Of a stretch of 37,883 nt of DNA, positions 1-37,883 are shown piece by piece. Numbering within the stretch: position 1 is the first letter of the stretch; each line of letters begins with the position of its first letter. Source of the stretch: a virus (taxonomy: Duplodnaviria; Caudoviricetes); the IMG/VR virus record IMGVR_UViG_3300017909_002923, positions 1 to 37,883 of that record; one strand, 5' to 3'. A program made the position numbers and the translations under genes. The notes beneath the pieces were generated by a model. The model did not search any database. It saw only the letters and a list, made by a program, of their open reading frames with translations, and was not told where the DNA came from.

Positions 1-591
1 ACAGTTTCTACTAACACAAGTAATATATCTACAAATTCTAGTAATATTTCAGCAATAGATACTCGCTTAATTGCTGCAGAAGCAGATATCGTTAATATAG
101 TTGATAGCATAAACAGTTTACAAATTTTAAAAACCGTAACTGCAGATGCTGGTACTACAGTTACTGCAAGTGGTCTTAGTGGTTCTTTAACTATAGCTGG
201 CGGCGATGGCATATCTACTACTGGCTCTGGATCTACGATTACTGTTAATGCAGCTGCTCCTACCGTAAATTTTACTGTAGCAATTAATGACTCAAATAAT
301 AAATTCTTTTTTGCATCAGACAGTCGATTCTTTAGAGAAAGCTCTGAGAATCCTACTTTAGTACTAAGAAGAGGTGAACAATATATATTTAATTTAAGTT
401 TGCCTAGTGAGCCTTTTTATATTAAAACGTCACCGACAACAGGCACTGGACAACAATATACTACAGGAGTTACCGGCAACGGTACACAATTTGGAACATT
501 AATATTTACACCAATTATGACAGACTCGGCAACATTATATTATCAGTCTTCTGTTACTTCTACAATGGGTGGCAAAATTGAGTTGACATGA
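1..591 (+). CDS. C-terminal part of a virion structural / tail-fibre-like protein (5' end outside the window)
   Basis: Frame 1 is open from base 1 to the stop at 589-591; the listed 400..591 ORF is only its tail. It is Ser/Thr/Gly-rich with ENPTLVLRRGEQYIFN..PFYIKT..TLYYQS..MGG, a module typical of marine T4-like structural proteins. Confidence 0.65.
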   Translation, partial: TVSTNTSNISTNSSNISAIDTRLIAAEADIVNIVDSINSLQILKTVTADAGTTVTASGLSGSLTIAGGDGISTTGSGSTITVNAAAPTVNFTVAINDSNNKFFFASDSRFFRESSENPTLVLRRGEQYIFNLSLPSEPFYIKTSPTTGTGQQYTTGVTGNGTQFGTLIFTPIMTDSATLYYQSSVTSTMGGKIELT

Positions 592-935
592 CAACTAATG
601 AAAGAAATATTAAATCAGATTATGATTATTCAAGAGAAACATATTACGATCTATTAGAAAAAGGTAGAGAATCTCTTGAAGATATGATTGAAGTTGCTCG
701 CTCTTCTGAGCACCCACGCGCTTACGAAGTATTATCAGGTATGATAAAAAACTTATCAGATGTCAATGATAAGTTAATGGATCTCAATAAAAAGAATAAA
801 GATATCAATCAAGAAGAAGTGAAACAAGTTGCAGGAAATACAACGAATAATGTATTCCTTGGATCAACTGCAGATTTACAAAGATTATTACAGAATGAGA
901 AAGATATAATTGATGTCACTCCAAAACCAGAATGA
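588..935 (+). CDS. gp16: Terminase small subunit
   Basis: DYDYSRETYY, SEHPRAYEV and NNVFLGSTADLQ motifs; lies immediately before the large terminase. Confidence 0.92.
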   Translation: MTTNERNIKSDYDYSRETYYDLLEKGRESLEDMIEVARSSEHPRAYEVLSGMIKNLSDVNDKLMDLNKKNKDINQEEVKQVAGNTTNNVFLGSTADLQRLLQNEKDIIDVTPKPE

Positions 936-2517
936 AAACTATCTTGGCAATGTCAATGTAAAACGTGATGGAGTTCTTCAAGAATGGACTCAAGATTCTG
1001 TTCGTGAATACGCACAATGCATGAAAGATCCTATTCACTTTGCAGAAAAATATTGTAAAGTTATTTCACTCGATAAAGGTTTAGTACCATTCCACCTTTA
1101 TCCCTATCAAAAGAAAATGTTTCAACAATTTGAGGAGAATCGTTTCAATGTCGTTCTCGCATGTCGTCAATCAGGTAAGTCAATTTCAGCCTGCGCCTAC
1201 CTTCTCTGGTTTGCCCTCTTCCATTCAGAAAAAACAGTTGCAGTCCTTGCAAACAAAGGAGCAACAGCAAGAGAAATGCTCTCAAGAGTCACACTTATGC
1301 TTGAGAATATACCGTTCTTTTTGCAGCCGGGTACGAAAGCACTTAACAAAGGATCATTGGAATTTTCTAACAATTCTCGGATTATCGCTGCCGCTACATC
1401 TGGCTCTTCTATTCGTGGCCTTTCAGTCAATTTACTCTACCTCGATGAGTTTGCTTTTGTTGAGCGTGCTTCTGAGTTTTATACTTCTACTTATCCTGTG
1501 GTTTCAGCCGGTACTGATACTAAAATTATTGTTACCTCCACTGCAAACGGAATCGGAAATACCTTCTACAAAATCTGGGAAGGTGCTACTCAAGGAGTAA
1601 ATGAATTTAAACCATTTCGTGTTGATTGGTGGGACGTACCAGGACGAGATGAACAATGGAAACAACAAACAGTCGCAAATACAAGTCAATTACAGTTTGA
1701 TCAAGAATTTGGTAATACATTTTTTGGCACAGGTGATACGTTAATTAATGCTGAAACATTAATGAGCTTTCGAGCCTTACCTCCTAAAAAAGTTTTAGAA
1801 GGAGGCAATCTTCTTATATATCAAGAACCGATCAAAGGTCATGATTATATCATGACTGTAGATGTGTCAAAAGGAAGAGGTCAGGATTATTCTACATTTA
1901 CTTTGATCGATATTAGCGTTCGCCCGTTTGCACAGGTTGCTGTATATCGCAATAACACTATATCTCCTTTACTCTTCCCTAATATTATCTATAAGTATGC
2001 AAATTCTTACAACAAAGCATATGTTGTCATAGAATCAAACGATCAAGGCACTGTTGTTTGCAATGGTTTATATCATGATTTAGAATATGAAAATATACAT
2101 TTAGAATCTGCAATTCGAGCAGATGCGATTGGCATTGAAATAACAAGAAAAACAAAAAGATTAGGATGTTCGTCAATAAAAGATATTTTAGAGAATAATA
2201 AATTAACTATTGTTGATGAAAATACTATACTTGAAATATCTACATTTACAGCAAGAGGACAGTCTTACGAAGCAAGTGATGGCAATCATGATGATCTCAT
2301 GATGAATCTTGTCATGTTTGGTTATTTTACATCTACACAATATTTTGGAGACATGACTGATATTAACTTAAAAGATATGATATTTAAAAAACAATTAAAA
2401 GAAATAGACGATGATTTAGTTCCATTCGGATTTATTGATGATGCAAGCGAAGAAATAGAAAAATTAGAAAATCCTCGAGGAAGTGAATGGTCTGTTGAGT
2501 ATGATCCTAATTTTTAA
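913..2517 (+). CDS. gp17: Terminase large subunit
   Basis: Walker A RQSGKS, Walker B LYLDEFAFV, TSTANG motif, nuclease domain VDVSKGRGQDYS and HDDLMM. ATG at 913 preferred over TTG at 910. Confidence 0.97.
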   Translation: MSLQNQNENYLGNVNVKRDGVLQEWTQDSVREYAQCMKDPIHFAEKYCKVISLDKGLVPFHLYPYQKKMFQQFEENRFNVVLACRQSGKSISACAYLLWFALFHSEKTVAVLANKGATAREMLSRVTLMLENIPFFLQPGTKALNKGSLEFSNNSRIIAAATSGSSIRGLSVNLLYLDEFAFVERASEFYTSTYPVVSAGTDTKIIVTSTANGIGNTFYKIWEGATQGVNEFKPFRVDWWDVPGRDEQWKQQTVANTSQLQFDQEFGNTFFGTGDTLINAETLMSFRALPPKKVLEGGNLLIYQEPIKGHDYIMTVDVSKGRGQDYSTFTLIDISVRPFAQVAVYRNNTISPLLFPNIIYKYANSYNKAYVVIESNDQGTVVCNGLYHDLEYENIHLESAIRADAIGIEITRKTKRLGCSSIKDILENNKLTIVDENTILEISTFTARGQSYEASDGNHDDLMMNLVMFGYFTSTQYFGDMTDINLKDMIFKKQLKEIDDDLVPFGFIDDASEEIEKLENPRGSEWSVEYDPNF

Positions 2518-2522
2518 ATTAT

Positions 2523-2530
2523 TATAAATA
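2523..2530 (+). promoter_or_regulatory. T4-type late promoter (TATAAATA) for gp18
   Basis: Exact TATAAATA in the intergenic region upstream of the sheath gene; gp55 is encoded in the window. Confidence 0.8.
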
Positions 2531-2595
2531 ATGGTAAATGTTGAAGATAACCGTATTATGAGAACATATAATTAGTAACCGAAGAGGAACAAAAA

Positions 2596-4362
2596 ATGGC
2601 ATTAGGAACACCTTCCGAATCTCCTGCGGTTGTCGTTAAAGAAGTAGATCTGACTGGTGGCGTACCCAACGTTCAATCTACAACAGGCGCATTTGTAGGA
2701 AATTTCAGTTGGGGGCCACAAACTACTACTAGAAAAATCAGTAATGAGGCTGAGCTAGTAGATGTTTATGGAGCACCTTCCGAAAGTAATAACATAGATT
2801 TTATTAGTGCTAGCTATTTTTTAAGATATTCAAATAGTCTAGAAATTTCAAGAGCAGCAACAGATGCTGCTAAAAACGCTCGATCAACTCATGGCCAAAC
2901 TGCAGCAGATAGCGATAGTACATTAGCTACTGTAAATGTTGGCAACGAATTTGCTTTTGATCCAGCATTTGCTGCATTAGATAGCAATAATCAAACATTT
3001 ATAGGTCGATACAAAGGCAGCTTAGGAAATAGTATAAGAGTTTCAATATGTCCTTATTCAACAAGTGATACGCTTTTTGATGATTGGGCTTATAAATCAT
3101 CTTTTGATGCTGCTCCAGGAACAAGCACATTTGCTACAAATAAAGCTGCTTCTTTTGACGAAGTCCATGTGGCTGTCGTCGATCAAGGAGGATTAATTAC
3201 AGGCACAAGGGGAACTGTGCTAGAAACTTATCCATTTGTTTCAGTAGGCTCAAATGCTCAAAATACAGATGGTACAAATAATTTTATTAAAGATGTGCTT
3301 AATGAAAGATCTTCATATGTCTTTATGGTAAATTTTGATTCAGATTTTCAGTCAGCTGGAGCTGGTACCACGATCGATAGCGGAGATAATTTTACAGTGA
3401 GTAATTTAACTCAGACAAAATTAAATTACGACTTTGCAGGTGGAGTTAATTCTGGTACACTTGGAACTTCACAAATATTATCTGGCTTTGATAAATTTGA
3501 AGATAAAGACATAATTGAAGTTGATTTCTTAATTGCGCCAAGTATGACAACAACTGCAGATCAAACCACAGTAGTGAATGATCTTGTATCGACTGCTCAA
3601 ACATTAAGAAAAGATTGTGTGGTTGTAACATCTCCAGCAAGAGATGATGTTGTCAATTTAACGAGTGCAGCAACTATTACATCAAATATAACTACAACAG
3701 CTGCAACTTTTACTAAATCATCTTATCTTATTGTTGATGGAAACTTCTTAAAAGTTTACGATAAGTACAATGATAAGTACATTCAAATACCAGCTGCTTC
3801 TTCAACTGCAGGTCTTATGGCTGCAACTGATAGAAACACTGCACCTTGGTTCTCTCCAGCTGGAGCGAGAAGAGGTCAGTATCTTGGTGTAACATCAATA
3901 CCATACTCACCAACGAAAGCACAAAGAGACACTCTGTATAAAGCAGGTGTTAATCCAATCGCTAATATACCTGGCGCAGGATTGATACTCTTTGGTGATA
4001 AGACAAATTTAGGCAGACCATCCGCATTCGATCGTATTAATGTACGTCGTCTCTTCCTTGTTCTTGAAAGAGCAATTAGTCGAGCAGCAGAGTCTGTACT
4101 CTTTGAATTCAATGACGAATTTACAAGAGCAGAATTTGTTAACATCGTTGAGCCAGTATTAAGAGAAGTAAAAGGTCGTAGAGGTATTACAGACTTCAGA
4201 GTCGTTTGTGACGAAACAAATAACACTGCAGCAGTAATTGACCGAAACGAATTTATCGCAAGTATCTTCATCAAGCCGGCTCGTTCTATCAACTTTGTCA
4301 CTCTTAATTTTGTGGCTGTTAGGACTGGCGTCGACTTTGAAGAAGTCGTAGGCACAGTGTAA
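2596..4362 (+). CDS. gp18: Contractile tail sheath protein
   Basis: SPAVVVKEVDLT N-terminus, PWFSPAG, FDRINVRRLF and FEFNDEFTR motifs. Confidence 0.97.
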   Translation: MALGTPSESPAVVVKEVDLTGGVPNVQSTTGAFVGNFSWGPQTTTRKISNEAELVDVYGAPSESNNIDFISASYFLRYSNSLEISRAATDAAKNARSTHGQTAADSDSTLATVNVGNEFAFDPAFAALDSNNQTFIGRYKGSLGNSIRVSICPYSTSDTLFDDWAYKSSFDAAPGTSTFATNKAASFDEVHVAVVDQGGLITGTRGTVLETYPFVSVGSNAQNTDGTNNFIKDVLNERSSYVFMVNFDSDFQSAGAGTTIDSGDNFTVSNLTQTKLNYDFAGGVNSGTLGTSQILSGFDKFEDKDIIEVDFLIAPSMTTTADQTTVVNDLVSTAQTLRKDCVVVTSPARDDVVNLTSAATITSNITTTAATFTKSSYLIVDGNFLKVYDKYNDKYIQIPAASSTAGLMAATDRNTAPWFSPAGARRGQYLGVTSIPYSPTKAQRDTLYKAGVNPIANIPGAGLILFGDKTNLGRPSAFDRINVRRLFLVLERAISRAAESVLFEFNDEFTRAEFVNIVEPVLREVKGRRGITDFRVVCDETNNTAAVIDRNEFIASIFIKPARSINFVTLNFVAVRTGVDFEEVVGTV

Positions 4363-4373
4363 GGAGATAGAAA

Positions 4374-4910
4374 ATGGCAGTATTAGGCGTAGATGATTTT
4401 AAGTCAAAGTTAAGAGGTGGTGGCGCTCGCCCCAATCTCTTTAAAGCAACAATCAACTTTCCAGCGTATGCAGGCGGAGATCCGGAATTAACTTCTTTCC
4501 TTTGTGAAACAGCTCAGTTACCTGGCTCTACAATGGGTACAATAATAGTACCTTTCAGAGGCAGACAGTTAAAGATAGCAGGTGATCGAACATTTGATGT
4601 TTGGACAGCTACTATTATTAACGACACTGACTTTGCTGTTAGAAATTCGATGGAAAGATGGATGAACGGTATTAACGCTCATTCAGCAAACACTGGATTA
4701 GCTTCTCCGATTGCGTATGAAGCTGATTTAAAGATAGAACAACTTGATAGAGCTGGAGAATCTGTAAAAGAATACATTTTTAGAGGTTCATATCCTACAG
4801 AACTTTCACCAATCGATGTAACTTATACAGCTACAGACGAAATTGAAAGATTTACGGTATCTTTTAACTATCAGTATTTCGATAGTTTAAATCCAGTCAC
4901 AACATCTTAA
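4374..4910 (+). CDS. gp19: Tail tube protein
   Basis: GGARPNLF and VPFRGRQLKIAGDRTFDVWT motifs; follows the sheath gene. Confidence 0.95.
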   Translation: MAVLGVDDFKSKLRGGGARPNLFKATINFPAYAGGDPELTSFLCETAQLPGSTMGTIIVPFRGRQLKIAGDRTFDVWTATIINDTDFAVRNSMERWMNGINAHSANTGLASPIAYEADLKIEQLDRAGESVKEYIFRGSYPTELSPIDVTYTATDEIERFTVSFNYQYFDSLNPVTTS

Positions 4911-4952
4911 ATAAATAGTAGAGAAGGCTAGCTTAGGCCGGCCTTCTCTTTA
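4910..4952 (+). terminator. Stem-loop after gp19, preceded by a late-promoter variant AATAAATA
   Basis: AGAGAAGGCTAGC-TTAG-GCCGGCCTTCTCT (4920-4949) with a short T tail; AATAAATA at 4910-4917. Confidence 0.6.
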
Positions 4953-4966
4953 TAAAGGATTTTTAA

Positions 4967-6520
4967 ATGGCAGAAAACGATAGAAGTATTAAATTATTTG
5001 GTTTTGAAATTAAAAGAGCTCCTACAGAAGATCCGAAGAAGAAGCCTTCAATCGTACCTGCGCGTGATGATGATGGTGCTGGTTATGTAACAGCATCTGG
5101 TACTCATTACGGACAGTATATTAATTTAGACGGTGATGATTCAAAAGATAACTATAGTATGATTATGAAATATCGAGGCGTATCAATGCATCCAGAAGTT
5201 GATGCTGCTGTTGAAGATATTGTAAATGAATCAATCGCTGGAAGTGAATTAGAACAACCGATAGATATTAATCTTGATAATTTAGAACAAGCAGATAAAA
5301 TTAAAAAAACGATTAAAGAAGAATTTGATAACATAGTAGGAATGCTAAATTTCAATGAGCTTGGTCATGATATCTTTCGTCGATGGTATGTCGACGGAAG
5401 AATTTATCATCATCTTGTAGTCAATGAATCAAACCTCAAAGCTGGTATTCAAGAAATAAGACCAATCGATTCTGCAAAAATGCGAAAAGTCAAACAAGTC
5501 AAGAAAAAGAAAGATCCGGAAACAGGTGTACAGCTTATTGAAAAAATTGATGAGTATTACATATATCAAGAAAAACCCGGGTCATCACATCAAGGCGGTG
5601 TTAAACTTAGTTTAGATTCAGTTTCTTATTGCACATCAGGTTTACTTGATGAGTCACGCAAAAAAGTAGTTTCATATCTTCATAAAGCTTTGAAACCAAT
5701 TAATCAATTAAGAATGATGGAAGACTCGCTTGTCATATATCGTATGGCACGTGCGCCAGAAAGACGTATATTCTATATTGATGTTGGTAACTTACCACGT
5801 GGTAAAGCAGAACAATACATGAAAGACATTATGGCAAGATATAGAAATAAACTTGTTTATGATGCACAAACTGGTCAAATACGTGATGATCGCAAACACC
5901 AATCGATGATTGAAGACTTTTGGTTGCCAAGACGTGAAGGTGGCAGAGGCACAGAAATAACATCATTACCAGGCGGTCAGAATCTTGGTGAGATAGAAGA
6001 TATTATTTATTTTCAAAAGAGAATGTATCGCTCATTAAATGTTCCGATTAATCGCCTTGAACAAGAAGCGCAGTTTAGTCTAGGTAGATCTACAGAAATA
6101 TCAAGAGATGAATTAAAATTTCAGAAATTTATTGATAGATTACGTCGTAGATTTGCACATTTATTTTATGATATTCTTCGAAAGCAATTAATACTTAAGG
6201 GTATTATTACTCAAGAAGATTGGGATACAATGAAGAATGATATTGTTATCGACTATGTTCGTGATAATCACTTTACAGAATTAAGAGATGCAGAGTTACT
6301 AAGAGAAAAAATCCAAACACTTGATCAAATCTCGAATTATGTCGGAGAATATTTTTCAAAAGAATGGATTCAGAAAAATGTGCTTATGCTTTCTGATGAA
6401 GACATTGAACAAATGAAAAAAGATATTGAAGGTGAATCAGGAGAAGAACCAGAAGAACAAGAAGAGCAGCCGGCTGCTCAAAGATTTGAATTAAAACCAG
6501 TTGCTCAGCAAGGAGAATAA
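4967..6520 (+). CDS. gp20: Portal vertex protein
   Basis: FRRWYVDGR, RAPERRIFYIDVGNLP and EDFWLPRREGGRGTEITSLPGG motifs. Confidence 0.97.
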   Translation: MAENDRSIKLFGFEIKRAPTEDPKKKPSIVPARDDDGAGYVTASGTHYGQYINLDGDDSKDNYSMIMKYRGVSMHPEVDAAVEDIVNESIAGSELEQPIDINLDNLEQADKIKKTIKEEFDNIVGMLNFNELGHDIFRRWYVDGRIYHHLVVNESNLKAGIQEIRPIDSAKMRKVKQVKKKKDPETGVQLIEKIDEYYIYQEKPGSSHQGGVKLSLDSVSYCTSGLLDESRKKVVSYLHKALKPINQLRMMEDSLVIYRMARAPERRIFYIDVGNLPRGKAEQYMKDIMARYRNKLVYDAQTGQIRDDRKHQSMIEDFWLPRREGGRGTEITSLPGGQNLGEIEDIIYFQKRMYRSLNVPINRLEQEAQFSLGRSTEISRDELKFQKFIDRLRRRFAHLFYDILRKQLILKGIITQEDWDTMKNDIVIDYVRDNHFTELRDAELLREKIQTLDQISNYVGEYFSKEWIQKNVLMLSDEDIEQMKKDIEGESGEEPEEQEEQPAAQRFELKPVAQQGE

Positions 6521-6523
6521 ATT

Positions 6524-6880
6524 ATGAGTGAAACAGAAGTACAGGAAGTTGAAACAAATCCAATTCATGACTTAATACAACATGCTTTAAATCAAGATTT
6601 TAATAAAGCAAATGATACATTTGGTGAAATTATGTCTGTTAGAATGTCTGATCTTCTCGATCAAGAAAAAATTCGTATAGCAGATCAAATGTATAATGGA
6701 GCTGAAAATGATGAAGAGGAACCGGAACAACTCGACCTTGACTTGGACGACGTCGACTCTGAATCACCTGAAGAGCCAGCCGATGCTGAAGGTGGCGACG
6801 AGGAAGATGCAGGAGAGTATGACTATGAAACAGAAGATGAGTATGAAGAGGCCGAAGAAGACGAAGACGAAGATATTTAA
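6524..6880 (+). CDS. Acidic prohead core protein (gp67-like)
   Basis: Position directly after the portal gene; helical N-half and very Glu/Asp-rich C-half. Confidence 0.6.
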   Translation: MSETEVQEVETNPIHDLIQHALNQDFNKANDTFGEIMSVRMSDLLDQEKIRIADQMYNGAENDEEEPEQLDLDLDDVDSESPEEPADAEGGDEEDAGEYDYETEDEYEEAEEDEDEDI

Positions 6881-6883
6881 AAG

Positions 6884-7156
6884 ATGACAACTGCAAATTA
6901 CAAAATTGCGCGCAGATTTTCGTATGTGATAAAAGCTGGAACTATAAATTTTAACGGTGAAATTCCAGATTCTTCAGTGGCTAACGTAGTGGTGCCAGCA
7001 TATGATAGTGTTAACTCTTTAGTAATTGCAGATTCTTCGGTTTTATCCATGGGAGATATTGGTTATAGTTTGCTAGATAAAAATATTGCAGTTTGGAATG
7101 ACAGTAGCAATGAGTGGTATTTAGTTGGAAGACATGTTGATGGAGCATTGACATAA
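6884..7156 (+). CDS. Hypothetical virion-associated protein
   Basis: 90-aa ORF coupled to its neighbours; shares a GD(I/M)xY...VWNDS..W module with the next ORF. Confidence 0.55.
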   Translation: MTTANYKIARRFSYVIKAGTINFNGEIPDSSVANVVVPAYDSVNSLVIADSSVLSMGDIGYSLLDKNIAVWNDSSNEWYLVGRHVDGALT

Positions 7157-8067
7157 TGGCAAAAACAAGAGCAAGAGATTTAGCCACAGGATTAGGTAGA
7201 GCAATCGCTAATAGCACTATTACTGCTGCTGGTGCTTTTACGATTTCTGGTGGTAGAACAGTACAAAATTATTCTTTAGATAGCGCCGGAGCTTTATTGT
7301 TCGAATCAACGACCGGAAAAGTTTCTGGTGATATGGCATATCTTAAAAAACAAAATCAAATGTACGTATGGAATGATTCTGATAGTTCTTGGTTTAAAGT
7401 TCGAACTTCTTCTGCTCCTCTTAGCACGTTAAGCTTCTATCCTCTTGAAGACACTGGTGGTGAATTTATTAATAACTCGCCGCCTGATTTTGTTACTGGC
7501 GGATCTAGTGGTTGGGATAATGTCGGCCAAAATAGTGTAGCAGTTACAGCAAGCGGTAGACAATTTTTTGTTCAAACTTCAGATGTATCAACTGTTAATA
7601 ATTTCGGTGCTGCAGCTCGAGAATCTTTACCGGCTGGAAAAAGATATTTCGAAATAAAAATTATAAGTGGAACTTTTGACAAAGCTTTGTTTTTACATCA
7701 TGGCACCAATTCAGCGTCTACAGGATATGATAATAATTCTGCTTATTTCATAGGTAATGGTAAATTTAGCAATGCCATTTCCAGTAGTCAGCGAAATACT
7801 GGATTAGGTAGTGTTACTACCAACGATATAATTATGTACTGTTATGATACTACCGCAAGTAAATATTGGGTTGGAAAAAATGGCGTGTGGCAGGATCAAG
7901 GGACACCAGACGGAGGTCTTTTTGAAGGACAAACTATGAAAGGCACTGATGAAACTGTTGTTTTTGGTGTATTAGGAACTACTTCAAATACTACAAATAC
8001 AACTTTTCTTTTTCAGGATCGTTTAAATTTAACATACACTCCTCCTACAGGATTTACAGCAATTTAA
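7156..8067 (+). CDS. Putative virion decoration protein with a SPRY/concanavalin-like C-terminal domain
   Basis: MAKTRARDLA N-terminus, GKRYFEIKII, DIIMYCYD..KYWVGKNGVW and terminal YTPPTGF, as in phage SPRY-like domains. Confidence 0.55.
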   Translation: MAKTRARDLATGLGRAIANSTITAAGAFTISGGRTVQNYSLDSAGALLFESTTGKVSGDMAYLKKQNQMYVWNDSDSSWFKVRTSSAPLSTLSFYPLEDTGGEFINNSPPDFVTGGSSGWDNVGQNSVAVTASGRQFFVQTSDVSTVNNFGAAARESLPAGKRYFEIKIISGTFDKALFLHHGTNSASTGYDNNSAYFIGNGKFSNAISSSQRNTGLGSVTTNDIIMYCYDTTASKYWVGKNGVWQDQGTPDGGLFEGQTMKGTDETVVFGVLGTTSNTTNTTFLFQDRLNLTYTPPTGFTAI

Positions 8068-8089
8068 TTTAAGTAGAAAATAATAAAAT

Positions 8090-8097
8090 TATAAATA
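8090..8097 (+). promoter_or_regulatory. T4-type late promoter for gp68-gp21-gp22-gp23
   Basis: Exact intergenic TATAAATA. Confidence 0.8.
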
Positions 8098-8113
8098 ATT
8101 AGTACAAAAAGAA

Positions 8114-8326
8114 ATGAAAAGTTTTACACAAATAAGAGAATTAACTGGAAGAAAACCTCAAGGACAATTAATTGTCAATAAAAAAATAGGTCGAATCCAA
8201 GTACAAGTTTACAAAGAAAGAAATGGATTTGTAACTTACATTGATGGCGATAGATTGGATTCTTATCGTTCTAAACAAGAGGCTGAAAAAGCCGGTACTG
8301 AATTTATAAAGGCGTATAAAAAATGA
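8114..8326 (+). CDS. Small basic prohead core protein (gp68-like position)
   Basis: 70-aa basic ORF overlapping the start of the prohead protease gene; assignment by synteny only. Confidence 0.5.
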   Translation: MKSFTQIRELTGRKPQGQLIVNKKIGRIQVQVYKERNGFVTYIDGDRLDSYRSKQEAEKAGTEFIKAYKK

Positions 8327-8979
8327 AGCTAATTGCAGAATATACGGACAATGAATTAGAAATCTTGACAGAAGAAAAAAATGGCAAGAAGTCTTATGCC
8401 ATTGAAGGTATCTTCATGCAAGCAGAAGCAAAGAATCGAAACGGTAGAATATATCCGCGCAGTGTAATGGAAAGCGCTGTTAGCAAGTACAATACTGAAC
8501 AAGTTGTACCAGGACGCGCGGTTGGTGAGTTAAATCACCCTGAAGGACCTACCGTTAATTTAGACAAAGTTTCTCACAAGATCGAATCCTTAAATTGGCA
8601 AGGAAACGATGTTGTGGGCAAGGCAACTATTTTGGCCACTCCTATGGGTGAAGTCGTAAAGGGTTTACTCGACGGCGGTGTCAAACTAGGTGTTTCGACT
8701 CGTGGTATGGGAAGCCTGCAGCGAAGTAATGACGCAATGGTCGTCAAAGACGATTTTATTCTTAACGCGGTGGACATCGTGCAAGATCCATCTGCACCTA
8801 GCGCATTTGTTAATGGAGTTATGGAAGGTGTTGAATGGGTTTGGAATAACGGTATTATTGAAGCAAAGGCAATTGAAAAAATGGAGACTGAAATTAAAAA
8901 TGCTCCACGTGCTTACTCTTATGAGACACAAGTTCGTGAGTTCAAGAATTTCCTCTCGTTAATTAAAAATAAATTGTAA
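8323..8979 (+). CDS. gp21: Prohead core protease
   Basis: IEGIFMQAE.KNRNGRIYP, GELNHP, GVSTRGMGSL and DIVQDPSAPSAFV motifs. Confidence 0.96.
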   Translation: MKLIAEYTDNELEILTEEKNGKKSYAIEGIFMQAEAKNRNGRIYPRSVMESAVSKYNTEQVVPGRAVGELNHPEGPTVNLDKVSHKIESLNWQGNDVVGKATILATPMGEVVKGLLDGGVKLGVSTRGMGSLQRSNDAMVVKDDFILNAVDIVQDPSAPSAFVNGVMEGVEWVWNNGIIEAKAIEKMETEIKNAPRAYSYETQVREFKNFLSLIKNKL

Positions 8980-8988
8980 AAGGAGTCA

Positions 8989-10080
8989 ATGATGACTGAT
9001 GAAAATCAATTAGATCAGGACGTTGAACTTCATGATGACGAGAATGAAATCATGGAAGCACAAGGTCACGATCCAAAAAATGCTGAGGCACAGTCAGTAG
9101 CATCTGTCGATAAAGCAGGTGATGCAACTGGTTCAGCACCATTGCCTACAGCAGCTGGTGCGACAGCAAAAAATAATACCAAAAAAGACGCTATGCAAAA
9201 AGCACCAAATACCAAAGCTGGTATGATAAATGCAATGTATATGAAAGCAAGTAAAATGAAAAAAGAAGAGCTTGTTGACTTATACGGTAAAATGTTTGCA
9301 GAAGATACTAAAGTAGAAGATGCTGCAGTTATTGAAACTGCTGACATTGAATACGAAGCAGATTTTTCAGAAGATCTCAATGCAATCATGGCTGATGAAG
9401 CTACATTGTCAGAAGAGTTCAAAGAAAAAACCGCAACAATTTTTGAGGCAGCGATTAAGTCTAAGCTTGCCGAAGAAGTTGATCGTCTTGAGGAAAAATA
9501 CCACGAAGAACTGGCTGAAGAGATTGAATCTACAAAGTCAGAGCTAGTAGAAAAAGTAGATAGCTACTTACACTACGTTGTCGAACAATGGATGGCAGAC
9601 AATAAGCTTGCTGTTCAATCTGGACTACGTACAGAAATTGCTGAGACATTTATGAATAATCTAAAAGATTTATTTACTGAGTCTTACATTGAAGTACCTG
9701 AGTCTAAGGTCGACCTAGTAGACGATCTTGCTGATCAAGTCGAAGAGCTCGAAACAAAGCTTAACGAAACAACAGCAGACGCTATCGAAATGGCAGAAGA
9801 GTTAGAAAACTATAAGCGCGAAGCAGTAATTGCAGAAGCGTCTAAAGATCTTGCTGACACACAAGCCGAAAAACTTAAGTCTTTAGTAAATGATATTGAT
9901 TTTGATGACGAAGAAACTTTTGCACAAAAAGTTACAACTGTTAAAGAATCATATTTCAAAAAAGCTAAGACTGTAACTGAGTCTGCAGACTTTGAATCAG
10001 ATGACGAAGGCGATACAGTTGAAGTTTCTGGATCAATGGCTCAGTATTTAACAGCCCTAAATCGAACATCGAAAAAATAG
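8989..10080 (+). CDS. gp22: Prohead core scaffold protein
   Basis: Acidic coiled-coil protein with LSEEFKEKTATIFEAA and KVDSYL.YVVEQW; lies between gp21 and gp23. Confidence 0.93.
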   Translation: MMTDENQLDQDVELHDDENEIMEAQGHDPKNAEAQSVASVDKAGDATGSAPLPTAAGATAKNNTKKDAMQKAPNTKAGMINAMYMKASKMKKEELVDLYGKMFAEDTKVEDAAVIETADIEYEADFSEDLNAIMADEATLSEEFKEKTATIFEAAIKSKLAEEVDRLEEKYHEELAEEIESTKSELVEKVDSYLHYVVEQWMADNKLAVQSGLRTEIAETFMNNLKDLFTESYIEVPESKVDLVDDLADQVEELETKLNETTADAIEMAEELENYKREAVIAEASKDLADTQAEKLKSLVNDIDFDDEETFAQKVTTVKESYFKKAKTVTESADFESDDEGDTVEVSGSMAQYLTALNRTSKK

Positions 10081-10091
10081 GAGACTAATCG

Positions 10092-11450
10092 ATGCATAAC
10101 GTAATATCTTACGACAAGCTCGTAGAAAAATGGTCCCCAGTTCTGAATGAAGAGTCTGCGGGTACAATTAAAGACGCACATAGAAGAGCAGTTACAGCTG
10201 CTATTCTAGAAAACCAAGAACAAGCACTAAAAGAAGAAGGTCTTTTACTAGAAACACCAGCTAACTCAAATGCTAGTGTAACTGGTGGACCAGGACAAGC
10301 GAACTGGGATCCAATCTTAATCGCACTCGTCAGACGTGCAATGCCAAATCTAATGGCATATGACATTTGTGGCGTTCAGCCAATGACTGGTCCAACTGGC
10401 TTGATTTTTGCAATGAAATCACGCTATAAAACAGCAAAAGCTGGTGCAGAAGTCAATACTGAAGCACTATTCAATGAGGCACTTACTAACTATTCAGGTG
10501 ACTCATCAACCGCATCTTTCAATACATCAGGTGGTACATCAGGTCTAGATGGTTTTACAGACGGTGATGGCGACAGCACAATTGCTGACTCAGCAACAGA
10601 TCCACTTGGATCAACTGACCCATATACCACAGCGGAAGCTGAAGCACTTGGTTCATCTGGCAATGAAGCATTTGCTGAGATGGGATTCACAATCGACAAA
10701 GCAACTGTGACTGCTAAGTCACGTGCTCTAAAGGCAGAATACAGCTTAGAATTAGCACAGGATCTAAAAGCGATTCATGGTCTTGATGCTGAAACTGAGT
10801 TGGCAAATATCTTGTCTACAGAGATTCTTGCTGAAATCAATCGTGAAGTTGTCCGTACTCTTAACTCACAAGCTAAAGTCGGTGCGCTTCAAACTAACAC
10901 AGCAATCAACGGTATCTTCAACGTACAGACAGATGCTGATGGTCGTTGGTCAGTTGAGAAGTTCAAAGGACTTATCCTTCAAATCGAAAGAGAAGCAAAC
11001 GTAATTGCAAAAGAGACACGTAGAGGTAAAGGTAACTTTATGGTCTGCTCATCTGATGTAGCTTCTGCGCTTTCTGCTTCAGGTATGTTGGACTATGCTC
11101 CTGCAATGGCGACTAACTTGAACGTCGATGATACTGGTAACACATTTGCTGGTACTCTTAACGGTCGTATGAGAGTCTACATCGACCCATACGCAACAGG
11201 CGATTACATCAACATCGGTTATAAGGGAACTAATCCATATGACGCAGGTGTATTCTATTGCCCATATGTACCGCTCACAATGGTACGTGCGGTCGGTGAA
11301 GACACATTCCAGCCAAAAATTGGTTTTAAGACACGCTATGGCATGGCTTCAAATCCATTCGTTGGAACTAACCCTGCAGACGGTTTGGCATCTGCTCGCA
11401 GTAACCAATACTATCGCATTTTCCGTGTTGATAACATCCTCGGCGCATAA
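10092..11450 (+). CDS. gp23: Major capsid protein
   Basis: LVRRAMPNL.AYDICGVQPMTGPTGLIFAM, KSRALKAEYS.ELAQDLKAIHGLDAE and FQPKIGFKTRYG motifs. Confidence 0.98.
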   Translation: MHNVISYDKLVEKWSPVLNEESAGTIKDAHRRAVTAAILENQEQALKEEGLLLETPANSNASVTGGPGQANWDPILIALVRRAMPNLMAYDICGVQPMTGPTGLIFAMKSRYKTAKAGAEVNTEALFNEALTNYSGDSSTASFNTSGGTSGLDGFTDGDGDSTIADSATDPLGSTDPYTTAEAEALGSSGNEAFAEMGFTIDKATVTAKSRALKAEYSLELAQDLKAIHGLDAETELANILSTEILAEINREVVRTLNSQAKVGALQTNTAINGIFNVQTDADGRWSVEKFKGLILQIEREANVIAKETRRGKGNFMVCSSDVASALSASGMLDYAPAMATNLNVDDTGNTFAGTLNGRMRVYIDPYATGDYINIGYKGTNPYDAGVFYCPYVPLTMVRAVGEDTFQPKIGFKTRYGMASNPFVGTNPADGLASARSNQYYRIFRVDNILGA

Positions 11451-11468
11451 TAAAAATTCTATATTTTT

Positions 11469-11495
11469 AAAGGAGGCTTCGGCCTCCTTTTTTTT
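11469..11495 (+). terminator. Rho-independent terminator with cUUCGg tetraloop after gp23
   Basis: AAAGGAGGC-TTCG-GCCTCCTTT followed by a T run. Confidence 0.92.
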
Positions 11496-11506
11496 ATCTT
11501 AAGTTG

Positions 11507-11514
11507 TATAAATA
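11507..11514 (+). promoter_or_regulatory. T4-type late promoter for gp3
   Basis: Exact TATAAATA 5 nt before the ATG, so the mRNA may be almost leaderless. Confidence 0.75.
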
Positions 11515-11519
11515 GAGTT

Positions 11520-12083
11520 ATGGCAGATTTAACACAAAATTTTAATTACTTACAACCTACATCGTTTAAATTATCGATTGATAGGAAAAATTATCCTAAC
11601 TTGCAATTTTTTTGTCAAAGCTTTCTACATCCAGGCATGATTATGAATGCTGTCGAAGTACCGTACAAAAAAATATCAGGTGTGCCGTTTATAGGCGATA
11701 AATTAATTTTTAATGAGATGCAAGCTAATATTCTTCTCGATGAAGACATGAAAGCATATGACGAAATGTATTCTTGGATGCGTAGAAATTTAGATATAGA
11801 TCACGTTATACCTAGTCAAAGAACTTCTTCTCAACCACCAGCCATGTCAGACATTACTTTATCTATTTTATCAAGCCATAATAATACTACTAAACAAATA
11901 AGATATATAGATTGTATACCAACGACTTTGACTGACATACAATTTGAATCTACTGCTGGAGGTGACACATTTATATCTTTTGGAGCGACTTTTAGATTTT
12001 CATATTTTGAAATGGTAGGTGCTAGTTATACATCAAACGTAGATGGTTCGCCATCGATAACAGTGAATAGAAATCTAGTATAA
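11520..12083 (+). CDS. gp3: Tail tube terminator / tail completion protein
   Basis: NYLQPTSF, QFFCQS, LLDEDMKAYDEMYSWM and DITLSILSSHNN motifs; follows gp23 as in marine T4-like phages. Confidence 0.85.
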   Translation: MADLTQNFNYLQPTSFKLSIDRKNYPNLQFFCQSFLHPGMIMNAVEVPYKKISGVPFIGDKLIFNEMQANILLDEDMKAYDEMYSWMRRNLDIDHVIPSQRTSSQPPAMSDITLSILSSHNNTTKQIRYIDCIPTTLTDIQFESTAGGDTFISFGATFRFSYFEMVGASYTSNVDGSPSITVNRNLV

Positions 12084-12086
12084 ATA
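12079..12086 (+). promoter_or_regulatory. T4-type late promoter for uvsY/uvsW
   Basis: Exact TATAAATA overlapping the gp3 stop codon. Confidence 0.7.
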
Positions 12087-12107
12087 TTTTTATAATTGGA
12101 GTATATA

Positions 12108-12554
12108 ATGATTGATTTGAAAAATATCCACGATATGTGGGCAAAAGACTGTATTATTGAAGATATGAAACTTGATGAATCGTCACGCCAAACACCTATT
12201 CTTCACGCAAAATATTTAGAATTATTATCAACTGTAAAGCTACAGTTGAAACGTGCTGAATTTTCTCAAAAGACTTTACTCAAACAAAAGTGGCTATATT
12301 ATAATGGTAAGATGGATCAGAGAACAGTTGAAGAACTTGGATGGAATCCGGATCCTTTTGATGGTCTTAAAATACTCAAAGGAGAAATGGATTATTATTA
12401 CGACAGTGATCCTGAAATTCAAAAGTCAGAAGAAAAAATACAGTACTATAAAACTCTAATTGAGACTCTTACTGACATTATAAGTAATATTACTTGGCGT
12501 CATCAAACAATAAAGAATATGATTGAATGGAAAAAATTCTCGTCCGGAAATTAA
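12108..12554 (+). CDS. uvsY: Recombination mediator UvsY
   Basis: W.KDC.I, P.LHAKYL, WLYYNGK and IKNMIEWKKF motifs; ATG 12108 follows GGAG. Confidence 0.9.
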   Translation: MIDLKNIHDMWAKDCIIEDMKLDESSRQTPILHAKYLELLSTVKLQLKRAEFSQKTLLKQKWLYYNGKMDQRTVEELGWNPDPFDGLKILKGEMDYYYDSDPEIQKSEEKIQYYKTLIETLTDIISNITWRHQTIKNMIEWKKFSSGN

Positions 12555-14023
12555 ATCACGCAAACTTACATGTTCAATGCGATAGTGGCACAGCTCAAGA
12601 ACTAAGAGAGTTTTTTTCTTTCTATGTTCCTGGATATAAGTTTATGCCAGCTTATCGTAATCGTATGTGGGATGGTAAGATACGTTTATACGACATTAAC
12701 ACCGGTGAGCTTCCGGCAGGTTTATTTTATCATTTAAATAAATTTTCAAACTCGAGAGGATATATAGTTGAGTCAGAAAAAACTAACTATGGAATGCCTC
12801 ACGAAAATGCTACAATTAATATTCAGCAACTTTCCGATTATATTGACAATCTCAGTCTACCTTTTCGTCCTTATTCATATCAGCTATCAGGCATTGAAGA
12901 AGGATTAAAAAGAAAAAGAGCTATTCTTATTTCACCTACAGGATCTGGCAAATCTTTAATAATTTATGTTCTTGTTAAGTATTGGCTCGAATTACTTACT
13001 GATGGATTAAAATATCCAAGAGGTGGTAAAGTATTAATTATTGTACCAACAACTGGATTAGTAGAGCAAATGTATGGTGATTTTAAATCATACGGTCAAG
13101 GCGAAAGAGGAATGCATCGTATATATTCAGGTAAAGATAAAACATTTGATGCTGCCATTTGTATATCAACCTGGCAATCGATTTATAAATTACCACGTGA
13201 TTGGTACCAGCAATTTGGTATGGTGATTGGTGATGAGTGTCATGGTTTTAAATCTAAGTCATTAATGAATATTATGAACAAAGCAACAGAAGCGGCATAC
13301 CGTTTCGGAACAACAGGAACTCTTGATGGAACTCAAACACATGAGCTGGTCTTACAAGGTCTCTTTGGACCAATATATCGAGTCACAACAACAAAAACCT
13401 TACAAGATAAAGACGTACTGGCAAAATTACATATCAAGCGAATTGTTTTGGATTATGGCAAAAAGGAACGATTGGACTTTGGACAAAGAACGTACATGGA
13501 CGAGATCGATTATATTGTCACAAACGTAAAAAGAAATAACTTTATAAAAAATTTAGCCATAGACCAAAAAGGCAATACATTAGTTCTTTACAACTACGTA
13601 GAAAAACATGGAAAGCCTCTTTTTAATCTTATTATAGATAAGGCTGATGAAAATAGAAAAGTGTTTTTTGTATCAGGACAAACAGACACTGAAGATAGAG
13701 AAGCAATAAGAGGGATAGTCGAAAAACAAAAAAACGCTATTATAGTGGCATCTCTTGGCACTTTTTCTACCGGTATAAATATTAGGAATCTGCATAATAT
13801 TATATTTGCTTCACCAAGTAAATCGCAGATAAGAGTTTTACAAAGCATAGGCAGAGGATTAAGAAAAAGCGAAGATGGAAAACCAACAAATTTATATGAT
13901 ATAACAGATGATATTAGTTGGAAGTCTCGTAAAAATTTTGCTCTTCAACACTCAGAAGAACGTTTGAAAATTTATGAAAAAGAAAAATTTAATCATAAAA
14001 CTTATAAGGTCGATATAACATGA
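12527..14023 (+). CDS. uvsW: SF2 DNA helicase UvsW
   Basis: WDGKIRL, SPTGSGKS, GDECH, GTTGTL and LQSIGRGLR motifs. Confidence 0.95.
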   Translation: MEKILVRKLNHANLHVQCDSGTAQELREFFSFYVPGYKFMPAYRNRMWDGKIRLYDINTGELPAGLFYHLNKFSNSRGYIVESEKTNYGMPHENATINIQQLSDYIDNLSLPFRPYSYQLSGIEEGLKRKRAILISPTGSGKSLIIYVLVKYWLELLTDGLKYPRGGKVLIIVPTTGLVEQMYGDFKSYGQGERGMHRIYSGKDKTFDAAICISTWQSIYKLPRDWYQQFGMVIGDECHGFKSKSLMNIMNKATEAAYRFGTTGTLDGTQTHELVLQGLFGPIYRVTTTKTLQDKDVLAKLHIKRIVLDYGKKERLDFGQRTYMDEIDYIVTNVKRNNFIKNLAIDQKGNTLVLYNYVEKHGKPLFNLIIDKADENRKVFFVSGQTDTEDREAIRGIVEKQKNAIIVASLGTFSTGINIRNLHNIIFASPSKSQIRVLQSIGRGLRKSEDGKPTNLYDITDDISWKSRKNFALQHSEERLKIYEKEKFNHKTYKVDIT

Positions 14024-14508
14024 CTGATTTAAAACAATTTAAATTAACAAATGACGAAGAAATTATATGTGAAGTACTTCAGTGGGACGATCCGGATAAT
14101 GCTGGCATGGTAGTTCGTGGTGCAATGCGAATTATATGCGCAGAAGATTTTCAGCGCGGTGTTCGTTTTTATGCCTTTCGACCTTGGATGGGGTTTACCG
14201 ATAATCCAGAAGAATTACTAACAATAAACTCGGCACACATCGTTTGTGAAATGAACCCGTCAAAAAAATTGATAGGACACTATATCGGCACAATTAAAGC
14301 AATTAAAAAAGCCATAGATAAAACAGATATGCCTCTTGACGATTTAGCACCAAAAGTCAGTGACATGGATGAAAATGAATTTCAATCTTTTTTAGATGAT
14401 TATCTTAGAGAAAGAAATATAGATATTTTTAATCCAGAAGATATTAAATCAGATTCTGATAATAGCGATAATGTAATAAAATTTAAACCAAAAGGAACTC
14501 TGCACTAA
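14020..14508 (+). CDS. Conserved hypothetical protein downstream of uvsW
   Basis: FKLTNDEEIICEV..RPWM N-terminal beta domain and NVIKFKPK.TLH C-terminus; coupled to uvsW. Confidence 0.65.
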   Translation: MTDLKQFKLTNDEEIICEVLQWDDPDNAGMVVRGAMRIICAEDFQRGVRFYAFRPWMGFTDNPEELLTINSAHIVCEMNPSKKLIGHYIGTIKAIKKAIDKTDMPLDDLAPKVSDMDENEFQSFLDDYLRERNIDIFNPEDIKSDSDNSDNVIKFKPKGTLH

Positions 14509-15137
14509 TGTCACATCTTATTTGCAACTTACCAAATCAAAAAGTATATGTAAGAAAAGAATATCTGTATGATTTAGAAAAAGGTCATGGCGAATTTGTT
14601 GAAGGACAATGGGTAACTGCTAAGTCGATAGCAGGAAGAGCGTTTTACTTCGAAACTTTTTTACCTGAGTACGGAGCACTTTTCGATAAACTACCCATAA
14701 GCGCCTTTCTCTCTGAACCGAAGCTTCCGGATCCAGATCTCGATCTCCCAAATTTGCAATTTTGGAACTGCATGGATTATGGAGTTACGTGTGTCCATAA
14801 GCAGTTTATTAGCAGCATGGATTTCGAAATAAGGCCGCGCGATTTTGATAATTTGAGGGGTACTTATATATGTACTTTGGATAACTATCATGTATCTGCA
14901 GATGAAGTTGATTATTCTACATCTGAAGTACCTGCTGAACATAAATCTTTTAATTTGCTGGAACTTGAAAATGGTCAATATTGTTTATATCCTAATAATA
15001 GAATGAGAGTATATGATAACTCTCTCACGCCAAAGGAACCTAAGACGCCGGATTTTAAAGTATCAACAGAATATTATCAAGTAGAAAATGGTAATGAATA
15101 TAGACTAGGTGATACCGAAGAATATTATTACGAGTGA
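14508..15137 (+). CDS. Conserved hypothetical protein of marine T4-like phages
   Basis: 209-aa ORF with VYVRKEYLYD, GALFDKLPISAF and YPNNRMR motifs; function unknown. Confidence 0.7.
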   Translation: MSHLICNLPNQKVYVRKEYLYDLEKGHGEFVEGQWVTAKSIAGRAFYFETFLPEYGALFDKLPISAFLSEPKLPDPDLDLPNLQFWNCMDYGVTCVHKQFISSMDFEIRPRDFDNLRGTYICTLDNYHVSADEVDYSTSEVPAEHKSFNLLELENGQYCLYPNNRMRVYDNSLTPKEPKTPDFKVSTEYYQVENGNEYRLGDTEEYYYE

Positions 15138-15169
15138 GGTAGTATTCCTTCCCTCCAAAGTAATACTTT

Positions 15170-15198
15170 ATTATACCACAGAAAATGATTTTCGTAAA
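15170..15198 (-). promoter_or_regulatory. Sigma70-type promoter on the minus strand with no downstream ORF
   Basis: Reverse complement reads GTTTACG-N17 (ending TGTGG)-TATAAT, the same pattern as the + strand early promoters. Confidence 0.65.
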
Positions 15199-15233
15199 CT
15201 CCTATTTTTTTGTGTGAATGCAAAATAAAAATA

Positions 15234-15262
15234 TATACAATATCAACTGTTTATGGTATAAT
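15234..15262 (+). promoter_or_regulatory. Early/middle sigma70-type promoter for gp55
   Basis: TATACA-N17-TATAAT with TGG immediately before the -10 box. Confidence 0.7.
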
Positions 15263-15288
15263 ATAATTATAGAATGAAAGGACATGTG

Positions 15289-15888
15289 ATGGCTCGTCAA
15301 AAAAGAAAAAGCATTCACTATGTAAATAATGCTGACTTTTCTCAAGCTGTAGTAGAATATGTTGGGACAGTTAACGAAGCTCGTAAAAACAATACAGAAA
15401 TTCCTAAAGTAACTGATTATATAGCGCATTGCTTTTTAAGAATAGCTGAAGGATTATCTCATAAAGCTAACTTTATACGTTACACATATCGTGAAGAAAT
15501 GGTAATGGATGCGGTTGAAAATTGTTTAAAAGCTATTCTTAATTACGATATTGAAGCAGCGACTAGAACTGGTAAACCAAATGCTTTTGCTTACTTTACA
15601 CAAATCACATGGTACGCTTTCCTTCGAAGAATAGCAAAAGAAAAGAAACAGCAAGATGTTAAGATGAAATATTTAACAGCTTCTGGTATAGAAAATTTTA
15701 TAATTAATGAAAATGGTGATGATACGAGCAATCAAGTTGTAGGAGCTTTTGTTGATACATTGAGAGATCGTATAGATAAAGTAAAAGTTTATGATACTGA
15801 AATAAAAGAATATTCTAAAAAAGTAACAAAGAAAAGAAAAAAAAGAGCAGTACATGCTGATTCAGATTTAAGCGAGTTTATGCAATGA
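15289..15888 (+). CDS. gp55: Late-transcription sigma factor
   Basis: HYVNN.DF, IAEGLSHK.NF.RYTYREEMVMDAVENCL and NAFAYFTQI..YAFLRRI.KEKKQ motifs. Start is 15289 (after AAGGA) or 15274. Confidence 0.95.
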   Translation: MARQKRKSIHYVNNADFSQAVVEYVGTVNEARKNNTEIPKVTDYIAHCFLRIAEGLSHKANFIRYTYREEMVMDAVENCLKAILNYDIEAATRTGKPNAFAYFTQITWYAFLRRIAKEKKQQDVKMKYLTASGIENFIINENGDDTSNQVVGAFVDTLRDRIDKVKVYDTEIKEYSKKVTKKRKKRAVHADSDLSEFMQ

Positions 15889-16067
15889 AAAAAACAAGAA
15901 TGTATCAAGTCACTGTCGAAGGTTCTGGTGAAGATTTAGAAATAGAATTTCCGGAAGAGATAGTAAAAGAACAAGGATGGAAACCAGGCGATACGCTTGA
16001 GTGGATTATACACGATGATTATGTTATATTGAGAAAAGGACCAAATGAAAGTAGCGATACTGAATGA
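15885..16067 (+). CDS. AbrB/MazE/SpoVT-like small DNA-binding protein
   Basis: IEFPEEIVKEQGWKPGDTLEW..YVILRK matches the swapped-hairpin pattern IP..(I/L)...(L/G)..GD.(L/V). Confidence 0.65.
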   Translation: MKKTRMYQVTVEGSGEDLEIEFPEEIVKEQGWKPGDTLEWIIHDDYVILRKGPNESSDTE

Positions 16068-17106
16068 TACACACTGCGGCATTCGTAATTCTTCTGAAAT
16101 ATTTTTGAATAACGCAGCTGACTTTTATGATAATGTATTCTTTCCAGAATGCGAAAAAAGAGGAATAAAACAAATATTACATTTAGGTGATTACTATGAT
16201 CATCGTAAGTTTGTTAACTTCAAAGCACTAAATCATAATCGTAAACATTTCTTAAATGAATTAAGAACTCGAGGCATGTCTATGGATATTATTCCAGGCA
16301 ACCACGACACGTATTATAAAAATACAAATGATCTTAATTCATTGAAAGAATGTTTAGGCCATTACATGAATGAGATCCATATCATTATGGAGCCTACTGT
16401 TATGGAATACGGCTCATTAAAAATAGCGTTAGTACCTTGGATATGTAACGAAAATTACGATCAAATCATGAATTTTATTAATGAGTGTAAAGCTGACTGG
16501 TGTGCTGCTCACCTCGAACTAGGCGGATTTGAGTTGATGAGAGGCGTAGAATCGCATGGCGGTATGAATCACAAACTATTTAGTAAGTTCGAACTCGTGC
16601 TTACAGGTCATTTTCATTGTTCTTCACGCAAAGATAACGTATGGTATCTTGGTAGCCAAATGGAATTCTTCTGGTCAGATGCTCATGATCCAAAGTATTT
16701 TCATATAGTCGATACGGAAACTCGTGAAATAGAAAAAATTAAAAATAATTATACTTTGTTTGAAAAAATTGTGTACAACGATGAAAAAATAGATTATAAT
16801 AGTTATGATGTATCTAACCTTGATAAAAAATTTGTGAAGGTAACGGTAGTGAATAAGTCGGATGCTTTTATTTTTGATAGATTTATCGATCGTATTCAAA
16901 ACCAAGATATCTATGAACTTAAAATTGCTGAAAACTTTAATGAGTTTATTGGTGATAACGTAAATGATGAAGGATTAGATATTGAAGATACAACACAACT
17001 CGTCGACGATTATATCGAAGGCGTTGACACTGACTTGGATAAAGATCGTATAAAGGTAAATATGCGAGAACTTATGACGGAAGCACAGGCTTTAGAAATA
17101 GCATGA
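16045..17106 (+). CDS. gp47: Recombination endonuclease subunit (Mre11/SbcD-like)
   Basis: DTHCG, HLGDYYD, PGNHD and TGHFH metallophosphoesterase motifs. Confidence 0.95.
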   Translation: MKVAILNDTHCGIRNSSEIFLNNAADFYDNVFFPECEKRGIKQILHLGDYYDHRKFVNFKALNHNRKHFLNELRTRGMSMDIIPGNHDTYYKNTNDLNSLKECLGHYMNEIHIIMEPTVMEYGSLKIALVPWICNENYDQIMNFINECKADWCAAHLELGGFELMRGVESHGGMNHKLFSKFELVLTGHFHCSSRKDNVWYLGSQMEFFWSDAHDPKYFHIVDTETREIEKIKNNYTLFEKIVYNDEKIDYNSYDVSNLDKKFVKVTVVNKSDAFIFDRFIDRIQNQDIYELKIAENFNEFIGDNVNDEGLDIEDTTQLVDDYIEGVDTDLDKDRIKVNMRELMTEAQALEIA

Positions 17107-18815
17107 TATTATTTAAGACAGTTAAATACAAGAATTTTCTATCATCAGGAAATTCTTTTACAGAGATCAATCTAAATGACACAAAGTCAACACTGGTTGT
17201 AGGTCAAAACGGTGCGGGTAAATCCACTATGTTGGATGCCATCTCATTCGCTCTCTTTGGCAAACCACATCGTAACATCAACAAAAACCAGTTGATTAAT
17301 TCGATTAATCAAAAAGCATGTGTTGTTGAGATTGAATTTAGCATAGGAAGCGCGGTCTTTAGAATTGTACGTGGCATAAAACCAGGAATCTTCGAGATCT
17401 GGAAAAATGGTACTATGATCAACCAATCTTCTCATGCTAAAGAATATCAGAAGATCCTCGAACAAAATATCCTCAAACTAAATCATAAGTCCTTTCATCA
17501 AGTTGTTGTATTGGGTTCCTCCTCTTTCATTCCCTTTATGCAACTTGCAGCTGGACACAGGCGAGAGGTTATCGAGGATCTTCTTGATATTAATGTGTTT
17601 TCGAAAATGAATCAAATATTACGTGATAAGCAGAGCGTACTGAAAGATCAATTAAAAGATTTATCATATCAAATAGATATAACTAAAAATAAAATTGATA
17701 CTCAAAAAAAATATATTACAGACATACAAACATTAACACAAGAGAATAAAAAAGAATATGAATCTAGGATACATGAATCGCAGGATAGTATCGATGAATT
17801 ACAAACTGCGAATAGTGAGCTTAGCCTGGGCCTCGACGAATCTATTCGAGAAACCGAGAAAAGGCTTTCGACTTTACATGATCAACGCCAAGAATTATTG
17901 CTCGGAAGTCAAGATCGGCAAACAAATATCACCAACATCAGCAAGCGGATCAAATTTTTCGATGAGAATGAGGCGTGTCCCACATGTGAGCAAACCCTTT
18001 CAAACAGCCATAAATCTCATGTATTGGAAACGCTCGAAGGAGAGAGACGGACTCACAAGAGTGCGCTTAAGCAAATCGGTGAGACAGGCACGAGCGTGGA
18101 AAAAGAGATTAAAGAGACCGGACGCATACTTGAATCGTTACGATCTAAATTATCTGAACTCAGTCAAAACAACGTCAAGATTACTGGACTCCAAAAACAA
18201 ATTAAAGAATACCAGTTATATCTCGAAAAAGGTGTAAGTGCAGACCTACGAACCGCAGAACTAGATTTAGAAAGTTTAAACGAAAGACGTAACTCTTTAC
18301 TTGAAAATAAATTTTCATTATCAGAAGATATATCTTATAACACAGTTATGAGTGAAATGCTTAAAGATACTGGCATAAAAACTAAAATTATTAAACAGTA
18401 TTTGCCTGTTATAAACAAATTAGTTAATCAGTATCTTCAAGTACTTGATTTCTTTGTACACTTTGATCTTGATGAATCATTTCAAGAAACTATTCGATCA
18501 AGACATCGAGACGAATTTACATATGACTCTTTTAGCGAAGGCGAAAAACAAAGAATAGATTTAGCATTATTATTTACTTGGCGTCAAATAGCTAAAATGA
18601 AAAATTCAGTTGCAACTAATCTTCTTATCCTTGATGAAACGTTTGATTCAAGTTTAGATCATGAAGGTGTGGATAATCTTCTTAAAATTTTGCACACTCT
18701 TTCTGACGATACTAACATATTTGTCATATCTCACAAAGGTGAAATTCTTGACGGTAAGTTCAATATGAAAATAGAATTTAAAAAGGAAAAGAATTTTAGC
18801 AAAATGGTAGCATGA
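17103..18815 (+). CDS. gp46: Recombination ATPase subunit (Rad50/SbcC-like)
   Basis: GQNGAGKS, CPTC zinc hook, FSEGEKQRIDL signature, LILDETFD and ISH motifs. Confidence 0.96.
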   Translation: MILFKTVKYKNFLSSGNSFTEINLNDTKSTLVVGQNGAGKSTMLDAISFALFGKPHRNINKNQLINSINQKACVVEIEFSIGSAVFRIVRGIKPGIFEIWKNGTMINQSSHAKEYQKILEQNILKLNHKSFHQVVVLGSSSFIPFMQLAAGHRREVIEDLLDINVFSKMNQILRDKQSVLKDQLKDLSYQIDITKNKIDTQKKYITDIQTLTQENKKEYESRIHESQDSIDELQTANSELSLGLDESIRETEKRLSTLHDQRQELLLGSQDRQTNITNISKRIKFFDENEACPTCEQTLSNSHKSHVLETLEGERRTHKSALKQIGETGTSVEKEIKETGRILESLRSKLSELSQNNVKITGLQKQIKEYQLYLEKGVSADLRTAELDLESLNERRNSLLENKFSLSEDISYNTVMSEMLKDTGIKTKIIKQYLPVINKLVNQYLQVLDFFVHFDLDESFQETIRSRHRDEFTYDSFSEGEKQRIDLALLFTWRQIAKMKNSVATNLLILDETFDSSLDHEGVDNLLKILHTLSDDTNIFVISHKGEILDGKFNMKIEFKKEKNFSKMVA

Positions 18816-19471
18816 CAAATATAGTAATTTCTTTACATAGAACTGGATCAACTTGGATAAGTCGTTATGCCTCTGCAAATTTTGCTAAACCCCCACGACC
18901 TATAGATCCATATTTTTATTTAAAAGCAAAACAATTTGTTGGTAATTTAAATCCATGGACTCAAGAATGGCTAAGTATGTTGTGCGATGTATATGGCGTT
19001 GAGGTTGCATTATTGATAGTAGAAAATTATAATAAGGAATATTTTTTAAAAATACATACATCCCAAATTTATCGTCACGGTATAGACAACTGGTTTAGAG
19101 AATATTATAAAAATTATAATAAAGTAAAAATAATCAACAAAAATTCTTGGAGAATGTTTACTAGCAGAATATTCGCTTTTAATGAAGAAGAAAAAAATTT
19201 AAAAGATTTAAATAAATTAATAGATAAATTTGTTAAAGATTACATTTACTATTTAAATTATGATTTTTATGATTGTACAATTGATTATAATTTAATTAAT
19301 CATGATTGGTTAAATTTTCATTTTAATTGCAACTTAGAATATCAAGAAAATATAAGAGAAAATTATGAGAAACGCCTATTTGATAAAGCTATAGATTATA
19401 AAGAGTTAAAATATAAATTGTATGATTCTTTTAAAAATTATGGTTTACAATTAAGTGACTATATGATATAA
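18812..19471 (+). CDS. Putative sulfotransferase-fold protein
   Basis: N-terminal VISLHRTGSTW resembles the 5'-PAPS-binding loop, with a later LKIH motif; very AT-rich. Confidence 0.5.
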   Translation: MTNIVISLHRTGSTWISRYASANFAKPPRPIDPYFYLKAKQFVGNLNPWTQEWLSMLCDVYGVEVALLIVENYNKEYFLKIHTSQIYRHGIDNWFREYYKNYNKVKIINKNSWRMFTSRIFAFNEEEKNLKDLNKLIDKFVKDYIYYLNYDFYDCTIDYNLINHDWLNFHFNCNLEYQENIRENYEKRLFDKAIDYKELKYKLYDSFKNYGLQLSDYMI

Positions 19472-19472
19472 T
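19444..19472 (+). promoter_or_regulatory. Early/middle promoter for gp45
   Basis: TTTACA-N17-TATAAT. Confidence 0.75.
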
Positions 19473-19498
19473 TATAATATGTTTAAATGGAGTACATT

Positions 19499-20176
19499 AT
19501 GGAATTAAGTGATAAAACTTTAACAGTTCTAAGAAATTATTCTGGTATAAATCAGAATATATTAGTTCATTCAGGTAACACGATTAAAACCATGTCTGAG
19601 GCTAGAACTGTTTTGTCTACTGCAGTGGTAGATGAAACATTTCCTCAAGACTTTGGTGTGTATGATCTGAATGAATTTATCGGTGTGTTAGGATTGGTTG
19701 ACTCACCTCGACTTAAATTCGAGGATGAGTATGTAACAATCGGCGACTCAACCGGTAGATCAAAAGTTAAATATTTCTTCTCATCAGAAGAAACTTTAAC
19801 TACTCCTCAGAAAGACGTAACTATGCCGGAAGCTGACGTTAAGTTTACTTTAACTAATGACACTTTAAATAAACTTAAAAAGGCAGCTTCTACTCTTGGA
19901 CACAGCGAAGTGTCAATTAGTGGAAAAGATGGTGTGTTAAGTCTTTCTGTAGTGGAGTCACAAAACTCAACGTCAAACATATTTTCGATCGATGTTGACG
20001 GTGAGTTTAAACCAGATGCAGTATTCAATTTTATAATCAATATAAGTAACTTAAAAATGTTACCAGGTGATTATGATGTTGAAATATCATCTAAATTAAT
20101 AACGCAATTCAAAAACAAAGAAGTGAACGTGACTTATTGGATTGCACTTGAAAAATCCTCAACCTTCGGAGTATAG
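19499..20176 (+). CDS. gp45: Sliding clamp
   Basis: LS..TL.VL.NYSGINQ, FGVYDLNEFI and YWIALE motifs; ATG 19499 follows GGAG. Confidence 0.95.
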   Translation: MELSDKTLTVLRNYSGINQNILVHSGNTIKTMSEARTVLSTAVVDETFPQDFGVYDLNEFIGVLGLVDSPRLKFEDEYVTIGDSTGRSKVKYFFSSEETLTTPQKDVTMPEADVKFTLTNDTLNKLKKAASTLGHSEVSISGKDGVLSLSVVESQNSTSNIFSIDVDGEFKPDAVFNFIINISNLKMLPGDYDVEISSKLITQFKNKEVNVTYWIALEKSSTFGV

Positions 20177-20177
20177 T

Positions 20178-20378
20178 ATGTCAGAACAAACTGATCAGTT
20201 AAAAGAGTTAGCTAATAAAGCTTCTCGTAGCACCATTGCTGTAGTAGATGCAATCACTCAGCGTGGTGGATTTAAAGGCGAAGAACTTTCTACCATCGGT
20301 GGTCTTCGCGATCAATGTATACAAATTGTACAAATTTGTGAACAAATAGATCAAGAAGAAGCTTTGTCTGAAGAATAA
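20178..20378 (+). CDS. Small hypothetical protein
   Basis: 66-aa ORF from ATG 20178 with an upstream GGAG; contains QRGGFKGEELSTIG.LRDQ. Confidence 0.65.
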   Translation: MSEQTDQLKELANKASRSTIAVVDAITQRGGFKGEELSTIGGLRDQCIQIVQICEQIDQEEALSEE

Positions 20379-20380
20379 TA

Positions 20381-20409
20381 TTTACAATCTCTCTTTTTTG
20401 TGATATAAT
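20381..20409 (+). promoter_or_regulatory. Early/middle promoter for gp44
   Basis: TTTACA-N17-TATAAT with TGTGA before the -10 box. Confidence 0.75.
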
Positions 20410-20431
20410 TATTTTGTTATGGAGATTGTGA

Positions 20432-21364
20432 ATGTCAAAAGACTTCTTATGGGTCGAGAAATACCGGCCTAAAACTATTGCTGAAACTATCTTACCAGAT
20501 AGTCTAAAGCAAGTATTTCAAAAAATCATAGATGGCGGAGAGTTGCCAAACATGCTCTTCGCCGGTACTGCCGGTCTTGGTAAAACCACAATTGCTCGCG
20601 CATTATGTAATGAATTAAAATTAGATTACATTTTAATTAACGGGAGTGAAGAAGGTAATATAGATACTTTACGGACTAAGATCAAACAATTTGCATCTTC
20701 CGTCTCTTTGCAAGGAGGATATAAAGTTGTCATACTCGACGAGGCAGATTATCTTAATCCACAATCAACACAGCCAGCTCTCCGCGGGTTCATTGAGGAG
20801 TTTGCTAACAACGCTCGTTTTCTTTTAACTTGTAACTTTAAAAATCGTATTATCGAACCACTACATTCACGGTGCGGTGTATATGAATTCAATACAAGTA
20901 AAAAAGATCTACAGCCTTTAGCAGCACAAATGCTAAAACGTTGTCAAACTATTCTCGAATCCGAAGGTGTTAGCTACGATCAAATGGCTGTAGTTGATTT
21001 AATTATGAAACATGCACCAGATTGGAGGCGTATACTCAATGAGCTTCAGCGACAAAGCATGGTGGGTATTGTGGCTAGTGGGTCTATTAATAATAATGGA
21101 TCCTTTGATTCACTTTTTACCTATCTAAAAGAAAAAGACTTTAAGAAAATGCGTCAGTGGGTTGTCAATAATATCGACACTGACGCATCTGCTATTTTTC
21201 GTGGCATATATGATCGTATGTACGATAAATTAAAACCACAATCAATCCCTCAGATTGTTCTTATTCTCGCAGATTATCAATATAAAAATGCATTCGTTGC
21301 AGATCACGAACTGAATGTGGTTGCTTGTATGACGGAGATTATGGCGAATGTCGACTTTGCATAG
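20432..21364 (+). CDS. gp44: Clamp loader AAA+ subunit
   Basis: LWVEKYRP, GTAGLGKTT, ILDEADYL and PLHSRC motifs. Confidence 0.96.
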   Translation: MSKDFLWVEKYRPKTIAETILPDSLKQVFQKIIDGGELPNMLFAGTAGLGKTTIARALCNELKLDYILINGSEEGNIDTLRTKIKQFASSVSLQGGYKVVILDEADYLNPQSTQPALRGFIEEFANNARFLLTCNFKNRIIEPLHSRCGVYEFNTSKKDLQPLAAQMLKRCQTILESEGVSYDQMAVVDLIMKHAPDWRRILNELQRQSMVGIVASGSINNNGSFDSLFTYLKEKDFKKMRQWVVNNIDTDASAIFRGIYDRMYDKLKPQSIPQIVLILADYQYKNAFVADHELNVVACMTEIMANVDFA

Positions 21365-21524
21365 AGCGTGGAGAATATGGGCCAAGACAATTGGCAGCAA
21401 AATAGGAGATGATCGTGAAAGTGACATTGCTGCTATACTACGCACTATTTGGGTATGGACTCATTTGGCTGCTTGCTTTTTTATTATTGCACATAATGGT
21501 GTTAAGTTAGGTTGGTTTGTATGA
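21348..21524 (+). CDS. Small putative membrane protein (58 aa; below the ORF-track cutoff)
   Basis: MSTLHRAWRIWAKTIGSKIGDDRESDIAAILRTIWVWTHLAACFFIIAHNGVKLGWFV; exactly fills the gp44-gp62 gap with an ATGA overlap; hydrophobic C-half. Confidence 0.65.
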   Translation: MSTLHRAWRIWAKTIGSKIGDDRESDIAAILRTIWVWTHLAACFFIIAHNGVKLGWFV

Positions 21525-21898
21525 ATCCGTTTGAATACTTAAATGCTATCAACTATACAAAGCAAAATATTATGATTGACGATCTTGCAGAAAAAGAGTA
21601 TAATGCTTTTATGATTAATCGTGGTCTCTCTTATTTTAATGACACTGTTTTAATGGCAAATGAGATGAATCAACATGCTCATCTTGATAACCGTTTACAA
21701 TTTGACTTTTTTATAAATATAGTTAGGAAGAAGAAACGTTTCTCAAAATGGAACAAACCTGAAATCCTAAGTGACGTGGAAGTAGTTAAAGAATATTATG
21801 GGTATAGCAATGAAAAAGCCCGCCAAGTTTTAACCCTTCTCACATCAGAAAATATAGATGAATTAAAGAAGAAGGTTTATAAAGGTGGAAGAAAATAA
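21521..21898 (+). CDS. gp62: Clamp loader small subunit
   Basis: PFEYLNAIN, YNAFMINRGLS, RKKKRFSKW and VKEYYGYSNEKA motifs. Confidence 0.92.
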   Translation: MNPFEYLNAINYTKQNIMIDDLAEKEYNAFMINRGLSYFNDTVLMANEMNQHAHLDNRLQFDFFINIVRKKKRFSKWNKPEILSDVEVVKEYYGYSNEKARQVLTLLTSENIDELKKKVYKGGRK

Positions 21899-22295
21899 TT
21901 TAATAGAGTGGACACCTGCTTCGATGCTCGAAGTCACGCTTAACGAGCCAGACGATTTTCTTAAGGTTCGTGAGACATTGACTCGCATAGGTGTTGCGTC
22001 TCGTAAAGACAATAAACTATACCAATCATGTCATATACTACATAAGCAAGGCAGATATTTCATCGTGCATTTTAAAGAGTTATTTTTGCTTGATGGCAAG
22101 AAATCGAATCTAGAAGAAAATGATGTTGCACGTAGAAATACAATTGCTACACTTATGAGTGATTGGGGATTAATATCAATTGACAATAAAGCAAATGCAG
22201 AACCACTTGCTCCTCTACGTCAAATTAAAATAATTCCTTTTAAGGAAAAAAATAATTGGGAATTGTGTCCAAAATATAATATTGGAAATAAGTGA
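21885..22295 (+). CDS. regA: Translational repressor RegA
   Basis: PDDFLKVRETLTRIG, LYQSCHILHKQGRYFIVHFKELF and W.L.PKY.IG motifs. Confidence 0.96.
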   Translation: MEENNLIEWTPASMLEVTLNEPDDFLKVRETLTRIGVASRKDNKLYQSCHILHKQGRYFIVHFKELFLLDGKKSNLEENDVARRNTIATLMSDWGLISIDNKANAEPLAPLRQIKIIPFKEKNNWELCPKYNIGNK

Positions 22296-22301
22296 ATTTA
22301 A

Positions 22302-22868
22302 ATGGCAAACGAATTATCTGTCTATAAGTATTCAAGTTATAAAGAATATGTTGAAGAACAAACTAAAGCAAATAAACAAAAAATTGATTGGCAGTTTAGT
22401 GGTCATAAACAAATAAAATGGATAAAAAAACAAATTAATTCCGCTTCTAATATTATATGTCATGGTACAAGAAGTGGGGGAGAACAAAAAGTATTTCAAA
22501 AATTATATCCAAATGCTTATATAATTGGTACAGAAATAAGTGATACAGCTACTCAGTTTGAAATGACAGTGTGTCATGATTTCTCACTACAAAGAGATGA
22601 TTGGATTGAGCGTTTTGATATATTATATAGTAATGCTTTTGATCATAGTTATGATCCGAATAGAACAATTGTTACTTGGAAAAATCAATTGACAGAAGAA
22701 GGACGTATGTTTATCCATTGGGGAAAATACCACCAACATGCATCACACGGACCTCGAGATCCAGTGAGCGGTAGCATAGATAATTTTAAAAAGTTTTTAA
22801 ATAGGCATGGCTTAGAAGTTTTAAGCATCAATAACGATGTACTTATGTGCAAAAATATTTCTTCATAG
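22302..22868 (+). CDS. Putative class I SAM-dependent methyltransferase-like protein
   Basis: ICHGTRSG (motif I-like), IGTEIS (acidic end of beta2), FDILYSNAFDHSYDP and L..EG.MFI. Confidence 0.5.
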   Translation: MANELSVYKYSSYKEYVEEQTKANKQKIDWQFSGHKQIKWIKKQINSASNIICHGTRSGGEQKVFQKLYPNAYIIGTEISDTATQFEMTVCHDFSLQRDDWIERFDILYSNAFDHSYDPNRTIVTWKNQLTEEGRMFIHWGKYHQHASHGPRDPVSGSIDNFKKFLNRHGLEVLSINNDVLMCKNISS

Positions 22869-22869
22869 G

Positions 22870-22900
22870 GGTTTACATTTCAATTGTAAACCACTATATA
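22870..22900 (+). promoter_or_regulatory. hsp20 promoter with an overlapping 8-bp inverted repeat
   Basis: TTTACA-N17-TATATA; GGTTTACA-N7-TGTAAACC dyad at 22870-22892. Confidence 0.55.
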
Positions 22901-22907
22901 TAGTATA

Positions 22908-22964
22908 GGATGCCGAGGTCTCGGGTCCACTACAAATCTTGCTTGTATAAAGGAGATTACAATG
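22908..22964 (+). promoter_or_regulatory. ROSE-like RNA thermometer in the hsp20 5' UTR
   Basis: First hairpin GGATGCCGAG-GT-CTCGGGTCC; second hairpin AATCTTGCTT-GTATA-AAGGAGATT pairs UUGCU (bulged G) with the Shine-Dalgarno sequence. Confidence 0.75.
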
Positions 22965-23435
22965 ACAGGCAGTACTTTCACGTTCCCTCGTGGAGCATTT
23001 GTTGGTTTCGACCATATTTTTAACGATCTAGAAAGAATGGCATCTGCCCATCAGAAAGATCATTATCCACCACATAATGTTGTAAAACATAACGAAGATG
23101 AATATCTCATTGAACTCGCAGTGGTCGGATTTAAACAAGAACATATCGATATTCAGATGCATGATGGTATCCTTACTGTAAAAGGTAATAGAGATTCCAG
23201 AAGAGATCAAAATCTGTATGTCCATAAAGGTATCAGCGGTCGTAAATTCGAGAGGTCATTTAGACTCTCCGAATTTGTAGAAGTCACTGGAGCTACGCTC
23301 GAGGATGGTTTGCTTACAATTGCTTTGGAGCGAATCATTCCAGATGAGAAGCGTCCTCGTAAAATAGCAATCACTAACAATTTACGAGGTAAAGATGACA
23401 CAACTAGTCCTGAACTACTCAACGAGTCTGTTTGA
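22962..23435 (+). CDS. hsp20: Small heat-shock protein (Hsp20/IbpA family)
   Basis: VGFD, YPPHNVV, IELAVVGF, HKGISGRKFERSF.L, A.LEDGLLTI and PRKIAI motifs. Confidence 0.95.
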   Translation: MTGSTFTFPRGAFVGFDHIFNDLERMASAHQKDHYPPHNVVKHNEDEYLIELAVVGFKQEHIDIQMHDGILTVKGNRDSRRDQNLYVHKGISGRKFERSFRLSEFVEVTGATLEDGLLTIALERIIPDEKRPRKIAITNNLRGKDDTTSPELLNESV

Positions 23436-23607
23436 AGTAATATACGGTTTTCTACAAAACATTGCTAATTCTTTAATGCTTGCACGCCAACTAGCAGCAA
23501 ATCAAGAGGCAGCAAAGTTGCTATCAAGTTCTGAGTATGCTGGTAAAGAATACCAGAGAATACTTGCAGAAATGAATGATGCAACTAGAAAGCAGTATGG
23601 TAAATAA
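23395..23607 (+). CDS. Small hypothetical helical protein
   Basis: 70-aa ORF with a GAGG Shine-Dalgarno, overlapping the hsp20 3' end. Confidence 0.55.
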   Translation: MTQLVLNYSTSLFEVIYGFLQNIANSLMLARQLAANQEAAKLLSSSEYAGKEYQRILAEMNDATRKQYGK

Positions 23608-23691
23608 GATGTTAAAATTCTTTTTCAATTACTATCAGACAGAACAACAACTGTATAATTCCATGAAAAACTGGAGAACAGAATAATAAAT

Positions 23692-23728
23692 AAAGGGAGC
23701 AGGGCAACTTGCTCCTTTTAACTTTTTA
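23692..23728 (+). terminator. Terminator-like hairpin (GCAA tetraloop) upstream of the lysozyme gene
   Basis: AAAGGGAGCAGG-GCAA-CTTGCTCCTTTT followed by T-rich sequence; AATAAATA late-promoter variant at 23685-23692. Confidence 0.7.
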
Positions 23729-23738
23729 GGAGAAACAA

Positions 23739-24251
23739 ATGGCAGCAGAAAATTATCAGACATGTTTAGAAATGATTCTACACCACGAAGGTGGATATGT
23801 AAATCACCCAAAAGATCCGGGTGGAGAAACTAATTTAGGTGTCACCAAACGAGTATACGAAGAGTGGGGTGGAACAAAAGATATGAAAGATCTTACTGTC
23901 GAAGATGTTGCACCAATATACGAAAAAAATTATTGGGGACGTATGAAATGCGATAATATACCTGCTGGTTTAGATTTATGTTTATTTGATTTTGGTGTTA
24001 ATGCTGGTACTGGAAGATCAGCTAAGTTTTTACAAACTATGATAGACACAACAGCAGACGGTGGTATTGGTCCAAACACTCTTTCAAAACTTGCTGACTA
24101 TATCGATGAAAATGGTATAGAAGATACAATCAAAAATTTTCAAGCAGAAAGACAAAAGTATTATGAGTCTTTGTCTACGTTTGATACGTTCGGTAAAGGC
24201 TGGACTCGCAGAGTCGATGAGACAACTGAAGCTGCTTTGAAAATGATTTAG
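23739..24251 (+). CDS. Lysozyme / endolysin, glycoside hydrolase family 108, with a peptidoglycan-binding C-terminus
   Basis: HEGGYVNHPKDPGGETNLGVT, FDFGVNAG, DGGIGPNT and FGKGWTRRV motifs. Confidence 0.92.
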   Translation: MAAENYQTCLEMILHHEGGYVNHPKDPGGETNLGVTKRVYEEWGGTKDMKDLTVEDVAPIYEKNYWGRMKCDNIPAGLDLCLFDFGVNAGTGRSAKFLQTMIDTTADGGIGPNTLSKLADYIDENGIEDTIKNFQAERQKYYESLSTFDTFGKGWTRRVDETTEAALKMI

Positions 24252-24254
24252 TAG

Positions 24255-24283
24255 TTTACATTTCCTTCAATTTGTGGTATAAT
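24255..24283 (+). promoter_or_regulatory. Early/middle promoter for gp43
   Basis: TTTACA-N17 (ending TGTGG)-TATAAT. Confidence 0.8.
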
Positions 24284-24306
24284 AGATATGTGTTATTGGA
24301 GGTTTA

Positions 24307-26868
24307 ATGTCATTTTATACATCTGTCGTACGTTACGGCAACTCAATGCTTTATCGTGGTTATGACTCTGCTGGTAAAAGAGTATCACGAAAAGATTTTT
24401 TTAAACCTACGTTTTTTACTCAGAGTCGTAAAGATTCTGAGTGGCGTGGTTTGGATGGAACGCCTGTTAGTCCTATACAATTTGAAAACATGCGTGAATC
24501 TAGAAACTGGCTCGAGCAAAACAAAGACGTAGCCGGCCGTCACATCTTCGGAAATCCTAATTATCTTCACCAATATATTACGAGTAAGTTTCCTAATGAA
24601 ATCAAATTTCGTCGTGAACTTATTAACGTAAGTACTATTGATATTGAAACTGATTATGATAATGGATTTCCACATCCGTCCGAAGCTTCACAAAAAATTC
24701 TTGCTATCACAATTAAAAATAGCACCAGTCCTGTATATTGGGTCTGGGGCTATGGTGATTATGACGTAGAAAAAGCTCTTATCAAACCTGTACGATATGT
24801 CAAGTGCGAAGATGAACACCAACTTCTCACAAGATTTCTCGATTTTATTAATGATCCTAATCGAGCTCCGGACGTTATAACTGGCTGGAACACTCGATTT
24901 TTTGATATTCCATATCTCGTTAATCGTACTGCCAAGGTATTAGGTCTTGCCGAAGTCAAAAGATTCTCGCCTTGGGGTATGGTTGACTATCGTAAAGTAA
25001 GACGTCGTATGAAAGAAGAAGATACATACGATATTAAAGGTATACAAACTCTTGATTATCTCGAGCTGTTTCAAAAATTTGGCTATTCTTATGGTGCTCA
25101 AGAATCTTACAAACTCAATCATATTGCTAATGTGGTTCTTGGCGAAAAGAAATTATCTTACGAAGAATCCGGTTCTCTTAAAAATTTATATAAAGACGAC
25201 TTTCAAAAATACATTGACTATAATATGAAAGATGTTGAGCTTGTTGATCGTCTCGAAGAAAAGATGGGATTGATTACTCTTGCTATGACAATAGCTTACA
25301 AAGGTGGTGTTAACTATCAAGACACTTTCGGTGTCACAGCAATATGGGAATCAATTATCTATCGCTACCTTAATAAACAAAAGCGTGTTCCATCTGTTAA
25401 TCAATTAGATAGTAGTCAATATCAAATTATCGGTGCGACCGAAACTTCAAAGAAAAATCCATCACCTGCTTTTAGAGAAGAAGGTAAGTCTCATCAAATT
25501 GCAGGTGGTTACGTAAAAGATCCAAAGCCTGGTGCTTATGACTGGGTTGTATCATTTGATTTAAATTCTCTATATCCAAATATCATTGTTCAAGCAAACA
25601 TATCACCAGAAACTTTAATGCCGAGTACGCAATGGTTAATGCCTGGTGTTAAACATTATCTTAATACAGTTGCGCCAGAAAGCAATCATTCAATCGCTGC
25701 TAATGGAACTACGTATAGCAAAAAAGTTGAAGGTGTCATACCTTCTATTATTACTGAATATTATGATGAACGTGTTTCAGTAAAAAATATGATGCTTGCT
25801 GCTATGAAAGATTATCAAGTTAATAAAACAGTAGAACTTGAAAGAGAAATCAATACACTCGAAAATAGACAAATGGCTATTAAAATTCTACTTAACTCTT
25901 TATATGGCGCATTAGCTAATAAGTATTTTAAATATTTTCATCCAGGTATGGCCGAAGGTGTTACTCTCACTGGTCAAACCACGATTAAGTGGGCAGAGCG
26001 TGCCATGAATGGTGCTATGAATAGTCTTCTTAAAACAGAAAAAGATTATGTTATAGCAATCGATACGGATTCAATTTACGTAAACTTCAATGCTCTCGTC
26101 AAAGAATTAAAACCAAAAGATCCAGTTAAATTCTTAGATAAAATTTGTAAGGAACATTTTGAACCTATGATTGCAAAATCGTATGATGCTTTTTTTACAC
26201 GTATGAATCATCATACTAAACGCATGGAAATGGCAAGAGAAGTTATTGCTGACCGTGGCGTATGGACAGCAAAGAAACGTTATATACTGAATGTTCATAA
26301 CTCTGAAGGCGTACAGTATGCAGAACCAAAACTTAAAATCATGGGTATTGAAGCAATTAAGTCTTCGACACCGGAAGTAGTACGTGATAAATTTAAAGAA
26401 GTATTTAAAATCATTATGGCTGGTGATGAGAAAGAAACACAAGATTTTATATCTCGATTTAAAACAGAATTCAAGCAACTTCCACCAGAACAAGTAGCTT
26501 TTCCACGTGGTACTAATAATATATCTGAGTGGTCTGATCGTAAAATCACATACAAAAAAGGCACACCAATTCATGTGCGTGGCGCTTTACTTTACAATAA
26601 ATATATTAAAGCAATGAAGCTCACAAACAAATACGAAATTATAAACAACGGTGATCGCGTAAAGTTCACCTATTTACGAGTACCAAACAGCATACGTGAA
26701 AATGTAGTATCTTTTCCAGACGTTTTGCCAGAAGAATTCAAACTACATAATTATGTGGATTACGATTTACAATTCGAAAAAACTTTTATTGAACCGCTTA
26801 ATTTTATTTTACATGCTGTTGGCTGGTCTGCAGAAGAACAAGCGAGCCTCGATGCTTTTTTTAATTAA
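24307..26868 (+). CDS. gp43: Family B DNA polymerase
   Basis: Exonuclease DIET, GWN..FFDIPY and YN..DV; polymerase SFDLNSLYP, KILLNSLYG, DTDS and KKRY; C-terminal SLDAFF clamp peptide. Confidence 0.98.
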   Translation: MSFYTSVVRYGNSMLYRGYDSAGKRVSRKDFFKPTFFTQSRKDSEWRGLDGTPVSPIQFENMRESRNWLEQNKDVAGRHIFGNPNYLHQYITSKFPNEIKFRRELINVSTIDIETDYDNGFPHPSEASQKILAITIKNSTSPVYWVWGYGDYDVEKALIKPVRYVKCEDEHQLLTRFLDFINDPNRAPDVITGWNTRFFDIPYLVNRTAKVLGLAEVKRFSPWGMVDYRKVRRRMKEEDTYDIKGIQTLDYLELFQKFGYSYGAQESYKLNHIANVVLGEKKLSYEESGSLKNLYKDDFQKYIDYNMKDVELVDRLEEKMGLITLAMTIAYKGGVNYQDTFGVTAIWESIIYRYLNKQKRVPSVNQLDSSQYQIIGATETSKKNPSPAFREEGKSHQIAGGYVKDPKPGAYDWVVSFDLNSLYPNIIVQANISPETLMPSTQWLMPGVKHYLNTVAPESNHSIAANGTTYSKKVEGVIPSIITEYYDERVSVKNMMLAAMKDYQVNKTVELEREINTLENRQMAIKILLNSLYGALANKYFKYFHPGMAEGVTLTGQTTIKWAERAMNGAMNSLLKTEKDYVIAIDTDSIYVNFNALVKELKPKDPVKFLDKICKEHFEPMIAKSYDAFFTRMNHHTKRMEMAREVIADRGVWTAKKRYILNVHNSEGVQYAEPKLKIMGIEAIKSSTPEVVRDKFKEVFKIIMAGDEKETQDFISRFKTEFKQLPPEQVAFPRGTNNISEWSDRKITYKKGTPIHVRGALLYNKYIKAMKLTNKYEIINNGDRVKFTYLRVPNSIRENVVSFPDVLPEEFKLHNYVDYDLQFEKTFIEPLNFILHAVGWSAEEQASLDAFFN

Positions 26869-26871
26869 TGG

Positions 26872-26900
26872 TTTACAATTCAACACAAATGGAGTATAAT
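26872..26900 (+). promoter_or_regulatory. Early/middle promoter opening the modification island
   Basis: TTTACA-N17-TATAAT, 5 nt before ATG 26906. Confidence 0.75.
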
Positions 26901-26905
26901 ATACT

Positions 26906-27328
26906 ATGAGTAAAGATTGGGTAAATGATATAAATGAAATGCATTCTAAGTTCGGTGTCCACGAATGGGTTGATCACGAACTTATGAATAGAACTGACTG
27001 GCAAAAGCTTAATAAATTTTTACAATTTAGATTGAATTTTTTAAAAGAAGAATTAAATGAAACATGTAATGCTTTTGATAATAAAGATAGTGAGGAGATT
27101 GTAGATGGTCTTATTGACTTATGCGTTGTTGCTATTGGTACTCTTGATGCCTTCGGAGTGGATGCTTATAAAGCATGGGACGAAGTTCACAGCGCCAATA
27201 TGGCAAAAGAACGAGGAATAAAAGAATCACGACCTAATCCGCTTGGATTACCTGACTTAATTAAACCTGAAGGATGGACAGGGCCAAACCACAATGATAA
27301 CACCGGAAATATCCCTAACGCTCTTTAA
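26906..27328 (+). CDS. MazG-like / all-alpha NTP pyrophosphohydrolase (candidate dCTPase/dUTPase)
   Basis: FLKEELNE..EEIVDGLIDL acidic helices, EVHSANMAK and DLIKPEGW..P. Confidence 0.8.
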   Translation: MSKDWVNDINEMHSKFGVHEWVDHELMNRTDWQKLNKFLQFRLNFLKEELNETCNAFDNKDSEEIVDGLIDLCVVAIGTLDAFGVDAYKAWDEVHSANMAKERGIKESRPNPLGLPDLIKPEGWTGPNHNDNTGNIPNAL

Positions 27329-28232
27329 GGGAATATATGATAACAAAACGAGTATGCGCGTTGATCTTCATGATTTCAACGCGTTTGAACGCGTTCTATA
27401 TCAATTGGCCGAAAAACCAAGAGCGAGCAAAAAAGATGCTGAGCTTATGTCACCAGCAATATACGAACCAGATACTTTACGTAGAAACGATAACGTAATT
27501 GAATGGGCTTGTTGGTGCGCAGTTGATGTTGATGATTATAAGTTTAATGGAGAGTTAGAACATGATCTGGTTAATAGGTTTAATGATTATCGTTTTATTT
27601 GTTATAGTACTGCAAGTAGCACGATTGATCTACCGAAGTTTCGCCTTGTCTTCCCTCTTACGAACTCAGTACGGAATGGAGAAATTAAAGCTTTCTGGTA
27701 TGCGTTACAAACTGAACTCGGCGACCTCGGAGACAAACAAACTAAGGATTTGTCACGAATGTATTACATCCCTGGAAAATACGCTGGTGCTTACAACTTT
27801 ATATTCAGTCATCATGACGGTAACGCTATTGATCCTTATCAACTAATTAATAAACATCCAATGGCAGAAAAAACTGCTACGTCTTTTATTGATCGACTAC
27901 CAGAAGCTATGCAAAAAGAAATTATTGAGTATCGTAAATCTAAACTTGAAAACACAGATATAAACTGGACGTCATATCGAGATTGTCCGTTCTTTCCAAG
28001 ACAACTTGAAAACGAGTATAGAGCTATCAGTAATACAGGCTGGTATCATAAGATGTATCAAATCATGGTCGCTCTTGCCGGCAACGCAATTAAAAAAGAA
28101 TATCCAATTAGTGCTCAAGAAATATCTAAAATGTGCAGAGAGCTTGATATGGAAACTGGTAATTGGTATGCTAATCGACCAATGGATAAAGAAGCAGATC
28201 GGGCGTTAGAATATGTCTACAAAAACGTATAA
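27294..28232 (+). CDS. Archaeo-eukaryotic primase (PrimPol/VirE-N-like) superfamily protein
   Basis: AVDVDD (DxD), YSTAS..PKFRLVFPL and DKQTKDLSRMYYIP, plus a helical C-terminal domain. Confidence 0.7.
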   Translation: MITPEISLTLFKGIYDNKTSMRVDLHDFNAFERVLYQLAEKPRASKKDAELMSPAIYEPDTLRRNDNVIEWACWCAVDVDDYKFNGELEHDLVNRFNDYRFICYSTASSTIDLPKFRLVFPLTNSVRNGEIKAFWYALQTELGDLGDKQTKDLSRMYYIPGKYAGAYNFIFSHHDGNAIDPYQLINKHPMAEKTATSFIDRLPEAMQKEIIEYRKSKLENTDINWTSYRDCPFFPRQLENEYRAISNTGWYHKMYQIMVALAGNAIKKEYPISAQEISKMCRELDMETGNWYANRPMDKEADRALEYVYKNV

Positions 28233-28959
28233 CTCTTTGGGAATAGGCTGTAGCTTTACAAATCGAAAATATAAGTTTCGCGAATATGAAAGAAAATTAT
28301 ACGGGAAAGAACGAATACCTTGGGAAACATGGGATCATTTAGTTGCAAGTTATTTTGAATGGAATCATTTAAATATAGGTGAATCTGGAAGAGGTTTAGA
28401 TTGGATGGTAGATACTATACACTCGTTTGATACTTCTCTCTACAATACTTTAATCGTAGGAGGAACTACTTGGGATAGATTTACGACAGCATACTATAAC
28501 CCAGCAACTCTTAGGTATTCTCATATTATTATGAGAGGTGACAGACAAGCTTTTCTTCCTATAGATTATGAACCTAATGTTGAATACGCTATAGCGCACG
28601 CTTTAAGTAATATTATATCATTAATACATCATTGCATAATAAATGATAAAAAATTAATTTACTTACAAGTGTTACCTCCATTTGATCCCTATCAATATAA
28701 ACATATTAAAAATTTAAAACACTCCGAAAGATATATGTTAAGAAACAAAATGTTTGAAACTATAGAAAAGTACCGCAATCATCCTAATATTAATATATTA
28801 GGCTGGCCTTTCTTTAAAATATTAGGAGGTTCTGATTTTTGGATTTGGAATGATCTTAGAATTAGTATAAGCGAAACTGATAGACACCCTAATCAAGCGG
28901 GGCATATTTTTATAGCTAATCGTGTCACAGATTTACTAGAAAAAAATACAAATAAGTGA
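28213..28959 (+). CDS. SGNH/GDSL hydrolase-like protein
   Basis: GCSFT (block I), NIGESGRG (block II) and DRHPNQAGH (block V). Confidence 0.6.
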   Translation: MSTKTYNSLGIGCSFTNRKYKFREYERKLYGKERIPWETWDHLVASYFEWNHLNIGESGRGLDWMVDTIHSFDTSLYNTLIVGGTTWDRFTTAYYNPATLRYSHIIMRGDRQAFLPIDYEPNVEYAIAHALSNIISLIHHCIINDKKLIYLQVLPPFDPYQYKHIKNLKHSERYMLRNKMFETIEKYRNHPNINILGWPFFKILGGSDFWIWNDLRISISETDRHPNQAGHIFIANRVTDLLEKNTNK

Positions 28960-28968
28960 AAAAAATAG

Positions 28969-28997
28969 TTTACAATCTCCTGAAACTGTGGTATAAT
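28969..28997 (+). promoter_or_regulatory. Early/middle promoter
   Basis: TTTACA-N17 (ending TGTGG)-TATAAT. Confidence 0.8.
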
Positions 28998-29025
28998 AAT
29001 ATTATAACAATGAGGAGAAAATATA

Positions 29026-29502
29026 ATGTATAACTTTAGCGAAACAGTTTTAGAATCTTATTGGATTGAAAAATATGGTAGTGTGGTAAAAGCCGTTTTA
29101 AAAAAACAAAATAAGCTTATTTCAGACACAATCGAAGAATTATATGCTATTTATACAAATGGTATCGTTAAAAATGCTGTTGGTTTTGATATTCAAAGAC
29201 CTAATAATATATTAGATGAGTTAAAATACACTGGCTCTATTCAAGGAAAATCCGTTTTACGTGTTGGTGGTCTAACTAACAAAGAAGGTAAATCGGATTA
29301 CATTGTTATTATTGATGGTGTTAATAACAGAACTTTTAGAATTCCTACTCATATCTTTTTTGCATTCGCAGATTTAAAAACTTCGAAAACCAGCACTTCG
29401 ACAACTACAGAATTTCACTGGTCTGTTTCATATAACAAAAATGATAATGTGAAGCGAGAAAATACTAAATTACTTTTACAATATGAGGTAACGAATGAGT
29501 AA
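29026..29502 (+). CDS. Hypothetical protein, possible PD-(D/E)xK nuclease
   Basis: Strong GAGGAG SD; E..E helix followed by GFD....DELK, compatible with a restriction-endonuclease-like active site. Confidence 0.4.
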   Translation: MYNFSETVLESYWIEKYGSVVKAVLKKQNKLISDTIEELYAIYTNGIVKNAVGFDIQRPNNILDELKYTGSIQGKSVLRVGGLTNKEGKSDYIVIIDGVNNRTFRIPTHIFFAFADLKTSKTSTSTTTEFHWSVSYNKNDNVKRENTKLLLQYEVTNE

Positions 29503-29851
29503 AGAATCACTTAAAATATTGCAGCGCGCAGCTGAAATACAAAACAAAAAAGGCAATGACTATCAGAATCCTAATTCTCGTGTACGTCAAGCCGATTATT
29601 ATCCACGTGGCTGTGCCACTCTTCTCGATACTATGGCTGCTAAAGTTTTGCGTATGCAGTCTGTACTTGAAGCTATGGAACTTGATCCTGACTATAATCC
29701 AAACTTCGAATCACTCGAAGATTCATGTATTGATATTATTAATTACGCTTCATTCTTTGCTGCGTATATGAATCATGGCATTGACGGTCAAGATCCTAAT
29801 CGTGATTTTCTTAATCGACCAAAAAAGGTGGTAACAGATGAAAGTTGCTGA
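29495..29851 (+). CDS. Nucleotide-modification-associated helical protein (Nmad1/DUF1599-like)
   Basis: KKGNDY..KVLR..FESLEDSCIDIINYASF pattern; overlaps the start of the hydroxymethylase gene. Confidence 0.65.
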   Translation: MSKESLKILQRAAEIQNKKGNDYQNPNSRVRQADYYPRGCATLLDTMAAKVLRMQSVLEAMELDPDYNPNFESLEDSCIDIINYASFFAAYMNHGIDGQDPNRDFLNRPKKVVTDESC

Positions 29852-30533
29852 TATTCGTAATTATTTTATTGAGGAGTTAAAAAATGAAAACTTTACAGTG
29901 GACAGAACTGGACAAAAAACTATTGAGCTTATCGGCGCTAGTTTTAATGCCGACGAGAAAGCGATCTTTGGTGAACCGAATGAAGAGTATATTGATGCTG
30001 AATTAACTTGGTATCTTAGTGGATCTTCAAACGTTAACGATATATATCCAGATAAAGATGCTCCGGTTGCCTGGCAGTATTCTGCAAATAAGCATGGCGA
30101 AATCAATTCAAACTATGGCCGGCTTATTTTTGATGACATGTTTTATCGCCAGTATGACAATGCTGTTGCTGAACTTGTAACAAATATGGATTCTCGCCGT
30201 GCAACTATGATATATACTAGACCAAGTATATGGATGGAATATAACGATAATGGTAAAAACGATTTTATTTGCACTAATGCTGTTACTTATTATCTTCGCG
30301 GTGGCGCCATACACGCAGTGGTACAAATGCGCTCAAACGATGTCGTGTACGGATACAAAAATGACTATGCTTGGCAGCTTTATGTTTTAGAACAATTTGT
30401 AAAAGATTATAATGATGCATACTTATCAAGCACTGCAGATGCTGACTATCGTGCAGAAATGAAAGTTGGTACTATCACATGGCAGGTACAAAATCTCCAC
30501 GTATATGAAAGGCACTTTCACCTTGTCAAATAA
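29838..30533 (+). CDS. gp42: dCMP hydroxymethylase (thymidylate synthase fold)
   Basis: GEINSNYG, catalytic DFICTN, MRSNDVVYGYKNDYAWQ (Asp at the pyrimidine-specificity position, as in T4 gp42, rather than the Asn of ThyA) and LHVYERHF. Confidence 0.9.
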   Translation: MKVADIRNYFIEELKNENFTVDRTGQKTIELIGASFNADEKAIFGEPNEEYIDAELTWYLSGSSNVNDIYPDKDAPVAWQYSANKHGEINSNYGRLIFDDMFYRQYDNAVAELVTNMDSRRATMIYTRPSIWMEYNDNGKNDFICTNAVTYYLRGGAIHAVVQMRSNDVVYGYKNDYAWQLYVLEQFVKDYNDAYLSSTADADYRAEMKVGTITWQVQNLHVYERHFHLVK

Positions 30534-30969
30534 ATGGGATTTAAGATTTATTGATTTAGCTAGACACGTTTCTTCTTGGTCTAAAGATCCATCTACTCAA
30601 ATAGGTGCGGTTGCCATTGATGACAATAGACAAATATTGTCTGTAGGTTATAATGGTTTTCCACGTGGAATCGAAGATAGTCCGGATAAATATTTAAATA
30701 GGCCGATTAAATATAAACATGTAGTTCATGCAGAAATGAACGTAATATACAATGCCACATATAATGGCGTATCTTTAAAAGGTAGTACTCTATATGTTTA
30801 TGGTTTACCTATTTGTTCAGAATGCGCAAAAGGTATTATACAAGTAGGAATAAAAAGAATAGTTATGCCTTCTCAAGAAATACCAGATCATTGGACCGAA
30901 TCTTGGGAGTTAACTCAAAATTTATTTAACGAAGCAAAATTAGTTTGGGAGTTTATAAATGTACAATAA
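30523..30969 (+). CDS. cd: dCMP deaminase
   Basis: SKDPSTQIGAV, GYNGFPRG, HAEMN and PICSECAK zinc motifs; probable TTG start at 30523. Confidence 0.92.
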   Translation: MSNKWDLRFIDLARHVSSWSKDPSTQIGAVAIDDNRQILSVGYNGFPRGIEDSPDKYLNRPIKYKHVVHAEMNVIYNATYNGVSLKGSTLYVYGLPICSECAKGIIQVGIKRIVMPSQEIPDHWTESWELTQNLFNEAKLVWEFINVQ

Positions 30970-31135
30970 TCTAAATAGAGAATCATATCATGATTATATT
31001 GGTCGCAGACTTAAACAAGAAAACTTTGGTGATGAAAAAAGAATTGACGAAAGAGATAACGAAATATTTGATTTAAAACAAAGAATTCGTAGACTTGAAG
31101 AAGATATGGCGAGAATTTTGCATAGGCATGAGTAA
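30959..31135 (+). CDS. Small coiled-coil hypothetical protein (58 aa; below the ORF-track cutoff)
   Basis: MYNNLNRESYHDYIGRRLKQE...LKQRIRRLEEDMARILHRHE fills the gap between the deaminase and the oxygenase. Confidence 0.55.
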   Translation: MYNNLNRESYHDYIGRRLKQENFGDEKRIDERDNEIFDLKQRIRRLEEDMARILHRHE

Positions 31136-31138
31136 ACT

Positions 31139-31711
31139 ATGATTGAGTATTGGTGGCCAACCGAAATCGGTTTTTATGATAATCCAGAACACGACAAATT
31201 AAATTTAGTCGATTATTGTTATGAAATACAAAGTAAAACTGAAAGCGGTGGAAAAGATTGGATATCTTCTGACACCTATAATACCAGCAATAGAAAATTT
31301 CAACCTCATAAAGATGAAAAATTTAAAAAACTTGATGGCTGGATAAAAGAACAAATAAAAAATTATATAACAGAAACAAATTTAGCATACGAAATAACTG
31401 AAGAACAAACAGATTCTTGGTTTAACATATATAAGAAAGGTGATTTTCAAGAAATACATGATCATCTTTCTTATGTGTTATCTGCTGTATATTTTTTAAA
31501 GTCTAATCCGGAGTTCAGTCCTTTAACATTCAGGCCAAATTTTTTAGATCATTTAGCGATTGGTAAAACACAAGGATTATGTACTAATTGTAATGTAAAC
31601 TATTCTGCAACACCAGGTAGATTAGTTGTTTTTCGAAGTTATCTACCACATTGCGTAGAAAAACATAAAGATAATGAAGATAGAATTTCAATAGCATATA
31701 ATATGAGATAA
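31139..31711 (+). CDS. Putative 2OG-Fe(II) oxygenase
   Basis: SWFNIYKKGDFQEIHDH, LSAVYFL, G.LVVF.SYLPHCV and RISIAYN double-stranded beta-helix motifs. Confidence 0.85.
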   Translation: MIEYWWPTEIGFYDNPEHDKLNLVDYCYEIQSKTESGGKDWISSDTYNTSNRKFQPHKDEKFKKLDGWIKEQIKNYITETNLAYEITEEQTDSWFNIYKKGDFQEIHDHLSYVLSAVYFLKSNPEFSPLTFRPNFLDHLAIGKTQGLCTNCNVNYSATPGRLVVFRSYLPHCVEKHKDNEDRISIAYNMR

Positions 31712-32097
31712 TGAATAAAGTTTTAGTTATAGGACATAGTCCATCATCAAAAGAATATTGTCCAAAGAAAGGCAATCCATCGATTAATCGTTTAAATCGT
31801 TGGCTCGATGATTGTGGTATAAGAATATACAGCTATAGCAATGCGTGTGCACACCACGCCACTTCTCTTAAAAAAGCTAATATTGATGAAACATATATAC
31901 ATAATATTACTCAACAGTATAATAAAATATTAACATTAGGTAAAGAAGTAGAACAATTATTCAATAAGATGGGTATCGAGCATTACGCACTCCCGCACCC
32001 ATCTCCACTCAATAGAAAGTTAAACGATAAAGCGTACGAATTAAAAATCATAAATAACATCAAAACGTATTTACAAGTAGACTCATCTGTGGTATAA
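31711..32097 (+). CDS. Minimal uracil-DNA glycosylase superfamily protein
   Basis: VLVIGHSPS (motif A), ILTLG..V and LPHPSPLNR (motif B). Confidence 0.7.
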   Translation: MNKVLVIGHSPSSKEYCPKKGNPSINRLNRWLDDCGIRIYSYSNACAHHATSLKKANIDETYIHNITQQYNKILTLGKEVEQLFNKMGIEHYALPHPSPLNRKLNDKAYELKIINNIKTYLQVDSSVV

Positions 32098-32098
32098 T
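32070..32098 (+). promoter_or_regulatory. Early/middle promoter of the glycosyltransferase operon
   Basis: TTTACA-N17 (ending TGTGG)-TATAAT, then an AAGGAG SD. Confidence 0.8.
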
Positions 32099-32118
32099 AG
32101 ACGAGTAAGGAGAGAAAT

Positions 32119-33360
32119 ATGAAAACCATTATATTGCTCGGTCGTGGCACCGAGGGCTGTGGCGTTACTCAATGTTCTATACAAATGCAAAAAGTAACTG
32201 GAGCCACAATACTTTCAGCAAACGATAAAAAATGGGGTAGAGCCAAAGGACTTGACATTAACCAAACAGAAATGTCTGTAGGTAAGCAATGGCAAGAAAT
32301 GGCAAACATAGTTAATGAGCACGATCTTTGTATTGTGTATTCTATTCCATCGAAATCTCATCCACAAGATTGTCAAGATAATTTTGTTTCTCTTCTTGAC
32401 GCAATCAATATTCGCAAAGCATTTATCAATGTCGATCATAAATCGGCATCAATTGCTCGTAATGCAAACCTCGTAGAGGTGTGTAAAAAAATGGATGTGA
32501 TTATGACTCATAGTCTTGAAAATGATTTTTCTAAATTTATGAAGAAAAATAAAATAACCGTACCTTTAAAAAAGATGGGACTTGGTTTTGATTATGATGG
32601 ACATAGAGCAAAGTATTGGTTGCCTATTGAAGAAACACAAGAGCAATATGTTCGTTGGATTGGCCGCACAGCTATGTGGAAAGGCCCATCTCTTATGATT
32701 GATTTTCATGAAGAATCGCTCATGGACAATGGATTTATTACAGTGCTTGAAGGTTTAGAAGCAAGCATTCAATATCCTCTTGTATTATATCGTGATAATA
32801 AGAATGAAAATCCTACAGATCGTCGTAAGGTTGTAAATTACTTTCGGCCAGAAAAACAACACGGCGAGACAGAAAAGTTTAAAGAAGATATGTACGGTAC
32901 AGAAAAAACTGAACAAGGCGCGTATCTTTATCCACAATATACAAATCATGATTGCATGCAAAGACTTGCTGAATCTGCGTTTGGCTCAGATTTGTATCAC
33001 TTGAAAGCAGAAACTTATGGTAACAATATAGAAAATTGTCATGCTGAAATCATAGCATCTGGCGCTATTCCTATCTTCCATAAACACTTTTGTGATCATG
33101 TAATACATAAAGAACAGGGCAAACCAGTATCCCTTTGTCAAAATACTGGTACAATTGGTCTTGATTATTCTAATTTTAAAGAATGTCAAGAAGTCATGAT
33201 CAAATTAAAAAATGATCCTGCTATGAGAGATGATTGGCGTGAAATGGCTTTTGAATTTTGGAAACAACACTCAGACGGTGAGATGGTTGTAAATGAAATT
33301 ATGGAATTAGCCACAAGCGACGAACACCAACCACAAGGACTAGAGGAATTTTTCGGATGA
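32119..33360 (+). CDS. a-gt: DNA alpha-glycosyltransferase, homologue of T4 alpha-glucosyltransferase (GT-B fold)
   Basis: RGTEGCGVT, DH..S..RN, DVI..HS, RWIGRTAMWKG..M.DFHE, EGLE, E..H.E..A.G.IP.F.K and RE.A.EF...H.D are collinear with T4 AGT motifs as recalled from memory. Confidence 0.88.
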   Translation: MKTIILLGRGTEGCGVTQCSIQMQKVTGATILSANDKKWGRAKGLDINQTEMSVGKQWQEMANIVNEHDLCIVYSIPSKSHPQDCQDNFVSLLDAINIRKAFINVDHKSASIARNANLVEVCKKMDVIMTHSLENDFSKFMKKNKITVPLKKMGLGFDYDGHRAKYWLPIEETQEQYVRWIGRTAMWKGPSLMIDFHEESLMDNGFITVLEGLEASIQYPLVLYRDNKNENPTDRRKVVNYFRPEKQHGETEKFKEDMYGTEKTEQGAYLYPQYTNHDCMQRLAESAFGSDLYHLKAETYGNNIENCHAEIIASGAIPIFHKHFCDHVIHKEQGKPVSLCQNTGTIGLDYSNFKECQEVMIKLKNDPAMRDDWREMAFEFWKQHSDGEMVVNEIMELATSDEHQPQGLEEFFG

Positions 33361-34304
33361 CACATGTTTTTATTACCGGCATAGCCGGAATGATAGGGTA
33401 CCATACTGCTATCAAATTAAAAGAACAAGGATACTCGGTTGAGGGTATCGATAATTTTAACGACTACTATGACGTAGAATTAAAAAATGCTCGTAGTAAA
33501 TTACTTTCTGATAAACAAATAGCTGTACGAAATATTGATATTTGCTCACCTGGCGAATACTATGAACATATACAAGCTGCTGATGTGGTACTACACTTAG
33601 CTGCATATGCAAATCCAAGACATGCTATGGATGAACCACAACTTTACATTGATACAAATATTACTGGTACACAAAAACTAGTTGATATATGTGAAGGTTT
33701 AAATACGCCTGTTGTATATGCTTCAAGCTCATGTGTTATGCATGGCCAAACTTTGCCTTGGACAGAACACGATAACCCAGGCCACCAAAACAATCCTTAT
33801 GGCTGGTCTAAAAGAGTAAATGAATCTCAATTTATATATTCTAAAATAGCTCGCACTATCGGTCTTCGTTTCTTTACAGTGTATGGTCCTTATGGCCGGC
33901 CAGACATGGCTTTGTTTAAATTTACAGACGCTATTGTAAATGGCACGCCACTTACACTTTATAATTACGGTGATATGAAACGTGATTTTACTTATGTTGA
34001 TGATATCGTTCAAGGCATTGAACTTGTGATTAAACAAATACTTGAAAGCAATGAACCACTTGACGAGATCTACAATATTGGTTATGGTGAGCAAGTTCAA
34101 CTGATGGACTTTGTAGAAGAAATAGAAAAGAACTTAGGACGTAAAGGTACATATGATAAAGTGCCACCGCATCCTGCTGATATGCCAGCCACGTGGTCAG
34201 ATACATCTAAACTACAAAAGCTTGGATATAAACCAACTACTCCTATTTCTGAAGGTGTAGAAAAATTTGTTACTTGGTATAAGGAGTACTATAATGTCAA
34301 TTAA
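33357..34304 (+). CDS. NAD-dependent epimerase, UDP-glucuronate 4-epimerase-like
   Basis: GIAGMIG, GIDNFNDYYDVELK.AR, YASSS, YGWSK and GLRFFTVYGPYGRPDMALFKFT..RDFTYVDDIV, the signature of the UDP-GlcA epimerase subfamily. Confidence 0.85.
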   Translation: MTHVFITGIAGMIGYHTAIKLKEQGYSVEGIDNFNDYYDVELKNARSKLLSDKQIAVRNIDICSPGEYYEHIQAADVVLHLAAYANPRHAMDEPQLYIDTNITGTQKLVDICEGLNTPVVYASSSCVMHGQTLPWTEHDNPGHQNNPYGWSKRVNESQFIYSKIARTIGLRFFTVYGPYGRPDMALFKFTDAIVNGTPLTLYNYGDMKRDFTYVDDIVQGIELVIKQILESNEPLDEIYNIGYGEQVQLMDFVEEIEKNLGRKGTYDKVPPHPADMPATWSDTSKLQKLGYKPTTPISEGVEKFVTWYKEYYNVN

Positions 34305-35115
34305 TATTTTAATTGTTGGACACGGATATGTAGGAAAAGCGGTAGATCATGGCTTCTCTACTTCTCAAGTTACAAAGTATGTTGTTGATCCTCATTATGG
34401 AAATGACATCGATGATTTTAAAGGAGTAAGGATGCATGCAGCATTTGTCTGTGTGCCTACTCCGTTTGGTGAAATGGGCGTAATTGATTCCTCGATTGTA
34501 GAAGATGTAGTTAATCGACTAGAAACTTTTGCTTGTCCTATCATAATCAAGTCGACTGTAACTCCAAATATAGTAGAAGACTTATCAAAGAAAAATTCTG
34601 ACGTTGTATATAATCCAGAATTTTTAACAGAGAAAAATCATCTTGACGATTTTATTAATCCACCTATGCATATATTCGGTGGTAACCCAATGATTACACG
34701 TCAAGTACAAGATCTTTATGAAAAATATAGTCAGTGTAAACCATGTCCAGTTATGCATATGACAGCAATGGAAGCTTCATTTGTAAAATACGGAATTAAT
34801 TGTTTTCTTGCTACTAAAGTTTTATGGTTTAATCAATTTAAAGATTTAATTGATATAACAGATTCAAAATATAATGTGATTGTAAATGCTATTGGTTCTG
34901 ATCCGCGTATTGGTCATTCACATACACAAGTTCCTGGACCTGATGGACGTAAAGGTTATGGTGGAGCATGTTTTCCAAAAGATACAAATGCTTTTAACAC
35001 ATATGCTCATGGCAAATTTTCTGTTCTTGGAGATGTTATTAAAGCCAATAATACATATAGAAGTCAATATGAATTAGATGAACGTGAAAAAGAACAGAAA
35101 GTAAGTTATGCCTAA
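34294..35115 (+). CDS. ugd: UDP-glucose 6-dehydrogenase (short form)
   Basis: GHGYVG, FVCVPTP, IKSTV.P, YNPEFL, K...N.FLA.K, DPRIG and catalytic GYGGACFPKD; ATG 34294 follows AAGGAG. Confidence 0.88.
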   Translation: MSINILIVGHGYVGKAVDHGFSTSQVTKYVVDPHYGNDIDDFKGVRMHAAFVCVPTPFGEMGVIDSSIVEDVVNRLETFACPIIIKSTVTPNIVEDLSKKNSDVVYNPEFLTEKNHLDDFINPPMHIFGGNPMITRQVQDLYEKYSQCKPCPVMHMTAMEASFVKYGINCFLATKVLWFNQFKDLIDITDSKYNVIVNAIGSDPRIGHSHTQVPGPDGRKGYGGACFPKDTNAFNTYAHGKFSVLGDVIKANNTYRSQYELDEREKEQKVSYA

Positions 35116-36307
35116 TTATGCGAGTATAGTACCACTCATTGGTGGTGAAACAATCGCCATGCAAAATGTGTTTGGTAAAAGACCGGAGTATATTTTAAGT
35201 TATGAACCGTTTCAAACAAATGATAATCACCTTAATGAATATTATAAAAACGAAGTACCCTATCATCTTATCGGAGACGGTGGGGTACCTGATGTACCTC
35301 ATGTCGATGTTATTAATACCGTATGCCCTTGTGCTGGGCTTAGCAGTCTTAGTACTACAAGCAGTTCTGATGCTGCTATTAACGATTGGATGCGTACCAC
35401 TGCGAATCATGTTTTGGGTACACTCTCTCCTCAAGTATTCTGGGGCGAAAACGCACCAAGACTCGCTTCAGCAATGGGACGACCGATTGTCGAAGACCTT
35501 AGGAGAATCGGGGAAACGTTTGGATATACTTTTTCTATATATAAGACGAAATCTATTCTTCATGGATTAGGACAAGTTAGAGATCGAGCATTTTATTTTT
35601 TCTGGAAAGGTGAAAAAACTCCAAAATTCGAATATATAAAACGTGAACATGAAAAGATTGAGGATACGATTCGTTCCGTGAAACGCGATCCAAGTGATCC
35701 AATGTCAATCCTTACAAACTCAAGTGTTCCATCAGAAAATCCATATTATCGTTTTGTGCTCAAAGAGCTCGAAAATGGCATAACTCATTCGCAGTTTCAA
35801 GATAAGATCAGTAAGAGTTATGACATATTACATTACATTGAAGATCAAGGCATAAGTTATAAAGAAGTTTCAAAATGGATGACTCAACATGGGTTTGACA
35901 AGCAAGCGACTCGTTCAATGACTATGTATGAGAAACTAAAATCTGGTGGAAACGTAATGAGACGCGGTGTTAATATACCGAAGAATTATATTGGTGCTTT
36001 TGTTGGAGCGTATCCTACTAGCCTTACACATCCAGACGAGGACCGTTACTTGACAATTCGTGAATGTTTATCAATCATGAAATTACCAGAAGATTTTAAT
36101 CTTCAAGGCGGACTTAAAAATATAAATCACATATGTCAGAATGTTCCAGTGACAACTGCTCAGGATATGGCAGATCATGTTCTTAAATTTGTAGATGGTA
36201 GATTAGATAATCAACTTATTGAAACAAAATATCTCGTACAAGACAATAAATCAAAAACACTTGACTATGAAAAAGAGAGTGTACAACTTGACGCATTTAT
36301 GGTATAA
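35108..36307 (+). CDS. Atypical C5-cytosine DNA methyltransferase-like protein
   Basis: Motif IV CPCAGLS, motif VI GENAP, motif VIII GQVRDRAF, motif IX RYLTIREC..LPEDF, motif X CQNVP; motif I is degenerate (IVPLIGG). Confidence 0.75.
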   Translation: MPNYASIVPLIGGETIAMQNVFGKRPEYILSYEPFQTNDNHLNEYYKNEVPYHLIGDGGVPDVPHVDVINTVCPCAGLSSLSTTSSSDAAINDWMRTTANHVLGTLSPQVFWGENAPRLASAMGRPIVEDLRRIGETFGYTFSIYKTKSILHGLGQVRDRAFYFFWKGEKTPKFEYIKREHEKIEDTIRSVKRDPSDPMSILTNSSVPSENPYYRFVLKELENGITHSQFQDKISKSYDILHYIEDQGISYKEVSKWMTQHGFDKQATRSMTMYEKLKSGGNVMRRGVNIPKNYIGAFVGAYPTSLTHPDEDRYLTIRECLSIMKLPEDFNLQGGLKNINHICQNVPVTTAQDMADHVLKFVDGRLDNQLIETKYLVQDNKSKTLDYEKESVQLDAFMV

Positions 36308-36308
36308 T
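36280..36308 (+). promoter_or_regulatory. Early/middle promoter for uvsX
   Basis: TGTACA-N17 (ending TATGG)-TATAAT. Confidence 0.65.
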
Positions 36309-36332
36309 AGTCAAGTTACTTAGGAGAATTAT

Positions 36333-37370
36333 ATGAGCATAATGGATAAATTGAAAAAGAATAGCAAAGTTAAAGAAACCTCTATTCTTTCAGATAGTAA
36401 ATTTTTTACTGAAAAAGATATGGTAGCTACTGATGTACCGATGATAAATGTAGCTTTATCAGGTTCTATGGAAGGTGGATTGGCACCAGGCTTGACTGTT
36501 CTTGCCGGTCCATCGAAACATTTCAAAACTTCTTTTGCATTAATCATGGCATCAGCATATCTTAAAAAATATGAAGATGCTGTTTTATTATTTTATGATT
36601 CAGAGTTTGGTTCGCCGCAATCTTACTTTGAAAATTTTGGTATCGATACAAGCAGAGTACTACATACACCAATCGCTAACGTAGAAGAACTTAAATTTGA
36701 TATTATATCTCAATTAGAAGGTGTAGAACGTGGGGACAAAGTTTGTATTGTAATTGATTCAGTTGGCAACCTAGCATCAAAAAAAGAATTAGATGATGCT
36801 ATCAACGAAAAATCAGTTGCCGATATGTCAAGAGCAAAAGCACTCAAAGGTTTATTTCGTATGTGCACACCTTATTTGAATATGAAAGATATTCCAATGA
36901 TTGCGGTAAATCATACATATAAAGAAATAGGCTTGTTTCCAAGAGACGTAGTGTCTGGAGGAACAGGTATATATTATAGTGCAGATAACATTTGGATTCT
37001 TGGACGTCAACAAGATAAACAAGGAACAGAAGTAAAAGGTTATCACTTTGTTATCAATGTGGAGAAATCACGTTATGTTAAAGAAAAGTCTAAGATACCC
37101 ATTAGCGTTTCTTGGGATGGTGGAGTACAGAAGTGGTCTGGTCTTCTTGAGGTTGCTCTCGAAGGTAAATTTGTGGCTAAGCCGTCGAATGGCTGGTATT
37201 GCCAAGTTAGCCAGGAGACTGGGGAATTACTTGAACCAAAAGTACGAGAAAAACAAACATTAGAAGAATCATTTTGGAAACCAATCTTTGATGAAGGATT
37301 TGGCGATTATTTAAAGAAAAGATTCTCTATAGGTTCTCCTGCTTTAATTGAGGAAGCAGATGGCGAATAG
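36333..37370 (+). CDS. uvsX: RecA-like recombinase UvsX
   Basis: AGPSKHFKT, FYDSEFG, IDSVGNLASKKE, DMSRAKALK and SGGTG..YSAD motifs. Confidence 0.96.
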   Translation: MSIMDKLKKNSKVKETSILSDSKFFTEKDMVATDVPMINVALSGSMEGGLAPGLTVLAGPSKHFKTSFALIMASAYLKKYEDAVLLFYDSEFGSPQSYFENFGIDTSRVLHTPIANVEELKFDIISQLEGVERGDKVCIVIDSVGNLASKKELDDAINEKSVADMSRAKALKGLFRMCTPYLNMKDIPMIAVNHTYKEIGLFPRDVVSGGTGIYYSADNIWILGRQQDKQGTEVKGYHFVINVEKSRYVKEKSKIPISVSWDGGVQKWSGLLEVALEGKFVAKPSNGWYCQVSQETGELLEPKVREKQTLEESFWKPIFDEGFGDYLKKRFSIGSPALIEEADGE

Positions 37371-37659
37371 AAAAGAACATGAACACTACGAAATGATTCC
37401 AGGCGATGGTCATGATCAAGCTTGGAATATAAGAATTTTGCATGGTCAATTTGTAGAAACTGTGATAGAATTTGGTGCTATTTCTTTTAATGAATCTCAA
37501 CAAGGAACTATGAATTTTAATTTCGAAATAATATCAAGCCCGGATTCAGAATTAACTACAGAAAATGTAGAACTTCAAGAAGAAGCAGCACAAATATTAG
37601 AAAATGTTTTAGAGCAAGCGATAGAAGGCGGCTATATAGAATCGACAGTAAAAAAATGA
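37360..37659 (+). CDS. Small acidic protein in the gp40 (head vertex assembly chaperone) position
   Basis: ATG 37360 after GAGG; follows uvsX as gp40 does in T4. Assignment by synteny only. Confidence 0.45.
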   Translation: MANRKEHEHYEMIPGDGHDQAWNIRILHGQFVETVIEFGAISFNESQQGTMNFNFEIISSPDSELTTENVELQEEAAQILENVLEQAIEGGYIESTVKK

Positions 37660-37883
37660 AAATATTAATATTCGGTCTTCCGGGTAGTGGTAAGACAACA
37701 TTAGCAAAACCGTTTGCAGAATTAATTGGTGGAGTCCATATTAATGCAGATGAGGTTCGTAAAAGATATGATGATTGGGATTTTACTCCAGAAGGACGTA
37801 TAAGACAAGCACAACGAATGCGTCATTTATCTGATGGAGTAGTAATGGCTGGTAAGGTAGCAGTTGCAGATTTTGTATGTCCT
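37656..37883 (+). CDS. P-loop kinase, adenylylsulfate (APS) kinase-like (3' end outside the window)
   Basis: MKILIFGLPGSGKTTLA..NADEVR..DWDFTPEGRIRQAQRM..VADFVCP parallels CysC GLSGSGKST..DGDNVR..F..EDR..N.RR..FISP. Confidence 0.7.
   Translation, partial: MKILIFGLPGSGKTTLAKPFAELIGGVHINADEVRKRYDDWDFTPEGRIRQAQRMRHLSDGVVMAGKVAVADFVCP

Follow-up and report, generated by a model that had tools for sequence, protein, structure and literature searches.

Which sugar, if any, does a phage place on its cytosines when genes for a T4 AGT homologue, a sugar epimerase and a UDP-glucose dehydrogenase follow one another in its genome? Such a cassette lies in the 37,883-nucleotide stretch of IMG/VR record IMGVR_UViG_3300017909_002923 that was analysed here in full (the window). 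The source phage is uncultured, marine and T4-like, and its record is 21% complete. According to the original prediction, the phage makes its own acidic donor and installs a uronic acid on hydroxymethylcytosine (hmC). We rate the chance that hmC bears some hexuronate as somewhat better than even, and that of alpha-galacturonosyl-hmC in particular as about even.

Layout of the locus

The predicted ORFs for the AGT homologue, the SDR and the Ugd-like protein are all present (Table 1), and the distance from the end of the hydroxymethylase gene (30533) to the transferase start is 1586 nt, in agreement with the roughly 1.6 kb first described. The idea of one promoter driving three overlapping ORFs needed amendment. 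A promoter-like motif does precede the transferase, occurring 8 times in the window vs 0.15 expected, and the ORFs do overlap, those of the transferase and the SDR by 4 nt (ATGA), but a fourth overlapping ORF belongs to the same predicted unit. Because this ORF lies ahead of the next promoter motif, we predict an operon of four genes: transferase, SDR, Ugd-like and C5-methyltransferase-like. Two RNA runs contained 6% of the words, which is no evidence of expression.

Table 1. Features of the locus, with positions in the window
Feature	Position	Strand	Evidence or remark
MazG/PRA-PH-like nucleotide pyrophosphohydrolase, candidate dCTPase	26906..27328	+	PF01503 E 1e-11; phrog_671; function putative
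dCMP hydroxymethylase, T4 gp42-like	29838..30533	+	PDB 1b49 E 5.6e-68
dCMP deaminase	30466..30969	+	PF00383 E 4e-19
2OG-Fe(II) oxygenase, variable insert outside the module	31139..31711	+	PF13759
UDG-superfamily protein	31711..32097	+	PF03167 E 9e-6; commonly, not constantly, upstream of the transferase
Promoter-like site TTTACA-17-TATAAT with TG	32070..32098	+	motif match
T4 AGT-family DNA glycosyltransferase, 413 aa, C-terminal tail GLEEFFG	32119..33360	+	PF11440, T4 AGT, fold
UDP-glucuronate 4-epimerase-like SDR, derived subfamily (loop ANPRH)	33357..34304	+	PDB matches, motifs, trees
Short UDP-glucose 6-dehydrogenase-like protein (Ugd), 273 aa, without C-terminal domain	34294..35115	+	PF03721 + PF00984 only
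C5-cytosine methyltransferase-like protein, atypical motif I (PLIGG), tail QLDAFMV	35108..36307	+	PF00145 E 7e-14
Next promoter-like site, 5' of uvsX	36280..36308	+	likely end of unit

The predicted acceptor base

Judged by its sequence, the hydroxymethylase is a T4-type dCMP hydroxymethylase. Its motifs NDFICTN, RSND and KNDYAWQ agree with those of T4 gp42, and it has Asp at N177, an acidic residue at L143 and an intact Asp169; the RSND..ND motif is kept in 82 of 83 relatives, the remaining one reading RSCD. A 5-hydroxycytosine route through a 5-hydroxy-dCMP synthase of the RB69 gp48 type was ruled out, since the enzyme lacks D169N. As for nucleotide supply, the candidate dCTPase is named from a family match only, and a T4 gp1-type dNMP kinase (PF21448) was found in none of the five relatives searched, two of these being complete hmC-type genomes; its role possibly falls to a kinase of another family or of the host.

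Counts of short sites bear on whether cytosine is modified. The 7 kin without hmC genes avoid CCGG, GGCC and AGCT (median O/E 0.54, 0.55 and 0.58), whereas the 32 kin with hmC genes do not (1.42, 1.10 and 0.99), a contrast in favour of modified cytosine. GATC is equal between the two sets, and GCGC likewise shows no difference. The window itself is low in GGCC (25 vs 33.1) and CTAG (39 vs 60.1), which counts against it.

The fourth gene of the predicted unit raises the possibility that hmC is only partial, with the C5-methyltransferase-like enzyme making or editing the acceptor on DNA and the sugar restricted to some of the sites or attached to a different C5 adduct. The protein carries the expected catalytic motifs (PCAGLS, GENAP and QVRDR for PC, ENV-like and QxRxR), the first two in 99/99 relatives. 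The canonical SAM-binding motif I of C5-methyltransferases is FxGxG; here it reads PLIGG, again in 99/99. The gene is present in 51 of the 52 loci with room for it and accompanies the hydroxymethylase and the glycosyltransferase (GT) whichever GT is present. In a set of 50,697 phage records, its occurrence is confined to XG4 and cyanophages of the S-TIM5 type; these also carry a hydroxymethylase with an AGT-like gene, or other GT-like genes, next to it. This constancy and rarity, the atypical motif I, the dNMP kinase result and the enrichment of CCGG all favour partial hmC; the close homology of the hydroxymethylase to T4 gp42 and the lack of a TET (PF12851) in the complete relative G002 argue against it. 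We find it improbable, and it concerns extent only, being compatible with an acidic sugar. The 2OG-Fe(II) gene of the window was ruled out as a TET, since it matches PF13759 rather than PF12851 and occurs in 0/79 related loci; one contig of run X1 skips it.

The transferase

The transferase matches PF11440 (E 4e-31, 108.7 bits vs a cut-off of 25) and T4 AGT itself (E 2e-41, ~29% identity). Its AlphaFold model (pLDDT 95.6) returned T4 AGT at Foldseek ranks 1-9 (TM 0.82-0.88, E 1e-33 to 1e-31), with TM 0.87 to 1xv5 and the next family at E 4e-10 and TM ~0.55. On this model, the fold is that of a T4 AGT-type GT-B enzyme. Residues R183, K188, E305, E310 and D106-H107 show little or no variation among 68 homologues.

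It had been expected that a basic residue near C6 of the sugar would betray an acidic donor. This expectation found no support: in a survey of 140 AGT sequences, no transferase residue tracks the uronate partner. K108 (T4 S117) and N306 (T4 Y307) looked promising as markers but were rejected, since clades that lack the uronate epimerase have them too; N306 is present, for instance, in the complete genome G009, which has neither Ugd nor SDR. In the window-type clade T4 His114, which by analogy we take to contact the sugar, is replaced by Val. We found no paper on the pocket contacts of T4 AGT.

The predicted donor enzymes

The best PDB matches of the SDR were 5u4q (E 2e-69), 6zl6 (E 1e-38) and MoeE5 (E 4e-25), with WbgU, WbpP, GalE and UXS behind; the best structural matches are thus UDP-glucuronate 4-epimerases (BcUGAepi of Bacillus cereus, MoeE5). 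Residues T174, R181, Y148/K152, R88 and S124/S125 correspond to T178, R185, Y149, R88 and T126/S127 of the Bacillus enzyme. Of the carboxylate-binding set T126/S127/S128/T178 plus R185, Ser128 is changed to C126, and not to the Glu of decarboxylases; T174, R181 and the S-S-S-C patch are retained in 56/56 window-type SDRs. The SDR has thus kept most carboxylate-binding residues of UDP-glucuronate 4-epimerases. Unlike them, it has A-N-P for the P85-G86-V87 loop: where the canonical 85-88 loop reads P/A-G-V-R, all 56 window-type SDRs read A-N-P-R (ANPRH for AGVRH). Because of this altered loop and the Cys, the substrate may differ.

A quick tree, from which the branch support is taken, splits the SDRs at a single branch (SH-aLRT 100). 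On one side lie all 38 that neighbour window-type AGTs, with 2 that neighbour another AGT clade; on the other lie all 15 from loci lacking an AGT, with 3 of that other clade. In this topology the window-type SDRs form a subfamily of their own, present only beside AGT-family genes.

The Ugd-like protein most likely starts at the ATG at 34294, behind AGGAG. Pfam recognised its NAD-binding (PF03721) and central (PF00984) domains and gave no match to the C-terminal UDP-binding domain. The best PDB matches are UDP-glucose dehydrogenases, and none of the 26 is labelled a UDP-GlcNAc dehydrogenase, which makes that activity less likely. The NAD-binding GxGxxG, the K..N helix and the GGxC motif are in place; KST, NPEFL and GxGG(A/T)C are each kept in 95/95 relatives, and we presume these motifs to have catalytic roles. 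The enzyme assignments first proposed therefore hold by sequence for the AGT homologue, the epimerase-like SDR, Ugd and the hydroxymethylase, but with a Ugd of only 273 aa lacking its C-terminal domain.

Linkage across relatives

The proposed co-occurrence of the three genes was borne out: the SDR adjoins the transferase in 79/79 related loci and Ugd comes next in 65/71, with the hydroxymethylase present in 40 of the 42 loci with room. The converse does not hold. That ugd and the epimerase might be unlinked to the AGT gene, which the original prediction had named as counter-evidence, is partly the case, since 38 of 80 Ugd loci lack hmC genes, 36 of those 38 having the SDR alongside and the pair taking the same genomic slot. 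In G005 (91% complete) the pair stands with GT25/GT8 and Kdo genes, and no AGT, hydroxymethylase, TAGT, TET or any recognised DNA transferase was found there; C48C1 has the pair and lacks AGT and hydroxymethylase.

Such loci speak for a T4-like alpha-glucosyl-hmC, in which the transferase would take UDP-glucose while Ugd and the epimerase feed virion or host-surface glycans. In its accessible part, the pelagimyophage paper treats such genes as LPS-related; G002, a complete relative, has a glycan (GT) cluster of its own that might use up uronates; and three different transferases are found in the slot before the pair. As a further point against an acidic sugar, some members of a second AGT clade have the pair (L247-L256) and others lack it (L257-L264), at 66-69% identity between the sets and with an unchanged QHDHK motif, so that adjacency of AGT and pair can be positional. 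Nevertheless, we consider the glucosyl base unlikely: the SDR subfamily of window-type AGTs was never found in loci without AGT, His114 is lost, and the genes overlap and are placed between two DNA-acting genes.

The same comparisons bear on a neutral donor, whereby the derived SDR would convert UDP-Glc to UDP-Gal or act on an N-acetyl pair, the base would be alpha-Gal-hmC or HexNAc-hmC, and Ugd would be a passenger. Ugd is indeed the looser partner, being non-adjacent in 6/71 loci and exchanged between backgrounds: AGT and non-AGT locus groups intermix in its tree. A sister AGT clade has a GalE-like SDR (by motif reading), and the available part of Pyle et al. (bioRxiv 10.1101/2023.12.21.572611) describes epimerase-dependent Hex and HexNAc products. 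The altered SDR loop points the same way. In favour of a specific pairing of window-type transferase and SDR, the SDR type is switched where another gene replaces the transferase (L100, L102, L105, L109), Ugd still showing 72-73% identity, and other AGT subclades have a 252-aa epimerase, the GalE-like one or none. The 363-aa replacement gene has no PDB match and hints at a GT only faintly, through PF13524 on 12% of one cluster. Against a neutral donor stand the carboxylate-binding residues retained in every window-type SDR, the far weaker matches to GalE and WbpP, and the finding that a Ugd displaced from the slot is still in the genome in both checkable cases (G001, G002), while absent from a 20-kb fragment. 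A neutral sugar, too, seems to us rather unlikely. The pf16 match proved to be a pectinase, and the part of the MetaGPA paper available to us has no passage on these gene families.

Proposed chemistry

For alpha-galacturonosyl-hmC, the gp42-like enzyme would produce hmdCMP, incorporated at replication; the short Ugd would oxidise UDP-Glc to UDP-GlcA, which the host may supply too; the SDR, to judge from its closest structures and retained residues, would epimerise this to UDP-GalA; and the AGT homologue would transfer the sugar, with retention, onto hmC in duplex DNA, the donor being suggested by co-inheritance with the epimerase. The likely role is to protect the DNA against host restriction. 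We prefer GalA to GlcA, since only a galacto-configured donor calls for a dedicated epimerase. Glucuronic acid, a further-modified uronate or a mixture seems quite improbable to us: both donors remain present after the epimerase has acted, and in the accessible text of Pyle et al. GT91 gave HexA-hmC without its epimerase, but the strict pairing here is with the epimerase and not with Ugd. For an acidic sugar on hmC as such, the enzyme families, the linkage, the AGT-only epimerase subfamily, the site counts of the kin and the HexA-hmC precedent count in favour; the pair in loci without hmC genes, the lack of a tracking transferase residue, the altered SDR loop, the domain missing from Ugd, the glycan cluster of G002 and the missing T4-type dNMP kinase among the relatives searched count against.

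Comparison with known systems

Like the T-even glucosyl-hmC system, the locus has a gp42-type hydroxymethylase, a dCMP deaminase and a transferase with the AGT fold. It differs in the divergence of that AGT, in its junction to an epimerase, a short Ugd and a C5-methyltransferase-like gene, in the missing T4-type dNMP kinase among the relatives searched, and in a donor that is probably not glucose.

The claim of an unprecedented base has to be withdrawn, as the accessible part of Pyle et al. reports HexA-hmC of 433 Da made in E. coli from phage contigs 57 and 91, a product not seen in virions. Their subclass II phage GTs depend on an adjacent epimerase, one pair yielding HexA-hmC, and this arrangement resembles ours, for which the same 433-Da base is predicted. 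As far as the available text goes, in subclass II a C5-methyltransferase and a TET make hmC on DNA, whereas in the window a thymidylate-synthase homologue would supply it; the subclass II example GT57 has a GT-A fold, all their GT-B enzymes being subclass III, and the window enzyme is an AGT-family GT-B; no TET/5mYOX partner (PF12851) was found in G002; and Ugd is encoded in the window cassette, unlike in their clusters.

The arabinosyl- and galactosyl-5-hydroxycytosine clusters of RB69, DLP3 and RL38J1 (PMC13326640, in its accessible part) similarly encode the enzymes for their sugar donors next to a DNA GT and a homologue of thymidylate synthase. Their hydroxylases are D169N and the sugar sits directly on C5-O, whereas the window enzyme keeps Asp; GT family and sugar differ as well. 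Overall, the class of chemistry and its logic are already known, and the difference here lies in an AGT-family enzyme and a replicative route to hmC.

Significance

Escape from GmrSD, as originally suggested, is doubtful and speculative, given that the GmrSD-family nuclease BrxU, in the part of the report available, cleaved DNA with all the cytosine modifications tried, among them arabinose and disaccharides. What makes the cassette valuable is less any surprise than a set of enzymes open to testing, and testing it is cheap because the E. coli platform is published. If an AGT does add a carboxylate to hmC, it could serve directly as a labelling reagent.

If the proposed chemistry is true, the locus would supply, naturally and coupled to replication, a sugar-acid base for which all the descriptions we found come from reconstitution in E. 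coli, and the T4 AGT family would not be glucose-only. It is tempting to go further and suppose, as a tentative scenario that we would not yet call probable, that widespread marine T4-like phages carry negatively charged alpha-galacturonosyl-hmC at most cytosines through an AGT-family enzyme, and that transferase-epimerase cassettes (for GalA, Gal, Glc and others) are swapped in one slot as a glycan switch against modification-dependent defences. The swapped pairs would then offer a series, provided by nature, with which to match sugars to the type IV nucleases or glycosylases that they evade.

Record and predicted transcription unit

The record carrying the cassette is linear (37,883 bases, completeness 21%, G+C 35%) and contains T4-like replication genes. 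Near-identical DNA, sharing at least half of the sampled words, was found in 18 sequencing runs labelled seawater, marine, estuary, aquatic viral or sediment; the cassette itself was tiled by contigs from three DNA runs, with no indels listed. ORF coordinates bear out the original prediction of three genes (AGT homologue, SDR and Ugd), with their overlaps and 1.6-kb spacing to the hydroxymethylase gene. The promoter-like site is one of eight copies of TKTACA-N14-TGN-TATAAT in the window, where 0.15 would be expected. As the next copy comes only at 36280, the predicted unit takes in a fourth, C5-methyltransferase-like (MTase-like) ORF. Two other ORFs, of 248 and 158 aa, are variable inserts; they match nothing in Pfam, PHROG or NCBIfam, and tblastn found neither in the 79 AGT loci.

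Features of the window and of related loci (L handles, other loci; positions refer to the window unless another source is named)
Feature	Position	Remark
gp55-like ORF	15274-15888	C-terminal end SDLSEFMQ
DNA polymerase, C-terminal tail	26839-26868	SLDAFFN
Two variable ORFs	28213-29502	248 and 158 aa
Promoter-like site	32070	
AGT, C-terminal tail	33331-33360	GLEEFFG
Ugd, most likely start	34294	273 aa
C5-methyltransferase-like ORF	35108-36307	family with PLIGG/PLVGG motif I
MTase-like ORF, C-terminal tail	36278-36307	QLDAFMV
Next promoter-like motif copy	36280	
Small P-loop kinase	37656-37883	cut off by window end
MTase-like family at other loci	L083:5363-6580; L084:7989-9206	PLIGG/PLVGG motif I
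S-TIM5 thymidylate synthase	L084:4769-5605	
363-aa protein (phrog_14998)	L102:3950-5041	also in L100, L105, L106, L109
Homologue of 363-aa protein	C48C1 50998-52032	31% identical
Glycan cluster of relative G002	L158:541-7209	

Predicted enzymes

Both sequence (E 2e-41) and fold place the transferase with T4 AGT; its model, built from 68 sequences, reached pLDDT 95.6 and TM 0.87 to 1xv5. The homologue of thymidylate synthase is close to T4 gp42 (E 6e-68) and carries the acidic residues that PMC13326640 ties to dCMP use and non-methyl products; it lacks D169N, the mark of hydroxylases.

The SDR retains counterparts of the carboxylate-holding residues in S124, S125, T174 and R181, has Cys rather than the decarboxylase-type Glu at the Ser128 position, and shows a loop at 85-88 altered to A-N-P-R. 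The solved structures that it matches best are those of 5u4q, 6zl6 and MoeE5, the first two of which (5u4q is listed as a dehydratase) we take to be UDP-glucuronate epimerases. MoeE5 is described as a UDP-GlcA epimerase in PMC7984243. In 6zlj, Tyr is changed to Phe; this and the T178/R185 spacing are consistent with the Bacillus enzyme. Ugd is short and lacks the C-terminal domain; its core motifs are retained across 95 relatives, and other phages also have forms about as short. It is predicted to be a UDP-glucose 6-dehydrogenase-like enzyme.

Linkage read from both sides

Co-occurrence of the three genes, which the original prediction had proposed as a check, held when read from AGT. Among the best 80 of 89 close AGT relatives, 79 loci were counted, near-copies included, so that these are not independent. 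The SDR came next in 79/79 (after a gap of 730-750 nt in four) and was followed by Ugd in 65 of the 71 with room; an MTase-like gene was present in 51/52 and a hydroxymethylase in 40/42. AGT homologues at 52-55% identity (L173-L178, L237-L243) stand alone among large unrelated genes, and no hydroxymethylase, SDR or MTase match was found near them.

Read from Ugd, it held in part only. The best 80 of 191 Ugd loci comprised 24 with a window-type AGT (the clade of the window's transferase), four with another AGT clade, five whose AGT slot is occupied by an unrelated gene of 363 aa, nine in which the slot was not reached and 38 without hmC genes. Of these 38, 36 had an SDR, 27 the primase-to-uvsX span and ten a TAGT-like match. 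Phage isolate C48C1 has the Ugd/SDR pair and lacks AGT and hydroxymethylase; away from the pair, it encodes TET/JBP, UDP-galactopyranose mutase and a protein homologous to the 363-aa one. In the relative genome G005 (91% complete; 104 of 123 listed ORFs scanned), GT25, GT8 and Kdo genes accompany the pair; a search of it for AGT, hydroxymethylase, TAGT and TET found none. The pair is widespread in these phages, and adjacency by itself is little proof.

In the complete relative genome G002, a glycan cluster apart from the cassette begins with an SDR followed by several GT-like genes; the motifs of this SDR, read by eye, presumably resemble UDP-sulfoquinovose synthase. The unannotated 363-aa protein has an internal motif GLDDFFG, and its C48C1 homologue lies after TET/JBP and before UDP-galactopyranose mutase. 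It is a candidate for a new DNA glycosyltransferase family.

Possible coupling of transferase and SDR

The SDR adjoining window-type AGTs forms a distinct subfamily. A(Y/F)ANPRH occurs in 56/56 SDRs beside window-type AGTs and in 0/25 from loci without hmC genes. In a quick-search tree of 58 SDR rows, a single branch (SH-aLRT 100) parts 38 window-type and two second-clade rows from 15 non-AGT and three second-clade rows, while in the Ugd and MTase trees the groups are intermixed. Where the transferase is replaced, the SDR is usually swapped too and Ugd is not; the window-type SDR is retained in two of five dereplicated second-clade rows. Partners of more distant AGT clades are a 252-aa epimerase keeping Thr and Arg, a GalE-like enzyme (motifs read by eye) or none. 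Such a pattern favours coupling, only suggestively, because physical linkage could yield part of it and kin share labels. It fits the dependence of phage GTs of this kind on an adjacent epimerase, as described for subclass II clusters by Pyle et al. (bioRxiv 2023.12.21.572611).

No residue tracking the uronate partner was found in 140 AGT sequences, and in the second AGT clade the QHDHK and EFTHLE motifs are identical with and without the pair.

Signs of modified cytosine

After removal of near-copies, 42 of 97 long loci were kept for the word counts. CCGG, GGCC and AGCT were avoided in seven loci without hmC genes but not in 32 with hydroxymethylase, groups that differ in hosts and ancestry; GATC and GCGC showed no difference. 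Whole-genome CCGG values (1.22 in G002, 0.25 in G005) agree with the locus counts. As a caveat, the window itself is low in GGCC and CTAG. The pattern supports modification of C and is silent on the identity of the sugar.

CCGG is enriched: the window's coding sequence contains 40, whereas synonymous shuffles gave 27.3 ± 4.6 and just one in 200 came as high. Its O/E exceeds 1 in 27 of the 32 hmC loci, and it may be a site at which the MTase-like enzyme or the transferase acts. No T4-type dNMP kinase was found in the five relatives searched. The P-loop kinase at the window's end is APS-kinase-like and a possible stand-in for it.

Among 50,697 phage records, matches to the MTase-like family were confined to S-TIM5-type cyanophages and Pseudoalteromonas phage XG4. 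An AGT homologue is present in S-TIM5 as well; XG4 carries a hydroxymethylase-like gene with two GT-like genes next to it. Read by eye, the S-TIM5 thymidylate synthase shows Asp where N177 would align (RSNDMATGVPLD); this would suggest dCMP as its substrate. The polymerase, AGT and MTase-like ORFs end in similar tails, a pattern matched by 3 of 43 window ORFs; these and the gp55-like end resemble T4 clamp-binding tails.

Relation to known systems

HexA-modified cytosine (433 Da) is reported in bioRxiv 2023.12.21.572611 for contig 57 (epimerase and GT) and contig 91 (GT alone). A wider search described there also turned up GT-B clusters that are ThyS-linked and include epimerases, so that the window's clade may be present in that preprint's tables. 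According to PMC13390438, BrxU cut every modification tested. The literature searched, mostly outside subscription journals, yielded no report of hexuronosyl-hmC in virion DNA or of this operon.

Overall, we consider it very probable that the window's phage carries glycosylated hmC. That the sugar is a hexuronate of any kind we favour slightly, and alpha-GalA is our best single guess, at an even chance. The system would work similarly to that of the T-even phages, but with a self-made donor, a trait also found in the arabinose and subclass II clusters, and is a full member of neither known type.

What the first reader, a model, noticed from the sequence alone, without database searches (positions are those of the whole stretch)
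35108..36307. C5-methyltransferase paradox: a degenerate SAM motif in a genome whose C5 should already be occupied
Seen: catalytic PC, EN, QxRxR and motifs IX/X are intact, but the FxGxGG SAM-binding motif I reads IVPLIGG and motif X GN reads QN. The gene is the last of the GT operon and has a clamp-binding-like tail. Established: C5-MTases activate cytosine through a Cys-C6 adduct and, without SAM, can add or remove hydroxymethyl groups or couple thiols to hmC in vitro. Inference: it may use a non-SAM or modified-SAM donor (for example carboxy-SAM), process hmC, or cap residual unmodified cytosines, giving a second novel base.
Basis: partly seen in the sequence, partly recalled or inferred. 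Interest (0 to 1): 0.78.

Follow-up and report, generated by a model that had tools for sequence, protein, structure and literature searches.

The report
Candidate hydroxymethylcytosine eraser of marine phages
This phage gene encodes a DNA cytosine-methylase look-alike that keeps the cytosine-attacking residues but has its methyl-donor pocket rewritten, travels with predicted hydroxymethylcytosine-making enzymes in unrelated phages and also occurs in copepod transcripts, so it likely edits hydroxymethylcytosine without the usual methyl donor, most likely by stripping the hydroxymethyl group off, which is untested.

Summary
ORF 35108-36307 (399 aa) has the C5-methyltransferase fold and keeps Cys75, Glu114 and Arg158/160. 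Its SAM site is rewritten: FxGxGG reads VPLIGG, the ribose-binding Glu is Ser, and motif X GN reads CQ, so an invariant Gln344 occupies the position that selects the donor in CmoX. The rewrite is family-wide, not decay (426 clusters at 50% identity). The family pairs with dCMP-type (Asp177) thymidylate-synthase homologues in T4-like marine phages, S-TIM5, XG4 and phage G, whatever sugar cassette follows. T4-like members end in the polymerase's clamp-binding tail. Carboxy-SAM is not supported (no Arg, no SPPC, no CmoA). A nested clade includes Neocalanus copepod transcripts with the whole pocket kept, so any co-substrate should be a common metabolite. Best reading (0.33): a SAM-free eraser that turns unglycosylated hmC back to C on new DNA. 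SAM-independent chemistry of some kind is about 0.65; ordinary 5mC about 0.2. Nothing is shown biochemically. This scan noted the family before in many other genomes, once with the same eraser idea.

The parts
35108..36307 (+). C5-methyltransferase-fold enzyme with rewritten cofactor pocket, 399 aa (the finding)
35126..35146 (+). Motif I IVPLIGG (residues 7-13); CmoX Phe25 = Val8, first Gly of FxGxGG = Leu10
35198..35224 (+). Motif II region: Ser31 at the ribose-binding Glu position (register inferred), aromatic Tyr32 kept, family-specific Phe35, Asn38, Asp39
35324..35344 (+). Motif IV CPCAGLS with catalytic Cys75
35447..35458 (+). Motif VI ENAP (Glu114)
   Evidence: E in 155 of 155
35573..35587 (+). 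Motif VIII QVRDR (Gln156, Arg158, Arg160)
36134..36148 (+). Motif X CQNVP; Gln344 at the HhaI Asn304 / CmoX Arg350 donor-selecting position
36284..36304 (+). C-terminal QLDAFMV, likely sliding-clamp-binding tail
   Evidence: weak complex support
29838..30533 (+). gp42-like dCMP hydroxymethylase (Asp143, Asp169, Asp177), predicted source of hmC
29495..29851 (+). Nmad1/DUF1599-like protein, possible dNTP pyrophosphatase, usually next to the synthase
   Evidence: Pfam E=0.15 only
30466..30969 (+). dCMP deaminase
32119..33360 (+). T4-type DNA alpha-glucosyltransferase with clamp-type tail GLEEFFG, first gene of the operon
   Evidence: 29% to T4 agt
33357..34304 (+). NDP-sugar epimerase
34294..35115 (+). 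UDP-glucose dehydrogenase (ATG 34294); its end overlaps the finding's start by 8 bases
32070..32098 (+). Extended -10 promoter-like site upstream of agt
   Evidence: consensus match only
36280..36308 (+). Extended -10 promoter-like site upstream of uvsX, marking the likely operon end
   Evidence: consensus match only
19487..20176 (+). gp45 sliding clamp, likely docking partner
24307..26868 (+). Family B DNA polymerase ending SLDAFFN, the internal reference for the clamp tail

Best explanation
The gene encodes a C5-methyltransferase-fold protein that keeps its cytosine-attacking residues and has a rewritten SAM pocket, and it likely acts as a SAM-free DNA dehydroxymethylase that rides the replication clamp and would turn hydroxymethylcytosines left unglycosylated back into plain cytosine. 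Proposed steps: (1) the gp42-like synthase makes hm-dCMP and the polymerase builds hmC DNA (inferred from sequence signatures). (2) The alpha-glucosyltransferase and this enzyme both dock on gp45 by their tails (inferred; weak model support). (3) The transferase caps most hmC with a sugar; sites it cannot reach stay bare and are targets of modification-dependent nucleases (established for T4). (4) This enzyme flips a bare hmC, Cys75 adds to C6 with Glu114 and Arg158/160 holding the ring, Gln344/Asn345 hold the 5-CH2OH, formaldehyde leaves by retro-aldol cleavage and Cys75 is released (chemistry known as a side reaction of SAM-free C5-MTases; its use here is inferred). Pro9, Leu10 and Phe35 would fill the SAM ribose site (inferred from alignment, not measured on the model).
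For: Shown: catalytic residues invariant and SAM-contact positions replaced family-wide. Shown: linkage to Asp177 synthases. Of 95 family loci, 55 gave a synthase hit and 54 of these have Asp169 and Asp177. Nine of 9 contigs of a second clade carry one tens of kb away. S-TIM5 has ThyX plus an unrelated ThyA-like gene with Asp177 close to the family gene; 16 of 16 relatives of that gene keep Asp177 and 13 of these 16 loci hold the family motif. Phage G has a normal ThyA plus an Asp177 synthase about 13 kb from gp301 and two alpha-glucosyltransferases beside it. The link is one-way: 963 phage records have a gp42-like gene, 7 match this protein. The sugar cassette varies while the enzyme stays. 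Copepod-type copies keep every pocket residue, one fused to a CXXC finger. No GC/AC depletion in family genomes, unlike S-B43 and Melnitz. Literature: M.MpeI work attributes methyl transfer to hmC to loss of formaldehyde and cites SAM-free dehydroxymethylation (PMC11347137 passages); T4 alpha-GT alone leaves about 20% of hmC bare, is restricted at consecutive hmC, binds gp45, and bare hmC is cut by McrBC/McrA (PMC13216743 abstract and passages). Recalled, not read: S-TIM5 DNA is modified only at C after purines, which a nucleotide-pool route cannot give without a DNA-level editor; this family gene is its only PF00145 match.
Against: No activity has been measured. The S-TIM5 synthase has Cys, not an acid, at position 143, which PMC13326640 correlates with a methyl product; a methyl group could not be erased this way, and the recalled report says 'methylated'. 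The adenine-side positions are partly kept (aromatic at 32; Asp at 56 in 107 of 155 rows) and new polar residues are nearly invariant (N38, D/E39, N92, N380), which may mean a ligand still binds. Erasing re-exposes sites to ordinary restriction enzymes. CC and CCC are still depleted in the window (0.91 and 0.67), as if bare hmC runs remain costly. Five family contigs (G005, G006, G007, G008, G022; 9-30% complete) showed no Asp177 synthase. The same active site could run the reaction forwards. Loci are redundant, so counts overstate independence.
Confidence: 0.33

Rival explanations
1. It couples a small cellular nucleophile (thiol or amine) or a hydride to hmC through the exocyclic methylene intermediate, capping bare hmC as a second modified base or as 5mC; the rebuilt pocket binds that co-substrate.
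For: Explains the strict need for an hm-dCMP synthase, the clamp tail and the nearly invariant new polar residues. Thiol coupling to hmC by C5-MTases is known in vitro (recalled; listing only of PMC7176277). Capping protects without re-exposing C.
Against: No gene for a nucleophile or donor travels with the family. It does not explain unmodified YC sites in S-TIM5 (recalled). No such adduct is known to me from copepod DNA.
Confidence: 0.2
2. It is a SAM-dependent 5mC methyltransferase with an unusual but working pocket, capping cytosines that escaped substitution, and in S-TIM5 writing the reported RC methylation.
For: Whole fold and motifs IV-X retained. Aromatic 32 and Asp 56 could still hold adenine. 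It is the sole PF00145 gene of S-TIM5, whose RC cytosines were called methylated (recalled). CXXC fusion in a eukaryote-type copy resembles DNMT1. C5-MTases taken up by eukaryotes are usually methyl writers (recalled).
Against: Leu at the glycine under the ribose, Ser for the ribose Glu, and changes at HhaI Gly78, Gly303, Asn304 and Ser305 together. An ordinary methylase needs no dCMP-modifying partner, yet the link is near-strict. No GC or AC depletion in S-TIM5 (1.04, 0.98) whereas S-B43 and Melnitz show GC at 0.88 and 0.91. 5mC after purines would be a McrBC target (established knowledge).
Confidence: 0.2
3. It is a SAM-free writer that adds a formaldehyde unit (free or folate-bound) to residual C in new DNA, making hmC for the glycosyltransferase.
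For: Same active site as the eraser, run forwards; formaldehyde addition by C5-MTases is known in vitro (recalled). Fits the clamp tail and operon position. No T4 gp56 homologue was found in the T4-like loci or window, so dCTP might leak in.
Against: A stand-alone writer should sometimes occur with a GT and no synthase; no near-complete genome examined shows that. XG4 has both a gp56 homologue (40%) and the family. Low cellular formaldehyde favours removal (inference).
Confidence: 0.15
4. It is a CmoX-like carboxymethyltransferase using carboxy-SAM.
For: 8YF3 is the best single-sequence PDB hit (E=6e-4) and second by VIA Z.
Against: Gln344 instead of Arg350; no SPPC in 404 proteins; CmoX itself keeps canonical FAGGGG and Glu47; no match to the genes beside CmoX in 116 loci, 1.72 Mb, including all of S-TIM5.
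Confidence: 0.03
5. It is a non-catalytic or suicide base-flipping factor that presents or shields hmC for the glycosyltransferase.
For: Co-transcribed with the GT and shares its clamp tail.
Against: Cys75, Glu114 and Arg158/160 are invariant; partners include unrelated GT folds; copepod copies have no phage GT.
Confidence: 0.05

Closest known systems
Bacterial and phage DNA (cytosine-5)-methyltransferases (M.HhaI, M.HaeIII, 3G7U; Pfam PF00145, TIGR00675)
   Same: Fold, motif order, catalytic Cys, ENV Glu, QxRxR, motif IX.
   Different: Motif I, ribose Glu, pre-PC Gly and motif X GNS all rewritten and conserved; C-terminal beta extension and clamp tail; 12-19% identity; near-strict link to dCMP C5 synthases.
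CmoX, DNA cytosine C5-carboxymethyltransferase of Synechococcus phage S-B43 (PDB 8YF3, PMC12783734)
   Same: Phage C5-MTase fold with a changed residue at the Asn304 position; precedent that this fold can change donor in nature.
   Different: CmoX has Arg there, SPPC, canonical FAGGGG/Glu47 and CmoA/CmoY neighbours, and its genome is GC-depleted; none holds here.
Phage C5-MT / TET / GT hypermodification clusters (PMC8256090; bioRxiv 2023.12.21.572611)
   Same: A C5-MTase homologue beside glycosyltransferases and sugar enzymes.
   Different: There the MTase writes 5mC for TET. Here hmC is predicted to come from the nucleotide pool, and no Tet_JBP match was seen in 5 records (inconclusive control). 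I did not see those papers' sequences.
T-even hmC system (gp42, gp56, alpha- and beta-glucosyltransferase)
   Same: gp42 (52.6%) and alpha-GT (29%) homologues; clamp-linked GT.
   Different: T-even phages are not among the family's hits; T4 covers the sites alpha-GT misses with beta-GT.
SAM-free side reactions of C5-MTases (dehydroxymethylation, aldehyde addition, thiol coupling; DNMT3A/B in vitro)
   Same: The chemistry proposed here.
   Different: Known as in vitro side activities of SAM-binding enzymes (PMC11347137 passages; the rest recalled), not as the job of a dedicated natural enzyme.
Uncharacterised cultured members: S-TIM5 gp080, Pseudoalteromonas phage XG4 ORF, Bacillus phage G gp301 (distant)
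   Same: Same rebuilt motifs (IIPLVGG/CQNVP; LIPLIGG/AQNVP; FIFGG/CPCSGLS/AQGVP) and an Asp177 synthase plus GTs.
   Different: About 30% identity or less; no L[DE]xF tail; phage G keeps the motif II Glu.

Membership tests
DNA (cytosine-5)-methyltransferase (PF00145) | C5-MTase fold and motif order | tested here: met
DNA (cytosine-5)-methyltransferase (PF00145) | Catalytic PC, ENV Glu, QxRxR | tested here: met
   C75 149 of 150, E114/R158/R160 155 of 155
DNA (cytosine-5)-methyltransferase (PF00145) | Motif I FxGxGG | tested here: not met
   VPLIGG; 0 of 404 proteins with F[ASC]GxGG
DNA (cytosine-5)-methyltransferase (PF00145) | Acidic residue binding the SAM ribose (motif II) | tested here: not met
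   Ser 133, Thr 10 of 150 at position 31; register from alignment
DNA (cytosine-5)-methyltransferase (PF00145) | Motif X GN(S/A)V | tested here: not met
   CQNV
DNA (cytosine-5)-methyltransferase (PF00145) | Adenine-side aromatic and motif III Asp | tested here: inconclusive
   aromatic kept at 32; Asp in 107 of 155 at 56, Gly56-Asp57 in the window protein
DNA (cytosine-5)-methyltransferase (PF00145) | SAM-dependent methyl transfer to DNA | not testable with these tools
   needs assay
CmoX carboxymethyltransferase | Arg at position 350 | tested here: not met
   Gln344 in 147 of 151, Lys in 3, Glu in 1
CmoX carboxymethyltransferase | SPPC motif | tested here: not met
   0 of 404
CmoX carboxymethyltransferase | CmoA / CmoY neighbours | tested here: not met
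   no tblastn hit, E<=1e-3, of the two S-B43 genes upstream of CmoX (taken as CmoA, possibly partial, and CmoY by position and motifs) in 116 loci
C5-MT/TET post-replicative pathway | Linked TET/JBP dioxygenase | tested here: inconclusive
   0 of 5 records, but the control also rang nowhere; the window's 2OG oxygenase is PF13759 type
T4-type hm-dCMP pathway (context gene 29838-30533) | Asp177, acidic 143, Asp169 kept (not the D169N 5-hydroxy type) | tested here: met
T4-type hm-dCMP pathway (context gene 29838-30533) | gp56-type dCTPase and full C replacement | tested here: inconclusive
   no T4 gp56 blast hit in the window; MazG-like 26906-27328 and Nmad1-like 29495-29851 are candidates; only 37.9 kb of the genome is held
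gp45 clamp-binding proteins | C-terminal L[DE]xF[FLM] peptide | tested here: met
   55 of 63 vs 57 of 745
gp45 clamp-binding proteins | Binding to gp45 | tested here: inconclusive
   weak pass, 0.46 vs best control 0.02
Dedicated DNA hmC dehydroxymethylase (proposed) | hmC to C conversion with formaldehyde release, Cys-dependent, SAM-independent | not testable with these tools
   needs assay

The most novel reading that the evidence does not exclude
This family is the first dedicated natural DNA 5-hydroxymethylcytosine eraser. Phages use it to sculpt a fully hmC-substituted genome into a patterned one (sugar-capped sites kept, bare sites reset to C), and copepods captured it from a phage, duplicated it and fused it to CXXC and zinc fingers as a direct, excision-free route of active DNA demethylation after TET.
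Probability: 0.25. Interest if true: 0.95.

Novelty: new variant of a known kind. Interest (0 to 1): 0.75.

Why it matters
Direct enzymatic removal of the hydroxymethyl group from hmC has been sought as a demethylation route for over a decade and is known only as an in vitro side reaction. A large natural family built for SAM-free chemistry at C5 would make the question directly testable, with cultured phages (S-TIM5, XG4, G) and a copepod as sources. Any of the non-methyl outcomes adds a new step to phage DNA modification in an abundant marine virus group and could give an hmC-specific sequencing or editing tool. Even if it proves to methylate, it would be a new SAM-binding design and a phage-to-animal transfer of a DNA-modifying enzyme. 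It also means thousands of genes labelled 'DNA cytosine methylase' may be mislabelled.

Tried and rejected
Decayed pseudo-enzyme: rejected. Carboxy-SAM: rejected. Sugar-specific partner of the uronic-acid cassette: rejected, since cassettes vary. My early idea that S-TIM5 lacks a dCMP modifier (no gp42-like match) was wrong: its 'ThyA' has Asp177. Melnitz MTase, a weak hit, is canonical FAGGGG and not a member. Search for a shared depleted motif in 7 family genome samples against T4, Melnitz and S-B43 found none common to all; TCG/CGA is low in five but high in the window and low in controls too (6 shuffles, 31-148 kb coding each). The dinucleotide test used 12 shuffles, counted both strands, and has only two positive controls. 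Tet_JBP search was inconclusive. Sequencing-run search listed no RNA holder and no library type useful for base modification; nothing was laid. P0174 found no viral loci. In the tree P0356 fell outside the eukaryote-type clade because I cut it to 440 residues and its domain starts later; it was dropped from the clade count. The AF2 coordinates could not be inspected, so pocket filling was not measured. Ten literature searches found no description of this family; the S-TIM5 paper (Sabehi 2012), Iyer 2013 and Marx and Alian 2015 are not held, and supplements of the C5-MT/TET and GT papers were not read, so a member may have been tested there. No paper on phage G base chemistry was found.
Full report
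Setting. The window is a 37.9 kb fragment of a T4-like phage and is all that is held of the genome. It runs from head and tail genes through the replication block to uvsX.

1. Observation. The ORF, its motifs, its place at the end of an overlapping agt - epimerase - UDP-glucose dehydrogenase operon and its tail are as described. The model is confident (pLDDT 89.9) and matches C5-MTases well above anything else (VIA Z 24.7, rmsd 3.0, 282 aligned; first non-C5 row Z 9.5). One correction matters. Canonical IGNAVP aligns to ICQNVP, so GN reads CQ. PMC12783734 (results and discussion read) shows that HhaI Asn304 is Arg350 in CmoX and touches the transferred group. Here that position is Gln344. Mapping the other CmoX contacts: Phe25 to Val8, the first motif I Gly to Leu10, Glu47 to Ser31 (register inferred from strand end and from phage G gp301), Phe48 to Tyr32, Asp69 to Gly56/Asp57, Cys98 to Cys75.

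2. A large, conserved family. The search gave 1890 clusters at 90% identity among 4203 candidates and 426 representatives at 50% identity with E<=1e-30. In 155 diverse rows the new residues are nearly as fixed as the catalytic ones: P9 145 of 146, L10 144 of 146, F35 138 of 148, N38 143 of 150, Q344 147 of 151, N345 144 of 151, against C75 149 of 150 and E114 155 of 155. Among 185,579 prokaryote genomes a three-pattern scan found 15 loci, all in metagenome bins; I read these as mis-binned phage contigs (inference). The ESM Atlas neighbours are viral clusters auto-named as methylases.

3. What it travels with. In 64 IMG/VR loci the gene is constant while the cassette before it changes: alpha-GT with epimerase and UDP-glucose dehydrogenase; a GT with UDP-galactopyranose mutase; inositol-phosphate synthase with an HMUDK-helical protein and an unassigned protein; a TAGT; or a nucleotidyltransferase-kinase with a HAD protein and GT. 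The constant partner is a thymidylate-synthase homologue. PMC13326640 (introduction and passages) gives the rules: Asp177 selects dCMP, acidic 143 goes with hydroxymethyl, D169N marks 5-hydroxy-dCMP. The window enzyme is 52.6% identical to T4 gp42 with the hydroxymethylase signature. Of 95 loci, 55 gave a synthase hit, 54 with Asp169 and Asp177 and one unclear; of 47 loci with at least 7 kb upstream, 42 gave a hit (one of them the unclear one). Of the five without, L113's contig has an Asp177 synthase elsewhere, L110 and L114 (26-30% complete) show only a normal ThyA, and L105 (9%) shows none. In a second clade only 5 of 60 loci have the synthase within 10 kb, but 9 of 9 of its contigs searched whole carry an Asp177 synthase further away, beside a separate normal ThyA in the 4 checked; a more distant contig, 11% complete, had none, and two were not held. 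Many loci are near-duplicates, so the independent evidence is the spread of lineages.

4. Cultured members. XG4 (32%) has the synthase, GT-like genes and a gp56 homologue. Phage G gp301 is a distant member (hhalign 99.8%, E=2.9e-29), the only PF00145 gene in 497 kb, next to two alpha-GTs, with an Asp177 synthase about 13 kb away besides a normal ThyA. S-TIM5 gp080 (30.5%) is that genome's only PF00145 match. S-TIM5 makes dTMP by ThyX, has an alpha-GT, and its 'ThyA' gp076 has Asp177 and Cys143. All 16 relatives fetched keep Asp177 and 13 of the 16 loci hold the family motif. gp076 belongs to a different subfamily from gp42 (one search found no match), so the pairing is functional, not inherited synteny (inference). 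I recall from the abstract of Sabehi et al. 2012 that all cytosines after purines are methylated in S-TIM5; the paper is not held, and I do not know whether the method could tell 5mC from glycosyl-hmC. The link is one-way: 963 phage records carry a gp42-like gene and 7 match the window protein.

5. Clamp. An L[DE]xF tail ends 55 of 63 T4-like members against 57 of 745 other ORFs, which are mainly GTs, the HMUDK-like protein and the polymerase. T4 alpha-GT binds gp45 (PMC13216743 passages). The predicted complex of gp45 with residues 365-399 passed weakly: 0.46 against a best control of 0.02, run agreement at least 76%, partner pLDDT at least 44. The mark was reached by 51 of 78 solved and 2 of 108 mismatched pairs, but at 0.60 or under by only 5 of 78 solved and all 4 passing mismatches; clamp-peptide complexes are solved, so the pass may reflect likeness.

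6. Footprint test. Against synonymous-codon shuffles, S-B43 (known GC modifier) has GC at 0.88 and Melnitz (canonical MTase) 0.91. Nine family samples have GC at 1.01-1.09 and AC at 0.98-1.03, like T4 (1.07, 0.97). No 3- or 4-mer is low in all family samples. This argues against complete 5mC at a short GC or AC motif, S-TIM5 included, but would not detect rare capping.

7. Animals. Long homologues with zinc-finger-like tails appeared in the deep search; one carries a CXXC domain (E=6.6e-07). A follow-up listed dozens. Two clusters are EukProt Neocalanus flemingeri proteins (TSA prefix confirmed in a passage of PMC6105596). Thirty-one of 32 such sequences form one clade (FastTree support 0.99) nested among phage sequences; the 32nd was misplaced by my truncation. 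They keep PLIGG, S31, F35, N38, CPCAGLS and QNVP in essentially every row. Only two clusters are named to species, the rest are copepod-like by kinship, and genomic integration was not checked. Earlier notes calling the family virus-only are thus too narrow. The point for mechanism: a nucleus has no hm-dCTP, carboxy-SAM or phage sugar pathway, so the reaction needs a common metabolite or none (inference), while hmC is available there from TET (established for animals, not checked in copepods).

8. Mechanism. The constraints are: Cys-C6 activation kept, SAM contacts replaced, dependence on pre-modified C5, indifference to the sugar, work at the fork, no methylation footprint, and usefulness in an animal nucleus. 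A cofactor-free dehydroxymethylase meets all of them. SAM-free C5-MTases can release formaldehyde from hmC (PMC11347137 passages). T4 alpha-GT alone leaves about 20% of hmC bare, is restricted at consecutive hmC, and bare hmC is attacked by McrBC and McrA, which gives a phage with a single GT a reason to reset bare sites. It would also turn a pool-level substitution into the patterned S-TIM5 genome. Against it stand Cys143 in gp076, the word 'methylated' in the recalled report, the partly kept adenine site, the persisting CC depletion and the cost of re-exposing C. I put it at 0.33, nucleophile or hydride capping at 0.2, SAM methylation at 0.2, hydroxymethyl writing at 0.15, non-catalytic at 0.05 and carboxy-SAM at 0.03.

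9. Known kinds and novelty. It works like a C5-MTase up to the covalent adduct but fails three SAM-site membership features and all three CmoX features. Ten searches found no description. Papers seen: PMC12783734 (parts 1-3 of 8), PMC13326640 (part 1 and passages), PMC8256090, bioRxiv 2023.12.21.572611, PMC11347137, PMC7824862, PMC8670742, PMC10087341, PMC10452541, PMC12801897, PMC11292947, bioRxiv 2024.12.05.627091, PMC6105596 (passages only), PMC13216743 (abstract and passages). No supplements were read; those of the C5-MT/TET papers could hold tested members. This scan's own notes list the family in many other genomes, one with the eraser reading; these are not independent support. Verdict: real, a new variant of a known enzyme kind with probably different chemistry, untested; interest 0.75.

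Noticed in passing
L001:4769-5605 (-) (S-TIM5 gp076): Annotated ThyA, but has Asp at the dUMP/dCMP position 177 and Cys at 143 while ThyX supplies dTMP: a likely dCMP methylase or hydroxymethylase of a ThyA-like subfamily.
   Followed up: partly
P0304, P0336 and 30 related proteins: Copepod (Neocalanus flemingeri) and copepod-like transcripts encode several paralogues of this phage family with zinc-finger tails, one with CXXC; likely a single phage-to-animal transfer.
   Followed up: partly
L093:390-11227 and L097 (Bacillus phage G): Cluster of two alpha-glucosyltransferases, sugar-nucleotide genes, gp301 and a second Asp177 thymidylate-synthase homologue predicts glycosylated hmC in phage G.
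   Followed up: partly
window 32119-35115: alpha-GT, epimerase and UDP-glucose dehydrogenase overlap in one operon, suggesting a uronic-acid sugar on hmC; in relatives this slot holds galactofuranose, inositol-phosphate, TAGT or nucleotidyltransferase-kinase cassettes.
   Followed up: partly
L063:6843-9253; L100; L101: Two divergent family paralogues in tandem, which may have different sequence preferences or reactions.
   Followed up: no
window coding sequence; G002: CC and CCC are depleted against codon shuffles (window 0.91 and 0.67; G002 0.90 and 0.74), possibly from poor glycosylation of hmC runs or from UV damage.
   Followed up: partly
alignment, column 344: Three of 151 diverse members have Lys in place of Gln344, mirroring the engineered carboxy-SAM variant M.MpeI N374K.
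   Followed up: no
L134 / L094 (Methylophilales phage Melnitz): Canonical C5-MTase beside the polymerase; genome depleted in AGC/GCT (0.67) and almost free of GATC (0.03), hinting at its target and at host restriction.
   Followed up: no
window 22302-22868: 188-aa ORF with a faint class I methyltransferase match (PF13847 E=0.036); no match to the CmoA-like gene of S-B43.
   Followed up: partly
window 31711-32097 and 27294-28232: A short UDG-superfamily protein and a primase-like protein recur in the modification block of many relatives.
   Followed up: no
L119-L133: All 15 hits in prokaryote genome collections are metagenome bins, several with two or three different family loci in one bin, likely mis-binned phage contigs.
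   Followed up: partly
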